This document shows, one piece after another, positions 1 to 64,000 of a DNA stretch of 64,000 nt. Origin of the DNA: Eledone cirrhosa (taxonomy: Eukaryota). Under the pieces are notes generated by a model. The model saw nothing but the letters and a program-made list of their open reading frames with translations. It was not told the origin of the DNA and did not search any database. How positions within the stretch are numbered: position 1 is the stretch's first letter; every line of letters begins with the position of its first letter. The stretch is from assembly GCA_964016885.1 (NCBI GenBank), contig OZ024755.1, positions 10,354,001 through 10,418,000 of the forward strand, read 5' to 3'. The translations under genes were made by a program, and so were the position numbers.

Positions 1-56
<56 letters not shown>

Positions 57-263
57 AGAGATTCTTTATTATGGTTGCCTTGTTGCTCTACAGTTTGACT
101 TGTGTAGTCATAGGATCAGTATTTTGTCTGATATCGCAGTGTGTAAGTGTGAACACAGGTGAAACTCCAGAGAAACAGGACACACCACTTAGTCATAGTG
201 GGAGAGGGAGTGAGGAAAATATCAAATTACCATTTCCTTGTCAAACCTACCAGAAAGTGGTTG

Positions 264-470
264 TCACCTGATCATGTGCTTATTTGAGGGTCGTGAGGGA
301 AGAGTTCTCAAACACTCCTTCCAGCGGGTCCTGTCAGAAGCAACCGTTTCCAACTGATCTGACTGTATCCCCAGGCGAGACCATCGACGCTCACGGATGT
401 TATCCAACCATCTTGCTCGGGGTTTACCCCTGGGTCTCCTGCAGATTGGTTTTTCCAAGAAGACACTTGC
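264..470 (-). mobile_element. RTE-clade LINE 3' fragment
   Basis: Translation RRPRGKPRARWLDNI...W...LETVASDRTRWK matches the C-terminal signature of RTE ORF2. Confidence 0.7.
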
Positions 471-970
471 CCAAGGTAAACCCAGAAACTTATAGTTGAG
501 AAGCGAAGTCCTTAACCACCCAGCCATAAATGAAACATTTTTTTTTTTAAGTCTGTGGCCGAAACACGGGTGTTTATCAGGCTGGTGCTAAGAAGAAGAA
601 GAAGAAGGAGAAGAAGAAGAAATCAACTATCTTCAGTCTTCAGGCCTGGAGATGAGAAGAAATCCGGCAGGTTTAAAGTGTCCAAGACATGTGTGTAACG
701 ATAGCGCCCCTACGACACCACGAGGGGTTAAGGATTCACGAGGATGATGATTTGGCAATATCTATTTATATATATATAAAAAAAACCACTTGGTTCTCTA
801 CAAATATTTTCACTGTCATGGTCACCCCACTACCCTACCATTTCCTCTCTTCTCTCTTCCTTTCCTGGCTTATTTAGATGACATATGACTTGGTTGGAAT
901 GTGACTGGCTCTTATCTGTCTGTCGGACTGTCTATCTGTCTGTCTGTCTGTAATGCTAACTACCAACTAG

Positions 971-1050
<80 letters not shown>

Positions 1051-1052
<2 letters not shown>

Positions 1053-1253
1053 CGAAGGAATTGTGGTAAGGAACCAGATGGACCATAACGCACCAGAGTA
1101 CTCAATAGTTAGGGTAGTAGAGTGGGTAATAGGAAAAGGTATGACCCCGACGGCAGAGCTCAAGCCGTTTCGACGGCTATTTCTGGACTGAAATAGTCGT
1201 CCAGAAATAGCCGTAGAAACGGCTTGAACTCTGCCGTAGGGGTCATACCTTTT

Positions 1254-1258
<5 letters not shown>
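1051..1258. mobile_element. Fold-back element (family C) between two (TA)n runs, carrying hammerhead 3' halves
   Basis: 60-bp arms at 1129-1188 and 1199-1258 with 3 mismatches. Contains GAA-ACGGC-loop-GCCGT-A/C and shares GTACTCAATA with family A. Confidence 0.6.
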
Positions 1259-1339
<81 letters not shown>

Positions 1340-1428
1340 TACAAAGCCTTTGATTTCTGACACGCACGCATGCACACATGCGCGCGGGAACACGTGCACG
1401 CACGCACTTATCTCTCTATACATACATA

Positions 1429-1766
1429 CATGATGGCTGCCAACTCGTTTTCGAGTACGACCATTACTTTATATCCATATAGGAGAACCCCTACCGATGC
1501 GCTGAACGAGTGTGACTTTTTAGTCCAGCCAGCGACTTGAAAACTCTGGTACAAACACTACACTTGTGACAATTATTGACACATAGTGCTAGGGCCATGG
1601 TACCATGTGACGACAAGTGCAGAGAGATCTCCAGATATAAAGCAATGCCTGTGCCGTGAAGCTTTTATAGTGAGTAAAGGCACTGCACAAAGCCAGTCCC
1701 ACTCTGTTAACCAAGATGATATTTACCAAAAAGAAGAACAAGTCAACATCATTGGATACCATCATA
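1429..1766 (+). mobile_element. MITE-like element of about 335 bp, copy 1
   Basis: Near-identical to 8811-9144. Imperfect TIR CATGATGGCTGCCAA / TTGGATACCATCAT(G), in TA-rich microsatellite flanks. Confidence 0.65.
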
Positions 1767-2259
1767 CATACAAATATGCATACATACATACAAATATACA
1801 TACATACGGGTTATATACCAACCCGCTTGGACCAAAATATGACTGAACTTGGATTTGCGGACAAAGAGCGCAGCTCCCCTAATTCATAGTCTGCAAATGG
1901 TTGCGATAGTTGGCACTTTCAAAATTTGCAAAACATTCTTGCGATTCAAGGGATGACAATTTCTTTTCCTTTACAACCTTGCACCAGGAAGGTGGCCGGT
2001 CAAAAATATATACTCGAAATTAAGAGAAAGAGATTATATACATACATACATACATACAAATATACGTACGTACTTACACACAAATACATACATACAAACA
2101 TAGACGGACAGATAGGCACAAACATTCATATACAGACAAGCATACATACACATACGCAGTGGCTGACTGGCCAGCTTACCAGGTTGCCCAATGGCAAGTG
2201 GGCTCTAGAGGGCCCACGGTAGCATTGCAAGAGCTCACAGTAGCATTGCTGGGCCCACT

Positions 2260-2290
<31 letters not shown>

Positions 2291-3229
2291 ATTAGTAGTA
2301 GTAGTAGGAGGATGAGGAGGAGGAGGAGGAGGAGAGAGAGAGGTGGGGGAGAATGGGGGAGAAATGAGGTGGAACAGAAATGAAACATGGATTGCAGGTT
2401 AAAATATAGTCTAGATAGATGTGAAACAAAACGAGGATGGAGTTTATGGAACACCCAAATGATTTAGAAGTCGACCTTAAGTAGAAGCAATAACATTAAG
2501 AAAGACATGAACGACGCCACAGTGTTGAAAATTTTGGAAGTAGGTTTATAAGTATGAATTTTCATAAGATTTTCGTAGTTGTCTCTGTGGCCTAGCGGTA
2601 AATATTAGAGACAGTGGAGCTCCTACCCTTGGGTTCAATCCTGGTCAAGAGGTAGATGCAACCTTTTTCAGTTTTTATTTTACAGCCAATAGAAAAAAAA
2701 AGTGTGTGTGTGTGTGTGCGTGGTAATTAGTAGGCGTTGAAAAGAAAAAGGATTTATTGTCTAATAGTAGTTAATTGTTAAGCGTTTTAATCTAATCGAT
2801 TTGCAATGCATACGAATATGAGCAGTGGCCTCTACGACGAATATCTAGGCTCTATAATTCTCTCCTTCAAAACACTGTTATTCTTATTAGTGTTGTTGTT
2901 GTTAGTAGTGGTGGTGTTTTTTGTTGTTGCTACTGTTGTTGTTACAGCTCACACCTATGTAAGTTTAACTGTCCTTCTACGAGGTTGTGTCTCATAGATT
3001 TGTTGGTTGTATTAACAATAGGGACCCTACTCTTATATTGTAACAGCTCTCACTTATGCAGGTTTAGTTAGCCCTCTACGAGGATGTGTCTCCTATTAGG
3101 CTTTTCGGGTGCTTTAACCCTTTCGTAATTATATTTCTAATGAAAATCACTGCCTATGATTTTCAAATCATTTTGAAAATAATCGAGTATTTGAAATGAT
3201 TTAGTCATATAAATTAACTTTAAATAATT

Positions 3230-4018
3230 AAATAATGTAAATCCAGATACATTAAATAATGTAGATCTAGATACATTAAATAATGTAGGCTTAGATATAT
3301 AGATAATGTAGATCTAGATACATTAAATACAGTAGGCTTGATACGTTCGATAATCTAGGTCTATATACAGTAGATAATGTAGTTCTAGATACGTTAGATA
3401 ATCTAGGTCTATATACAGTAGATAATTTAGATCTAGATACATTAGATAATATAGATTTAGATACATTTGATAATATAGTTCTAGATACATTTGATAATGT
3501 AGGTGTATATACAGTAGATAATGTAGGTCTATATACAGTAGATAATGTAGTTATAGATACATTAGATAATGTAGGTCTCTATATACAGTAGATAATTTAG
3601 ATCTAGATACATTAGATAATATAGATTTAGATACATTTGATAATGTAGTTCTAGATACATTTGATAATGTAGGTGTATATACAGTAGATAATGTAGGTCT
3701 ATATACATTTCATAATGTAGGTCTATATACAGTAGATAATGTAGGTCTATATACAGTAGATAATGTAGGTCTATATACAGTAGATAATGTAGTTCTAGAT
3801 ACATTAGATAATGTAGGTCTATATACAGTAGATAATGTAGTTCTAGATACATTAGATAATATAGATCTAGATACAGTAGATAATGTAGGTCTATATACAG
3901 TAGATAATGTAGGTCTATATACAGTAGATAATGTAGGTCTATATACAGTAGATAATGTAGGTCTAGATACAGTAGATAATGTAGGTCTATATACAGTAGA
4001 TAATGTAGGTCTAGATAC
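3230..4018. repeat. 24-bp minisatellite
   Basis: Unit AGTAGATAATGTAGGTCTATATAC, about 30 copies, seen as 8-aa periodicity in the ORF track. Confidence 0.95.
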
Positions 4019-4623
4019 ACTATTTGTGATCAAAAGACAAGATGGTCAAAGAGGGTGGTGATTAGACTACTATTTCTAGCAAGACGAGTGACCATGTAGA
4101 AGTCCTCCCGCTTCTTGTAAATGTAATTGTTGTGTTGCTGTTGTTGTAAGTGTTGTTGTTGTAAATGTTGTTGTTTGAAATGTTGTTGTTGTTGTTGATG
4201 TGCTGTGTTACCACGTTCATCTCAATCCCTCATAACTACTCCTACACCCCACCCCAACCCCTTCAGATGCCGCCCAAATACAAATTCCTGTTTAAAAGCT
4301 GTAAACCAGATTGAGTGTGACATGCAGTCAATCTGGTTTAGAAGGGGTCAACAAAGTAATGAAAATAAGGATCTAGCTGGTTACGGTGGGAAATAATGAG
4401 ATGGGTGGATACGGGGTGTACAAAGTAGGGGAAACAGCAAAGGAATGACAAGAATTTCCTTTCCTGTTCAACCAATATGGTTGATGTTGGGAGGGACAGA
4501 GTATCTAGCTATCTATCTCTCCATCTCTCCTTCTAGCTATCTCTCCATCTATCTATCCATCTATCTACCTATCCATCTATCTACCTATCTATCTATCGAT
4601 AGATCTACCTACCTACCTACCCA

Positions 4624-4687
<64 letters not shown>

Positions 4688-4694
4688 TTCTCTG

Positions 4695-4810
<116 letters not shown>

Positions 4811-4941
4811 CTCTCCAAGATGGCTGGCTGAATACGCACGTGTGTTTTATTTTATGGCCCACTTTTTTCCCCTCCTTTCCCCCGTTCCTTCCTCTCATCG
4901 CTTTTTATTTTCTATTCATCTTCTATTTCTAACTCTATCTA

Positions 4942-5821
<880 letters not shown>

Positions 5822-6139
5822 GAGAAAGAATGAGAAATAAGATAGATTGAGGGGACGGGTGGGTTGAAATTGGAAAAAATGTCTTTAGATAAAAATACCA
5901 GGTCCATTCATGTTGACATCTCTTATATATATTATTTATTTATGTTCATACACGGAACAAAAGGTTACACGGTTACCTAAGGTTTCAAGGCCCTATTTTG
6001 ACCATCATCCAGATGGTCAAATTGGGCCTTAAAGATAAAGTAAAGGTAATGCGAAATATTTAGATTTCTTCAAACGGTTTCCTCGGTCAATTTGGAAACG
6101 GTTGGTTTAGTTTAGAGCGACATGCTGGTTGGCACGTCA

Positions 6140-6193
6140 TCGTGGTAGTAGTAGTGGTAGTGGTTGTGGTTGTGGTGGTGGTAGTAGTAGTAT

Positions 6194-6246
<53 letters not shown>

Positions 6247-6428
6247 TTGATGGTAGTGGTGGTAGTGGGTGTGGTGCTGGTAGTGGCAGTAGTAGTAGTA
6301 GTAGCAGTGATGGTAGTGGTGGTAGTGGCCAGTAATGGAAGTTGTGATAGTAGCAGTAGTGGTGGTGATGGTGGCGGTAATAGTAGTAGCGGTGTTAGCA
6401 GTGGTGGTAATAGTAGTATTGGTGGTGC

Positions 6429-6479
<51 letters not shown>

Positions 6480-7560
6480 CAGTAGTAGTAGTAGTAGTAG
6501 TAGTAGTAATAGTAGTAGTAGTAGTAGTAGTGGCAGTAGTAGTAGTGGCAGTAGCTACTGTTGTAGTATATTTCCCAACCGTCAGAGTCAATATGTGGCC
6601 ATGATTGCATCATCGTCATACAATTTACCACCTCGCCTTGTCACAGTCCTATTACGTTGTTGTTTTAGTCGTAAATCTACTGCTGATGCTGATGGTGGTG
6701 GTGGCGTGGTGGGATGGTACTGCTGATAGTGGCGGTGGTGGTGGTGAGAATGGTGAGAGCGCTACTGCTGATAGTGGTGGTGGTGGTGGTGAGAGTGGTG
6801 AGAGCGCTACTGCTGATAGTGGTGGTGGTGGTGGTGAGAATGGTGGTGGTGAGAATGGTGGTGTTGGGGTGGGGGTGCTGATAGTGGTGGGGGTGGTGGT
6901 GGTGAGAATGGTGATGGCGGTGGTAGTGGTGGTGGCGGTGGTAGAGTGGTACTGCGATGGTGAGAGTGGTGGTGAGCTGGTACTACTGATAGTGGTGGAG
7001 GTGGTGGAGGTGGTGGTGGTGAGGTGGTACTGCTGATAGTAGTGGTGGTGGTGGTGGTGGTGGTGAGATGGTACTGCTGATGATAGTGGTGGTAGTATTA
7101 CTGATGGTGCTGGTGCTGCTAATAGTGGTGATGTTGCTGCTGTTGTTGGTGTTGTTGTCTTTGATTCTGTTGTACGTCTGCTGCTGATGTTGGTGGTGCT
7201 ATTGTTGTTGTTTCTGCTGCTGTTATTGCTGTCGTTGCTGTTGTTGATGTTTACTATAAAAGTTCGTCTAGAGTAGGAGTGGAGGGTGGAGGAGAGCATT
7301 CTTCAGAAGTGGTAGTAAAGGTCCTGGTGGTGGTGGTGGTGGTGGTGGTGGTGGTGTCTGTGACCGTGTTTGTGGTGGTTATGGTAGGGGCTAGTACAGG
7401 TGACGGTAACGGTTGAGGTGTTAGTGGTCATATCGGTGGTGAAGGCGGGGTGGGAGATGGCGGTGGTGGAGGTGGGGGTAAAGTTGTTGTTGTTGTTGAT
7501 GGTGGTGGTGGTTGTGGTGGTGGTAGTAGCGGAGAAGGTGCTATTTATGGCTGTGTTTGT
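6140..7560. repeat. (GTA)n/(GGT)n/(GTT)n trinucleotide low-complexity block
   Basis: Visible directly. It yields poly-V/S/T/G ORFs in several frames. Confidence 0.95.
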
Positions 7561-7623
7561 GGCGGCGACGGTCATAATGGCTTTGTCGCGCCTTTGATAT
7601 AACGTATGGTATATATGTGTGTG

Positions 7624-7657
<34 letters not shown>

Positions 7658-8180
7658 AGTGTGTGTATGTATGTGTGTAAGTGTATGTGTGTTGTATAAC
7701 ATCAACTTTGATAGAAGCAATATATTTGATGTGTATATGTACATATATGTATGTGTATGTACACCTGGATATGTATGAAAAGGAGCGTGCATGTACGAGC
7801 ATGCGTACCCGTGGTGGAGGTGTGCATGTGGATGCGAGAACGGCCGTGTGTGTGTGTGTGTGTGTGCATGCATATAGTGGGGGAAAAGATATGCAAGCGT
7901 GCGTGTATGTATGAGCTTGCGTGCATGTGTGTGTGTATGTGTGTATGTGTGTTTAGGTCTCCTTCATCATAATGTGTGTACACGAATAATGTCTTAACTG
8001 CAGAACAACCTTAATACAAACAAATTCAATTAAGAACACGAAGACAAACATCAGATATTTTAGAAAATACAATATGTACACAACATAGAATGTTCAATAT
8101 ATTTAAAGTTAATGCATATATAAGTTAATGTACAAAATATATATAAAATATGTTAATGTACAATATATATGCCATATATA

Positions 8181-8325
8181 GGAGGCGAATTGTTACGTCG
8201 GATAGAAGAATGCTTTGCGGTATTTCGGCTCTATGCTCTCTTTGAGTTCAAATTCCGCCGAGGTTAGCTTTGCTTTTCATCCTGACAGGGTCTATAAAAT
8301 AAAGTTATGTACCAGTCATATACTA
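8181..8325 (+). mobile_element. tRNA-derived SINE
   Basis: B-box GAGTTCAAATTCC followed by the TTTGCTTTTCATCC...ATAAAATAAAG...TACCAGT body that recurs across the window. Confidence 0.65.
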
Positions 8326-8810
8326 GCTGGCTAATAATTGGAGGTGGATGTCTAATTTAGTCACTCAGCTAACACTTGGAGGGGGGAGCGTCTAATTTAG
8401 CCACAGAGCTAACAATCGAGGGTAGAGTGGTCTAATTTAGTTACAGATTTCAAGTTACTGGGAGGAGGGAAGGGCGAAATAGGAGTAATCTGAAATCAGT
8501 ACACTTGAACAAATATCGAACGCTTTAACGAGTCTGCCAAATCGTCCGACTTTGCCTGATTGATTAAAATTAAAAAGTAAATAAGATTAACAATTGCCTT
8601 GCGTTGGTATATTTATTTATCATTGTATTAGTGTTATCGTAATAGTTATTGTCACAAATAACCCCCAGGTGAGGGGGACGTTATAAAACCATTGAAATAT
8701 TGAATCCCACCAACACCACCACCACCACCACACTCGAAATAAACGCCACTTAACCCGTATTCTAACCGGAATTACAAATCCTGTATTATATATATATATA
8801 TATATATATA

Positions 8811-9144
8811 GTGGCTGCCAACTCGTTTTCGAGTACGGCCACTACTTTATAGCCATGTAGGAGAACCCCTACCGATGCGCTGAACGAGTGTGACTTTTTA
8901 GTCCAGCCAGCGACTTGAAAACTCTGGTACAAACACTACACTTGTGACAATTATTGACACATAGTGCTGGGCCCATGGTACCATGTGACGACAAGTGCAG
9001 AGAGATCTCCAGATATAAAGCAATGCCTGTGCCGTGAAGCTTTTATAGTGAGCAAAGGCACTGCACAAGACCAGTCCCACTCTCTTAACCAAGATGATAT
9101 TTACCAAAAAGAAGAACAAGTCAACATCATTGGATACCATCATG
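8811..9144 (+). mobile_element. MITE-like element of about 335 bp, copy 2
   Basis: Near-identical to 1429-1766, inserted in (TA)n. Confidence 0.65.
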
Positions 9145-9266
9145 TATATATATACATATGTATATATATATATATACATACATATATATATATATATACA
9201 TACACACACACACATATATATATACATACACGCACACACACACACACATATATATATACATACACG

Positions 9267-9311
<45 letters not shown>

Positions 9312-9557
9312 ATCCATTTCAATCGTTACTACATAAAAATAATAAAAGAATAACACCAACAACAGCAACAAATATAACAACAACAAGTGTATATTTAAAA
9401 TCACACCAGCAATAACGCCTGCACAATTTTTTAAAATATATCCAAGTTGCCCTACTTTCAGACTAGGCTAGTAAACAGATTATAAATCTCATGACCTTTG
9501 GGTTTAGTACGGTGGAAGAATTAATTTAAAACCATTTTATTATTTCCATCGAGAAAA

Positions 9558-9925
9558 GGGGCGGTGAATTGACAGTATCGGTAGAGCGTCAGACAGAATC
9601 GTAGAGCTTTACAGCATATAGCTAGAGCCCTTTAAGTTCTGAACTCAAATCCCGTTGTGGTTAACTTTACCTTTCATACTTACAGGATCGATGAAATAAA
9701 GTACCAGTCAAGTACTGGATCAATAGAACTGACTTTCCCCTCCTTAAATTGCTGGTCCTGTGATTGATTAGAAATACTTAATATTCTTATTTAAGGGCGG
9801 TAAGTTAGCAGTATCGGTAGTGTATCAGACAACATGCTGTGTGTCATATAGTTACGATACTTTAGGTTCTGAGTTCACATCCCGTCGGTGTTAGTTTTGC
9901 ATTTCATCCTCACCGGGTCGACAAT
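9558..9925 (+). mobile_element. Two tandem tRNA-derived SINEs
   Basis: Two GGGCGGT...CAGTATCGGTAG heads, each with a B-box-like GTTCTGA(A/G)(C/T)TCA motif and the shared body. Confidence 0.65.
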
Positions 9926-10287
9926 ATATCGGACAACAACTTCAACGCATTAGAAACAATTTCGCTCCTTCCAATGCACCAAGGAAAACCCATTCTAGAG
10001 AACTTTTCAATAGTAAAAACAACCACGCGATGCACCCAGGGGACATTTTAAGGTTTAACTCAAATCATGTCTGATCCAAGTAGGAATCAGCCAAGATATT
10101 TGGGAGGAGATGTCTGAAAATCGTAAAGTTGCAAATGCTTTTGAAAACCAAAGAACATCCCGTGATAATCAACAACGCAGTGAAGGAGGTGAATATGAAC
10201 GAACGACGCTCTCAGCTTAGAATCTTGTGAAACATGTCAACAACAGCTATTCCACAGTCAATGCTCGCAATTAAAATAACAGATGAA

Positions 10288-10338
10288 AGTTTAAGCAAAG
10301 AGTCGTTGCTTTCACCCTTAACGGGATCTTCTGAAACT
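10288..10338 (-). ncRNA. Hammerhead-like motif (family B) with variant core
   Basis: Minus strand reads AGTTT-CAGAAGA-T-CCC(GTTAA)GGG-T-GAA-AGCAA(CGACTCT)TTGCT-T-AAACT. All three stems pair, with a U4-to-A change and a CUU site. Confidence 0.5.
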
Positions 10339-10410
10339 AAAAAAAATCTATCTGTGGACGCAGACGTAAATATTTCAAAAAACGATTTTAGTCTTCACAT
10401 TTATTATTAT

Positions 10411-10469
<59 letters not shown>

Positions 10470-10477
<8 letters not shown>

Positions 10478-10596
10478 TAACAGATTAAAGTTTAAGCAAA
10501 GAATCGCTGCTTTCACCCTTAACGGGATCTTCTGAAGATCCCGTTAAGGGTGAAAGCAGCGATTCTTTGCTTAAACTTTAATCTGTTATTTTAATA
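10470..10596. repeat. Perfect palindrome (63-bp arms, 1-nt centre) of the family B element
   Basis: Arms are exact reverse complements around T10533, directly after (TA)n. The plus strand shows a CTGAAGA...GAAA core. Confidence 0.9.
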
Positions 10597-10684
10597 AATA
10601 TTTGCTCTACGGTTCATATATATTTGATATATATTTATCCTTATCGAGCCCTCTTTGGATTTTAGTCTTCAAATTTATTATTAT

Positions 10685-10750
<66 letters not shown>

Positions 10751-10909
10751 GTGTGTTTGTATGTATATAAATATGTACATTTGTATATATTACATATGGA
10801 TGTATGTTATTACATATGTATGTATGTTATATCTATATATATATATATATATGCTTCCCTGATTATATATACATACATGCATACATACATACATACATAC
10901 ATACATACA

Positions 10910-10941
<32 letters not shown>

Positions 10942-11230
10942 CATATACATATATATATATAAGCATAACACAGCAGTCGCCCCTGACACAGTTTGAATTC
11001 ATCTCCCTGGTGACAACTGTTAGGTCCAGTGTACAATAGACCACACACTATGTAAATTTTGTACTTAACAATACCAGGTCTCATTCTACCGTACATACAA
11101 ACATACATCCATGCATACATACACCCATACATACATACACACATACACACATACATGCACGCATACATACATACGATCACAGATGCTGATGTCAGCATAT
11201 CTACACTCTAATTCACATATACTATAATTC

Positions 11231-11330
<100 letters not shown>

Positions 11331-12076
11331 TAAACATGCCTATATATATATACATATATGTATATATGAAATCATGGAATTATACATAGCTGATATTTCG
11401 GTATAAAATGTTCTACAAGTTTAACATTGCCTAATAATTGACTTCGACCATACATAGCTAATATTACGGCATAAAATACCTTACTCTCAGCTTGGCAATG
11501 ATAATAGGTCTTCAGATATTTTTATGGTTTCGCTCTGTCGTCATATTTATCGTCAAGTCATGATACTTTCGTGAGAATATAAATTTCAAACAGGTTTCCT
11601 TCTGTGTAAATATGTGATCTGAGGCACAAGATTCCTTTTTTGGTGTAGAGCGAGAATCACGTGGAAATCTTCAACTACCGCGATGTAATAATTGTGATGT
11701 CTCTGATATGACGTCACCAACTTGTCTGACGCCACGACTGTGATAAATCTTATGCTTCTGAAGTTATTATAATTGGTGACTCTGATTTCGGTGGTTTAAT
11801 ATCTGTGATGTAATAACTGTGATTAATGTGATTCTGATATTATGACTGATTATTGTTTTGTAATGACTGTCATTACTCTGTTGTAATGACTAAGATATAA
11901 TTCCGTGATGACATAACTTCAACCCTTCTCCATTTATGGATCTTTGTCTGGTACTACGAATACACGTAGCTTAATTTAGATATTTGGAATAAATTTAATA
12001 AGAAATCCTTCTACAATTTATAGCACTTACGTATAGACACATATATATATATGTGGGGTGGGGTATATACAGTATA

Positions 12077-12130
<54 letters not shown>

Positions 12131-12211
12131 GTTTATCCCAGGTTCAATCGGGTAACCACCGTAAGTAAGGTACTCAATACATAGCAGAGTATAAATATTT
12201 AATATAGAAAT

Positions 12212-12260
12212 GGCTTCTACAGGACTAGAACTGTTTCATTCGGGAGAAATCATCAGGAAG
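12212..12260 (-). ncRNA. Minimal type I hammerhead ribozyme (inverted copy)
   Basis: Minus strand reads CTTC-CTGATGA-TTTCTCCCGAAT-GAA-ACAG-TTCTAGTC-CTGT-A-GAAG(CC). Confidence 0.7.
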
Positions 12261-12392
12261 ATGTAGAAGCCATTTCTATATCAAATATTTATGCTTTGCT
12301 ATGTATTGAGTACCTTACTTACTGTGGTTACCCCCGATTGAACCCGAGATAAACTTATCTTTTAGCACTTTACCGTGTCCCTCTTAACCATA

Positions 12393-12443
12393 GGCTTCCT
12401 GATGATTTCTCCCGAATGAAACAGTTCTAGTGCTGTAGAAGCC
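12393..12443 (+). ncRNA. Minimal type I hammerhead ribozyme
   Basis: Stem I GGCTTC/GAAGCC, core CTGATGA, stem II T-TTC(TCCC)GAA-T, GAA, stem III ACAG(TTCTAGTG)CTGT. Predicted cleavage at GUA after 12437. Confidence 0.75.
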
Positions 12444-12501
<58 letters not shown>

Positions 12502-13664
12502 GGCTTCTACAGGACTAGAACTGTTTCATTCGGGAGAAATCATGTATGGACTTACATATATGTAAAGACCTATATATATATATATATATATATATAGGTT
12601 TTTACATATATGTAAGTCCATACGTACATACATACTATTACTACAGCCGTCATTTGCAATTGTGTATGAATTGGTAGTATATACCTTACTTTCGCTAAGG
12701 AATTTAAATGTCTATGTACTCGCAAACAGACATAGTCCCCATCTCGATTCTTCCTTCTTCCCTCCTTTAAATCCAGCGGAAAATCTAAGATGTCCCAGCT
12801 GAAAGGAAAGACACAAACCCTGGGCTGGTACGTTCTTTATCGACCTCGAAAGGATGAAACGTAAAGTGAACCACGGCAGGATTTAAACACAGAACGCAAA
12901 GATTCGAAACACATACATACATATACATATATTTTTAGTAGCATACGTTTTACGAGACACGCTAGGCTCTGGATGCCATGTGCGTTATTTTATATACGTA
13001 CACCATTCAGTCTTCTGAGATACTTAGAAGTTAAGGGTTTACTAATTCCACACCCACTGAAGAGCAATAGAATTGGCAATTCCCATTCACTAAATTGCGA
13101 AACAGCATTACCAAAAGCTGTCTGGGTGTTTAATAGTTGTCACAATTTCGGTTTGTATTTTTTTCTTAATTTATTCTTTTAAATTGAGTCTGGCAAATCC
13201 TATTGTTCATAGTTAGTATTTTTTTCACCCTGGCGAATCTGGTCCCTTACGATTTGAACAAATATATGTATATATCTGTGTGTTATCTCTCTTTTATATT
13301 CAATTATATTACATATATATATTAACCTTGTGCTGTAGATATATGTTGGAATAAAAATAACAATGGGTTAACAATTGATTGGGTGACTCCATGCATGAAG
13401 TAAATCTTTGTTTGGATGAATAAACCATTGGGTAGGCGAATTGTGTAAGTGTATTATACGTATCTTGGTTGACTGGTGAGTTACGTATAACACACACACA
13501 CACATATATATATATGTATAGGTAAAGACGACACAAAAAGACAAGGGAACAAACAGTTAAAACGTCAATGTTCAAAACAAATTGAAGAAAAAAATGTAAA
13601 AGAAGATTCGTGGTCGACAAAATATATGCACAAAAAAAACATGAACAATATAAGTATAGTAGAA

Positions 13665-13725
13665 ATATTTACGTCGAATAGAAAGTGAAGCCATCTGACG
13701 TTTCGGGTTATACCCGTTATCAAAG
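13665..13725 (-). mobile_element. Degenerate hammerhead-like motif (family D-like)
   Basis: Minus strand reads TTGATAA-C-GGG(TATAA)CCC-GAA-ACGTC...GACGT-A. A similar decayed motif lies at about 14061-14090. Confidence 0.4.
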
Positions 13726-13892
13726 TAGAGTAAGGGAAGAAAAGAGAAGAAAAAATAAGAAAAAGTGTTGTAACGATACCAAGTTTGAGAGCAGATGTGA
13801 TTCAAATGGGTATATCATATTATATTATATATAAGTGTTTGTCTGAAAAACATTTTGGAGAAAAAGCACGTCTGTATTTAGTTCGCCATTTT

Positions 13893-13977
<85 letters not shown>

Positions 13978-14329
13978 TCAAGCTGAAAAAGACTATCACT
14001 AAAAACAATTACATAAAGTCTTATTACTCTCATGCTTGTAGGAAACGAAAAATGTATGCCTTAACGTATCGGACATCAGTCTTTCATCAAAAAGAGAAAG
14101 AGGAGGTTAGAAGGTTTCAGGAAAGAGAGAAAAAAAATCATTTATCAGGATAGACCTACTTGTTTGTATATGTGTGTATATGACTTAGATACATATCGTG
14201 GTTCAGAAAACAATATGTGTGTTTCTTTGTTTCGAACCAATGATAATATTTTGTTTTCAATATACTAGAAAAAAATAAAATTGCAGAAATGCCGAGAATG
14301 TTTTATTAGAGAAAAAATGATGTTCGACA

Positions 14330-14857
14330 GTTGTCACTGTTGATGTTGCTGTCGTTGTAATTGTTGTTATTGCTGGTGTTGTTGCTGGTGTTGTTGTAGT
14401 TGTTATTGCTGTACTTGTCACTGTTGTTGTTGCTGGTGTTGTTGTAGTTGTTATTGCTGTACTTGTCACTGTTGTTGTTGCTGGTGTTGTTGTAGTTGTC
14501 ATTGCTGTACTTGTCACTGTTGTTGTTGCTGGTGTTGTTGTAGTTGTTATTGCTGTACTTGTCACTGTTGTTGTTGCTGGTGTTGTTGCAGTTGTCATTG
14601 CTGTACTTGTCACTGTTGTTGTTGTTGTCGTAGTTGTTGCTGTTGTAGTATTAGTTGTTGCTGTACTTGTCACTGTTGTAGTTGTTGCCATTGTTGTCGT
14701 AGTTGTTGCTGTTGTAGTTAGTTGTTGCTGTAGTTGTTGAAGTAGTTGTTATTGTTGTTGCTTTTGTAGTTGATGTTGCTGTTATTGTTGTTGTAGTTGT
14801 TGCTGTAACCGTTGTTACTGTAGTAGTGGTTGTTGTAGTTGGTGTTATTGTTGTTGT

Positions 14858-14917
<60 letters not shown>

Positions 14918-14935
14918 TGTTGTTGTTGTTGTTGC
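14330..14935. repeat. 48-bp minisatellite grading into (GTT)/(GCA)/(GTA) runs
   Basis: Unit CTGTACTTGTCACTGTTGTTGTTGCTGGTGTTGTTGTAGTTGTTATTG. Confidence 0.9.
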
Positions 14936-15105
14936 TATTCTTGATAAGGTTTGGTTATTACATTATTTCTGTGGAATACTCGGCCACTTAGTAGATAAAT
15001 ACACGAGCTGGACGTTCTATCGGTTGAACAACTGAATGTTCGTCGTCGAAACTGACGAAGGGTCTATCACATGTGTGTGTATGTATGTGTGAAATAGAAA
15101 CATAA

Positions 15106-15187
<82 letters not shown>

Positions 15188-15359
15188 ATATATATATATA
15201 TAAATATATATATTGTTATGCTTTGAAGTGAAAGCAACTGGTGCGTGTGTTTCTTATAGGCAACATGACCCTCCCAAAGCATAAAAATATCCGTTTCAAC
15301 ACACGTTTTTAGATAAAGAATCTTGCTAAACAAATTCAGAAACGAAATATATATATATG

Positions 15360-15442
<83 letters not shown>

Positions 15443-15446
15443 ATGT

Positions 15447-15477
<31 letters not shown>

Positions 15478-15706
15478 CACAGTCAAGTTTGCAATTTTCA
15501 ACTGTGAAAATTTTCAACAGTTGAAAATTGCAAACTTGACTGTCACCACACATTATGAACCTGAAGATTGCGAAAGCATGAAAGTACTTGTTCAATTAAC
15601 ACTTAACATTTAATATTCTACCATACTATTTCATTCTAATACCATTATAAATTTTAAAGGATTGTAAATAAAACGAGTAAATCAGACAAAGTTGGAATTC
15701 CTTTGA

Positions 15707-15782
<76 letters not shown>

Positions 15783-16187
15783 TATATACACCCAACACAG
15801 TTTAACCAACATATCTATTGGTTGACCTTTATGTGATCAGAGGTGACACGGAATGAGAGATCAACGGAATCCAGTAAATAATAATAAAAAAAACAAGATC
15901 GGAATTCGTTCATCTGACGTTCATACTTTATTTAAGGGCGTTAACATTACCAGTGATATATAAAACAGCTACCACTAGGATATACCAGACCTGCCAACCT
16001 CCAAAAACCCAAACGGGGAGTACCATAAAAAAAGGTGCCCCAAAGTGGGGAGATTTTACATAATGGAAGTTATACCAACATTTTCACAAGAGAAGACATC
16101 TCTCACCCACCCCAAAGTGGGTGAGAGATCTCGCCGATGGAAGACGGGTGTGCTGCAGTTCCGCAGTGCCTGTGCACGAGCCACCAC

Positions 16188-16243
<56 letters not shown>

Positions 16244-16959
16244 TGTACACACATACAGATACACACACACACAAACCCACACACACATATATATACTCGT
16301 ATATAGATAGACAATTAGTGTTTCCAATTTTCTCATTCGAAAATATCTACTATATATCTCCAGACCTTGTTGGATGCTAGATTGGGAGTAGGAGGAGGAG
16401 AAAAGTCAACACTATCACACCCCACCACTGGCACCCTCCACCACCGCCACCATCACCCCCACCATCACCACCATTTCCACCACTACTAATGTAGTAATTT
16501 ACATGTTTCAATTCTTATCACGTCTATCTGTCTCAATCTTATGTTTTTAGATAAAATCCTTCCATCCAGCGAGGAGAAAAGACTGCTAATGGATTCCTAG
16601 GGGCGCCTTCTTGGACATTTTAAAGTCTGGCAGAGCTCTTCGTTCTCCAGGCTGGAACACAACCGATTTCTTCCAGAGAAGAAGGGGGAGAGTGAGAGAA
16701 TGAGAGAGGGAGAGTGTGTGTGAGAGAGAGAGTGACAAGGAGAGAGAGAAAATATGTGTCTGCGAGAGAAAGTATGTATGTGATAAACATAGAGAATATG
16801 TGAGAGAGAGGGAGAGAGATTGAGGGAGAGAGAATGTTTGTGAGAGATAAATAGAGAGGCTTTGTGTATGAGAGTGAGAATGTATGTGTGTGAGAGAGAG
16901 AGAGTGACAGAGAGAGAAAGTGAGAAAAAAACATGAAGGAAGAGTCGACTCTAGTATGT

Positions 16960-17515
16960 GACTGGTACTTTATTTTATCGACCTTGGAAGGATGAAGGGC
17001 AAACTTGAGCTTGGCAGGATTTGAACTCAGAATGTAAAGAGCCAGAGTAAATACTGATGCTTTAACAATTCTGCCAATCTAACATCATATTTTTAAAAAT
17101 CATACTGCCATTGAAATGCTCACACCACACTATCTCATGACCCAGTAGCATATATATTGATTTCTCTTCATCAATAATATTTATTGCAATTTAAAAAAAA
17201 AAATATTGATTTTATACATTATCGCTAGCTTTTGAGGTTTTTTTGAAAAAGTATAAATATTCTTATTTTTAAAAACTGCTTTCAACTATTAGACTGCACC
17301 ATCTTTGTGTGTTTAGTTGATAATGGTTTCTAATACAGGCACAAGGGCAAACATTTTTGCAGGAGGGGAAAGTCAATTAAATTAACCCAGTGCATTACTG
17401 GTACTTTATTTTATCGAACCCATAAGGATGAAAGGCAAAACTAACCTCGGCGGGATTTGGATTCAGAATGCAAAGGGCTGTAACTCTATGCCGCGAAGCA
17501 GAGTGTCCGACGCTT
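16960..17515 (-). mobile_element. Two SINE copies (about 16960-17080 and 17322-17515)
   Basis: ACTGGTACTTTATTTTATCGA...GGATGAA.GGCAAA...GGATTTG is the reverse complement of the same SINE. Confidence 0.6.
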
Positions 17516-18333
17516 AGTTGATAATAGCATTTAAATAAGTACTAATCCCAGCCAGAAGCTGGTTACACTTGTATAGGGGGAAGAGGCTAGCTGAAGATCT
17601 CAATGTGGCCCTTGTGTATTATTTATGGTAGTAAAAGAATTAATTTTGATCCTTTTAAATACTGTGGGGGCCCCTAACTGCAGATCTGTCAGCATCATAA
17701 CTCCTTAATCCACCAATGATCCCAGTAGATATTTCAGTTTGACACTTATTCTATAGATCCCTATTTATGGTGATTCCCATAGCTTTTAATGCTAATGTGT
17801 TGTGATTGTACCTTCCAAATAGAAATTTCTACAATTCCCACAACCCTTTTCTGTTCTTGGGAGCTTTGTCTTAACCCTTTCAAAACCCAATTTCTAATGT
17901 CATGGGTACTTTAAATCTGATGAAGTCCACCCTCTCCATGTTTCAACAATGGCTGCAACAACTTGATTTCTCTCCCTTAAAAAGTCAAATAACCACTCCT
18001 TAGATTTCCAGTTGTGCAGAAATTACGGAGATTGGGACATATAATCCCTGTACATCTCTCTATCAAAAGTAATACAACACCAATTATACTATTGAATATC
18101 AGTGGTAATGAATATCAACCCTTGAATTAGCACATTTATAATTAAATATATCATCATCATTGTTATTGTCATCATCATCATCATTACATCATCATCATTA
18201 CATCATCATCATTACATCATCATTTCACCTTAATATCTCAAGTGTTGCACCTTTTGAAAGAGGAAGCATTCATGTTTGTATGTGTAGCCTCTGGACAGTG
18301 ATTGCTATGTTGCTGATGATGATGATGATAATG

Positions 18334-18390
<57 letters not shown>

Positions 18391-18507
18391 GTACATGTGT
18401 GTGTGTGTGCATATGTATGTGTGTATATTTATCATTGATGCCACAGAAATATGTATTACAACAGATTAAGAATTAAAGGAATTATGAATATCTACATCTG
18501 CCCTTCG

Positions 18508-18660
18508 CAGAACTGTTTCATTCAAAGGGCTTTCCTGATGGTTTCCCTTGAACGAAACAGTTCTAGTCCTGTAGAAGCCATTTCTATATTAAATTTGATG
18601 TTTAGGGTATTGAGTTTCTTACTTACTGTGGTTACCCCCGATCGATTAAACCAGGGACTC

Positions 18661-18717
<57 letters not shown>

Positions 18718-18775
18718 ATATAGAAATGGCTTCCCCCATGGTTACCCCCGATTGAACCCGGGATAAACTTATATC
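18508..18775 (+). mobile_element. Family A hammerhead element, second copy (core CTGATGG, probably inactive)
   Basis: GAAACAGTTCTAGTCCTGTAGAAGCCATTTCTATAT...GTGGTTACCCCCGAT is shared with the 12.2-12.4 kb copy. Interrupted by (TA)n. Confidence 0.65.
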
Positions 18776-18909
18776 TATATATAACCTACAGTTAGTAGGC
18801 ACCTCTAACAAAAATACAACCCTGTCCCACCACCCCTACCCATCCACACCACCCCTTTTGATGTAAAGTTATGTTGGTACCACAACATCCAGTCCGAAAT
18901 AAATGAGGT

Positions 18910-19452
18910 TGTGTAGGTGACACGACAAAAAAACACAGTCCACGCTGTAATGTGGCCGTGTAGGTAACACGGTAAAAACCTCCCAGTCCACACTGTAAAC
19001 GTGGTTGGTGTTAGGAAGGGCATCCAACCGTAGAAAACCCGCCAGACAGTCCTATACGAGCAAGACAACCAATCTTGCCTCAAGTGGGAAAATTCCCGTC
19101 CAAACCCATGCAAGCATGGAAGATGGACGTTAAACGTTGATGATGATGATGATGATGATGTGATGATATCTATGTATATATGATGATATGTATATATATA
19201 TATAGATCGTGTAGGTGTCACGACAAAAAAACACACAGTCCACGCTGTAATGTGGCCGTGTAGGCAACACGATAAAAACCTCCCAGTCCCACACTGTAAA
19301 TGTGGTTGGTGTTAGGAAGGGCATCTAGCTGTAGAAAACCCGCCAGACAGTCCTATGCGAGCAAGACAACCACTCTTGCCTCAAGTGGGAAAACCCCCGT
19401 CCAAACCCATGCAAGCGTGGAACACGGACGTTAAACGTTGATGATGATGATG
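18910..19452 (+). repeat. Tandem duplication (about 300 bp) of a SINE 3' segment with (GAT)n tails
   Basis: 18910-19160 and 19208-19452 share GTGGTTGGTGTTAGGAAGGGCATC...GGACGTTAAACGTTGATGATG. Confidence 0.75.
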
Positions 19453-19753
19453 ATATATATATATATATATATATATGTGATGATATGTATATATATATAT
19501 ATATGATATATATATATATACATATGATATGATGCATATATGATGATATGTATATATATATATATATATGATGATATGTATATATATATATATATGATAT
19601 ATATATATATATGATATGATGCATATATGATGATATGTATATATATATAGATGATGATATGTATATATGTATATATGATATGCATATATATATATACATA
19701 TATGTATATATACACATATTATCATATATACATATATATATATATCATCATTA

Positions 19754-20091
19754 GGCACATGGCTTAGTGGTTAGAGCATTGGGCTTGCAATCGAAAGGTT
19801 GTGAGTTCAATTCTCAGACCAGGTGATGTGTTGTTTCCTTGAGCAAGACACTTTATTTCACATTGCTCCAGTTTACTCAGCTGTAGAAATGAGATGATAG
19901 GGACTGGGGTCCATATCATTCCACTGCAAAGTGGTCGTGGAGGTGCCACAGCAAAAAAAGCACCCAGCACTCACTATAAATGAGGTTGGTGTTAGGAAGG
20001 GCATCCAGCTGTAGAAATCAAGCCAGAATCAGTTCCCGTCCCACCCTTCCAAGCAGGGAAAAGTGTATGTAAAATGATGATGATGATGATG

Positions 20092-20092
<1 letters not shown>
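19754..20092 (+). mobile_element. Full-length tRNA-derived SINE (second family)
   Basis: A-box TGGCTTAGTGG, B-box GAGTTCAATTC, CTTGAGCAAGACACTTTATTTCACAT core and (GAT)n tail. Relatives lie at about 21830-22135 and 63055-63350. Confidence 0.7.
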
Positions 20093-20132
<40 letters not shown>

Positions 20133-20460
20133 TTATTCATACCTTGTAGTGATATTCAGAGGAGGAAGAGGAAATAATGTTTTAGTGTGTAGTGATGACA
20201 ATGTAAACACGTTATGTCATCATCAGTCGAAAAATTTATGAAGCGATGTCACCAACACGCAGTAATAATCATTTCACCATAAGTTACAATAACAACAGCT
20301 ACAGTAGCTACAGAAGCAGCAGCAGCTGATGATGATAATGCAATTAGGTTGTATGTGTCTATATATATATATATGTAACGGCTATAATGATAGCCGTTAC
20401 ACATATATATATAGACACATACATACATGTTTACACACATATATATACACATAATACATA

Positions 20461-20498
<38 letters not shown>

Positions 20499-20543
20499 CA
20501 CACATACATACATAAATATACATACACATACATATATACACAC

Positions 20544-20575
<32 letters not shown>

Positions 20576-21389
20576 CTCACATACATATATGTACACACAT
20601 ACATATATGTACATACATGCATACTTATACACACATATTTCAATCTACTTTGTAATATCTTAATTCTTTATATTATTTGTATCATTATTATTATAACCTT
20701 TAAAGAAGACGGTACAGGAAAACTTCTTTCCTATGCTAGACCATGCTGTGTGCAGTCTGATAGGAAGTATTTAAAAAGTTTTAAATTGGTCTCAACATCA
20801 ATACTATATAACAACAACAACAACAACAACAAAAACAACACAAATAATTGTTTCTTCTTTGAAGAGAAGGGGAAAATCAATTAAACTAACCCCAGTGCAT
20901 TACTGGAACTTATATAACTTCAACAATAATAATTGTTTCTACGTTGAAGGGAAGGGAAAAGTCAATTACCTGGACTTTATTTTATCGACCCTGTAAAGAT
21001 GTAAGCCAAAGCTAACCATACCAGGATTTGAACTCAGAACGTAAAGAAAGTCTGTAACTATATACCTCAAAGCATGTTGTCTGGCGCTCCACCAATACTG
21101 CCATTCAGAGAAAGAAGAGTGGAGAAAGAAGAAGAAAAAAATAAAATAAAAGAAACTAAAATGAAGGCAAATATGAATTGTGACATCTCGTGTATTAACA
21201 TTAAGGTAAATATAAGTTAACCATTGATCATCATCATCATCATTATCATCATCATTTTTATGTTGACTTCTCCAGGCTGGCATAGGTTAGACTGTCCGAT
21301 ATGTTATATTGTATGTTGGGTTGGGGTCAGACACAAACTGAAGGGCTACACCGGTGGCACACTCTCTAGATATGGTACTGATCACTTTT

Positions 21390-21423
<34 letters not shown>

Positions 21424-21555
21424 AAAATAATTAGTTCCAGAACATAACCAGATTCGCTTTAACCAAGAATTGAATATGTTAGGAACTTATTACCTCTTAT
21501 TTACCACACACATGATAAAGATTGAAAAATAGTCAGAAATAAAATTGAAATTGAT

Positions 21556-21715
21556 GAGACACCGAGCAAGATGGTTGGATAACATTCATGAGCTTGGCTG
21601 GTCTTGCTTGGGGATCCAGTCGGATCAACTGGAGACAGTTGCTTCTGATTAGACCTGCTAGAAGGAGAACATGAGGAATCTGCCCCCACGACCCTCCCAA
21701 GAATAAGTGGGCAAA
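21556..21715 (+). mobile_element. RTE LINE 3' fragment, same family as 264-470
   Basis: CGAGCAAGATGGTTGGATAACAT...GATCAACTGGAGACAGTTGCTTCTGA is homologous to the reverse complement of about 300-420. Confidence 0.65.
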
Positions 21716-22187
21716 GAAGAAGAGAAGCTGTCATGTCCTTGACTCAACTAAAGGTTCCTCCCAACCCTTTTTTTTTTGCATCTTTCTATGTCAGGATGCT
21801 ATTCCTATCACCAACACTAGAGAGGTTAGTAGGCATGTGGGTTAGATGGTAGGGTATTCAGCACATGATCATAGAGTCATAAGTTCATTCCTTGGACCAG
21901 TGCAATAATTACTTGAGCAAGACACTTTATTTCACATAGCTCAGTTAGCAAAAATTAGTTGTACCTGTAATTCAAGGGGTCAGCCTTGTCATATATTGTG
22001 TCACCCTGAATCTCTCTGAGAAGTATGTTAAGGATACATGTGTCTGTGGAATGCTCAGCCACTTGCACATTAATTTCATGAGCAGGCTGTCCCAATAAAT
22101 CACCTGGGGCACTTGTCGGAAACACTGGTCCAACTACAACACATGCACATATATATATGTGTGTGTAGGTTTCTGAGTGGTGTCAGA

Positions 22188-22320
22188 GGTACTCAATACA
22201 TTGGTAGAATATAGGAATCTTTATTATATATAGAAATGATTTCTACAGGATCAGAACTGCTTCCTTCGTATACGAATGAGGCAATTTTGGTCCTATGGAA
22301 GTCATTTCTATATATAATAA

Positions 22321-22324
<4 letters not shown>
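22188..22324. mobile_element. Family A element, degenerate palindromic copy next to (TA)n
   Basis: GGTACTCAATACAT...TAGAAATGATTTCTACAGGATCAGAACTG and an imperfect palindrome at 22217-22324. Confidence 0.55.
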
Positions 22325-22356
<32 letters not shown>

Positions 22357-22734
22357 TTATCATCATTTAACACCCATATTTCCATGGTCAACATGCGCTG
22401 GACATGTTGTCATGGACCAAGTCGGTATTTAATCAGAATTAGTCTCCTCATTCATAGGCCAGGTGCCTATATCTTGCTAACTTACATTCCAGATTTGGCA
22501 TGATTTCTATGGCAGGATGCCCTTCTTATCACTCACCAACTACCTGGGTGCATCTGCACCAATAAATTTGTGTGTTGCATCTATTTGTTCAGCCAACCAC
22601 CTGCATACCATATGTAATCATTCATAGCTGAAGTAGAATACAGCAATAACAACAACAAAAGTGGTTGGTGATTGAATGGAAACAATATAGGTTAGAGGAG
22701 ACTCTTCAGTCTGGCCTAGCATGACAACCTCTCT

Positions 22735-23776
22735 AGTGCTGGTGCTATGATAAAATACACCCAGTACACTCTGTAAAGTGGTAGTACTGGTGCCATGATA
22801 GAATATACCCAGCACATTCTGTAAAGTGGTAGTGCTGGTGCCACAATAAATTGCACCCAGTATATTCTGTAAAGTGGTAGTACTGTTACCACTATGGAAT
22901 GCACTCAGTACATTCTGTGAAGTGGTAGTACTGTTACCACAATGGAATGCACTCAGTACATTCTGTGAAGTAGTAGCACCAGGCCCACAATAGAATGCAC
23001 CCAGGACACTTAGTAAAATGACAGTGTTGGTGCAACAATAGAATGTTCCCAGTATATTCTGTGAAGAGGTAGCATCAGGCCCACAGTAGAGTGCACCCAG
23101 TACATTCTGTAAAATGGTAGTGCTAGTTCCACAATAGAAAGCACCCAGTACACTTTGTAAAGTGGCAGTGTTAGTTCCACAGTAGAATGCACCCATTACA
23201 TTCTGTAAAGTGGTAGTGTTAGTTCCACAGTAGAATGCACCCAGTACATTCTGTAAAGTGGTAGTGCTAGTTCCACAGTAGAATGTACCCAGTACATTCT
23301 GTAAAGTGGTAGTGCTAGTTCCACAGTAGAATGCACCCAGTACATTCTGTAAAGTGGTAGTGTTAGTTCCACAGTAGAATGCACCCAGTACATTCTGTAA
23401 AGTGGTAGTGTTAGTTCCACAGTAGAATGTACCCAGTACATTCTGTAAAGTGGTAGTGTTAGTTTCACAGTAGAATGCACCCAGTACATTCTGTAAAATG
23501 GTAGTGCTAGTTCCACAATAGAAAGCACCCAGTACACTTTGTAAAGTGGCAGTGTTAGTTCCACAGTAGAATGCACCCATTACATTCTGTAAAGTGGTAG
23601 TGTTAGTTCCACAGTAGAATGCACCCAGTACATTCTGTAAAGTGGTAGTGCTAGTTCCACAGTAGAATGTACCCAGTACATTCTGTAAAGTGGTAGTGTT
23701 AGTTTCACAGTAGAATGCACCCAGTACATTCTGTAAAGTGGTAGTGCTAGTTCCACAGTAGAATGTACCCAGTACA
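22735..23776. repeat. 48-bp minisatellite (about 21 copies)
   Basis: Unit CCCAGTACATTCTGTAAAGTGGTAGTGTTAGTTCCACAGTAGAATGCA, seen as 16-aa periodicity. Confidence 0.95.
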
Positions 23777-24635
23777 TCTCAGCATGGAATGATGACGATG
23801 ATGATGATGAACACAGTAGAATAGTTTTGTCTTGTAGAACCAGGGATGGTTTCGATTCAATCAAAGACTTATTACCAAATATGTAATTTGGCAGGATTTA
23901 GAAATATAATTAACTTTCTCATTAACAATTTATTGTTTAGAACATAACTTAACCATGGTTCTTTTATAGATTATGAGGGAAGATCTTAAGATAAATATAG
24001 GCACTACTCTTAACATCTTGTAATGATTTAGCAGAAACTATCTGTAAACAGGTTTGTCATTTCAACATTTACTAGTGGACAGATTTTTGTGAAAATTTGC
24101 TTTATAAGGATAAGGTCTTTAATTTTTCATGTGATGCAGTCACAGTGGTATCTAAACAAACAAAAAAATATATATATTTTTTAACTTTTCAGGAATGTCT
24201 TGCTAATGTGGTTTCAAGGGGTGCAGGACTTAAAAAGAAATAGTTTTGAATTATAAAACTAGGGTTTGCTGTGGGGCTGGAATCAGTCTAGGTTAAATTT
24301 AGTCTAAAATATTTCAATTAAACATTTTCTGTGCTATTTACTGATCCAATGCAATACTTACCAAGTATGTGATTTTTAATATCTAATAGAGAGAGAAAGG
24401 CACACTCCTTTTGAGTCAACCTTTGTTTCTTTAATGCCTTTCACAATCCCCCTTCTTCTGGTCATTTCCTCTCCTCACCTTCTCACACTCCCTCCAATTA
24501 CAACTTTTCCTTTTGTGAACTCCTCTCCTATCCTTCAACACTCCTGTGTCATCCAACAATAACTTACACCCTCACATTTCTAATCTCCCCCTCCCTTTCA
24601 TCGAGTAATACCATATATATGCATTTATGTTTGTT

Positions 24636-24670
<35 letters not shown>

Positions 24671-25415
24671 GCGTGTGTGTGTGTGTGTGTGTATTTCCCA
24701 CCATTTCAAACTCACGTCCGTTCCCAATTTTTCCTATTTTCATCTGGTTCAAATCTCCTACTCGTTGTCTCTCCTTACTTTAAACTATATCTCTCGCTTT
24801 TTCTACTATCTTATCTCGCTCTACTCTCTCCCTCTCTCATATACATAATTTTTCCCTATCTCTCCGTTTTTTCATTGCGCAGTACCTCTTATCGCTATCT
24901 TTTACCGTTTTCATCAACTTCCCTCTCATTGCGCAATACCATTTTATCTCTCTCTAAACATTTCCATCTCACCCTTTTCCTACCATTTCTCTCTAATAGC
25001 CGTTATTCTATTCCCCTCTGCCTATCCTTATAACTACCAATATCTCTCTCTTTCTCTCACACACCTTCCTATCCTTCCGTATTTACTACGCAATCACACG
25101 CACATGTCAACATATAACACACACAATGTTAACTATAACAAGCCGATTCTAAAAATAGCTGTCGACACAGCTGCAAAATAGTTCCTAATAGAAAACGAAC
25201 TATTCACTTTGTACAAACATTTACCACGTCTTTATTTTCATATTTTTCGAATTGAATTCTATAAGAAATGAAAAAATTCCAGCTAACAACGAATAAATGT
25301 GTGTAGATCTTACCATATGTACGGCGACTTAGATACAGAGATCGTTTGTACATGTTTTAGTCTAGTTTTTTTCTATGGCGTATTAATTAAAGATTTCCTC
25401 CGTTGTCTGTCGCCT

Positions 25416-25513
25416 ATTGGCTGGTAGTACGTGTCGACCGAATTACCACCCACTCTCGATAGTGATTCGGTCTCGTATATATATAACAAGCCTGGCGCTG
25501 AAATAATTTAGTC
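25416..25513 (+). promoter_or_regulatory. Candidate Pol II core promoter of the Tribbles gene
   Basis: Reverse CCAAT box (ATTGG 25416-25420), TATATAA at 25480-25486 and Inr-like TTAGTC with A at 25510, 30 nt downstream. Locally CpG-rich and repeat-free. Confidence 0.5.
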
Positions 25514-27634
25514 ACTGTGGGTGCCCGCTGACAGTGGTTTCCTGTGTTGCGTGTTCCGTCGTGAAGGGGTGTCGTGTCTCATAACACGCCCCTCCCTGTC
25601 CTGGAAGTACTTTGTTTAGGGGTTGAAGAAAAACAAAGAGTGTTTACAACACGAGGAGACTGCCCCAGCATCACAAAGGAACATATATATTTTCGTTTTT
25701 ACAATCAACTACTGGATATATTATTATATATATATTTCATTGAATAATCAGCTGCTTTTTTTAAACAGCTGTAAATAATACAAGATATATTTTATATATC
25801 TTTTATACACATAACTATTACATCTGAGTATTCTCATTTATATGTATATATATAATTTACACATTCTTTTGTGAGTTATAAATTTATACATTTTGCTTCA
25901 TTTATTGTTTTGAATCAATTACAAAATAAGGAATAACACAAATCTACGGGATATATTTACAAGTTTACACGGATAAAAGAAAGAATTATTAATCAAGTGT
26001 TAAAGCGAGTTTTCTTGCACTTCATCGTAAAAGCAACCACCTGCGACGTAATAACGATCGTAGTTTCCATGTAAAATCGGACACCTCTAAATAGGTAAAC
26101 TGTTCTTTCAACAAACCAAATGACATTAACTAACAAGCTGTTTTAATATTTATTTCATTTGTCGACAGATATATGAAAAAATGGATACGTAGAATTATAT
26201 ATAAGTATTTTTTTTTATTGTATATATGTATATAGTTGTATTATATGTAAGCTGACACCGCTCTACTTGTGAAGGTTACACTAGTCTATATATGTATGTA
26301 TATATACCTATATCTGTGATTGTTTTATAATTTGATTCTACATCCATATACCTCTGTCTGCTGCCAAAATGACTCCCTCAAACTATAAAATGGGGCGAAA
26401 GCTGGTGCTGTTTCGGCTGATAGCTAAGAGTTCTTATAGTCTTTGGGCGTCATAATGGAAACGTACAAGGAGAAAGCCACTATCGCCGCTACCGCCGCCA
26501 CCACTAGTAACAAGGCCACCAACACCGTAACATCTGCTAGAATTAACACCACATAGAAGATGAAAACTGTAATGACTATTGCAGCTGCATCTATGAAATT
26601 GCCTTGATTTTTTTTTCTCTTCAACGCCACCGCCATTATTTCACTATTCACACCTACTGCATTTGTAAATCTGATAGCAACTTTAATTTTTTTTTTTTAC
26701 TAGCTTTATTTACAACCCATTTAGCAGCTTGTTGCTTACCTTCTTTCACTAAGTTTCAAGGATACATTGCGTACTTTCAGTACCTTTTGATTGCCTTTTT
26801 TTCGTAAAAGAAAACATATCTGACGAAAACTTTTTTCGTCTGTTATAAGACCTACAACGGCTGATGCCAAGAATAATATATAGATAGATGGATATATGTA
26901 CATATATACCTTTATACATGAATACTAAATATCTTTATAAATAAAACTTATTTATTGTATCAAGTTACGAGTAAAGTTAAGAAAACAGTATTTTGTTATA
27001 AGAAATTGTATATAAAATATTTAAAGAGGAGACACAAAAGGGCATTTAAATAGTGAAGTTGAAGCAAGCAGTACTATTGGTATTGTTATAGTTATTTGTC
27101 ATTTTCAAAGTCATTATTAACGTCATCAAGAGCATTATCATCATCACCTTCATCATTGTTGATATCACCATCATTAACTGTGGACACCACGAGGGCAGCA
27201 ACCTTAACATTCCAATCGACAATCTGATGAAACTTTTATTTACGTTGTATCATAGATGAAAGTAGTGCAGGAATCCTTTAGAAATTCATTAAGTAATTAA
27301 TAATAAACTGTCCGTTATTCCGACAAGCTGCTATATGTAAACAGTTAAAATTGAGACATCTCTGATTTACATCATTTATCAACTTTAACTCGCCACGTAT
27401 CAAGTGCAGGATTTTTTCTTCTGTAAATACACATATACACACATGTATATATATGAACTGTAATAAATCTTTGTATTATATACATACCTAATTTATATTT
27501 CCACTTTGTTTCTATCTATATTTTATATATAGATAGATAAATTCTCATTCAACTTGCAAGAGAGCTTACCTTACTCTCTCTGACAAGAACTTCTATACCA
27601 TTATATATATATAAAGGAGATCTACACGTGTCCT

Positions 27635-27928
27635 ATGACCGACTCCTTCAGTTTGCACTGCACACCTATGAGTGGGTTCTCTAGATCCCGACCCAGAACA
27701 CCGTATTATGCACGGGAAGAGAAAACTGCCGAGGTTGTGGACCCCACACCGACGGCTAACCCGGGTAATCTAAGTCCCGACTTACAACCCACATACACAC
27801 CAGACTTTCCTAAAACCTGTGGGAACTTACAACTGGAAAAATATACTCTCATAGAACTTCGTGAATATAAAGACCGGAATGTTTACAAGGCACACAATAC
27901 ACATACCAACACAGAATCCATTTGTAAA
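27635..27928 (+). CDS. TRIB2: Tribbles pseudokinase (TRIB2-like), coding exon 1 (98 codons)
   Basis: Pro/Ser/Thr-rich N-terminus, then KYTLIE...VYKAHNTHTNTESICK, which resembles TRIB2 KYLLLE...VFRAVHLHSGEELVCK. Donor AAA|GTAAGT at 27929, phase 0. An in-frame stop at 27581-27583 precedes the ATG. Confidence 0.85.
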
Positions 27929-30900
27929 GTAAGTGCAGCATTTTACCTAAATTGGAATGTTTCTATATATTATACTGTTATTTATTCTGAAACTGGAGTC
28001 ATTTAATCATTGCATAAGGATTTAAAATGGTGTTAATTTCAGTATTGTTGTATCGTGTTTCGTGAAAATTAACTTACCACGAGTAATTTATATATTTGCT
28101 GAGTTGGAGCACATGGAATTTCAACGGTAAAGTTGTAAAAAAAAAAAAAAAAAAAAAAAATGGAATATTCAACATTTAATTGTGGTTCAGAGTTTGCATT
28201 TTTCTTTTACACTTGTGAATTACATTTTTTTTTTTAAATATTAAAATTTTGTATTAGAATGTCAGCTATTTCTTGATAACCTTTCAGATTTTATTTTAAT
28301 TCTACGCAATTACAGATGACATCAGTGTGTGTGTGTGTACTACTATACTATACTCTTGATTTTTTGGTCGTGATTTAAGGACATGATTAGTCAGACTATG
28401 TTGTAGCTAGTGAGTGACACTACCATCTATGTATGACTACTAATAAAATATTTGAATGTTTACGTGGTAGCTGTTTTGCTTGCCGAAGATGGCCCCGCCT
28501 TGCGAAACATTCTTGAAGAGTGACCTCGCTACATTTCAGCTTGAATAGCGAGTTTCAAATGCCACAAGTTATAATATAATGCAGCTATATATAAACACAA
28601 AGAGCCTACTGATAAAACTGTGACGTAAGTTCTATTAGAACTAGTATATCCAAATATCCAATTATTTAGTTATGGTCCTAAAGAGGTAAATAGGCAGTTG
28701 GTATTCAAATGATTTTAGTTTTAGTTTTATTGATATCTTTTTTACTTTCGTTCTCATTCTCATTCTGGAAATTACGCAGTTAAAACCTTATTTGATGTTG
28801 AATAGAATAGAGATCGCCAGAGATTGACATAGATATTCTACTTGTAAAATGGATATTATATAGAGAGTTGGGGTTTTAGTGATCCCGAAATCTGTCGAGT
28901 GAGAGAACCCAACCCTTTTTTCGTGCCCTAATTAACGGCCTCGTGGTGCTGCTTCTATGGCAAACTAGCAGTATAGACTACAGGTATTTTATCCAACTTA
29001 GAAAGGGAGGAAGCTATAATTGAATCCCAGCCTGGGAGTTTTGTGAGGTGGAAGACAAAAGGAGTAGCAACAGTCCTCGATGATAAATGGGTACATATTT
29101 CAAGCAAATGTTTCTTCTCATTCCTCTCAACGTCCACTTATCTGCTGATACGCTGCGTCTAGATATGCTTTCATTTTGCGCATATAGAAATTTGGCGAGC
29201 TTCTTCGTTGTCATCGACCGGCTAGAAAAAGCAGCCAAATTTCCCTCAAATCAAACCCTAGAGTCCTTCAAAAGGAAAGACATTAGAAAAGGGTGGGATG
29301 GTCAAATGTGGATCATCTTTGATCATAGGTTTGCGCCACCAGGGTTTGACCTGGGCTGAACTATATATAATTCAGCCCAGGTCAACTTATATATATAATT
29401 ATAAGGCTTATATGTATAAATCGTGTTTAATGTCTTTAGTTTCACATCATACAATACTTAATGTAGCCACAACTGAAGTAAACTCTGAAATTTTCTAGAA
29501 GTAGTCGGGTTACCGCGTAATGACGACGAATAGACATGAATTTCATTGAATGATTAACTGAAAGAGAGAGAGAGAGACATACATGAGGGAGGGTGTTGTG
29601 TAAGGTAGATTATCTCAGCAGGCATAACTGTTGAATGCCTTCCTCTAGCTAGCTTTACTCCAAACACTAGTTACTAGTTCTACCAGAATTACATATATAT
29701 TGCGTCATCGTTCATTTGGCTGTTGCTCTGTCACTGAACGAACGAATCACTGAGTTAATCGATATTTCGATATCTTGACTCTGTTGCAGAATAATACATG
29801 AGCAGGTTAGCAGAATGTCGAACAAAATGTCTTGTGGTATTTAGTTACCGCTTTTTACGTTCTAAGTTCTAATCCCACCGTAATCAATTTTTCCCTTGAT
29901 ACTTCGAGTCGACAATGTGTCAGTTCTGGATTGAGATCGATATAATCGACTATATTGATTCTCCAAATGTGGGTGAAAGTTTTTAATATTGTACGTTTGT
30001 ACATAAATCTAAGTGTATTAATATATATTTCGTTTGTATAAACAGACTGGCATTCACTTTATAAAGTGGTGGAGTATTTTAACTTTTCACAAAGTGAAAC
30101 AGTACTGCTAATACTTTCATTATTAGATTATACAATAATTTCATTATTTTGTAATAGAGGCGATGTCTATTTCCTCTTAATTTGTAATATCCTGTAATGA
30201 TTCAGCAGAAAATATCTAAAAATGAGTTTGTTAGTTCAAATGTTTAGAGTATCTTTACTTCTGCACATAGTTGTTTAATGCGAAGCAGTCATAGTACTGT
30301 TTCGTACTTTTCAAGAATGTCTTGCTAATGCGGTTTCATGTGATACAGGACGCTATTTGTCGTAGATATTTGTTTGGATGTAATATCACCAGTAAATCTA
30401 TGAAATATATCAGTGTAGTCTACGATGGAGGGTGGCAGGTAAGGATTTTAGATGCATTGTATAGAGCTGTGATGGATATTATATGTACGTAAAACGAGCT
30501 TAACCTTTAACCCTGCTTAGTAAACGGAGAGGGGTGGAATAGATCGTGGTGAGACAATAAATAGTGTTGTTGTGAGTGAACGTCATAACCTAGTTAAGGA
30601 CAGACAGGGTATGTGGTGTTTGTAATATAGAAACGTACAGATAATACAGGTAGTTTCTAGAGATATCGAAGGGAAATAACTGTAATAGTAAGAGAGGGTG
30701 TGTCTATGATTTAAAGGGAGCAATTATTACTAAAGACGATTAAACAAAAATCACATTTCATTTAACAAACACCATAAATAATAGTAGTTAAAGTAATTTA
30801 ATGAATAATATTTTAAGTCTCTTAGAAACTAATACCTGATTTGTACACAATTTATATGATGGTGTTACGATTGCCAGAAAAAATCTCGTTTATTAAAAAA

Positions 30901-31301
30901 AAATTTATTAAGGCACAAAGAACTGCATTAGTTCGTTAAAACATTTTATCAACTAAGCTGGACAAAAATTAAATAAATTAACACTTTGTAGTACATTTAG
31001 TACGATCATCTAGCATTTTTCACAATGAAACGTGGTATGATGTAGATTGAAAACAGTAAAATAGTTTTCATATTAGTTGATAAAGAACAAAGGAGATTTT
31101 ATAAGTTTTGTGTACACCTCCCCCCAAATTAATCTCTTTGTCTCTCTCTCTTATATATATATATGTGTGTGTGTGTGTAATTATAACTCGATATTCTGAC
31201 TACCCACATAATATGGGAAGGGAAGAAGTTTCTTCGCATTAACTTGAGCAGAAACACGTGCGTGCGTAAAATGGGTTATAAGTGAACACGCACATGGGGG
31301 C

Positions 31302-31345
<44 letters not shown>

Positions 31346-31810
31346 TCACACACACGTGTACTGATCAATAATGTTGAACCATTCCTGTGTTCCTAAGGTA
31401 TTGCATTTTCTACTGAAAATGTCATTGTCACAACACACTACCATTTTCAGTTGTATCAGAATATCTACAGTAAGATTCCTCTTGCAGCATCACAGAAGCT
31501 GGCAGTTAAACACACGATCATAATTCTTCTGGTTAATGTATTTAAACCAAACTCGCGTTATGGACATGAATTATTAAATAAACCTTGCTATTTTATTTAC
31601 AATCTCATATTTCTTTGTATATAATTTCATCATTAGATGGTGTGTGTGTATATGATGAGGGATGTTAAGCTGGCTGCATGTGAAGTCTAGTAAAATATCA
31701 AAGGATTACCCAAACTGCAGTTTGTAAATGCGACAAACAGACCTGTAATAGGTTAAACGCTCACTCATGTGGGTGAGTATTCTTTTAAGTGGGAAGTAGC
31801 AAATTATATA

Positions 31811-31884
31811 CAGGGTGTCCCCCAAAATGTATACACACTTTGATTAGAATGTTGAATGTGTATCCATTTTTGGGGGACACCCTA
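31811..31884. mobile_element. Tc1/mariner-type mini-MITE
   Basis: TA-CAGGGTGTCCCCCAAAATGTATACACA ... TGTGTATCCATTTTTGGGGGACACCCT terminal inverted repeats. Confidence 0.65.
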
Positions 31885-32207
31885 TGCATATATGGGTAGT
31901 ATGAATGACTATAAGGTAAAACACGAAGAGGATTAGTTTTGTGATGTTCTAAATTACTAATTCTATTTCATTGTTTAATCATTAATAGTTTATTTATAAT
32001 CTTCCTGTCGGGGTGGAAAATATTAATAGAACGAATTACTTTTACTAAATATAAAATAAACAAACGGAGGGTTAATTTTTGGACTTTGTCGCTATAGTAA
32101 ATTCTATTTTATTGTTTGACCATTAATGGTTAATCTATAACGTCTTCGTCATTGCATTCTTTCCCATACACACAATTCTTTGCCAGATGTCAGACAAATG
32201 TGTGGGA

Positions 32208-32252
<45 letters not shown>

Positions 32253-32706
32253 GTGAGAGCTTTGATGTCATTAATGACGTGAGGATGTGTATCTGTCACA
32301 TGTTGTTCATATGCGAGTCTGTGTCTGTGTGTTTAACATAACCTATCCGGTTTGTGTGACTGGATTCTCTTTCTCTCTCTAAACCCATCATACACGTATT
32401 TAGTTACTCATCACACATGCACACGCTATTATTCACATTCAATCACAATTTTTCATTCTGGATTGATCACTGAGAAATCGGTAATCCTTCGTTTTAAGAT
32501 CACATACAACTTCTGGTAATTTCCGTGAGTGAAAAACAATTATTAAAAAGAAAAAGGTTACCAACGAAATAATTATCTACAACCTTCGAAAAATGTTTCT
32601 TTATAACTATTTCATCATAACTTCTTTGATATTGTATATTTTGCAGAGATACTTTCGAAGATGTAAATTACGATAATGTTTATAAAAATTCAAAAATAAA
32701 TATGTA

Positions 32707-32782
32707 CAGTGTGTTCCCCAAAAATGTATACACACTTTAATTAGAATGCTGTTGAAGTGTATGCATTTTTGGTGACTCTCTC
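32707..32782. mobile_element. Second, diverged copy of the Tc1/mariner mini-MITE
   Basis: TA-CAGTGTGTTCCCCAAAAATGTATACACACTTTAATTAGAATG...GTGTATGCATTTTTGG matches 31811-31884. Confidence 0.55.
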
Positions 32783-34914
32783 TCTTTATTTTAACTCCCA
32801 GAAGTTGTGATATTAAAACAAAGGGTTACCGAGAATATTGATATTGTTACCTATATATATATATATATATCCCTCCAATGTATGTGTGTATGCATGTATG
32901 CATATTTAATCGCAAATACTTTCAGGTGTTAAACACCTGGTTTATTTGTATGGGCATGTCTGTAATATAGGTTTTCCATTCTCACGTTAGAAGTGATTGT
33001 TTCGATATATTGAACTTATCGGCTACAAATTAACTGTACTCGATAGCATGGGTGTTTCGCCTGCTTTTTCTTACCAACCAGGTATTCTGCCACATACATA
33101 CATGCGCGCGCGCGCACAATCTCTCTCTCTCTCTCTCTCTCTCATATGCAATAACCATATTAAGAAGACACTCATTGCCATAATTAAACACCACAACGGA
33201 ATTTTGATAACTTCAGCACGAGTGAAGATGTGAAACTAAAGAGACATAACTCTTACTAGAAAAGAAAAAAATCGTGAAAATTCCACCGAATAGATTGTTT
33301 AGCCTCAGATCAGCTCTAAACCATTCCAACCTTAGCCATCACTAGTGGTAGATTAAGGTGGGACGGTGAGAGTATTGACAGGGCTGAAACCATGGGCCCC
33401 GAATTAATTTTATTTTTATTTTCGCTACACTATGCAAGGACCCCTATGAAATGTCCAGGCAGGGTCTTCTTGTAAGCTTAATCCGGCCGTCTCACTATCT
33501 TGCGGACTCCAGAATAATATTATGTCTTTATTTGCACATGACACGTTGTTAAATTGAACCCGGAACTCATACACATGGTTTGCGAAGCTCAATTCGTTAA
33601 CTACATGCCTGCCTCTAATTTCTCCAAATTATTCCCTACTACTGTCTTAAACTATCGATCTGTTTCAATCAGGTTTGACATGGAAACAATCAGCACATCG
33701 ACCGATATGGTTAAATTGATACAGAGAGAGAGATTGGGGGTGGAGTTGGCTTGAAAGAGTAGTTGAAATGGCTGGTTGGTTGGTTTTGAAAAGAAAAACC
33801 AACAAAACAAAATAAAGAAAGGTCAATAAACTTTTCCTTTCCGACCAGCTTCTAAGCAACTAGTGCTATTGTAGACATTTCTCTGAACTATTATTGATTT
33901 TTGTGGCTTTTATTACTGTTTTATTGGTTCCAGCCACTGGTCTGTAGTCATGCTGAGAGAGTATTTTACTCTGCAGTGATGTGATGCGATATTGGGTTGG
34001 GTTGGCAGTGATTTCAATGGTCTCATGCTTCATGTGAATGTACTATTTCTTTTTCTTTTTTCATTTTTGCTGTTTAGTCAGGAAGGGAAGGGCAGTTGTT
34101 AGTTCCCCCCTCTCTCTCTCTCTTTTCAGTGTCTCTGGGAGTGGTGGGGAAGAAGGCGTATCCTCAAACTGGTCATCTGGTCCGAATGTTTGCTAGTGTA
34201 GAGACACTGTTAAATAAATCCAAGAGTCCAGGTGTTGGTATTAAAACAGAGGGAGAGATTAAGACTACCCACTCCCACAAGCTTGACTAGTGGGGGTTTG
34301 AGGAAAGCACTGTCGGAAACCCCGCTAAGACACCCAAGGTGGTGTCAAACCAGGTGAAGGATTAAGTCTAACCCACCCCACCACTACCACCAGTTATTCT
34401 GAGTCGAAGCCTTAACTTGTTCCAGTATTTCCCATAACTGTTTAGTTTAGTCTTTCTCCTTCTCACTGCAACACTACCTGATAAGATCACTGACCTCCTA
34501 CATAGCTACCTCTATTTACATACATCCTGCTTATTTAAAAGACACCTGTACGTTAGTGATTGGTCACATGTGTGTGTCTGGGTGTCCATACATTATATAT
34601 GTAAACTGTTCAGAACAACATATGCAGAAAATTCATTACACACATGTATGTATCGCATATTTTAAGGAGGGCCTGTGGAAGCTATAGGCATTTCCCCTTC
34701 CTTTAGATCTACAAGTAAAGAGGGAAAAATGAATTTATGGGAAATTGAACTCAACGCCTGAAAAATCGCAACTATCTAAAAACAGACACACACACACACT
34801 CACTCACACTCACACACAAACACACACACACACACACACTCAGTTCAAACCAATGGTTGCATCGGTTTAAAATATCCACCCTGTTCAAACTAGTTCTAAC
34901 CACCCTAGTTTTAA

Positions 34915-35062
34915 TGGTTTCAGGTTTAGGCACAAGGGCCAACAATCTTGGGAGAGGGGAAAGTCGCTTAAATCGATCCCAGTGCATTACTGGTACTTTA
35001 TTCATCCTGGTACACAAGGATGAAAGGCAAAGCTAACCTCGGCGGGATTTGAACTAAGAATG
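34915..35062 (-). mobile_element. SINE
   Basis: GGCACAAGGGC...CCCAGTGCATTACTGGTACTTTATT...GGATGAAAGGCAAAGCTAACCTCGGCGGGATTTGAACT. Confidence 0.65.
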
Positions 35063-36859
35063 TCACCACTCTTGTAATAAGTAATCAACTGTATTAGCGT
35101 CTCGTTTAGTGTTCGAAAAAATCCTCCACGCAGTCTCACTTTTCTCTTTCACTCGTTCTCGATCAACCCCAGTTTTTGCTCAACCCACGAACAACTACTG
35201 CACCTCTCTCTTTCTCTCTCTGCATTCCTTTACAGTCCATTTTTAACCACTCCTCATCTACAAGCCCACTACAATTCTATTAAATAAAAACAAACCTCAC
35301 CCACTTAATCCTTCTATAAATCAGTTTCTCAACCATTTTTGTCCTACGTTCAAATATAGGTTAGTTGGTCCCTCCTTAGATTAACTTATACTTTGTTTCT
35401 TAAGGACTAGTCTCATCAGACCTCCCTCTATCATGGTGTCCTTTACTGTGGTAATTAAGGTAACCGTTTTACAGCCGAGCGATTGTTTTCTGGGGCTAAA
35501 TATACAAATTGAACAAATGTTGGAGTCCAGTACTTCATCTTCACTGGTTTTGTCAAGTCTCTCTTTATCCTTTCGCTTTCTTTAATGAACCCTGTAACTC
35601 CTTAGATAATTTGCGAGCAACCCCTAAAACCTTTTCATGTAATATATTAGATGTCATCAATCTGACAGATCCCATTTCTCTCTAAACTATAACGCTAGGA
35701 ACCTACAGTAAGTTCTAGTGATCCACCCTATTTTTCCACCCCGCTAAGTGGTACTGAAGCCATTCTAATATTTGTTTTTTCTTACATGGAATTGCTGTGA
35801 GTGGAGGGGTGATGGTGTATCTAGGTCACAGCTCTAATTACATGCAGTTATGATGTGCCCTAGTATGCAACAAGTTTCAAGCAAGCTCAAAAATATTTGG
35901 CTGTTGTTTTCAGTCAAAACCCAGTTTTTGTTAGTGGTTCCATTGCTAGAATATTCAGTGTGTTGTCAAGAAAGGTAAAAGTTGATAGATTTGAGGGAGA
36001 CGTTTAGAAGAAAAAAATCCTCCAAATGTAAATTGCGTTTAGGAGGGCTAATTAATTTAAGTAATTAACTCTATGGTGTTACTCCAAAATGCAAGCGTGG
36101 CTGGACTTGGTAAACCGACACATTTCTCTTGCATGTCCAGAAACTTGTATCTAATATTAACTATGATATCCATAGTCTATGTAACTAGGGTTCAGTTTCT
36201 AAACGCTTTCCTTTATCGTAAATTTGGGGAAGAAATAGGTATCTAATTGCACGCGGAACTAAAAATAAAATTTAGACTTTTGCATGATTAGCTGGCTCTC
36301 TACGAGGTTGAATCTCATAGGTGAGGTTTTTTTCTTTCATGGTGTTACAACGATAGGGACCCTGGCTCTATCATGAGAAGTAACGTGAAATGGTGTCTTG
36401 AATTGTGAGCGAGAGACTTGACAAAAGCATTACGATAAATTATTGAATCTCACTGGGCCCCGCACGTACTCTGGATTTTATAGGCAAGGTTCCACATATG
36501 GAGTCTGCCAGATTCTAGACATGCAGATGTCTTTAAGATACCTAAATGTAGTTAAAGGAAGGGTTGGAAATGACTTGGTTTTGCAAGAGAAATTAACACA
36601 AGCTCATAAGGCTATTATTAAAGAGGACTAACACACCACCGAATGTGTTGGGTCTCCGTCGCTTTCGACGACGGGTTTCAGTTCTTCGAATAACAGGGCA
36701 TCCTATTCGTGAAATTAACATGCACGTGACTGAGCATTCCTGAGACATGCGTACTCTTAAAGTAGTTCTCAGGGAAATCCAGTGTAATATAATGGGTGAC
36801 ACGGCTGAATTAAAGGTACAACTCATGCCAGCTAATGGATTTACCCTAGTTTTAATTAT

Positions 36860-36990
36860 TAGTTTAACTTAGCATTTCATCCTTACAGGGTCGATAAAAT
36901 AAAGTACCAGTAATGCACTGGGACCGACTTAATCAACCTTTTTTCAGCCCTTTAAATTGCTGACCTTGTGCCAAATGTAAAAACAATTAT
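36860..36990 (+). mobile_element. SINE 3' part
   Basis: TTTCATCCTTACAGGGTCGATAAAATAAAGTACCAGTAATGCACTGGG...CCTTGTGCC. Confidence 0.65.
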
Positions 36991-37436
36991 AAAGTTAGTG
37001 CATGAGGCATGAAACCAGTGATGAGAATAGGAAGTTGTCGTTCCTAGATTTGCCAACAGCATTGATGGTATAGATGTAATAAGCTGTTTCACGGAGTCGA
37101 AACAGATTTATAAACCCATGTTCATTGAAAAAAAATTACTTAACTTTACAAATATGTGCGTGCGTGTGAATGTGTAAATAAGTTTATGAATGAATATACA
37201 TGTGTATACGCATGTCTCTGCATGTAAATAACTATTTCCTTTCTTAATGTATATTGCAAATGATGTAATTTGAAGCTTGCACAAAAAATAAACACGATGT
37301 CGATAGTAAAATATATGTGAACTGCATTAACACTTTCCCACTCTAAATTTAATTCAACGTCGTTCGACTTTAATACACTTCTACAGCGGTCTGGTCTTAT
37401 ATATACATAATTTGTAAAGTTGTGTGTGTGTGCCTG

Positions 37437-37493
<57 letters not shown>

Positions 37494-39056
37494 AGTAAAA
37501 TATCTTTAAAAAGTTCAATACGTAAACTGACACAATGGCTCCTACTTAATCCCTTCTCTTTGTCTCTCTCTCCACACATTGTGGTGGTGGTGTGCATGTG
37601 TGTGTTTTAAGCAACGTTGCTACTCATCCCTTGCCAAAAAGGGCTTTCCGTTGTCTGAAATCCCGGGAAAAGACAAAGAACTTAGTAACACTTTCCTTCA
37701 TCCTACCCCACTCATTTACATCACCCACTCCCTCTTTTCTTCGTTTTTACCCCTGGCCTTTTTAGCTTTAAAACTTTTTTGTTTTTATTCGGAATAACTT
37801 AGTAATGAAAAGTCGCAGTTCCTTTCAGTGCTGCACTGTGTCACAGAATAAGAATTTTACTGTCAAGGTATGTTGTGTGTTTGTTTCTCTGCTTGCTAGC
37901 TTAGTGGTTTATATTATCATAGTTAGTTGATAAGCAGACTGGCTGGTCACACACAGTTCACTTACTTCATCACAGTAAAGTTTCCTCTTAGCAAAGCAAG
38001 CTTTGTGTTTGCATATTTATTATACACTTGCCGAGGGGATCCCGACCGATAGTATTCTATCCATTCCTTTCCTTCTCCTCCCTAACAGAAATAAAGAGCG
38101 GGAAAGGGTGTTTTTTTAAAGATAGGGTTTTGAATTGAAGGATACTATTTTCTTTGTGTGTGTAAATGTGTGCTGTAAAAAAGGGGAGAAAACTAAATAG
38201 TTTGTAATATGAGGCAAACTTTTGGAAGTTAGAAACTTTTCCGAACGTAAATTATATCAGATATGAATGAAAGTTTTTAATTTTTTTATAATTCTTCTAT
38301 AATCAGTTCTTTCTTGTTTAAATTTTGCTGAGATTCTTTTTAATTATTATTTTGTATATTTAAATATTTTTTTTAATCTTAATTTGTGTACAATTTTTTT
38401 CTACTGAAATTATTTTTTTTATTTCATTTTATTTTTCTTCCAAACGTTTCTAAAGGTTCCTATCTACCTATGATCCCAGGGGAAATATTTTGAATGGGTT
38501 TTAAATCAAATAAGTACATTACTATTCTTTGTTTCAAATTGTTTTTTTTTTCTTCTTCAAAATCTGTTTAATAAGATTATTTTAAATAATTTCATTTTGT
38601 AAAATGATTTTTAATTAGGAATATTAATTTCTCCTTTAACCATTTTTGAATGATTTTTTTTTTTTTTTATGTTCCAAACACCAGCTTAATATTGAGTTAT
38701 AATAAACTATATCACTTCAAATTATTAATTTTCAAAGTTTTTTGAAAACCATAGGTAATAAATTTCATTTGAAAAATGGTAACAAACATATTTTATTGGT
38801 AAAGGAAATATGCAGTTTAGAAATTTCCTGAAAAGTTTGAAGAATGTAACTCACTTTCCTTACTCAGCAAAATTTGAATTTCTTTGTTTAGTGTTTGGTA
38901 TTTTTACAAGAGTTAAACACGATGTAAAATAGTGATAGGTGTGAGTGATGTTGAACTATTGTTAATGTTGGTAATGGGTAGATGAACATAATTTTATTGA
39001 TGTCATTTTAAAGTTTAATTAGCGCTTTATAATTTTATATTATTTTTAATCTAATT

Positions 39057-39441
39057 AACTTTTTCATTGCTGTATTTCTAATGAAAACAATTAAACTCTA
39101 CAATTTTGAAGGTAATTAATATTTTGGAGGGTTTTAGTATAATATAAACTTTTTAATTATTATGTTGGTGTTTAGAATATACTTTAAAAAATAGTTTTTA
39201 ACAAAATAATGAAGATATTTAGGTAACAATTTAACTTTTTTGTTGCCATAATAAAATAAAAAATTTGAAAGGAGTTAATAATACAGCTGACTTTCTCATT
39301 ATTAAGGTAGTATTCGGAATATAACTTAACACAAGTTTTTATACAGAAGTATGATGGGATATTTTTTTAGATAAATATGAATACTTTACAATGAAATACT
39401 GTATCGTAGAACCAGGGTCGTTTTTGTATTGAAAGGGTTAA
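39057..39441. mobile_element. TTAA-flanked (piggyBac-like) MITE
   Basis: Ends AAAGGG-TTAA. The internal ATTTCTAATGAAA motif is shared with about 3115-3190 and, in reverse, with 40308-40597. Confidence 0.4.
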
Positions 39442-39736
39442 TAGTTTTTTTTTTTTTTAATTTTTTTTTATAAATAAATGTAGTTTATTACATCTACGTA
39501 GACATTTTTCTAGTTTTATTATTTACCATTTTATGTTAGCCTTTGTCGATCCGTTAGAAAATAATTTCTTACTATATTTTCTAGTAATTTCTCATAATAG
39601 CAAATCTGATAAATCCACGTGCGTGATTAACTGGTTTCTTTGTTGACTATATTTCACCGGTGTTACCTCCTCCCCACACATGTGCATTTCATTCACATTA
39701 CTTTTATCATGCTTTCTTTTTAAAACGATATAAGTA

Positions 39737-39770
<34 letters not shown>

Positions 39771-40307
39771 ATGTGTTGTTTGATGTCGTGAATAATGTTA
39801 ACTATACAACCCTTGCATCATATTCAACTACTAAATATATATATGCACACCGTTGAATTTATATTTAGCTTATATTTTGCCTTATTTTTCTTAATTTGAA
39901 CTTGATCTCCTGTTTCTTTTGTTAACCTATTTACGTTGTTTAAATACGGGTATCTATTTCCCTCGAGACAAATTACTACTAAGAATATATTTTAATCAAA
40001 ATAACAATGCTTGTTTTTGTTTGTTTTTTTCCCTTCTCACATGAAAAAAAGTTTTATTTTTCCCCGTCTTCTGTAGAAAATACATAAAACAGAATAAAAC
40101 CAGTTATTTTAGTTTATATAATGGACCCTACATTCCTAAAGAAAAATACGAGATTTCGAAAACCCTTTTTGTTTAGTTGAGATTTTTATCTCACTAGTGT
40201 AATCTCAAGCGATGGATTTTAAGGGGTTGCTTGAGAACAAAGAAATTATAATTGAATTAGAAATGTTGAAGTGTTTCATTGATTTTTAATTCGGTTTATT
40301 CTTATTT

Positions 40308-40597
40308 AAATTCTTTTGATACCAAACCGCATCTGGTTTTATTATATAAAACTGTTTCAAAGTGCTAACTAAAATATATCTAAAATTCTATATAAGAACC
40401 TTTTGAATTTGTTCCAAACAACTTAATGTTAAAGTGTTTATTTTAAAACTTTCCATCATAATTTTATGTTAAGTTGTGTTCCAAATACCAACTTAATATT
40501 TAGAAAGTTATACAGTATTACTAAATCCCTCTAAATTCTTAACTATTTCTAAAAGTTAAGCTGCTTTCATTAGAAATATGGTAACGAAAGGGTTAAA
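40308..40597. mobile_element. TTAA-flanked MITE in opposite orientation to the 39057-39441 copy
   Basis: Ends TTTCATTAGAAATATGGTAACGAAAGGG-TTAA. Confidence 0.45.
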
Positions 40598-41438
40598 TAG
40601 AAAAAAAAACAAAACTTAATTTTATTAAACCTCTTTCCTACTTTTCTTCACGAACACTCATTGTTTTAAGTTTTCGTTTCCCGAAATATTCGCATTATAT
40701 TTGTTGGTTATTTGAAAATTATTACCAAAGCGAAATATAATTAATAAACAATACCATACCATTTAGAAATACAAACTTCTGCAGGCTATTATATATTTGA
40801 TATAGTAGTGGGTGGTGTTTAGTTAGTCTTTAAAATGTCAGCTTGTTTGCTGTTATTTAGTTGCATGTAATAACCACGAGACTGCAGATCAAGTTCCTCC
40901 TATGTGACCCTCTTACATTTTATTTTAGGGATTGTTTTAAACAAAGTATTTTAAATGTAAAAGTTCTTGGTAGCTTTTTCTCAATAATGGTCTCCCCCTC
41001 TCATTCGCTAATATATATATATATGGAAAGTTTAGGTGAGAGTAGGGATATTAAATTTTATTAACCGCTAGTTTAGAGGATTTCTTGGTCTTTCACTAAA
41101 GAAAAGTCGCATTGTTAACTAGACACACACATGAACTCACGAGGCACTCAGCATATTATTAACTTCTCTAATCAACGACATGCATTGTTCAGTGAGAGTG
41201 CTCAATGAGTAATAATGACATGTTGGGGCTATGACCAATATCTGGGAAACAATGAATTTCGAATATATTATCCACATAAAGAAACTATACGTGTATTTAC
41301 CTTACGGTGACTTTCCCTTTTTATATATATATATGTGTGTGTGCGCGTGTATTGGGTTCTGAAGACGGAGAACTTTATAAATGTATTATAATAGTATAAA
41401 TTTATTTTTCTCACAGCATAGCTACGATGTCCTCGAAG

Positions 41439-41517
41439 AACTCAATACATTAAGAAGGTGCATAAATCACTTCTACATGAGTATAACGGTTTCATTCGCT
41501 TGAATTGATCCGGAAAT
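41439..41517 (-). mobile_element. Family A element, highly degenerate intronic remnant
   Basis: ACTCAATACAT...CTTCTACA...GTTTCATTCG matches family A order and spacing. Confidence 0.4.
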
Positions 41518-42768
41518 ATATATAGTATGATTGTTGTGCAAGTTTGTCTAATCTTAACAATGCGTGTGCTTTGTGGAAGCTAGAGAATGCAATATTGGTC
41601 ATCGGGTTGTAATTTTGCGGGAACATTAGGGAAAACTTTTTTCTTTTTCAGTGTCGTGATCTCATGATGTTGGGTTAGGAGGCGGGGCAGAGGAAGAGCA
41701 TTTAGAAAGGAAACGACTATGCTTTGTGGGCAAGTACGGAGAGCGAGGGAAATACAGTGTGAGGTAGTAGGGTGGGAACACCCTTTGTTGGGCAGGTACT
41801 GAGATGGACTTGCAACAAAGAAAAACTGAGGAAAACCCATTGTCTGTTTTGATGTTTTTTTATTTTTAGAGCGAGTTAAGTTGTTCGAGGTTCGGGTGGA
41901 GAAGACAGAGAGAAAAAGATAGCATCACCACCACCCACGTGCTACTGCTGTCACGGTTGGGACATGGAAGGGACGGATGTTCTTCCATCATCTCCGTCGT
42001 TTTTCCCTCCCTTTTTCTCTATTGTTTCCTCCACCCACACCCATGTATACCTACCCAGCCATTGACACACAGAGAATAGCGGTCGATGTCTGGACATAAA
42101 GACTATCACACTCTGTCGAATGATAATAATAATAATAATATTGCAAGCAGTCACCATCATAGACAAGACAGACGGTTTGTGTAGGGATCAGGAGGTGATA
42201 GTTGTAAGAAAGGCAAGGGAAGATTGGGGAAAGGCTAGAAGATATTGAGGGAGAGGGGGAACGAAGCCTGCTTTGTTTAGGTGTAGGCATGACAGCAGAC
42301 AGTAGCACATTGGTCATATATAATCAAGGTGATTGTCGACTCATGCCTTTTCCCTTCGCTCCCTTTTCTTCCCTACTTCTCTCTTTTATTCTCTATCTCC
42401 CGCCTTTTCTTCTCCTCTGCTTCATCCCTATTCTGTCTCTAGGGGACTTTCTCATCTCAGTTACGCATCATGGAAAAATTAAGTTAAAATGACGACAACG
42501 CATGCCTTCTGAAAATAGCTGTCTTCTTATTTGTTTATTTAATGATATTTTGGGCTTTAATCGTAGTCATAGTATAATCGGATTTCGTAAGCAGGGAAAC
42601 GGTTTTCAACCTATTGTTTATTATATCTACGAAGATTAATGAAAATGCCATAAAAACGTTAGCTTGATAAAGTCTTCGAGTTAGCCTTTTAGCAGAAGCA
42701 CAACACAATTTTTAGCCTTGAAATCATTAGATATATATACTTTGATCTATGAAACGAATAGTGTTGAC

Positions 42769-42802
<34 letters not shown>

Positions 42803-42869
42803 TTTTTATTTATTTTTTTTTTTATGTGATCAACCACCAACCAAAGATATAAAACATATTGCCTAACCT

Positions 42870-42917
<48 letters not shown>

Positions 42918-45228
42918 CACACACATATGTGTATGTGATAATGCACACTTAATGACTGGGCCACTCAGTTTCTATATAAATACACTAACTTCTGCTGTGA
43001 CAACAGCCGGGGTGAATGAAAGTGAAATTCGTCGCTTTGTTCCCACATTGAACTTGTTCTCATTGTTTCCCACCCGAAGTCAAAGCATTGTTTACAGATA
43101 GGTTTGCTTTCTTGCTTTTGTTACTTCCCGTGAAACTGGTTTTTTGGGGTTTTTTTTTTTTAATATCTGCCATGCCACACTTCGTAGCACAGATCTGACC
43201 GGCTTGATGCTTACAGAAAGGAAGTTGGGTGGGTTTGTCTGGGGTAAGGATGATGGGGTGGGATTCTTTTTTTTTTATATGTACTTTGTCATTTTAATTG
43301 GTTGTCATTTTATAACAACGTTTGGAATTTCTCCCCTACATGCGACACAACCAGAACATAATCTGCATACCAACATTTTCAAAAACCCACATCACTTTTC
43401 AATGGACTGACTCTCTCTCTATCTCCTGACACATCATTGTGCCATCATTTCGTGGCTGTTGTCTTCTATAGAATTCTCTTCCATTGTCGTGGCCAAAACC
43501 AGTCTATTGTTTAGAAAATTGCACAAGAGGCTGTATGTAGTGAGTCTTCGTAATTTTAACTGCGTAGAGAACTGGCTAAGATTGAAGACCTCCAGTGGTT
43601 TTCTTGTTAAAAGTTTCTGTGAAGTGTGTGTGTGTTCAGAATTGTGAAGATTTTTTTAATTTCAAGACATAATTGAAATTTACGATAGTAAGGTATTAAA
43701 ATGGGCTGATTTAATTTTTTTTTTAATTTTTTTTTTTTTGTCAAGGGATTTGAATGACTAAATTAGCTATTCTCTCATCGGCCTTGCGAATCAATTTATT
43801 TGTTACTGGAGATGGCACCACTGAGCACTCGATGCTATAGCAGTGTATAGCGTACTCCACACACACACACACACACACACTACGTATGTGTATGTATATG
43901 GTTCTGATCTAAGGATCTTAAGTCAAATATGTGTGTGACTACAGGTATGGGTCTAAGATTTATGGGTTTTAGTGGAAAAGTTTAAAACAAAAATCCCGTC
44001 TGTCTCCCAGAATAAACATTCAGTAACACAAAGGTTTATTTCCTAAATTCCCACCTAAAAAGCTTATACGGTCTACATTTATGGAATGTAGGCCAAGCTA
44101 GTTGTTGACATATAGACAATGAACAGGGATGGCCACCATATAATTTCTAAATACCAATTTCACAATTATACCGGTTTGTTGCCATGTTGCCTAGTTTCTA
44201 AAGAAATTCTGTCTTAATCATTCGTTGACAAAGGTTGACAGCCAGCTGTGAACACTCCCTAAAACTGAGTCACACCACCATAGCGAAATAAGTTTTGCTT
44301 TAATTAAATCATGACAGTGTAATTAGTGCTGAAAATTTTTTTTTTAATGAGTTTTCTATTGTTGCCTGTTTATTAGCTCATTCAGTGTATATACCACATA
44401 TACAATATAGCTTGGTGTATGTCATGAGTGCTGGATCTTTAACTATTGTAACACTTAAGCCGCATGAAACGGCCTCTAGTTCTCGACATTCAGTACAGAG
44501 CTGCTTATGTGGATGTGGTTATATATACATAAACCTCCTGCATATAAGAACCTTTAAGTTTTGCTCTAAACATCAGCTTAATAATGAAAAAGTTAGTTAT
44601 ATTTATCTAAAAACTTACCATCATAATTTTATGTAAGAACTTTTAGGTTATGCACGATGCATTTGCTGGATTTAATAATGGAAGACGTACGTGCAAATTG
44701 TTTGCAAAATAGGCAGCCTTTAGAAGTAAGGCAGCGAATGGGTTAACTTTGCTCAAGTCTTACTATCAACAAAATCACAGATAAATTAATACCCCAAATC
44801 CTTATACAAATAAGATTGTTTGGTTCTTTGATGCTATACTAATTAAACTTCCTGAGTGTTTTTGATTTTTGGATTAATAGTAAAAGTCAATCCCAATATA
44901 TGGATGAATGAATCAGCTGATAGATTCTTTTACTAAGCTTCATAAAAAGCAACTGAAGCATGAAAGCTGAAGAGATATTTAACTAGGCATTATGCGAACA
45001 TAAAAAAATAAAAATGAAAATTACAACTCACACCTATGATGTTCATGGGGGATTTCTTTGATGTTTTAATAAGGGCTGCAGTCTCTCCATGAAAAGCAAC
45101 ATGAATTGATACATCTTGCTAAAACCAAAAGCACCGCCCGGACCAGGAATCAAACCCACGCTTTCACTCTGAAATTCTAACCTTAGCAATAAATACTTCA
45201 TACACATGATTACCTAGTATTATAAACA

Positions 45229-45268
<40 letters not shown>

Positions 45269-45842
45269 TATATATATATATTCTGTCATTACGTGAGGTA
45301 AAAACATTATAACGAGAGAAGTTGAGCTCTTTTTCAAATAATTAGCTACGGTTAAATAGTGATTTGAAAAAAAGAAATACAGCTCACACGTGTGCAAGTT
45401 TAGCTGGACTTACACTAAGCGGCAGCATATACGAGATTTCAGAAGTGTTGTAATAATAGCCGCTGAAAAAGACAACTCGCTACCCGATCCAGAAATCGAA
45501 ATCACAACCTTTTCAGTCAGTCCAACACACTAACCACTAAGCCACGTGCCTTCACGATTATCTCTGTAGGTGTTTAGTATATTTATTCATTAAGTTAGAA
45601 CATGTATGTACTGGGAGTATGGAAATGGAGATACATTGTAGTATATGTTCTGTAATTTGGCAGCATGCTTTATTAATGTGTTCAGAAGACATATCAACAG
45701 TGGTGACTTTAATGCCGTATAAATATTAATGCATGCATGGTTGAATGGTTGGGAGTTCGCTTCGCAATCATTAGGTCCAAGGTTCAATTCTCCTGCGTGG
45801 CATTTTAAGCAACCGTCATTTACCATTACACATCGGGTCAAG

Positions 45843-46098
45843 CTGAATTTCCTTGAATTACATTAAGGATACACGTGCCTGTGGAATGTTCAGTTACTTG
45901 CGTGTTAGTTTCATGAACGTGTGATCGAACAACTGGACAATCATCGTCGAAAGCGATGGAGTTACATTCCATTCCATCAAGTAGCTCAGATTTACACATT
46001 ACAAAATGCCATGTGTGTAAGAGTGGACAGCTTACATATTTAATGTCCACGAAAAAGACAGGCAAACTACACTTCAATCACGTTCTTAAGGCTTCTTG
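45843..46098 (+). repeat. Dispersed repeat or composite SINE body, copy 1
   Basis: Highly similar to 63662-63927. Both are preceded by a tRNA-like head. Confidence 0.7.
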
Positions 46099-49000
46099 CT
46101 TGGTTAAGATACTCACTAGCACATAGCCAATATTTGCTGTGATGTGATACTGGGAAATCTTTGCTGTATATAGTAATTACACCCCTTCTCATTCACATTC
46201 GAACCAAAGCCAACCAGCACTACCAAAGACACCAAGTGCTGTCTCTCTGACGTGTTGTAACTGTTTTTGCATTAGTTATCATTATAATAATATAATACCT
46301 GCACGACATGCACGCCAACTACATACATACATTCACACGCTCACACATACATGTAAACAAACAGTATACTGTCCCTCTTCGCACATACATACACACGGTG
46401 TATGTATGTGTACCTGCACGCAAACTACATACACATACACACTTTATCCGTCGTCACACGCTCACACACGTATATATGTATGAAACCGCTTTCATAGTTC
46501 TACACATATACTCACCTAACTGTGTATTAGATATGTATATAGTACCAGTCAAATACTGGGTCGATTTAATCAGCTTTCTCCTACCCTTAAATCGCCGGCC
46601 TTATACCGCATTCCTTGTTTTCCACATGTATATACACGTTTAATATATTTATAAATATATATATATATGTGTATGTTTGTACATTTGAAACCACTTTTCT
46701 CGTTCTACACATGTACATACACATGATATGCATACGCTGCGTTTGTATTGTACGTGTGAAACCGCTTTCCTAGTTCTCCACACACACATAGATACAGACA
46801 ACCATCCGCTACTGCACCCCACCAACCACACCTTTTTAACTGGTTTCTACTTGAACAGCAATAGACAGGTAAAAACCAGCTCAACATACAAACAAGCTAA
46901 ATACTGAGAGGACCTGCGAAGTTTTCGCTCTTTCTACTGCTGTTACACCTCTCTCTCTTTACTGCTGTTACACCTCTCTCTCTCTCTACTGCTGCCACAC
47001 CTCTTCCTTACCCTCTAGTTCTCTGGTTCTCCCTTTCTCTCTCCCCCTCTCTACCTTATTCATCGTACCCATTCCTTATTTCTTTGCCTACTCCTCAACG
47101 ACCTATCTCTTTCTATTTTCTTCTCTCTCTCTCTCTCTCCTGCTCTGTCTATTTATCTATCTCACCATTTCCTTCACTTCCTATAAGCTCCCTAGTAACA
47201 ACAGCTGGGAAATGGAAGTTCTGTAAAAGAGGGAGAAGAGAGAAGCTATATCTATAATGGTGATGATGACTCATCACTTGTTGGCCTCTTTTCTTTCCTT
47301 TCATAACCAACTTATCTCCCCCTGCCACACTTATATATAATATATTTTATTTGTTTCTAGTTTTTCCTTTCTATTTCCTCTCTATCTATTTTCCTCTGCT
47401 CTTCGTGTCTTCCTGTCTTTCTCAGCTGTTGCTTTAAATTACTTCTCCCCCTCCTCCTCTCGCTATTTCCTCCCTCCACCTCTAGATTTTCTCTTGAGTT
47501 TGTTGTTGTTGAATCGGTTTTCACACACCAACATACAACGCACTTTTCCGTTCTCTCTTCTCCATGTCACATTATATAGATTTGTGTGCGTGTGAGTAAT
47601 ACAAAAATAAGCCATATTAACTCTGTACATTTTCTCTTTTAAGCCTTATTCTTCAATGAAATTGCCTCACTAGTCTCACCATTACCACCACCCCTTGAGA
47701 ATTGCTCAGCTAAGGTTCTATGACCGCTGGTGATGGGTTTTGGTGGTGGTGAGGAGGGGGCAGTAATAGGGGTTCACTTGTGACTAGCTCCCTTAACTTT
47801 TACGGTGAGTTAGTCACTAGACTTAATACTAGAATAATCACTGACTCTAAGACTACTACTACTATTACTAGCGGCTTCTGTCTGCATGAATCAAATCATA
47901 ATAATTGCTATCGATTCATACATCTAACCACCCAGCCCCGCTTCACACACACACACACACACGCGCACGCACGCACATTGTCAGTCATTTGCCAATATTT
48001 CGAAGTCACTGGCACCTTTGTTTTCAGAAAATAAAATCTTGCACTCTGCTCGTACACATGTATTGAGTGCTTATTCAGTTAATGATCGAACATTTAATGT
48101 GCATCAGTATTTAAAACACTTCAGTGTGTATATATATATATCTGTCTTGTGCTGTGAGAAAGATCTTAATGTTTCGTGCAGTACTTTTATTTCTGCAGGA
48201 AGGAAGAAAGGCTTCAGATATTAATTTCGTTTATTTTATTAATCTTTTAATTGCCTTTCTTATTATAGTTGTTGCTATATACAAACCTCCCACCATCGCT
48301 ATCTTAATAGTTTGTATGTTCTAGCAACTGGGCCCCTCCTTTCAACACGCATGCATATACTTGCCTGCCTAACTGCTTGCATACGTTTGTATGTGCGTAC
48401 ATACTCAAGACATTTTCTTAGATAATTAAATAATAAATTAAAGTGAAGTGTTCCTGTATAGACAGTGATGACACGGTGATTTTCTGCATGTGTTTCAAGT
48501 AGTTTCTGTAGCCCAAAAGTATTTTACTATTTATTAAACTACTTCGTCTACTTGTGGCTGGTACCAAGACACTTTCACATACGCCTAAGTGTGGGAATGG
48601 CGAGCTAGTGACTGAGTAGCTGATGAAATCGTTATGGTGTACATGATAAATGAGGCCAAACTAGATAATTTATACAGCCATGTGTATCTGTATACACGCC
48701 TACACAAACAAGCATAGACATTTACGCAGTGATCTGCATTCATAATTACATTTATCTATCTCGTACGATATTAATCTGTTACTTGACTTGGCTGGGGTAT
48801 TTTTTTATGCTAAGGCGACAGCCATTTTGGGGGTAACTACTGGTGCATATCTTTTGCAGCCCCCTATATTTATAGCTGTAAAATAAACCAGTAACGTGTG
48901 TGCACGTTACTAGGGGGGCTTCGAATGTACAGAAAGCTAAGTCACCAGTCTTTTCCGCAGAGCTACCTCAGACTTTCTGCTCCACGTGTGAAATTATTGT

Positions 49001-50300
49001 ATCAGTGGCCTAGAGAAGGCAAAAACACTTTTGGTGTTCTCTACCTTAATTAAGAGATGATAGGCGAGAGGAAGGGAGGGCCATTGTCTCCCCTCATACT
49101 CGTCTCCATTTTACTACGCTTCTTCATTGTTCTGTAATGAAATTCATTTCAGATAATCATAAAATTGCAAGGTTTTATTTATTTTTTTAAGTCAAACTTA
49201 TAGTTAGTAAGACTACAACTTCTATCCACTGGATTCTTCCTAATGAAATTAGTGAAAGTGGCTGAATATTCCACAGACACCCATAACACAGTCAGTGTGG
49301 CACGACTAGACATTTAAATTAGTGATACAATCTACAAAAAAAAAGAGAGGGGTTTGGGCTTTCAGGACGACTGGAATTTGAACTCAGAGCGCACTGAATT
49401 GAACGGCTTAATGCTCATGGAGATCGACGGAGAACCTTTCAGTTATTGCGTAATATTTCTTAGTGATTAACTGTCACATTGATAACAGTGACTGTTGTTG
49501 CTCAATTAAGTCCCTCGGTATTCCAAGATGTCATTTGTACAATCGAAAGTAGTTCTGCTTCTGCTTTCGTCTGAAATGTCAATGAGATCTTTACAGCCAA
49601 TAGAGTAAAACATTACCTGTGAGAGATTGGAGTCAACAAACCACATCACCGAACATTTCCATTAGTAGAAGCTCAAATGATCAGTGGAAAAAGAAATATA
49701 TAGAAGTATCTTCTCTGTTAACAAAGAATATTGATTGAGAACAGTATTTAATTTCTCAAAGTGTATCCTTGTATTTCAGAATATCACATATCCGCTGATC
49801 TCAATAATTAACTTTTATTAATATTTTCTAAATGATAGTGATTTATCAAATAAAGACAGTCAACCTCATAACTTTAAGATGCTTGTGGGTTATGCTCGAT
49901 GCTAGATCTATCAACCGTGGTAGTTTATTGACAGGGACAAGAGTAATAAATTTTTCAGCTTCATAAATCTTTATCCCACTTCGGTTGCCTGATCCTTTCT
50001 CATTTTCTATCTCAGCGTCTTGATATTAAAACTGTAACAAGAAAATTTTGTATCATAGTATTTTTGCCTTTTTTGTGGTTCATCTTTGACTTCTTTCTGT
50101 TTAATATTGAACATATTTTATTTGATTATCTAGAGTTAGTTCTTTTCAACACTCCTCCCTCTGTCTAATATTTTCTTTGCATCATTCCAAATATTGCTGC
50201 TTTCAGAGCAAATTAGGGACGAAAGATATATATCCACATACGCATACACATCTGTTGTATGAATATGACGAGTATGGAGAAACAAAAAAAAAAACTCGAA

Positions 50301-50766
50301 TAATATTCCACTGACATGTTTCACACGTTCAACTGTGGTACAAGTGAAGCAACGCCATATTGTCCAAGACTACTTTTGCAATTTCAAGACCTAAAATTCC
50401 CAATTTCAAGACCTACAATTCTCATGAGGGAATCTTCAATCAATAAGCAAGGGCATATATGTGTATATGTGGGTTCCTAATCCCTAGTGAAGAGGCGGTA
50501 TGTCTTAAGGGTTTAACCTGGCGGATCTCAGCCCAGCTTATTTCTTAGAGAGAAGCGGAATAAGAATCGACTCCTGTGTGTGTAATACATATTACCAGGC
50601 AATCGAAAAGGGATTAAGATAATAGATTGATTGGATCTTAAGAAATCTGGATTGAAATGACGCTTGTGTGTGTTTGATGAAAACCGGATATTAGATAACG
50701 TGGACAATATGGCGTTGCTTCACTTGTACCACAGTTGAACGTCTGAAACATGTCAGTGGAATATTA
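50301..50766. repeat. 66-bp inverted repeat in Tribbles intron 1, probably Penelope-derived
   Basis: 50301-50366 versus 50701-50766 with one mismatch. Contains GAAACATGTC, which looks like a minimal hammerhead 3' half. Confidence 0.8.
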
Positions 50767-50887
50767 TATAATATTCTAAAATGATTAAATATTTCATCAT
50801 TCACTTGATAATCTATTAAATTGAATTTTATTGAATACCTAAAACTGCGTTAATCTTGTCCTTAATTTAGCAACATTGACGAAACCC

Positions 50888-50926
<39 letters not shown>

Positions 50927-51909
50927 TTGCTTTCACTCGACAATCTCAAGGGCTTGTATTCATACTGTCGCAATAGTAATTAATGATTGTTAATTACGAT
51001 AGCTATGCCGCTAAGATGTTCGTTGAACATCTAGCTAGGATCAATTCGGAATGGCGACTAAGTGTTGGTGTGTGAAGTTATAAAGACTAAAGACACTATT
51101 TACAGGTTTGATGTCTTGAGTGTATGTCATCTGCAATAATAATTAATCATTATTATGTTAATTACAGCTATGCCGATAAGATGTTCCATTCCCCTCCGTT
51201 TTACAGCCAGGATAAATTCCGGCTGGCAACTAAGCGGTGGTGTGAACTTAAAATCACCCTTTATTGGTTTAATAATGCCTTAGGTGTCAAGAATTCTATG
51301 TTGCATGCGTGCTTTTGATGTATGCTGCATAACAGACGACCAACTTAGCAGAGCTTGGTCAGTTCAGTCTAATGGTTTACAATGAAGTCATCACTGATGA
51401 CTCAAGCTTTATGTATATATATTATTTCTACGAAAAGAATTTAATGAATTAGTTTTTAACATTTCCTCTCTCCTGCCTTTCTTTAATTCTCTCATATCTG
51501 ATTGTCTTCCTGTCGTGATTTCACTAGTCATCGGTACTTTTGTTGGTTTATTTCTTTCCTTTTTAGACATCTCTCTTTCTCCACACACATATATGTATGT
51601 GTTTGTGTGTATATATGTGTATATATATATATATATATAATCGTTTCCTTCCTCAACACTTCCTGTCTCCAGACAGACATCAAGTACATCCTTCTCTTTC
51701 TCTCACATATGAACATACACACACACTACACCTTGTATTTCAATTTTAAACTGTAAAACTGCAGGTATTTCACTCAGTGCAACACAACACTGGTGCTGAC
51801 TTTCATTCAGCTTTTCTCTTACTTCTCTCTTACTATCTCCTCCCTCCCTCCCGCTCATGTAAATCAGAAGTGTGTGTGTACATCCTGACGTTAAATGATG
51901 GTGGCGATG

Positions 51910-51952
<43 letters not shown>

Positions 51953-52857
51953 CTTAGCTCTTGCTTTGCATTGACTCTATTCTTGTTTGTATCAAAAGTT
52001 GTCTTTGCTGGGTGATGGATAGAATTGATTTCTGCCTCATAGCAACAATAACAATGATAATGATAGTGATGTTACCTTCTGAAGCAACATCACTGCAGTA
52101 GCAGTTTACCTGTGGAGCATTGCTTGCTTTCACCACCACCATCACCCATATACCCTACTACACGTACATCGGCTTCCTTCACTACCACCACCATCACCAT
52201 TGCTTTCTCTAACTCCACCTCACCACCACCACCACCACCACCGCCATTACATCGGCTTCCTTCACTACCTCCATCACCATTGCTTTCTCTACAGCCACCT
52301 CACCATCACCATTGCTTTCTCTACCTCCACCACATCACCAACACACGCTCGGCTTCCTCCACCATAGCTTCAAGTCCGTTATTTAACTACTCCCTTACCT
52401 TTTTCTACCTGCTTCACTACCGGCTCCCCCGTCCCCCTCTCTCTCTCTCTCCCTCTCTCCCTCTGCTCCCTAACTATAACAGCCAGCCAAGCTGAGGTTC
52501 TTTCTCTCTAACCTCTCTAACCACATACCTTCCTTTTTATCTTCTTTCTTTATTGCTATCTCAGTTGGATTTTTAGGTTTCCCAGATCGATAATCTATCC
52601 CTGTAGTATGTATTGTTTCTATATTTCCTTCAACATAATCATCCCTTATAACCATCTCCATCTCTCCTTTGCTCTCTTTCTCTCTCTAGCTCCTTTCTCA
52701 TCTCCAAGTCAGAAGTAGCTGTGTGGGTGTATATGTGTACGTATATATATGTGTGTGTATGTGACTCAACAGATGACAGCAACAACTGATGTGGAAAGGA
52801 GAACACCTCACATGAGATGTTAATATGTTAGGGAAGCTGAAAGAGAATCAGTAATCT

Positions 52858-52875
52858 CGTATGTATGTATGTATG

Positions 52876-52908
<33 letters not shown>

Positions 52909-53474
52909 ATATATATATGTCTGTATAGATAGATATATATAGATACACATACACACGTATATGTATCTATATATGTATATGTCTAACTATATATATGTAT
53001 ATGTCTAACTATATATATGTATATGTCTAACTATATATATGTATATGTCTATCTATATATATGTATATGTCTATCTATATATATGTATATGTCTATCTAT
53101 ATATATATGTATATGTCTATCTATATATATGTATATGTCTATCTATATATATGTATATGTCTATCTATATATATATATGTATATGTCTATCTATATACAT
53201 ATATATATAGATAATCTATATATATATATGTATGTCTATCTATATATATATGTCTATCTATATATATATGTCTATCTATATATATGTATATGTCTATCTA
53301 TATATATATGTATATGTCTATCTATATGTATCTATCTATATATATATATGTGTGTGTATATGTATCTATATATATATATATGTATATGTATCTATATATA
53401 TATATATATATATGTATGTATCTATATATATATATATATGTATGTATCTATATATATATATATATGTATGTATC

Positions 53475-53507
<33 letters not shown>

Positions 53508-53775
53508 CTATATATATATATATATATATGTATGTATCTATATATATATATATATATGTATGTATCTATATATATATATATATGTATGTATCTATATATA
53601 TATATATATGTATGTATCTATATATATGTATGTATCTATATATATATGTATGTATCTATATATATATATATATATCTATATATATATATATCTATCTATA
53701 TATATATATATATGTGTATGTATATGTATCTATCTATCTATCTATCTATATATATATATATATATATATATATGT
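52858..53775. repeat. Compound (TA)/(TATG)/(TATC) microsatellite
   Basis: Visible directly. Confidence 0.95.
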
Positions 53776-55124
53776 CGATGTATATGGGTGTATATGTACT
53801 TAGATGTGTATGTAACTATTTGATTCTATATCTTCATTTGTCTCTTATTCTGCCACTTCATTCGTCTCTCTCTCTCTCCCCTCCGCCCTCACCCCCCCCC
53901 CCCCTCCTCTCCATATATCTGCAATGGAGACAACAAAATAACCGACTCAATAATACACTTAGTTTGTTTTACAGATTACTCACAGCCACATCATTATATA
54001 CTGTAGTTGTTTTTTTTTTATTATCTCTCTCTCATTTCATTTCACACAGTCTATTTGAGGTACTTATTCTAATGTATCATCATCATCGTCAGTAATGTAG
54101 CAGATGTTAATATTGGTCTTAAATCATCACTATCATCACTATCATCATCACCACTGCCACTATCAATATGAGTCGTTGTAGCAGGTGGTATTACTGGTCT
54201 TAAACCACCATCGCCGGCATCAGCACCATCATAGCTTTCATCGTCATCACCAGGAGTGGTAGCAGGTGGCATTACTTACTGGTCTTCAACCACCAGCACC
54301 AACTCCACCCCCACCTCTACCCCACCCCTCCAAACTCAGTACATATAATCAGTGATAGTAGTCATAGTCGTCATTCTACACCACTCCACTCCACTCCACT
54401 CCACTCCACTCTACACTACACTAAACCACACTACACTCGCCATCATCACCACCACCACCTTTGATACATTCATATATTTGACTTTAGTATAAGCATTGAT
54501 TAATAGATACATGAAAAAAACGTGGGTGTATTGCCTTTTCTTTTGTTATTGTTTTAATAATAAACTTATCTCTTACTCATCTATATCTCACCCTCCATCC
54601 AGCCCCTTCTTGCCACACTCAGCCCTTTAAGCAAACAGATTTCTGTACCCCTCTTTTTTTTTAGACCCTCAAGTGTGTGTGTAAATCCATACTTATAGAC
54701 AAATGAGAAAATAAGATTATGGGGTTGGCAGCTGTCCATGTTTTATTTAAGAAGAGAGGGGGGAACCTCTTTGAGATAATCCCCCTCAATCCCTTTGTAT
54801 TTATTGTATCGTGTTTCACCTAGGCGTTTGAAAAAAAATTAAAATGTTCTACCATGTGTGAGGGGAGGGGGTGGTCTCTTCAACTTCTGAGTTGTTTCAC
54901 TTAAGGACCCCTGGACCTCGAGTCACCCCTGGTATATCTTCACAACTATATTATATAATACACCACTATGCATGTATTGAGTTTTAATTTTCTCCCATTT
55001 GCACAAACAAGCCTATGTTGTGTATATCTCTTGTATGCTGAAATAAGTCTTTTTTTCTTTTTCTAGTTGGATCATTTGGTATTAACCAAATGTAATACAA
55101 AACCAGTATTTTTTTTTTAATTAG

Positions 55125-55465
55125 AATATATAAAACTATATATATACGTGTGTGTGAATATTAAAATATTTATACATGTACATGTATGCGAGTGAATATA
55201 AAACTGTGTGTGTGTGTGTGTGTGTGAATATTAAAATATTTATACATGTGCATGTATGTGAGTGAATATAAAACTATATATATATACATGTATGTGAGTG
55301 AATATAAAACTATATATATATACATGTATGGATAAGTGAATATAAAACTATATATATACATGTATGTATGTGTGAATATAAAACTATATATATGCATATG
55401 TGCATGTGATTATGTAACTGAATATAAATATAAAACTATATTTGTGTATGTGTGTGAATATAAAA
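55125..55465. repeat. Degenerate minisatellite with a unit of about 36-38 bp
   Basis: Repeated GTGAATATAAAACTATATATATACATGTATG. Confidence 0.8.
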
Positions 55466-55669
55466 GTCAGTATGATCAATGACTTTCATTTAACCTTCAA
55501 TGATGTGGAAATCCTGTTTTGTAATGACATTTTGATTTAACTTGGTTTTTAGCTTGTAAATAAAACAGTATTAGAGTTAAGTACCTTGCCTAAGAACTCT
55601 ATGTACTGGGGATAAAGAAAGGGAATAATACAACCTGAATTCAGAATCTCCTACCTTAATAATTTTTAC

Positions 55670-55830
55670 ATTAGCATAAAGCCATAAATTTGAGGGGTGG
55701 GGTTAGTTGATTAATCAACCTCAGTATTTTGGATAATACTTTATTTTATTGACCCTAGAAAGGTGAAAAGCCAAGTTGACTTTGGTGGGGAGGTGTCTTG
55801 AACTCAGAACATGGAGGTCTGTAACTACAT
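55670..55830 (-). mobile_element. SINE (diverged)
   Basis: TACTTTATTTTATTGACCC...GAAAAGCCAAGTTGAC...TTGAACTCAGAAC. Confidence 0.55.
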
Positions 55831-56114
55831 GCAACAAAGCTGTTTTTGTACTAACTTTGGTAGACTTGAAACTGAAGTCAATATGATCCACTAAATCTCT
55901 TCAAGGTGGTGCCCCTGCATGGTTAGTCTATTGAACAGTAGTATGATTGGTCTTAGAATCTAGTTTACAAATTGATCTTTGCAAAGTGGCACTTGGTTCA
56001 ATAACTCCTCCAATAAACTCCAACTTTTTATTTCTTTTTTGTTGAACCCTCTTACTATTGTTGCAATGGATTGGCACTGCCGGTAGATCATCAAACCACA
56101 TGCTTTGTGGCATA

Positions 56115-56259
56115 TCTCGTTGCTTTTCATCATTATAGGGGTCAATAAAATAACAGTGCCAGTTATGTACTTGGGTTGATTTAATAAATTTTCCCCTTAC
56201 CCTTCAAATTACTGACATTGTGCCCAAAGTAGACACAATTTTATTATTATTGTTATTAA
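56115..56259 (+). mobile_element. SINE 3' part abutting the exon 2 acceptor
   Basis: TTGCTTTTCATC...GGGGTCAATAAAATAA...TTGTGCC followed by a (TTA)n tail. Confidence 0.55.
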
Positions 56260-56269
56260 TCTCTTCCAG

Positions 56270-56562
56270 GTGTTTCCTGTTGAGCGGTACCGGGAAGTGC
56301 TTAGTACATACTGGCAGGTGGACTGCCATTCTAACATATCAGGAGTGGAAGAGGTGATACTCGACAAGAATGGTGTCTACCTATTCTTTAAAACCAACTA
56401 CGGTGACCTGCACTCATACGTGCGGCAAAAGAAACGGTTGAAAGAAGCCGAGGCTTGTCGATTATTCCGACAAGTAGTAGAGGCAGTGGCTCATTGTCAC
56501 GAACATGGAGTAGTACTACGTGATCTCAAGCTTCGAAAGTTTGTCTTTGCTGATCCAGAAAA
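56270..56562 (+). CDS. TRIB2: Tribbles pseudokinase, coding exon 2 (293 nt)
   Basis: Acceptor ctcttccAG|GTG. Encodes YGDLHSYVRQKKRLKEAEACRLFRQVVEAVAHCHEHGVVLRDLKLRKFVF, including the Tribbles catalytic loop LRDLKLRKF. Donor AA|GTAAGT, phase 2. Confidence 0.95.
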
Positions 56563-57445
56563 GTAAGTTCTAAATTGTTCTTCTTCTTCTTATTATTATT
56601 ATTATTATTATTATGGTGGTGGTGGTGGATTGGCAGAATTGTTAGAGCGATGATCTATACCTTACTTTATAAATATCAAGTGCTGGGTTGGAATTAAAAA
56701 AGGACATCTGGCTGTAGAACACTGCCTCATAATGTCTCATTCAACCCATGTCAGCATGGGGAAACAGACAAAAACTTGACAATGTTCAGTTCATTTGCCC
56801 TTTCTGGCATGTCTTTCCGAGGTTGGTTCAATGAACTGGATAGCTGTTCCTTACTATATACTGTGTTTAAATTTACGTAGTATTAAGTGTATGTAATGTT
56901 TGCTATAGCTCAATAATTGACTGAGGAGTTAGGTTTACATTGGCATCCATCTGTCTGTGTGTCAGTGTTTGTACATGCCATGATTAGGTTTATTTACTAG
57001 TCAAGGTTATCACAACACACGCGGCATGTTAGAATAAATCTCATGTTAAGCCTAATGTAAATCTTCCTCCTCTTCCTCCCCTTCCCTCTGTCATAGCCTC
57101 AAAATGTTGAAATCCTTCACATGTAACCGTCATTTCTGATTGTCATCATCATCAGCATAATGTGAAGATGTATGGCTTGGAGGTTAGGGTGTTGGCTGCA
57201 CAATCACATCGGTCATGAGTTTGATTTCTGAACCAGACGAGGCAGTGATTTTGTGTTTTTGTAGATGCAATATAGTTTGTATCTGGTTTGGAATAGGTAC
57301 ATCACATCCCTGTGTGTTGTAAGAGACATCTAAAAGGGTTAGCGCCAGGAAGGGCATCCGGCTGTAAAAAAACATTGCTTCAAAAAAAACTCCATAAGTA
57401 TGGGTTCTGTAAGGCTAAACCCTGATTTAGCAAGGTAGTATAGCC

Positions 57446-57646
57446 TTAACCCTTTAACATTCACATTATTCTATATATACTATTATATTTTCATGGTAAA
57501 GGCTTTACCTCACATAATATCGAATCAATGAGATTTTGGTATTTATTTTAAGAACAATACCATAACATCAGTTTGTGTGACCAATTACAGCCAGTTTGAA
57601 CAGAAAGAAGTAGAGAATTTTGGCCGGTTTGAACATTAAAGGGTTA
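57446..57646. mobile_element. TTAA-type MITE in intron 2
   Basis: TTAA-CCCTTTAACATTCA ... TGAACATTAAAGGG-TTA termini. Confidence 0.45.
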
Positions 57647-57831
57647 CGTTTGTTGTTGTTGATGCAATATAAATTATATTGAACTTATTCTTTTATGCAT
57701 GGGGTCCACAAAAGTATCTTATTTTAGTATGGAAAATAGCCTTAAAATACTGATTGTTGTTGTTGTTGTTGTTGTTGTAGATGCAATATAAATTAGTTAT
57801 TATTACACTGTACTTTTTCTTTTTCCTCCAG

Positions 57832-58315
57832 GACACATCTCTTACTAGAAGGACTTGAAGATGCTTGCCTTCTTGAAGATGAATCAGATGACAGATTAAC
57901 AGACAAACATGGCTGTCCTGCTTATGTGAGCCCTGAAATTCTCAGTACGGCAACTGAAAGTTACTCTGGCAAAGCAGCAGACATCTGGAGCCTTGGCGTC
58001 ATGTTATACACCATGATAATCGGCCGTTACCCTTTCCATGATACTGAGCCCAGTGCTTTGTTCGGCAAGATCCGTCGAGGGCAGTATTCACTGCCAGACA
58101 TTCTTTCATCAGGTGCCAAATGTCTAATTCGTAACATGTTACGGCGCGATCCTACTCAAAGACTTACTGCCAATGTTTCTCTATTACATCCGTGGCTTGC
58201 TGGCCACTGGCCTAGTAGTTCGGTTAGCCAGACATGTGTTGATCGAAGACAGACAACAGATCAGACCGTCCCAAATATCAAATTAACAGAATTAAAAGAT
58301 GATTTATTTGACTGA
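57832..58315 (+). CDS. TRIB2: Tribbles pseudokinase, coding exon 3 (to stop)
   Basis: Polypyrimidine tract and ccAG|G complete the Lys codon. Encodes EGLEDA...DKHGCPAYVSPEIL...SGKAADIWSLGVMLYTMIIGRYPFHD, the LLHPW motif and the COP1-binding-like DQTVP. TGA ends at 58315. Confidence 0.95.
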
Positions 58316-58888
58316 AAACAAAAAAAAATTTTTTTTGATTTTTTTTTTTTTTTTTTTTTTTTTTTCTCTGTTAAATTTAGGATATTTTTTCCTAAACAAA
58401 AAATGTTGTTGTTTTGGCGGGGAAGGTAGATTCAATTTTCTTTTCCGTCTCTTTCTCCGACTGTCAGAAAGTCGTTCAGATGTCCTCCCCATTCAATACT
58501 CTTCAGGAGCAGTTTCCCTGGGTCACCCACACACGTTCTCACACATATATACACACACACACAGACATACACACACACACACACCTTCATTTCTATCTTC
58601 ATTCCAACAAATCTTTCTTTGTCTATATATTAAAAAAATTTTTTTTTGACTGGGTATGAACAAGAGTGATAGGGTCAGTGTGGGGTGTAGACACAAGGGA
58701 GGAGGAGAAGCAAGAAAGAAAGGGAGAGCGAAGGAGAGAGAGAGCAATGAAATATGTTCAGAAGACTCCCCCCCCCCCCTCTCCCTCTCAACTCAAGAAC
58801 CAACTCTAAAGTTATCTCAACCAATCAGATGACTGCAGAAATTGTGCAAGACCGTAAAGGGCATTAAAGAAAAAAACAAAACAAAACA

Positions 58889-58996
58889 AATAAATCACGA
58901 TTTGAAAATAGTATTATCATTTTTTTTTTTAAATAAACTATTATTATTATTATTTAAATGGAATGAAAATTCTGGATATTTATTTTTTCAAATAAA
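58889..58996 (+). terminator. Candidate polyadenylation signals in the Tribbles 3' UTR
   Basis: AATAAA at 58889, 58932 and 58991 with U-rich downstream tracts. The AT-rich background makes this weak. Confidence 0.3.
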
Positions 58997-59579
58997 ATTG
59001 ATAAATTAAAATTTTTTTCTTGGTCTTCTCTCTCTCTCTCTCTCTGTATGCCTTCTCCTTCTCCTGATACATATATTTGTATGTGTATGTATGTGTCTTA
59101 ATACATACACACATTCACATTCACGCACACGCACACACGCACACACACACACACACACACTTAGAAAGTTTATGAAACACGGGAGATTTTGAAGTAAGTT
59201 TTTTTTTCCTCCTATCAAGTAAACCAGCATGAATTCTGGCTAGAGTTGCAAATAAGTCAGAGGTATGACCTAGAAAACTGGCAACCCAGGACTTGAACCT
59301 ATATGCTAAAAAACTATGGGCCATTATCCACTTGTTTTCGCCTCAAGGTGTCATTCCCCTGATTTAAGTATTATATATTAATTCATGCAGCACTGATATT
59401 TGCTTGATAGATTAAAAACAAACACTTCTTGAAATATATTGGATATGAATCGAAGTTGTAGCTGCCATAATATAATTATAATGAAGGCACATGTCCTAAT
59501 AGTTAGGGTGCTGCATTCACAAAGTTAATGTTGTTTCATCCCTGAACCAGGTGGCAAGATGCTTCATTCCATGTTGCTT

Positions 59580-60030
59580 CTCATGATAGGACTGGGGCCC
59601 CTATCATTAAAGCATTGAGATACCTCATAGGAAATGAGCTAAACCTGCATAGGTATGAGGTGTACATTTTTTTTTTTTTTTTTTTTTTTAAATATAACCA
59701 TGAAGGTATGTGATTTAGTGGTTTGTGTATTAAGCTCGTGACAAGATCAAGGGTTTGATTCCAAGATCATATTGTACATTGTGTTCTTCAGCAAAATGCT
59801 TCATTTCATATTGCTTTTTGCTGGAGGCCCCCTATTATTAAAACACTTGAGAAACCTCTTATGAGATAACTTCATAGGAGACCAGCTAAACCTGCATAGG
59901 CGTGAGCTATAGCTACATATATAAATATATACTCATGATAGGTTTGGGGTCCCTATCATTTAAAACACCTGTGAAACCTCTGAGATGAAATGTAGCAGGT
60001 TAGCTAAAACCTTCATAGGTATGAGCTGCA
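59580..60030 (+). repeat. Three degenerate copies of a repeat of about 90 bp
   Basis: GGGCCCCCTATCATTAAA...ACCTC...GCTAAACCTGCATAGGTATGAG three times. Reverse-strand relatives lie at about 2945-3095 and 36290-36375. Confidence 0.6.
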
Positions 60031-61837
60031 ATTTAGAAAAAAAAAAAAATTTCCCCGTATATTATCACATTGTGGCTGATATTTCTCTACATTACTATTG
60101 TCTGTGACGGTTCTAAGTGATAAGGATCCCTACTAACTGGCTTTACTATTCTCTTGGGAGGGAGTCCGTCCACAATGCTCTCTGTTCCTTTGCCTGCTAA
60201 TTTAGCTGGTGATTTTTGCATTTGTCTTTCTCATCTCACCTTGACCTTGCCTCATCTCACCTCAATGCCTATACATAGTTTCGAATGGTGGGTCTTCAGA
60301 ATAAAGTCAGAAACAGATCATTTCAGTGACAAAATAAAGGACCATACATACACTTACACTTGCACTCATATACACACACTCACTCATTCTCACATACACA
60401 CACTCATCTATTCTTGGGGGAATTATTTGTTCTGTTTTATTGATCGTAACCCCTCTTATTCACTTCAATCACATACTTACATACATACATACATACACAC
60501 TTCCTCTTCTCTCATCCACTTTGCACACGCTCATACACTTTTTCCTCCCCTCTCTCCATCCATTGCAAATTCTTTTTTGTATATTTTGATAATCAGCTTC
60601 AGTTGAAAGACATCGATGTGGCAACTCCTCATTCTCTCCTTCATTTATGGGGTTTGTTTGGAGGTGGGGTCATACCTAAGTAAAGTATCAGTTCTATAAT
60701 GGGGGTCGATCCTTCTTCTATACCTATTTCTCTGGAAGAAATCTGCTGCATTCCAACCAAGAGAGGGATGGGCTCCACTAGATCTAATGGCCAAAGACAG
60801 CTATATATCTATATCTTGCAATGACACACGCCTATACCAGGAGTTAAAGGCCCACGGCATGGATCTGACATCATTTTTTAAGCCAAACGCCACTCCTTCA
60901 TCTATCTATCTATCTATCCTAGACTCATCTCTCAATAGTTAGTCTTTTGTGGATCTTTAACTGCTTTAATGTGGAGATGTGTGGCTTAGTGGTTAGGTTA
61001 TGAGTTCGATTCCTTCCTGTACCAGGCAGCACGTTTCCTTTAGAAAGAAGCTTTGTTGCGTTGCTCCAGCGGTCTGATGATTTATCATTTTCTTCTGTAT
61101 TAACGATATCGAAAGCTCTAATAACAGAACAAAATGATGTTGACCGCCCCTCGTTCCTCCATACCAGGATATGACGAGGCCGTCTCTCAGTCCTCCACTC
61201 CAGGATATAACAAGGCCACCTCTTGTTTCGCTAGACAAATTGTACTTTTATATCTTTAGATTTATTGTTAGCTTTATAGTCAAACATCACTGAGCATATA
61301 TATATATATGTTAGTCAGACATGCATACACATAGCTAGTAATCTACAATGTATGAGCCTGTGTTTACTCTAGACTAATTCTGTCTTGCAGTCATTTTTCA
61401 CATAATCCTCTGGAAAGATATCAATTTCATCAGATATTTTCTACTTGTAATCAGCATAACTTTGCTGAAACAAGACTTTTTTTCATTCAGAAACATATGT
61501 GGAATCAGTGTTATTGAAAAGTGTATCCAACTGTAAAAACTGTTCTAATTTACACATAACCCTGCCTCGTACATTCCTTCTCTTATGAGTAATACAAAAT
61601 TGCAATTAAAACGATAGAATCTCTGATGGCTTATTTCTGCTGACCAACTTTATTTTTTCTCCTGCAACTGTATTTAAACTCTTGATAACTTATTCAACAG
61701 CAACGGCAAGCGTTTTAGGGCTATCTTCCTTGCTAAAGCAGGGGTTAGTTTTGCGGGGTTCATGACGAGCTTCATGTCCATCATGGGATTCTTTTGGGGG
61801 TAATGTTTTACGGTCGGACGTTCTTCCTAACATTAAC

Positions 61838-62100
61838 CCTTTTAGTCCGCTCTTACTACAGAGATACGGTGTACCTCGTATCTATTCTATACTCAGAAAT
61901 GGTTGCAACCTTTTAGTCCCTCTTACGAAAAACAGGGATACTATGTACCTATTCAAAACCAGATACACTCAGTTATGATACCAACATTTTAGTCACTTCT
62001 TACAAGCAGGGATACGGTGTACCTAGTATCTATTCAAATATGATACCAAGTTTTTAGTCCTTCTTACGATAACCAAGAAGACAGTGTGCCTATTCTAAAC
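61838..62100. repeat. Degenerate tandem repeat with a unit of about 70 bp
   Basis: TTTTAGTC..TCTTAC...GATAC.GTGTACCT..TATTC recurs four times. Confidence 0.6.
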
Positions 62101-63444
62101 CACACACACCAACACCAATAACCAATTCCTTGTTGTTAATAATTTTAATCCGAAGAAAGATACAGTTCATTGTGTAAGTAGCAGAGGTGTTAGGTTGTAA
62201 AGACTCAGCTCATTTTTTAAGAAGGTAACAAGAACACTGACATCGCTAGTATAATAAATTGTGCAATGAGCAGCTAAAGTATACTTTAACGTCGTATCTG
62301 TTAAGAAACATTTTACCGAAGCTGTGAATAAAACATGCTCACGTGTTTATATATATATTATAAAGAGTTGAGCTCTTGTTGCTTCAACAGCTAGTTCCGG
62401 GCTGCTGTTGAAACAGCAAGACTTCAGCAGTCGGGTTCCGACTCTTTATAATATAACTATAGTCCACTACCCCAGACGGTCAGCCTTGTTCCGTTGAATC
62501 TCCTCGAGAATTACGTTCAGAGTTCACAAATCTGCGGAATGTTCAGTCACTTGTCGGTTAATTTCACGAGCAAGCTGTATCGTTGTTCAAACAACTAGAA
62601 CGCTCGTCGTAGAAACAGACGAAGGTCCAACACACACATGATCCAGGATCTATGAAGTAAACACTGTCGAGTGAAAAGATTAAGCAGAATATAAATATAA
62701 AGGTTTGTCTTCGTGTATGTTACATTTCACTTACAATACTAGTAACATTAATATATTAATACTTCACACATGAGACAAATATTTTAGGTGATAGTGTAGT
62801 GTGTAGAATGCCTGGCCATTTATAGTTCAGTGCCCAGAATACCTGGCCCTTTACAGTTCAGTGGGCAGTATACCTGCATAATTATTAAGTGGCCGTTTAC
62901 AGTTCAATGAGCGGTTTACTTCAAATACGAAAGCTTAACCGTAACTCGGTAAACAGGCCAGGTCATTACACAGCGTCTAGTACGTGTACTGATATTGCAG
63001 TAGACCACAACAAAGGAGTACCAACATTCGTCTTTTATAGACAGAACTGTTAATTAAAGGTGGATTAATGGTTAGTGTTCGACTCACGAGTGAGTGTAAA
63101 GTCTTGAGTCGATTCTCTGCGCTCCCTTGTGTCGTTTAGCACGACACTTTATTTCACATTGCTCCAGTACACCCAGCTGGCAGAAATGAGTTCAGCCTTT
63201 AGTTCAAAAGGTCGCTTTTGTCTCCCATTGTCACAACGAATCTCCCTGAGAAGAACTACATTAATGATATGCGTGTCTATGGAACGCCCAGACAGTTCTA
63301 ATGATTGCACTGCCTGGAACACTCGTCGTCGGAACTGATCAACACAGAACAACATAGTGAGCCTTTACTATAAAGCTTTGATCCTGTGTAGTTTCAAATT
63401 TCTGAGTTCGTGTCTGAACGTTGAACTTGTGGTTCGTTAGCAAC

Positions 63445-63927
63445 AACATGGTCGAATGGTTAAGAAGATCGGTTTACAATCAGTCATTAGGTATCACGTT
63501 CGATCCCACTACGTTTCATCTAGGGGAAGTGTCATTTACCATTGCCTTGGGTTGACCGAAGCATGGCAGTCAAAGTGGGTAAATTGAAACTATGCGGAAG
63601 TCCCCCGGATTGACTGTATCAGTAATTCAAAGGGCCAGCCTTGTCACAGACCGTGTTAAGTTGAATTTCCTTGAGAATTACATTAAGGGTACACGTGCCT
63701 GTGGAATGTTCAGTTAATTGCATGTTAGTTTCACGAACATATTCCATTGATCGCACAACTGGACAATCATCGTCGAAAACGATGGAGGTTCATTCCATTC
63801 CATCAAGTAGCTCAGATTTTCACTTTACTAAATGTCATGTGTTGTAAGAGTGGACAGCTTACATATTTAATGTCCATGAAGAAGACAGACGAACTACACT
63901 TCAATCACATTCTTCTTAAGGCTTCTT
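63445..63927 (+). mobile_element. Composite SINE, copy 2
   Basis: A-box-like TGGTCGAATGG and B-box GTTCGATCCC. The 3' 260 bp match 45843-46098. Confidence 0.65.
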
Positions 63928-64000
63928 AGGCAAGTATCATGTACCATAGCCTCAAGTTGATCCAACTTTTCTGAGTGTAATTAGGTAGGCGGAAACTGTT

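What the first reader, a model, noticed from the sequence alone, without database searches (positions are those of the whole stretch)
12127..12543. Hammerhead-ribozyme element with a 172-nt cleavage-to-cleavage unit (candidate cephalopod retrozyme or Penelope pLTR)
Seen: a complete minimal type I hammerhead on + (12393-12443) and another on - (12212-12260). The site GTA|GAAGCC occurs twice on + (after 12265 and 12437), which defines a 172-nt non-coding unit. The upstream site lacks its own core on + here because the inverted arm replaces it. Known: Penelope-like elements carry minimal hammerheads in direct and inverted pLTRs, and metazoan non-LTR retrozymes are short hammerhead tandem repeats that form circRNAs. 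Inferred: this is a non-autonomous self-cleaving retroelement whose tandem copies could release a 172-nt monomer or circle.
Basis: partly seen in the sequence, partly recalled or inferred. Interest (0 to 1): 0.85.

Follow-up and report, generated by a model that had tools for sequence, protein, structure and literature searches.

The report
Dead Penelope-element 5′ ends with hammerhead
This stretch is a patchwork of four short, likely dead pieces from the front end of a Penelope-type jumping gene that carries a hammerhead-ribozyme motif, and the ends of its many sister copies suggest that the element's RNA likely starts, capped, at the ribozyme's first base and is likely copied into DNA uncut.

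Summary
The + strand hammerhead (12393-12443) is real; the - copy has only a 4-bp stem I. The 172-nt 'unit' is not a repeating monomer. The same sequence lies just upstream of an intact 713-aa RT + GIY-YIG ORF with Hydra-clade Penelope-like (PLE) motifs, in ~5-kb elements with a hammerhead at each end. The locus is four pieces of that element's 5′ end, inverted and direct, inside (TA)n. The family has 28,618 hammerhead-pattern matches (control 3), mostly dispersed. The exact junction that defines the 172-nt unit occurs 13 times, with 9 different linkers. Copy ends are sharply placed: 5′ ends at the first base of stem I, 30 nt below a conserved TATA box, usually with an extra G (cap signature, inferred); 3′ ends near +28 and +93 from the cleavage site; no peak at the cleavage site. 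Best reading: dead reverse-transcription by-products of capped, uncleaved PLE RNA, joined by template jumps; not a retrozyme. Self-cleavage and expression are untested (no usable RNA data). New member of a known kind, with a testable mechanistic signature.

The parts
12084..12126 (.). (TA)n tract at the left end, the inferred insertion target
   Evidence: (TA)n preference of Hydra PLEs in PMC8557442 section 11
12127..12260 (-). Inverted arm: PLE 5′ piece from -43 to +93 relative to the cleavage site; ends at the common +93 end
   Evidence: 134 aligned, 5 mismatches to natural copy L100
12212..12260 (-). Truncated hammerhead in the inverted arm (full core, only 4 bp of stem I)
12262..12391 (+). 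Direct piece A: -4 to about +125; the 5′UTR that in full elements runs on into the ORF start 136 nt after the cleavage site; carries the core-less upstream GTA|GAAGCC site
12392..12393 (+). Junction between piece A and piece B (inferred template jump); the linker differs among genomic copies
12393..12447 (+). Direct piece B: from the first base of stem I (inferred transcription start) to +10; holds the complete type I hammerhead 12393-12443, predicted cleavage after 12437
12448..12498 (.). Internal (TA)n tract joined to the 3′ ends of piece B and of the right arm
12499..12543 (-). Right inverted piece, -36 to +9 (lacks stem I 5′ arm and the start of the core); forms a 71-bp hairpin with 12402-12472

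Best explanation
The locus consists of four short pieces of the 5′ end (hammerhead plus 5′UTR) of a Hydra-clade Penelope-like retrotransposon, set in inverted and direct orientation in (TA)n, and is likely a dead by-product of that element's reverse transcription rather than a self-propagating unit. Shown: the same sequence precedes a 713-aa RT-GIY-YIG ORF and recurs at the far end of ~5-kb elements; short copies start mostly at the first base of stem I, 30 nt below a TATA box, often with an extra G; they end mostly near +28 or +93; almost none start at the cleavage site. Inferred: Pol II starts at the hammerhead's first base; the element's protein nicks (TA)n and primes reverse transcription at internal sites only 70-170 nt from the cap; the cDNA runs through the uncleaved ribozyme to the cap and gains a C opposite it; cDNAs from the two target ends are joined head to head (the inverted arms), or the enzyme jumps to a second RNA near +125 (the 172-nt spacing). 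Copies made this way lack the TATA box. Full-length transposition would need read-through to the downstream pLTR, whose ends fall at the same +22 to +28 and +93 sites.
For: Parent: L020, L029, L030 continue from +125 into ORF remnants; 4 of 7 extended loci (L061-L064) hold an intact ORF with RIRWR, DKT, YRDD, CxCX5C, IVY..YIG, CxxC, CxH, as defined for Hydra in PMC8557442; 3 of 3 downstream stretches fetched hold a second TATA-hammerhead ending in (TA)n. The U.U pair at the base of stem II is shared with many Hydra hammerheads in that paper's file S2. Ends: of 157 pieces in 89 hammerhead-anchored loci, 47 start at -45 (76 at -45 to -42), 52 end at +28, 40 at +93; in 30 loci anchored downstream of the cleavage site, 11 start at -45, 1 at -1, none at the site. 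TATA lies 29-31 nt upstream in 37 of 41 native-upstream copies across subfamilies. Extra G: 60 of 87 (TA)n-joined loci where the parent has C (hand count, first 100 of 143 rows; 48 of 71 after dropping 16 that could be inverted-arm remnants); 19 of 42 in a subfamily whose first base is A (hand count, first 100 of 562 rows); control G 0 of 15 at other truncation points against 4 of 4 at the start. Extra G as a cap mark in L1 insertions: PMC11702581 passage. Internal RT initiation, extension of both target strands and use of unprocessed RNA by a PLE in vitro: PMC11167929. Inverted piece within 70 nt upstream in 51 of 91 copies.
Against: No RNA evidence for the start site, cap or cleavage (contigs only). 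The extra G could be untemplated addition at any RNA end, and many head-to-head joints are ambiguous through microhomology. In the A-start subfamily 23 of 42 loci lack the G and 31 further loci start one base later. The +28 peak is blurred because that stretch resembles the (TA)n target. 15 of the 24 copies that reach +122 jump to the hammerhead start, so the 172-type joint is a preferred product. 9 of 30 sampled copies lacking A at -1 start exactly at the cleavage site (about 1-2% of 1,869, several explained by stem I microhomology). No intact ORF of the window's own subfamily was found; the intact ones belong to a younger sister subfamily. The ~5-kb unit is longer than the <3 kb given for Hydra. 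No tree with reference PLEs was built.
Confidence: 0.85

Rival explanations
1. The 172-nt unit is a non-LTR retrozyme: a non-autonomous pLTR derivative released by two hammerheads, circularised and re-inserted by the PLE protein.
For: 15 of 24 copies reaching +122 are joined to a hammerhead start; a few loci have two same-strand cores 157-176 nt apart; bioRxiv 10.64898/2026.07.22.740005 argues that animal retrozymes derive from pLTRs.
Against: 13 exact junctions with 9 linkers, 9 of them ending in the extra G; junction copies share no derived variant beyond the family majority; at most 3 same-strand cores per locus in 286 loci; the two best dimers (L004, L006) have damaged cores or sites (by eye); no pile-up of ends at the cleavage site; this locus has one complete + core.
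Confidence: 0.07
2. The acceptor of the jump is a distinct short (~170-nt) capped transcript that ends near +123 to +130, sometimes with a few added A; end-to-end jumping between such RNAs, not a second internal RT start, makes the 172-nt spacing. This modifies the best explanation and could be how retrozymes are born.
For: Ends at +123 to +130 are joined to a hammerhead start (15 of 24) and almost never to flank (1 of 24); several linkers hold A runs of 2-6.
Against: The 33-37 nt between +93 and these ends match the 30-40-bp PLE 'tail' between two RT starts in an AC-rich stretch (PMC11167929), and this stretch is AC-rich; no RNA data.
Confidence: 0.3
3. The boundary at stem I is a splice acceptor or a structural stall, not a transcription start.
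For: Several subfamilies read pyrimidines + CAG there; in D. virilis Penelope an intron ends at helix I (PMC4209133).
Against: Copies keep the AG and gain G before it; no constant upstream exon is seen at the joints; the window's subfamily has CGG; TATA spacing is kept across subfamilies with different spacers.
Confidence: 0.1
4. This particular copy has been co-opted as a functional ribozyme or hairpin RNA of the host.
For: The + core is intact and the locus would fold into long hairpins.
Against: It is one of tens of thousands; its pieces carry private changes (8 of 97 in piece A); no TATA box upstream; no gene context found.
Confidence: 0.03

Closest known systems
[quoted passage not shown] 2021, PMC8557442; e.g. 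Penelope-n_HM, Hydra-1_Obim, Hydra-1_Ajap)
   Same: ~700-aa ORF with C-terminal GIY-YIG, RW(K/R), DKT, CxCX5C, CxxC/CxH; hammerhead in the pLTR, often with U.U at the base of stem II and a 4-bp stem III; (TA)n targets; partial tandems with inverted 5′-truncated copies.
   Different: A family not listed in that paper's Hydra table (its one cephalopod family has another hammerhead); ~5-kb unit with a long simple-repeat 3′UTR; 8-nt loop III with a CTAG centre; about 28,600 hammerhead matches; TATA/start/extra-G signature not described in the passages read.
Poseidon PAc of Anolis (Frangieh et al. 2024, PMC11167929)
   Same: Internal RT initiation about 85-92 nt after the cleavage site, tail between two starts, both target strands extended, uncleaved RNA as template, AT-rich targets.
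   Different: In PAc the ORF starts inside the hammerhead; here it starts 136 nt after the cleavage site. An extra end class near +28; 5′ ends of copies were not analysed there in the parts read.
Penelope of Drosophila virilis (PMC2377424 passages; PMC4209133)
   Same: Promoter in the pLTR, hammerhead close to the RNA's 5′ end.
   Different: There a TATA-less internal promoter and an intron before helix I; here an upstream TATA box and an inferred start at stem I itself.
Metazoan non-LTR retrozymes (PMC7229834; bioRxiv 10.64898/2026.07.22.740005)
   Same: Short non-coding type I hammerhead sequence of pLTR origin, similar size.
   Different: No arrays, no fixed monomer, joint not at the cleavage site, no circRNA evidence.

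Membership tests
Hydra-clade PLE (parent element) | Single ORF with RT and C-terminal GIY-YIG endonuclease | tested here: met
   713 aa, YRDD at 347, IVY 585 / YIG 602; Pfam weak on the query (GIY-YIG E 0.067); 1 of 28 aligned relatives each hits RVT_1 and GIY-YIG at about 1e-5
Hydra-clade PLE (parent element) | RWK motif and DKT instead of DKG | tested here: met
   RIRWR at 36 (R for K), DKT at 116
Hydra-clade PLE (parent element) | CxCX5C linker instead of CX2-5CxxC; CxxC and CxH around the conserved E and N; no CCHH | tested here: met
   CxCX5C at 566, no CX2-5CxxC, CxxC at 666 and 691, CxH at 694; two cysteines lie inside the GIY-YIG core but 9 apart, and the second is absent in L065
Hydra-clade PLE (parent element) | Hammerhead in pLTR at both ends; insertion in (TA)n | tested here: met
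Hydra-clade PLE (parent element) | Generally short (<3 kb) | tested here: not met
   unit about 5.0-5.4 kb through a long simple-repeat 3′UTR; ORF length is typical; a descriptive trait, not a diagnostic one
Hydra-clade PLE (parent element) | Phylogenetic placement with reference Hydra RTs | not tested
   Reference proteins were only read in the paper's supplement and compared by eye: motif order matches Hydra-1_Obim, -Amil, -Ajap
Type I hammerhead ribozyme | Core CUGANGA / GAAA / NUH with three helices | tested here: met
   U10.1-U11.1 variant is known from natural hammerheads (PMC3088659 passage)
Type I hammerhead ribozyme | Covariation and conserved core across lineages | tested here: met
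   11 hand-picked copies from several subfamilies: 95% of cells paired, 2 stem I pairs with two-sided changes, slid controls 29-46%; loop II varies while stem II stays. The core was fixed by the search pattern, the copies are related, and 3 have a bulged stem I
Type I hammerhead ribozyme | Self-cleavage | not testable with these tools
   no assay; no genomic pile-up at the cleavage site
Non-LTR retrozyme | Tandem repeat with a complete hammerhead in at least two consecutive units | tested here: not met
   window has one complete + core; 17 of 286 fetched loci (some redundant) have 2-3 same-strand 3′ half-cores, each spacing seen once
Non-LTR retrozyme | Fixed monomer propagated as its own lineage | tested here: not met
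   9 linkers among 13 junctions; no shared derived variants
Non-LTR retrozyme | Accumulates as circular RNA | tested here: inconclusive
   no raw RNA reads offered; two RNA runs held one 226-nt contig each

The most novel reading that the evidence does not exclude
In this PLE the capped mRNA begins at the first nucleotide of the hammerhead, so the ribozyme is a 5′-terminal cap-removing switch: uncleaved RNA is the reverse-transcription template, while cleavage drops the cap and three of four upstream AUGs and sends the RNA to cap-independent translation or decay. The ~28,600 genomic copies are a fossil map of the start site, cap and RT start sites in vivo, and rare jumps at +125 are retrozymes being born.
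Probability: 0.35. Interest if true: 0.7.

Novelty: new member of a known kind. Interest (0 to 1): 0.42.

Why it matters
The locus itself is ordinary repeat debris. The family matters because the role of PLE hammerheads and the origin of PLE inverted/tandem structures are stated as open in PMC8557442. Here the copy ends give base-level, in vivo predictions (start site, cap, RT starts, uncleaved template), and intact young elements exist to test them. It also warns that two hammerhead sites 170 nt apart need not mean a retrozyme.

Tried and rejected
Rfam scan of 11000-14000: 61 matches at E<=1, none a hammerhead, none at gathering score. No PLE ORF remnant in the window or 10 kb each side (tblastn). 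Naiad was my first guess for the ORF; rejected because Naiads have an N-terminal endonuclease and no canonical hammerhead. RNA evidence: 6 runs found, all contigs; 2 RNA runs with small share gave one 226-nt contig; no start, end or circle can be read. Contig depth in a run of unknown type is far higher over the hammerhead to +93 than over the ORF or +95 to +125; not used as a copy number. Metagenome scan with the ORF: 171 pattern hits, none confirmed. 1,404 unnamed homologues of about 700 aa at E<=1e-20, no useful names. PDB profile search: nothing significant. No structure model was obtained, so the fold is unconfirmed. Earlier-findings look-ups returned nothing. The tandem-spacing count used a faulty pattern (0 hits) and was redone; 3 of the 25 'junction' rows are false picks and 1 is a native continuation. 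A cis fold in which the + core cuts the upstream site (6-bp stem I, 3-bp stem III) is possible on paper but that site is predicted inside the duplex with the left arm. Literature searches for a published TATA/cap/extra-G signature in PLEs or for this family listed none; most subscription papers are not in the library, and the work on dimeric PLE hammerheads that I recall (Lunse et al. 2017) was not seen.

Full report
Positions written +n / -n count from the predicted cleavage site; the first base of stem I is -45.

1. Observation. The + hammerhead at 12393-12443 is there, with a 6-bp stem I, the full core, a U.U pair and 3 bp in stem II, and a 4-bp stem III. In a partition-function fold stems I and III have pair probabilities of 0.83-1.0, stem II 0.10-0.14. 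The two + sites are 172 nt apart and the upstream one has no core. The - copy starts at -43 and has only 4 bp of stem I. A fourth piece (12499-12543, -) pairs with the + hammerhead over 71 bp. Folded whole, either strand of the locus is two long hairpins; on + they bury both + sites. Rfam has no hammerhead hit here.

2. The family. The genome (3.0 Gb, 1,796 contigs) gave 2,296 first-look candidates for the unit, 729 exact matches to a 36-mer of the hammerhead, 1,740 to a 17-mer and 28,618 to a relaxed pattern, against 3 for the control. Listed matches are dispersed, many as head-to-head pairs a few bases apart.

3. The parent. In L020, L029 and L030 the 125 nt after the cleavage site run on into ORF remnants. 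A search with that DNA (380 candidates) led to a young subfamily; 4 of 7 extended loci have an intact 713-aa ORF. Its motifs fit the Hydra clade as defined in PMC8557442 (section 11 read; passages; supplement parts 1, 2, 52, 53 and a motif search). Many Hydra hammerheads in file S2 share the U.U pair. The elements are about 5.0-5.4 kb and in 3 of 3 cases checked end in a second TATA-hammerhead followed by (TA)n near +22 or at +93. ORF remnants next to window-type leaders are broken and 57-83% identical to the intact protein by segment. Stem I covaries between subfamilies (GGCTTC/GAAGCC 27 copies, AGATTC/GAATCT 17, among 157; pair counts), and loop II varies while stem II stays. So the hammerhead looks selected in the active lineages; that says nothing on this copy.

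4. Where copies begin and end. In 89 loci picked by the hammerhead alone, 26 of 91 copies keep the native upstream sequence (21 with a TATA box), 65 are joined to something else, and 51 have an inverted piece within 70 nt upstream. Of 157 pieces, 47 start at -45, 52 end at +28 and 40 at +93; this sample cannot show starts inside the anchor, so I took 30 loci anchored after the cleavage site: 11 start at -45, 7 at -44 to -40, 11 are scattered from -36 to -1, 1 is native. Only 73 of 1,869 exact matches lack the A before the site; 9 of 30 of those start at the site, several through stem I microhomology. That is about 1-2% of copies, near the per-base background. In native copies the TATA box begins 29-31 nt before stem I in 37 of 41. 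At (TA)n joints the base before stem I is G in 60 of 87 loci, A 12, T 12, C 3, where the parent has C (hand count of the first 100 of 143 rows). In the subfamily starting with A it is G 19, T 10, C 9, A 4 of 42; 31 more start one base later (first 100 of 562 rows). At other truncation points G was 0 of 15. An extra G marks the cap in full-length L1 insertions (PMC11702581, passages). I infer a capped Pol II start at stem I base 1. By eye, the two Apostichopus Hydra consensus sequences show a TATA-like or initiator-like motif in a similar place and others do not clearly; this is a lead only.

5. The 172-nt unit. The exact joint occurs 13 times with 9 linkers; 9 of 13 end in G. Of 24 copies that reach +122, 15 jump to a hammerhead start, 8 continue into the ORF start, 1 meets flank. 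Junction copies share no derived variant that the background lacks. Same-strand cores number at most 3 per locus in 286 loci, each spacing seen once. The joint is thus a preferred but rare product made repeatedly, at the inferred RNA start and not at the cleavage site. The 33-37 nt from +93 to the joint match the PLE tail between two RT starts (PMC11167929, parts 1-2 of 4 read); an RNA 3′ end there is the alternative.

6. Mechanism. Shown: parentage, architecture, end positions, extra G, TATA spacing, covariation. Inferred: capped start, priming at internal sites on nicked (TA)n, copying of uncleaved RNA, head-to-head joining and template jumps. For the window: the left arm (+93 end) and pieces B then A (+10 end, jump at the start to about +125, stop at -4) form one inverted insertion; the right arm is a further cDNA primed from the other strand of the internal (TA)n. 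None of the pieces has the TATA box, so the locus is likely silent unless read through. What the ribozyme does for the element is open. Its position would let it remove the cap and three upstream AUGs, and 5′UTR hammerhead cleavage can drive cap-independent translation in RNA viruses (PMC13725137, passages); this is a hypothesis.

7. Known versus new. Hammerheads in pLTRs, inverted truncated copies and solitary motifs are known (PMC4209133, parts 1-2 of 4), as is the pLTR origin of retrozymes (bioRxiv 10.64898/2026.07.22.740005, parts 1-3 of 5; its supplements are closed; PMC7229834 passages). D. virilis Penelope has a TATA-less internal promoter (PMC2377424 passages). A 2026 octopus repeat annotation does not mention hammerheads or Hydra (PMC13282606 passages and supplement search). 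This family may be in repeat libraries I could not search. The start/cap signature was not found in my searches.

8. Verdict. Real hammerhead, PLE pLTR debris, not a retrozyme. New member of a known kind; interest 0.42, carried by the testable end signature rather than by this locus.

Noticed in passing
window 18523-18772: Another composite of the same family: hammerhead 18532-18583 with an extra G at its start and a bulged stem I, plus inverted and truncated pieces around (TA)n.
   Followed up: partly
window 22187-22319 (-) and 41464-41515 (-); L069 6016-6184: Older, decayed pieces of the same or a related family.
   Followed up: no
window 4942-4966 (+), 35395-35419 (-), 60278-60299 (-): Three unrelated hammerhead-core-like motifs (CTGANGA...GAAAC), two with a palindromic ACTAGT loop II; possibly other PLE families.
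   Followed up: no
window 12544-12626: A ~41-bp inverted repeat around (TA)n directly abutting the right arm; may be a fold-back formed during the same insertion.
   Followed up: no
L061 3650-6001, L062, L063: The young elements carry a ~2.5-kb 3′UTR made largely of (TA)/(TG)-rich simple repeats; it begins with a decayed look-alike of the pLTR region. They may spread microsatellites, including their own target.
   Followed up: partly
element +27 to +47 (window 12292-12312): A small hairpin with a TT bulge (..CTC..TTGAG..) that by eye also follows the hammerhead in Hydra-2_Amil and Hydra-1_Amil of PMC8557442 file S7; candidate protein-binding site.
   Followed up: no
window 57797-58315 (+): Stop-to-stop frame with a protein kinase C-lobe match (Pfam Pkinase E 3.8e-19).
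   Followed up: no
window 10270-10335 and 10471-10536; 10384-10472 and 10658-10746: Short direct repeats (95-97%) of another (TA)n-associated repeat that also flanks some family loci (L008, L009, L022).
   Followed up: no
L014 2053-3180 (+): A LINE (RTE-like) reverse-transcriptase frame next to a family insertion.
   Followed up: no
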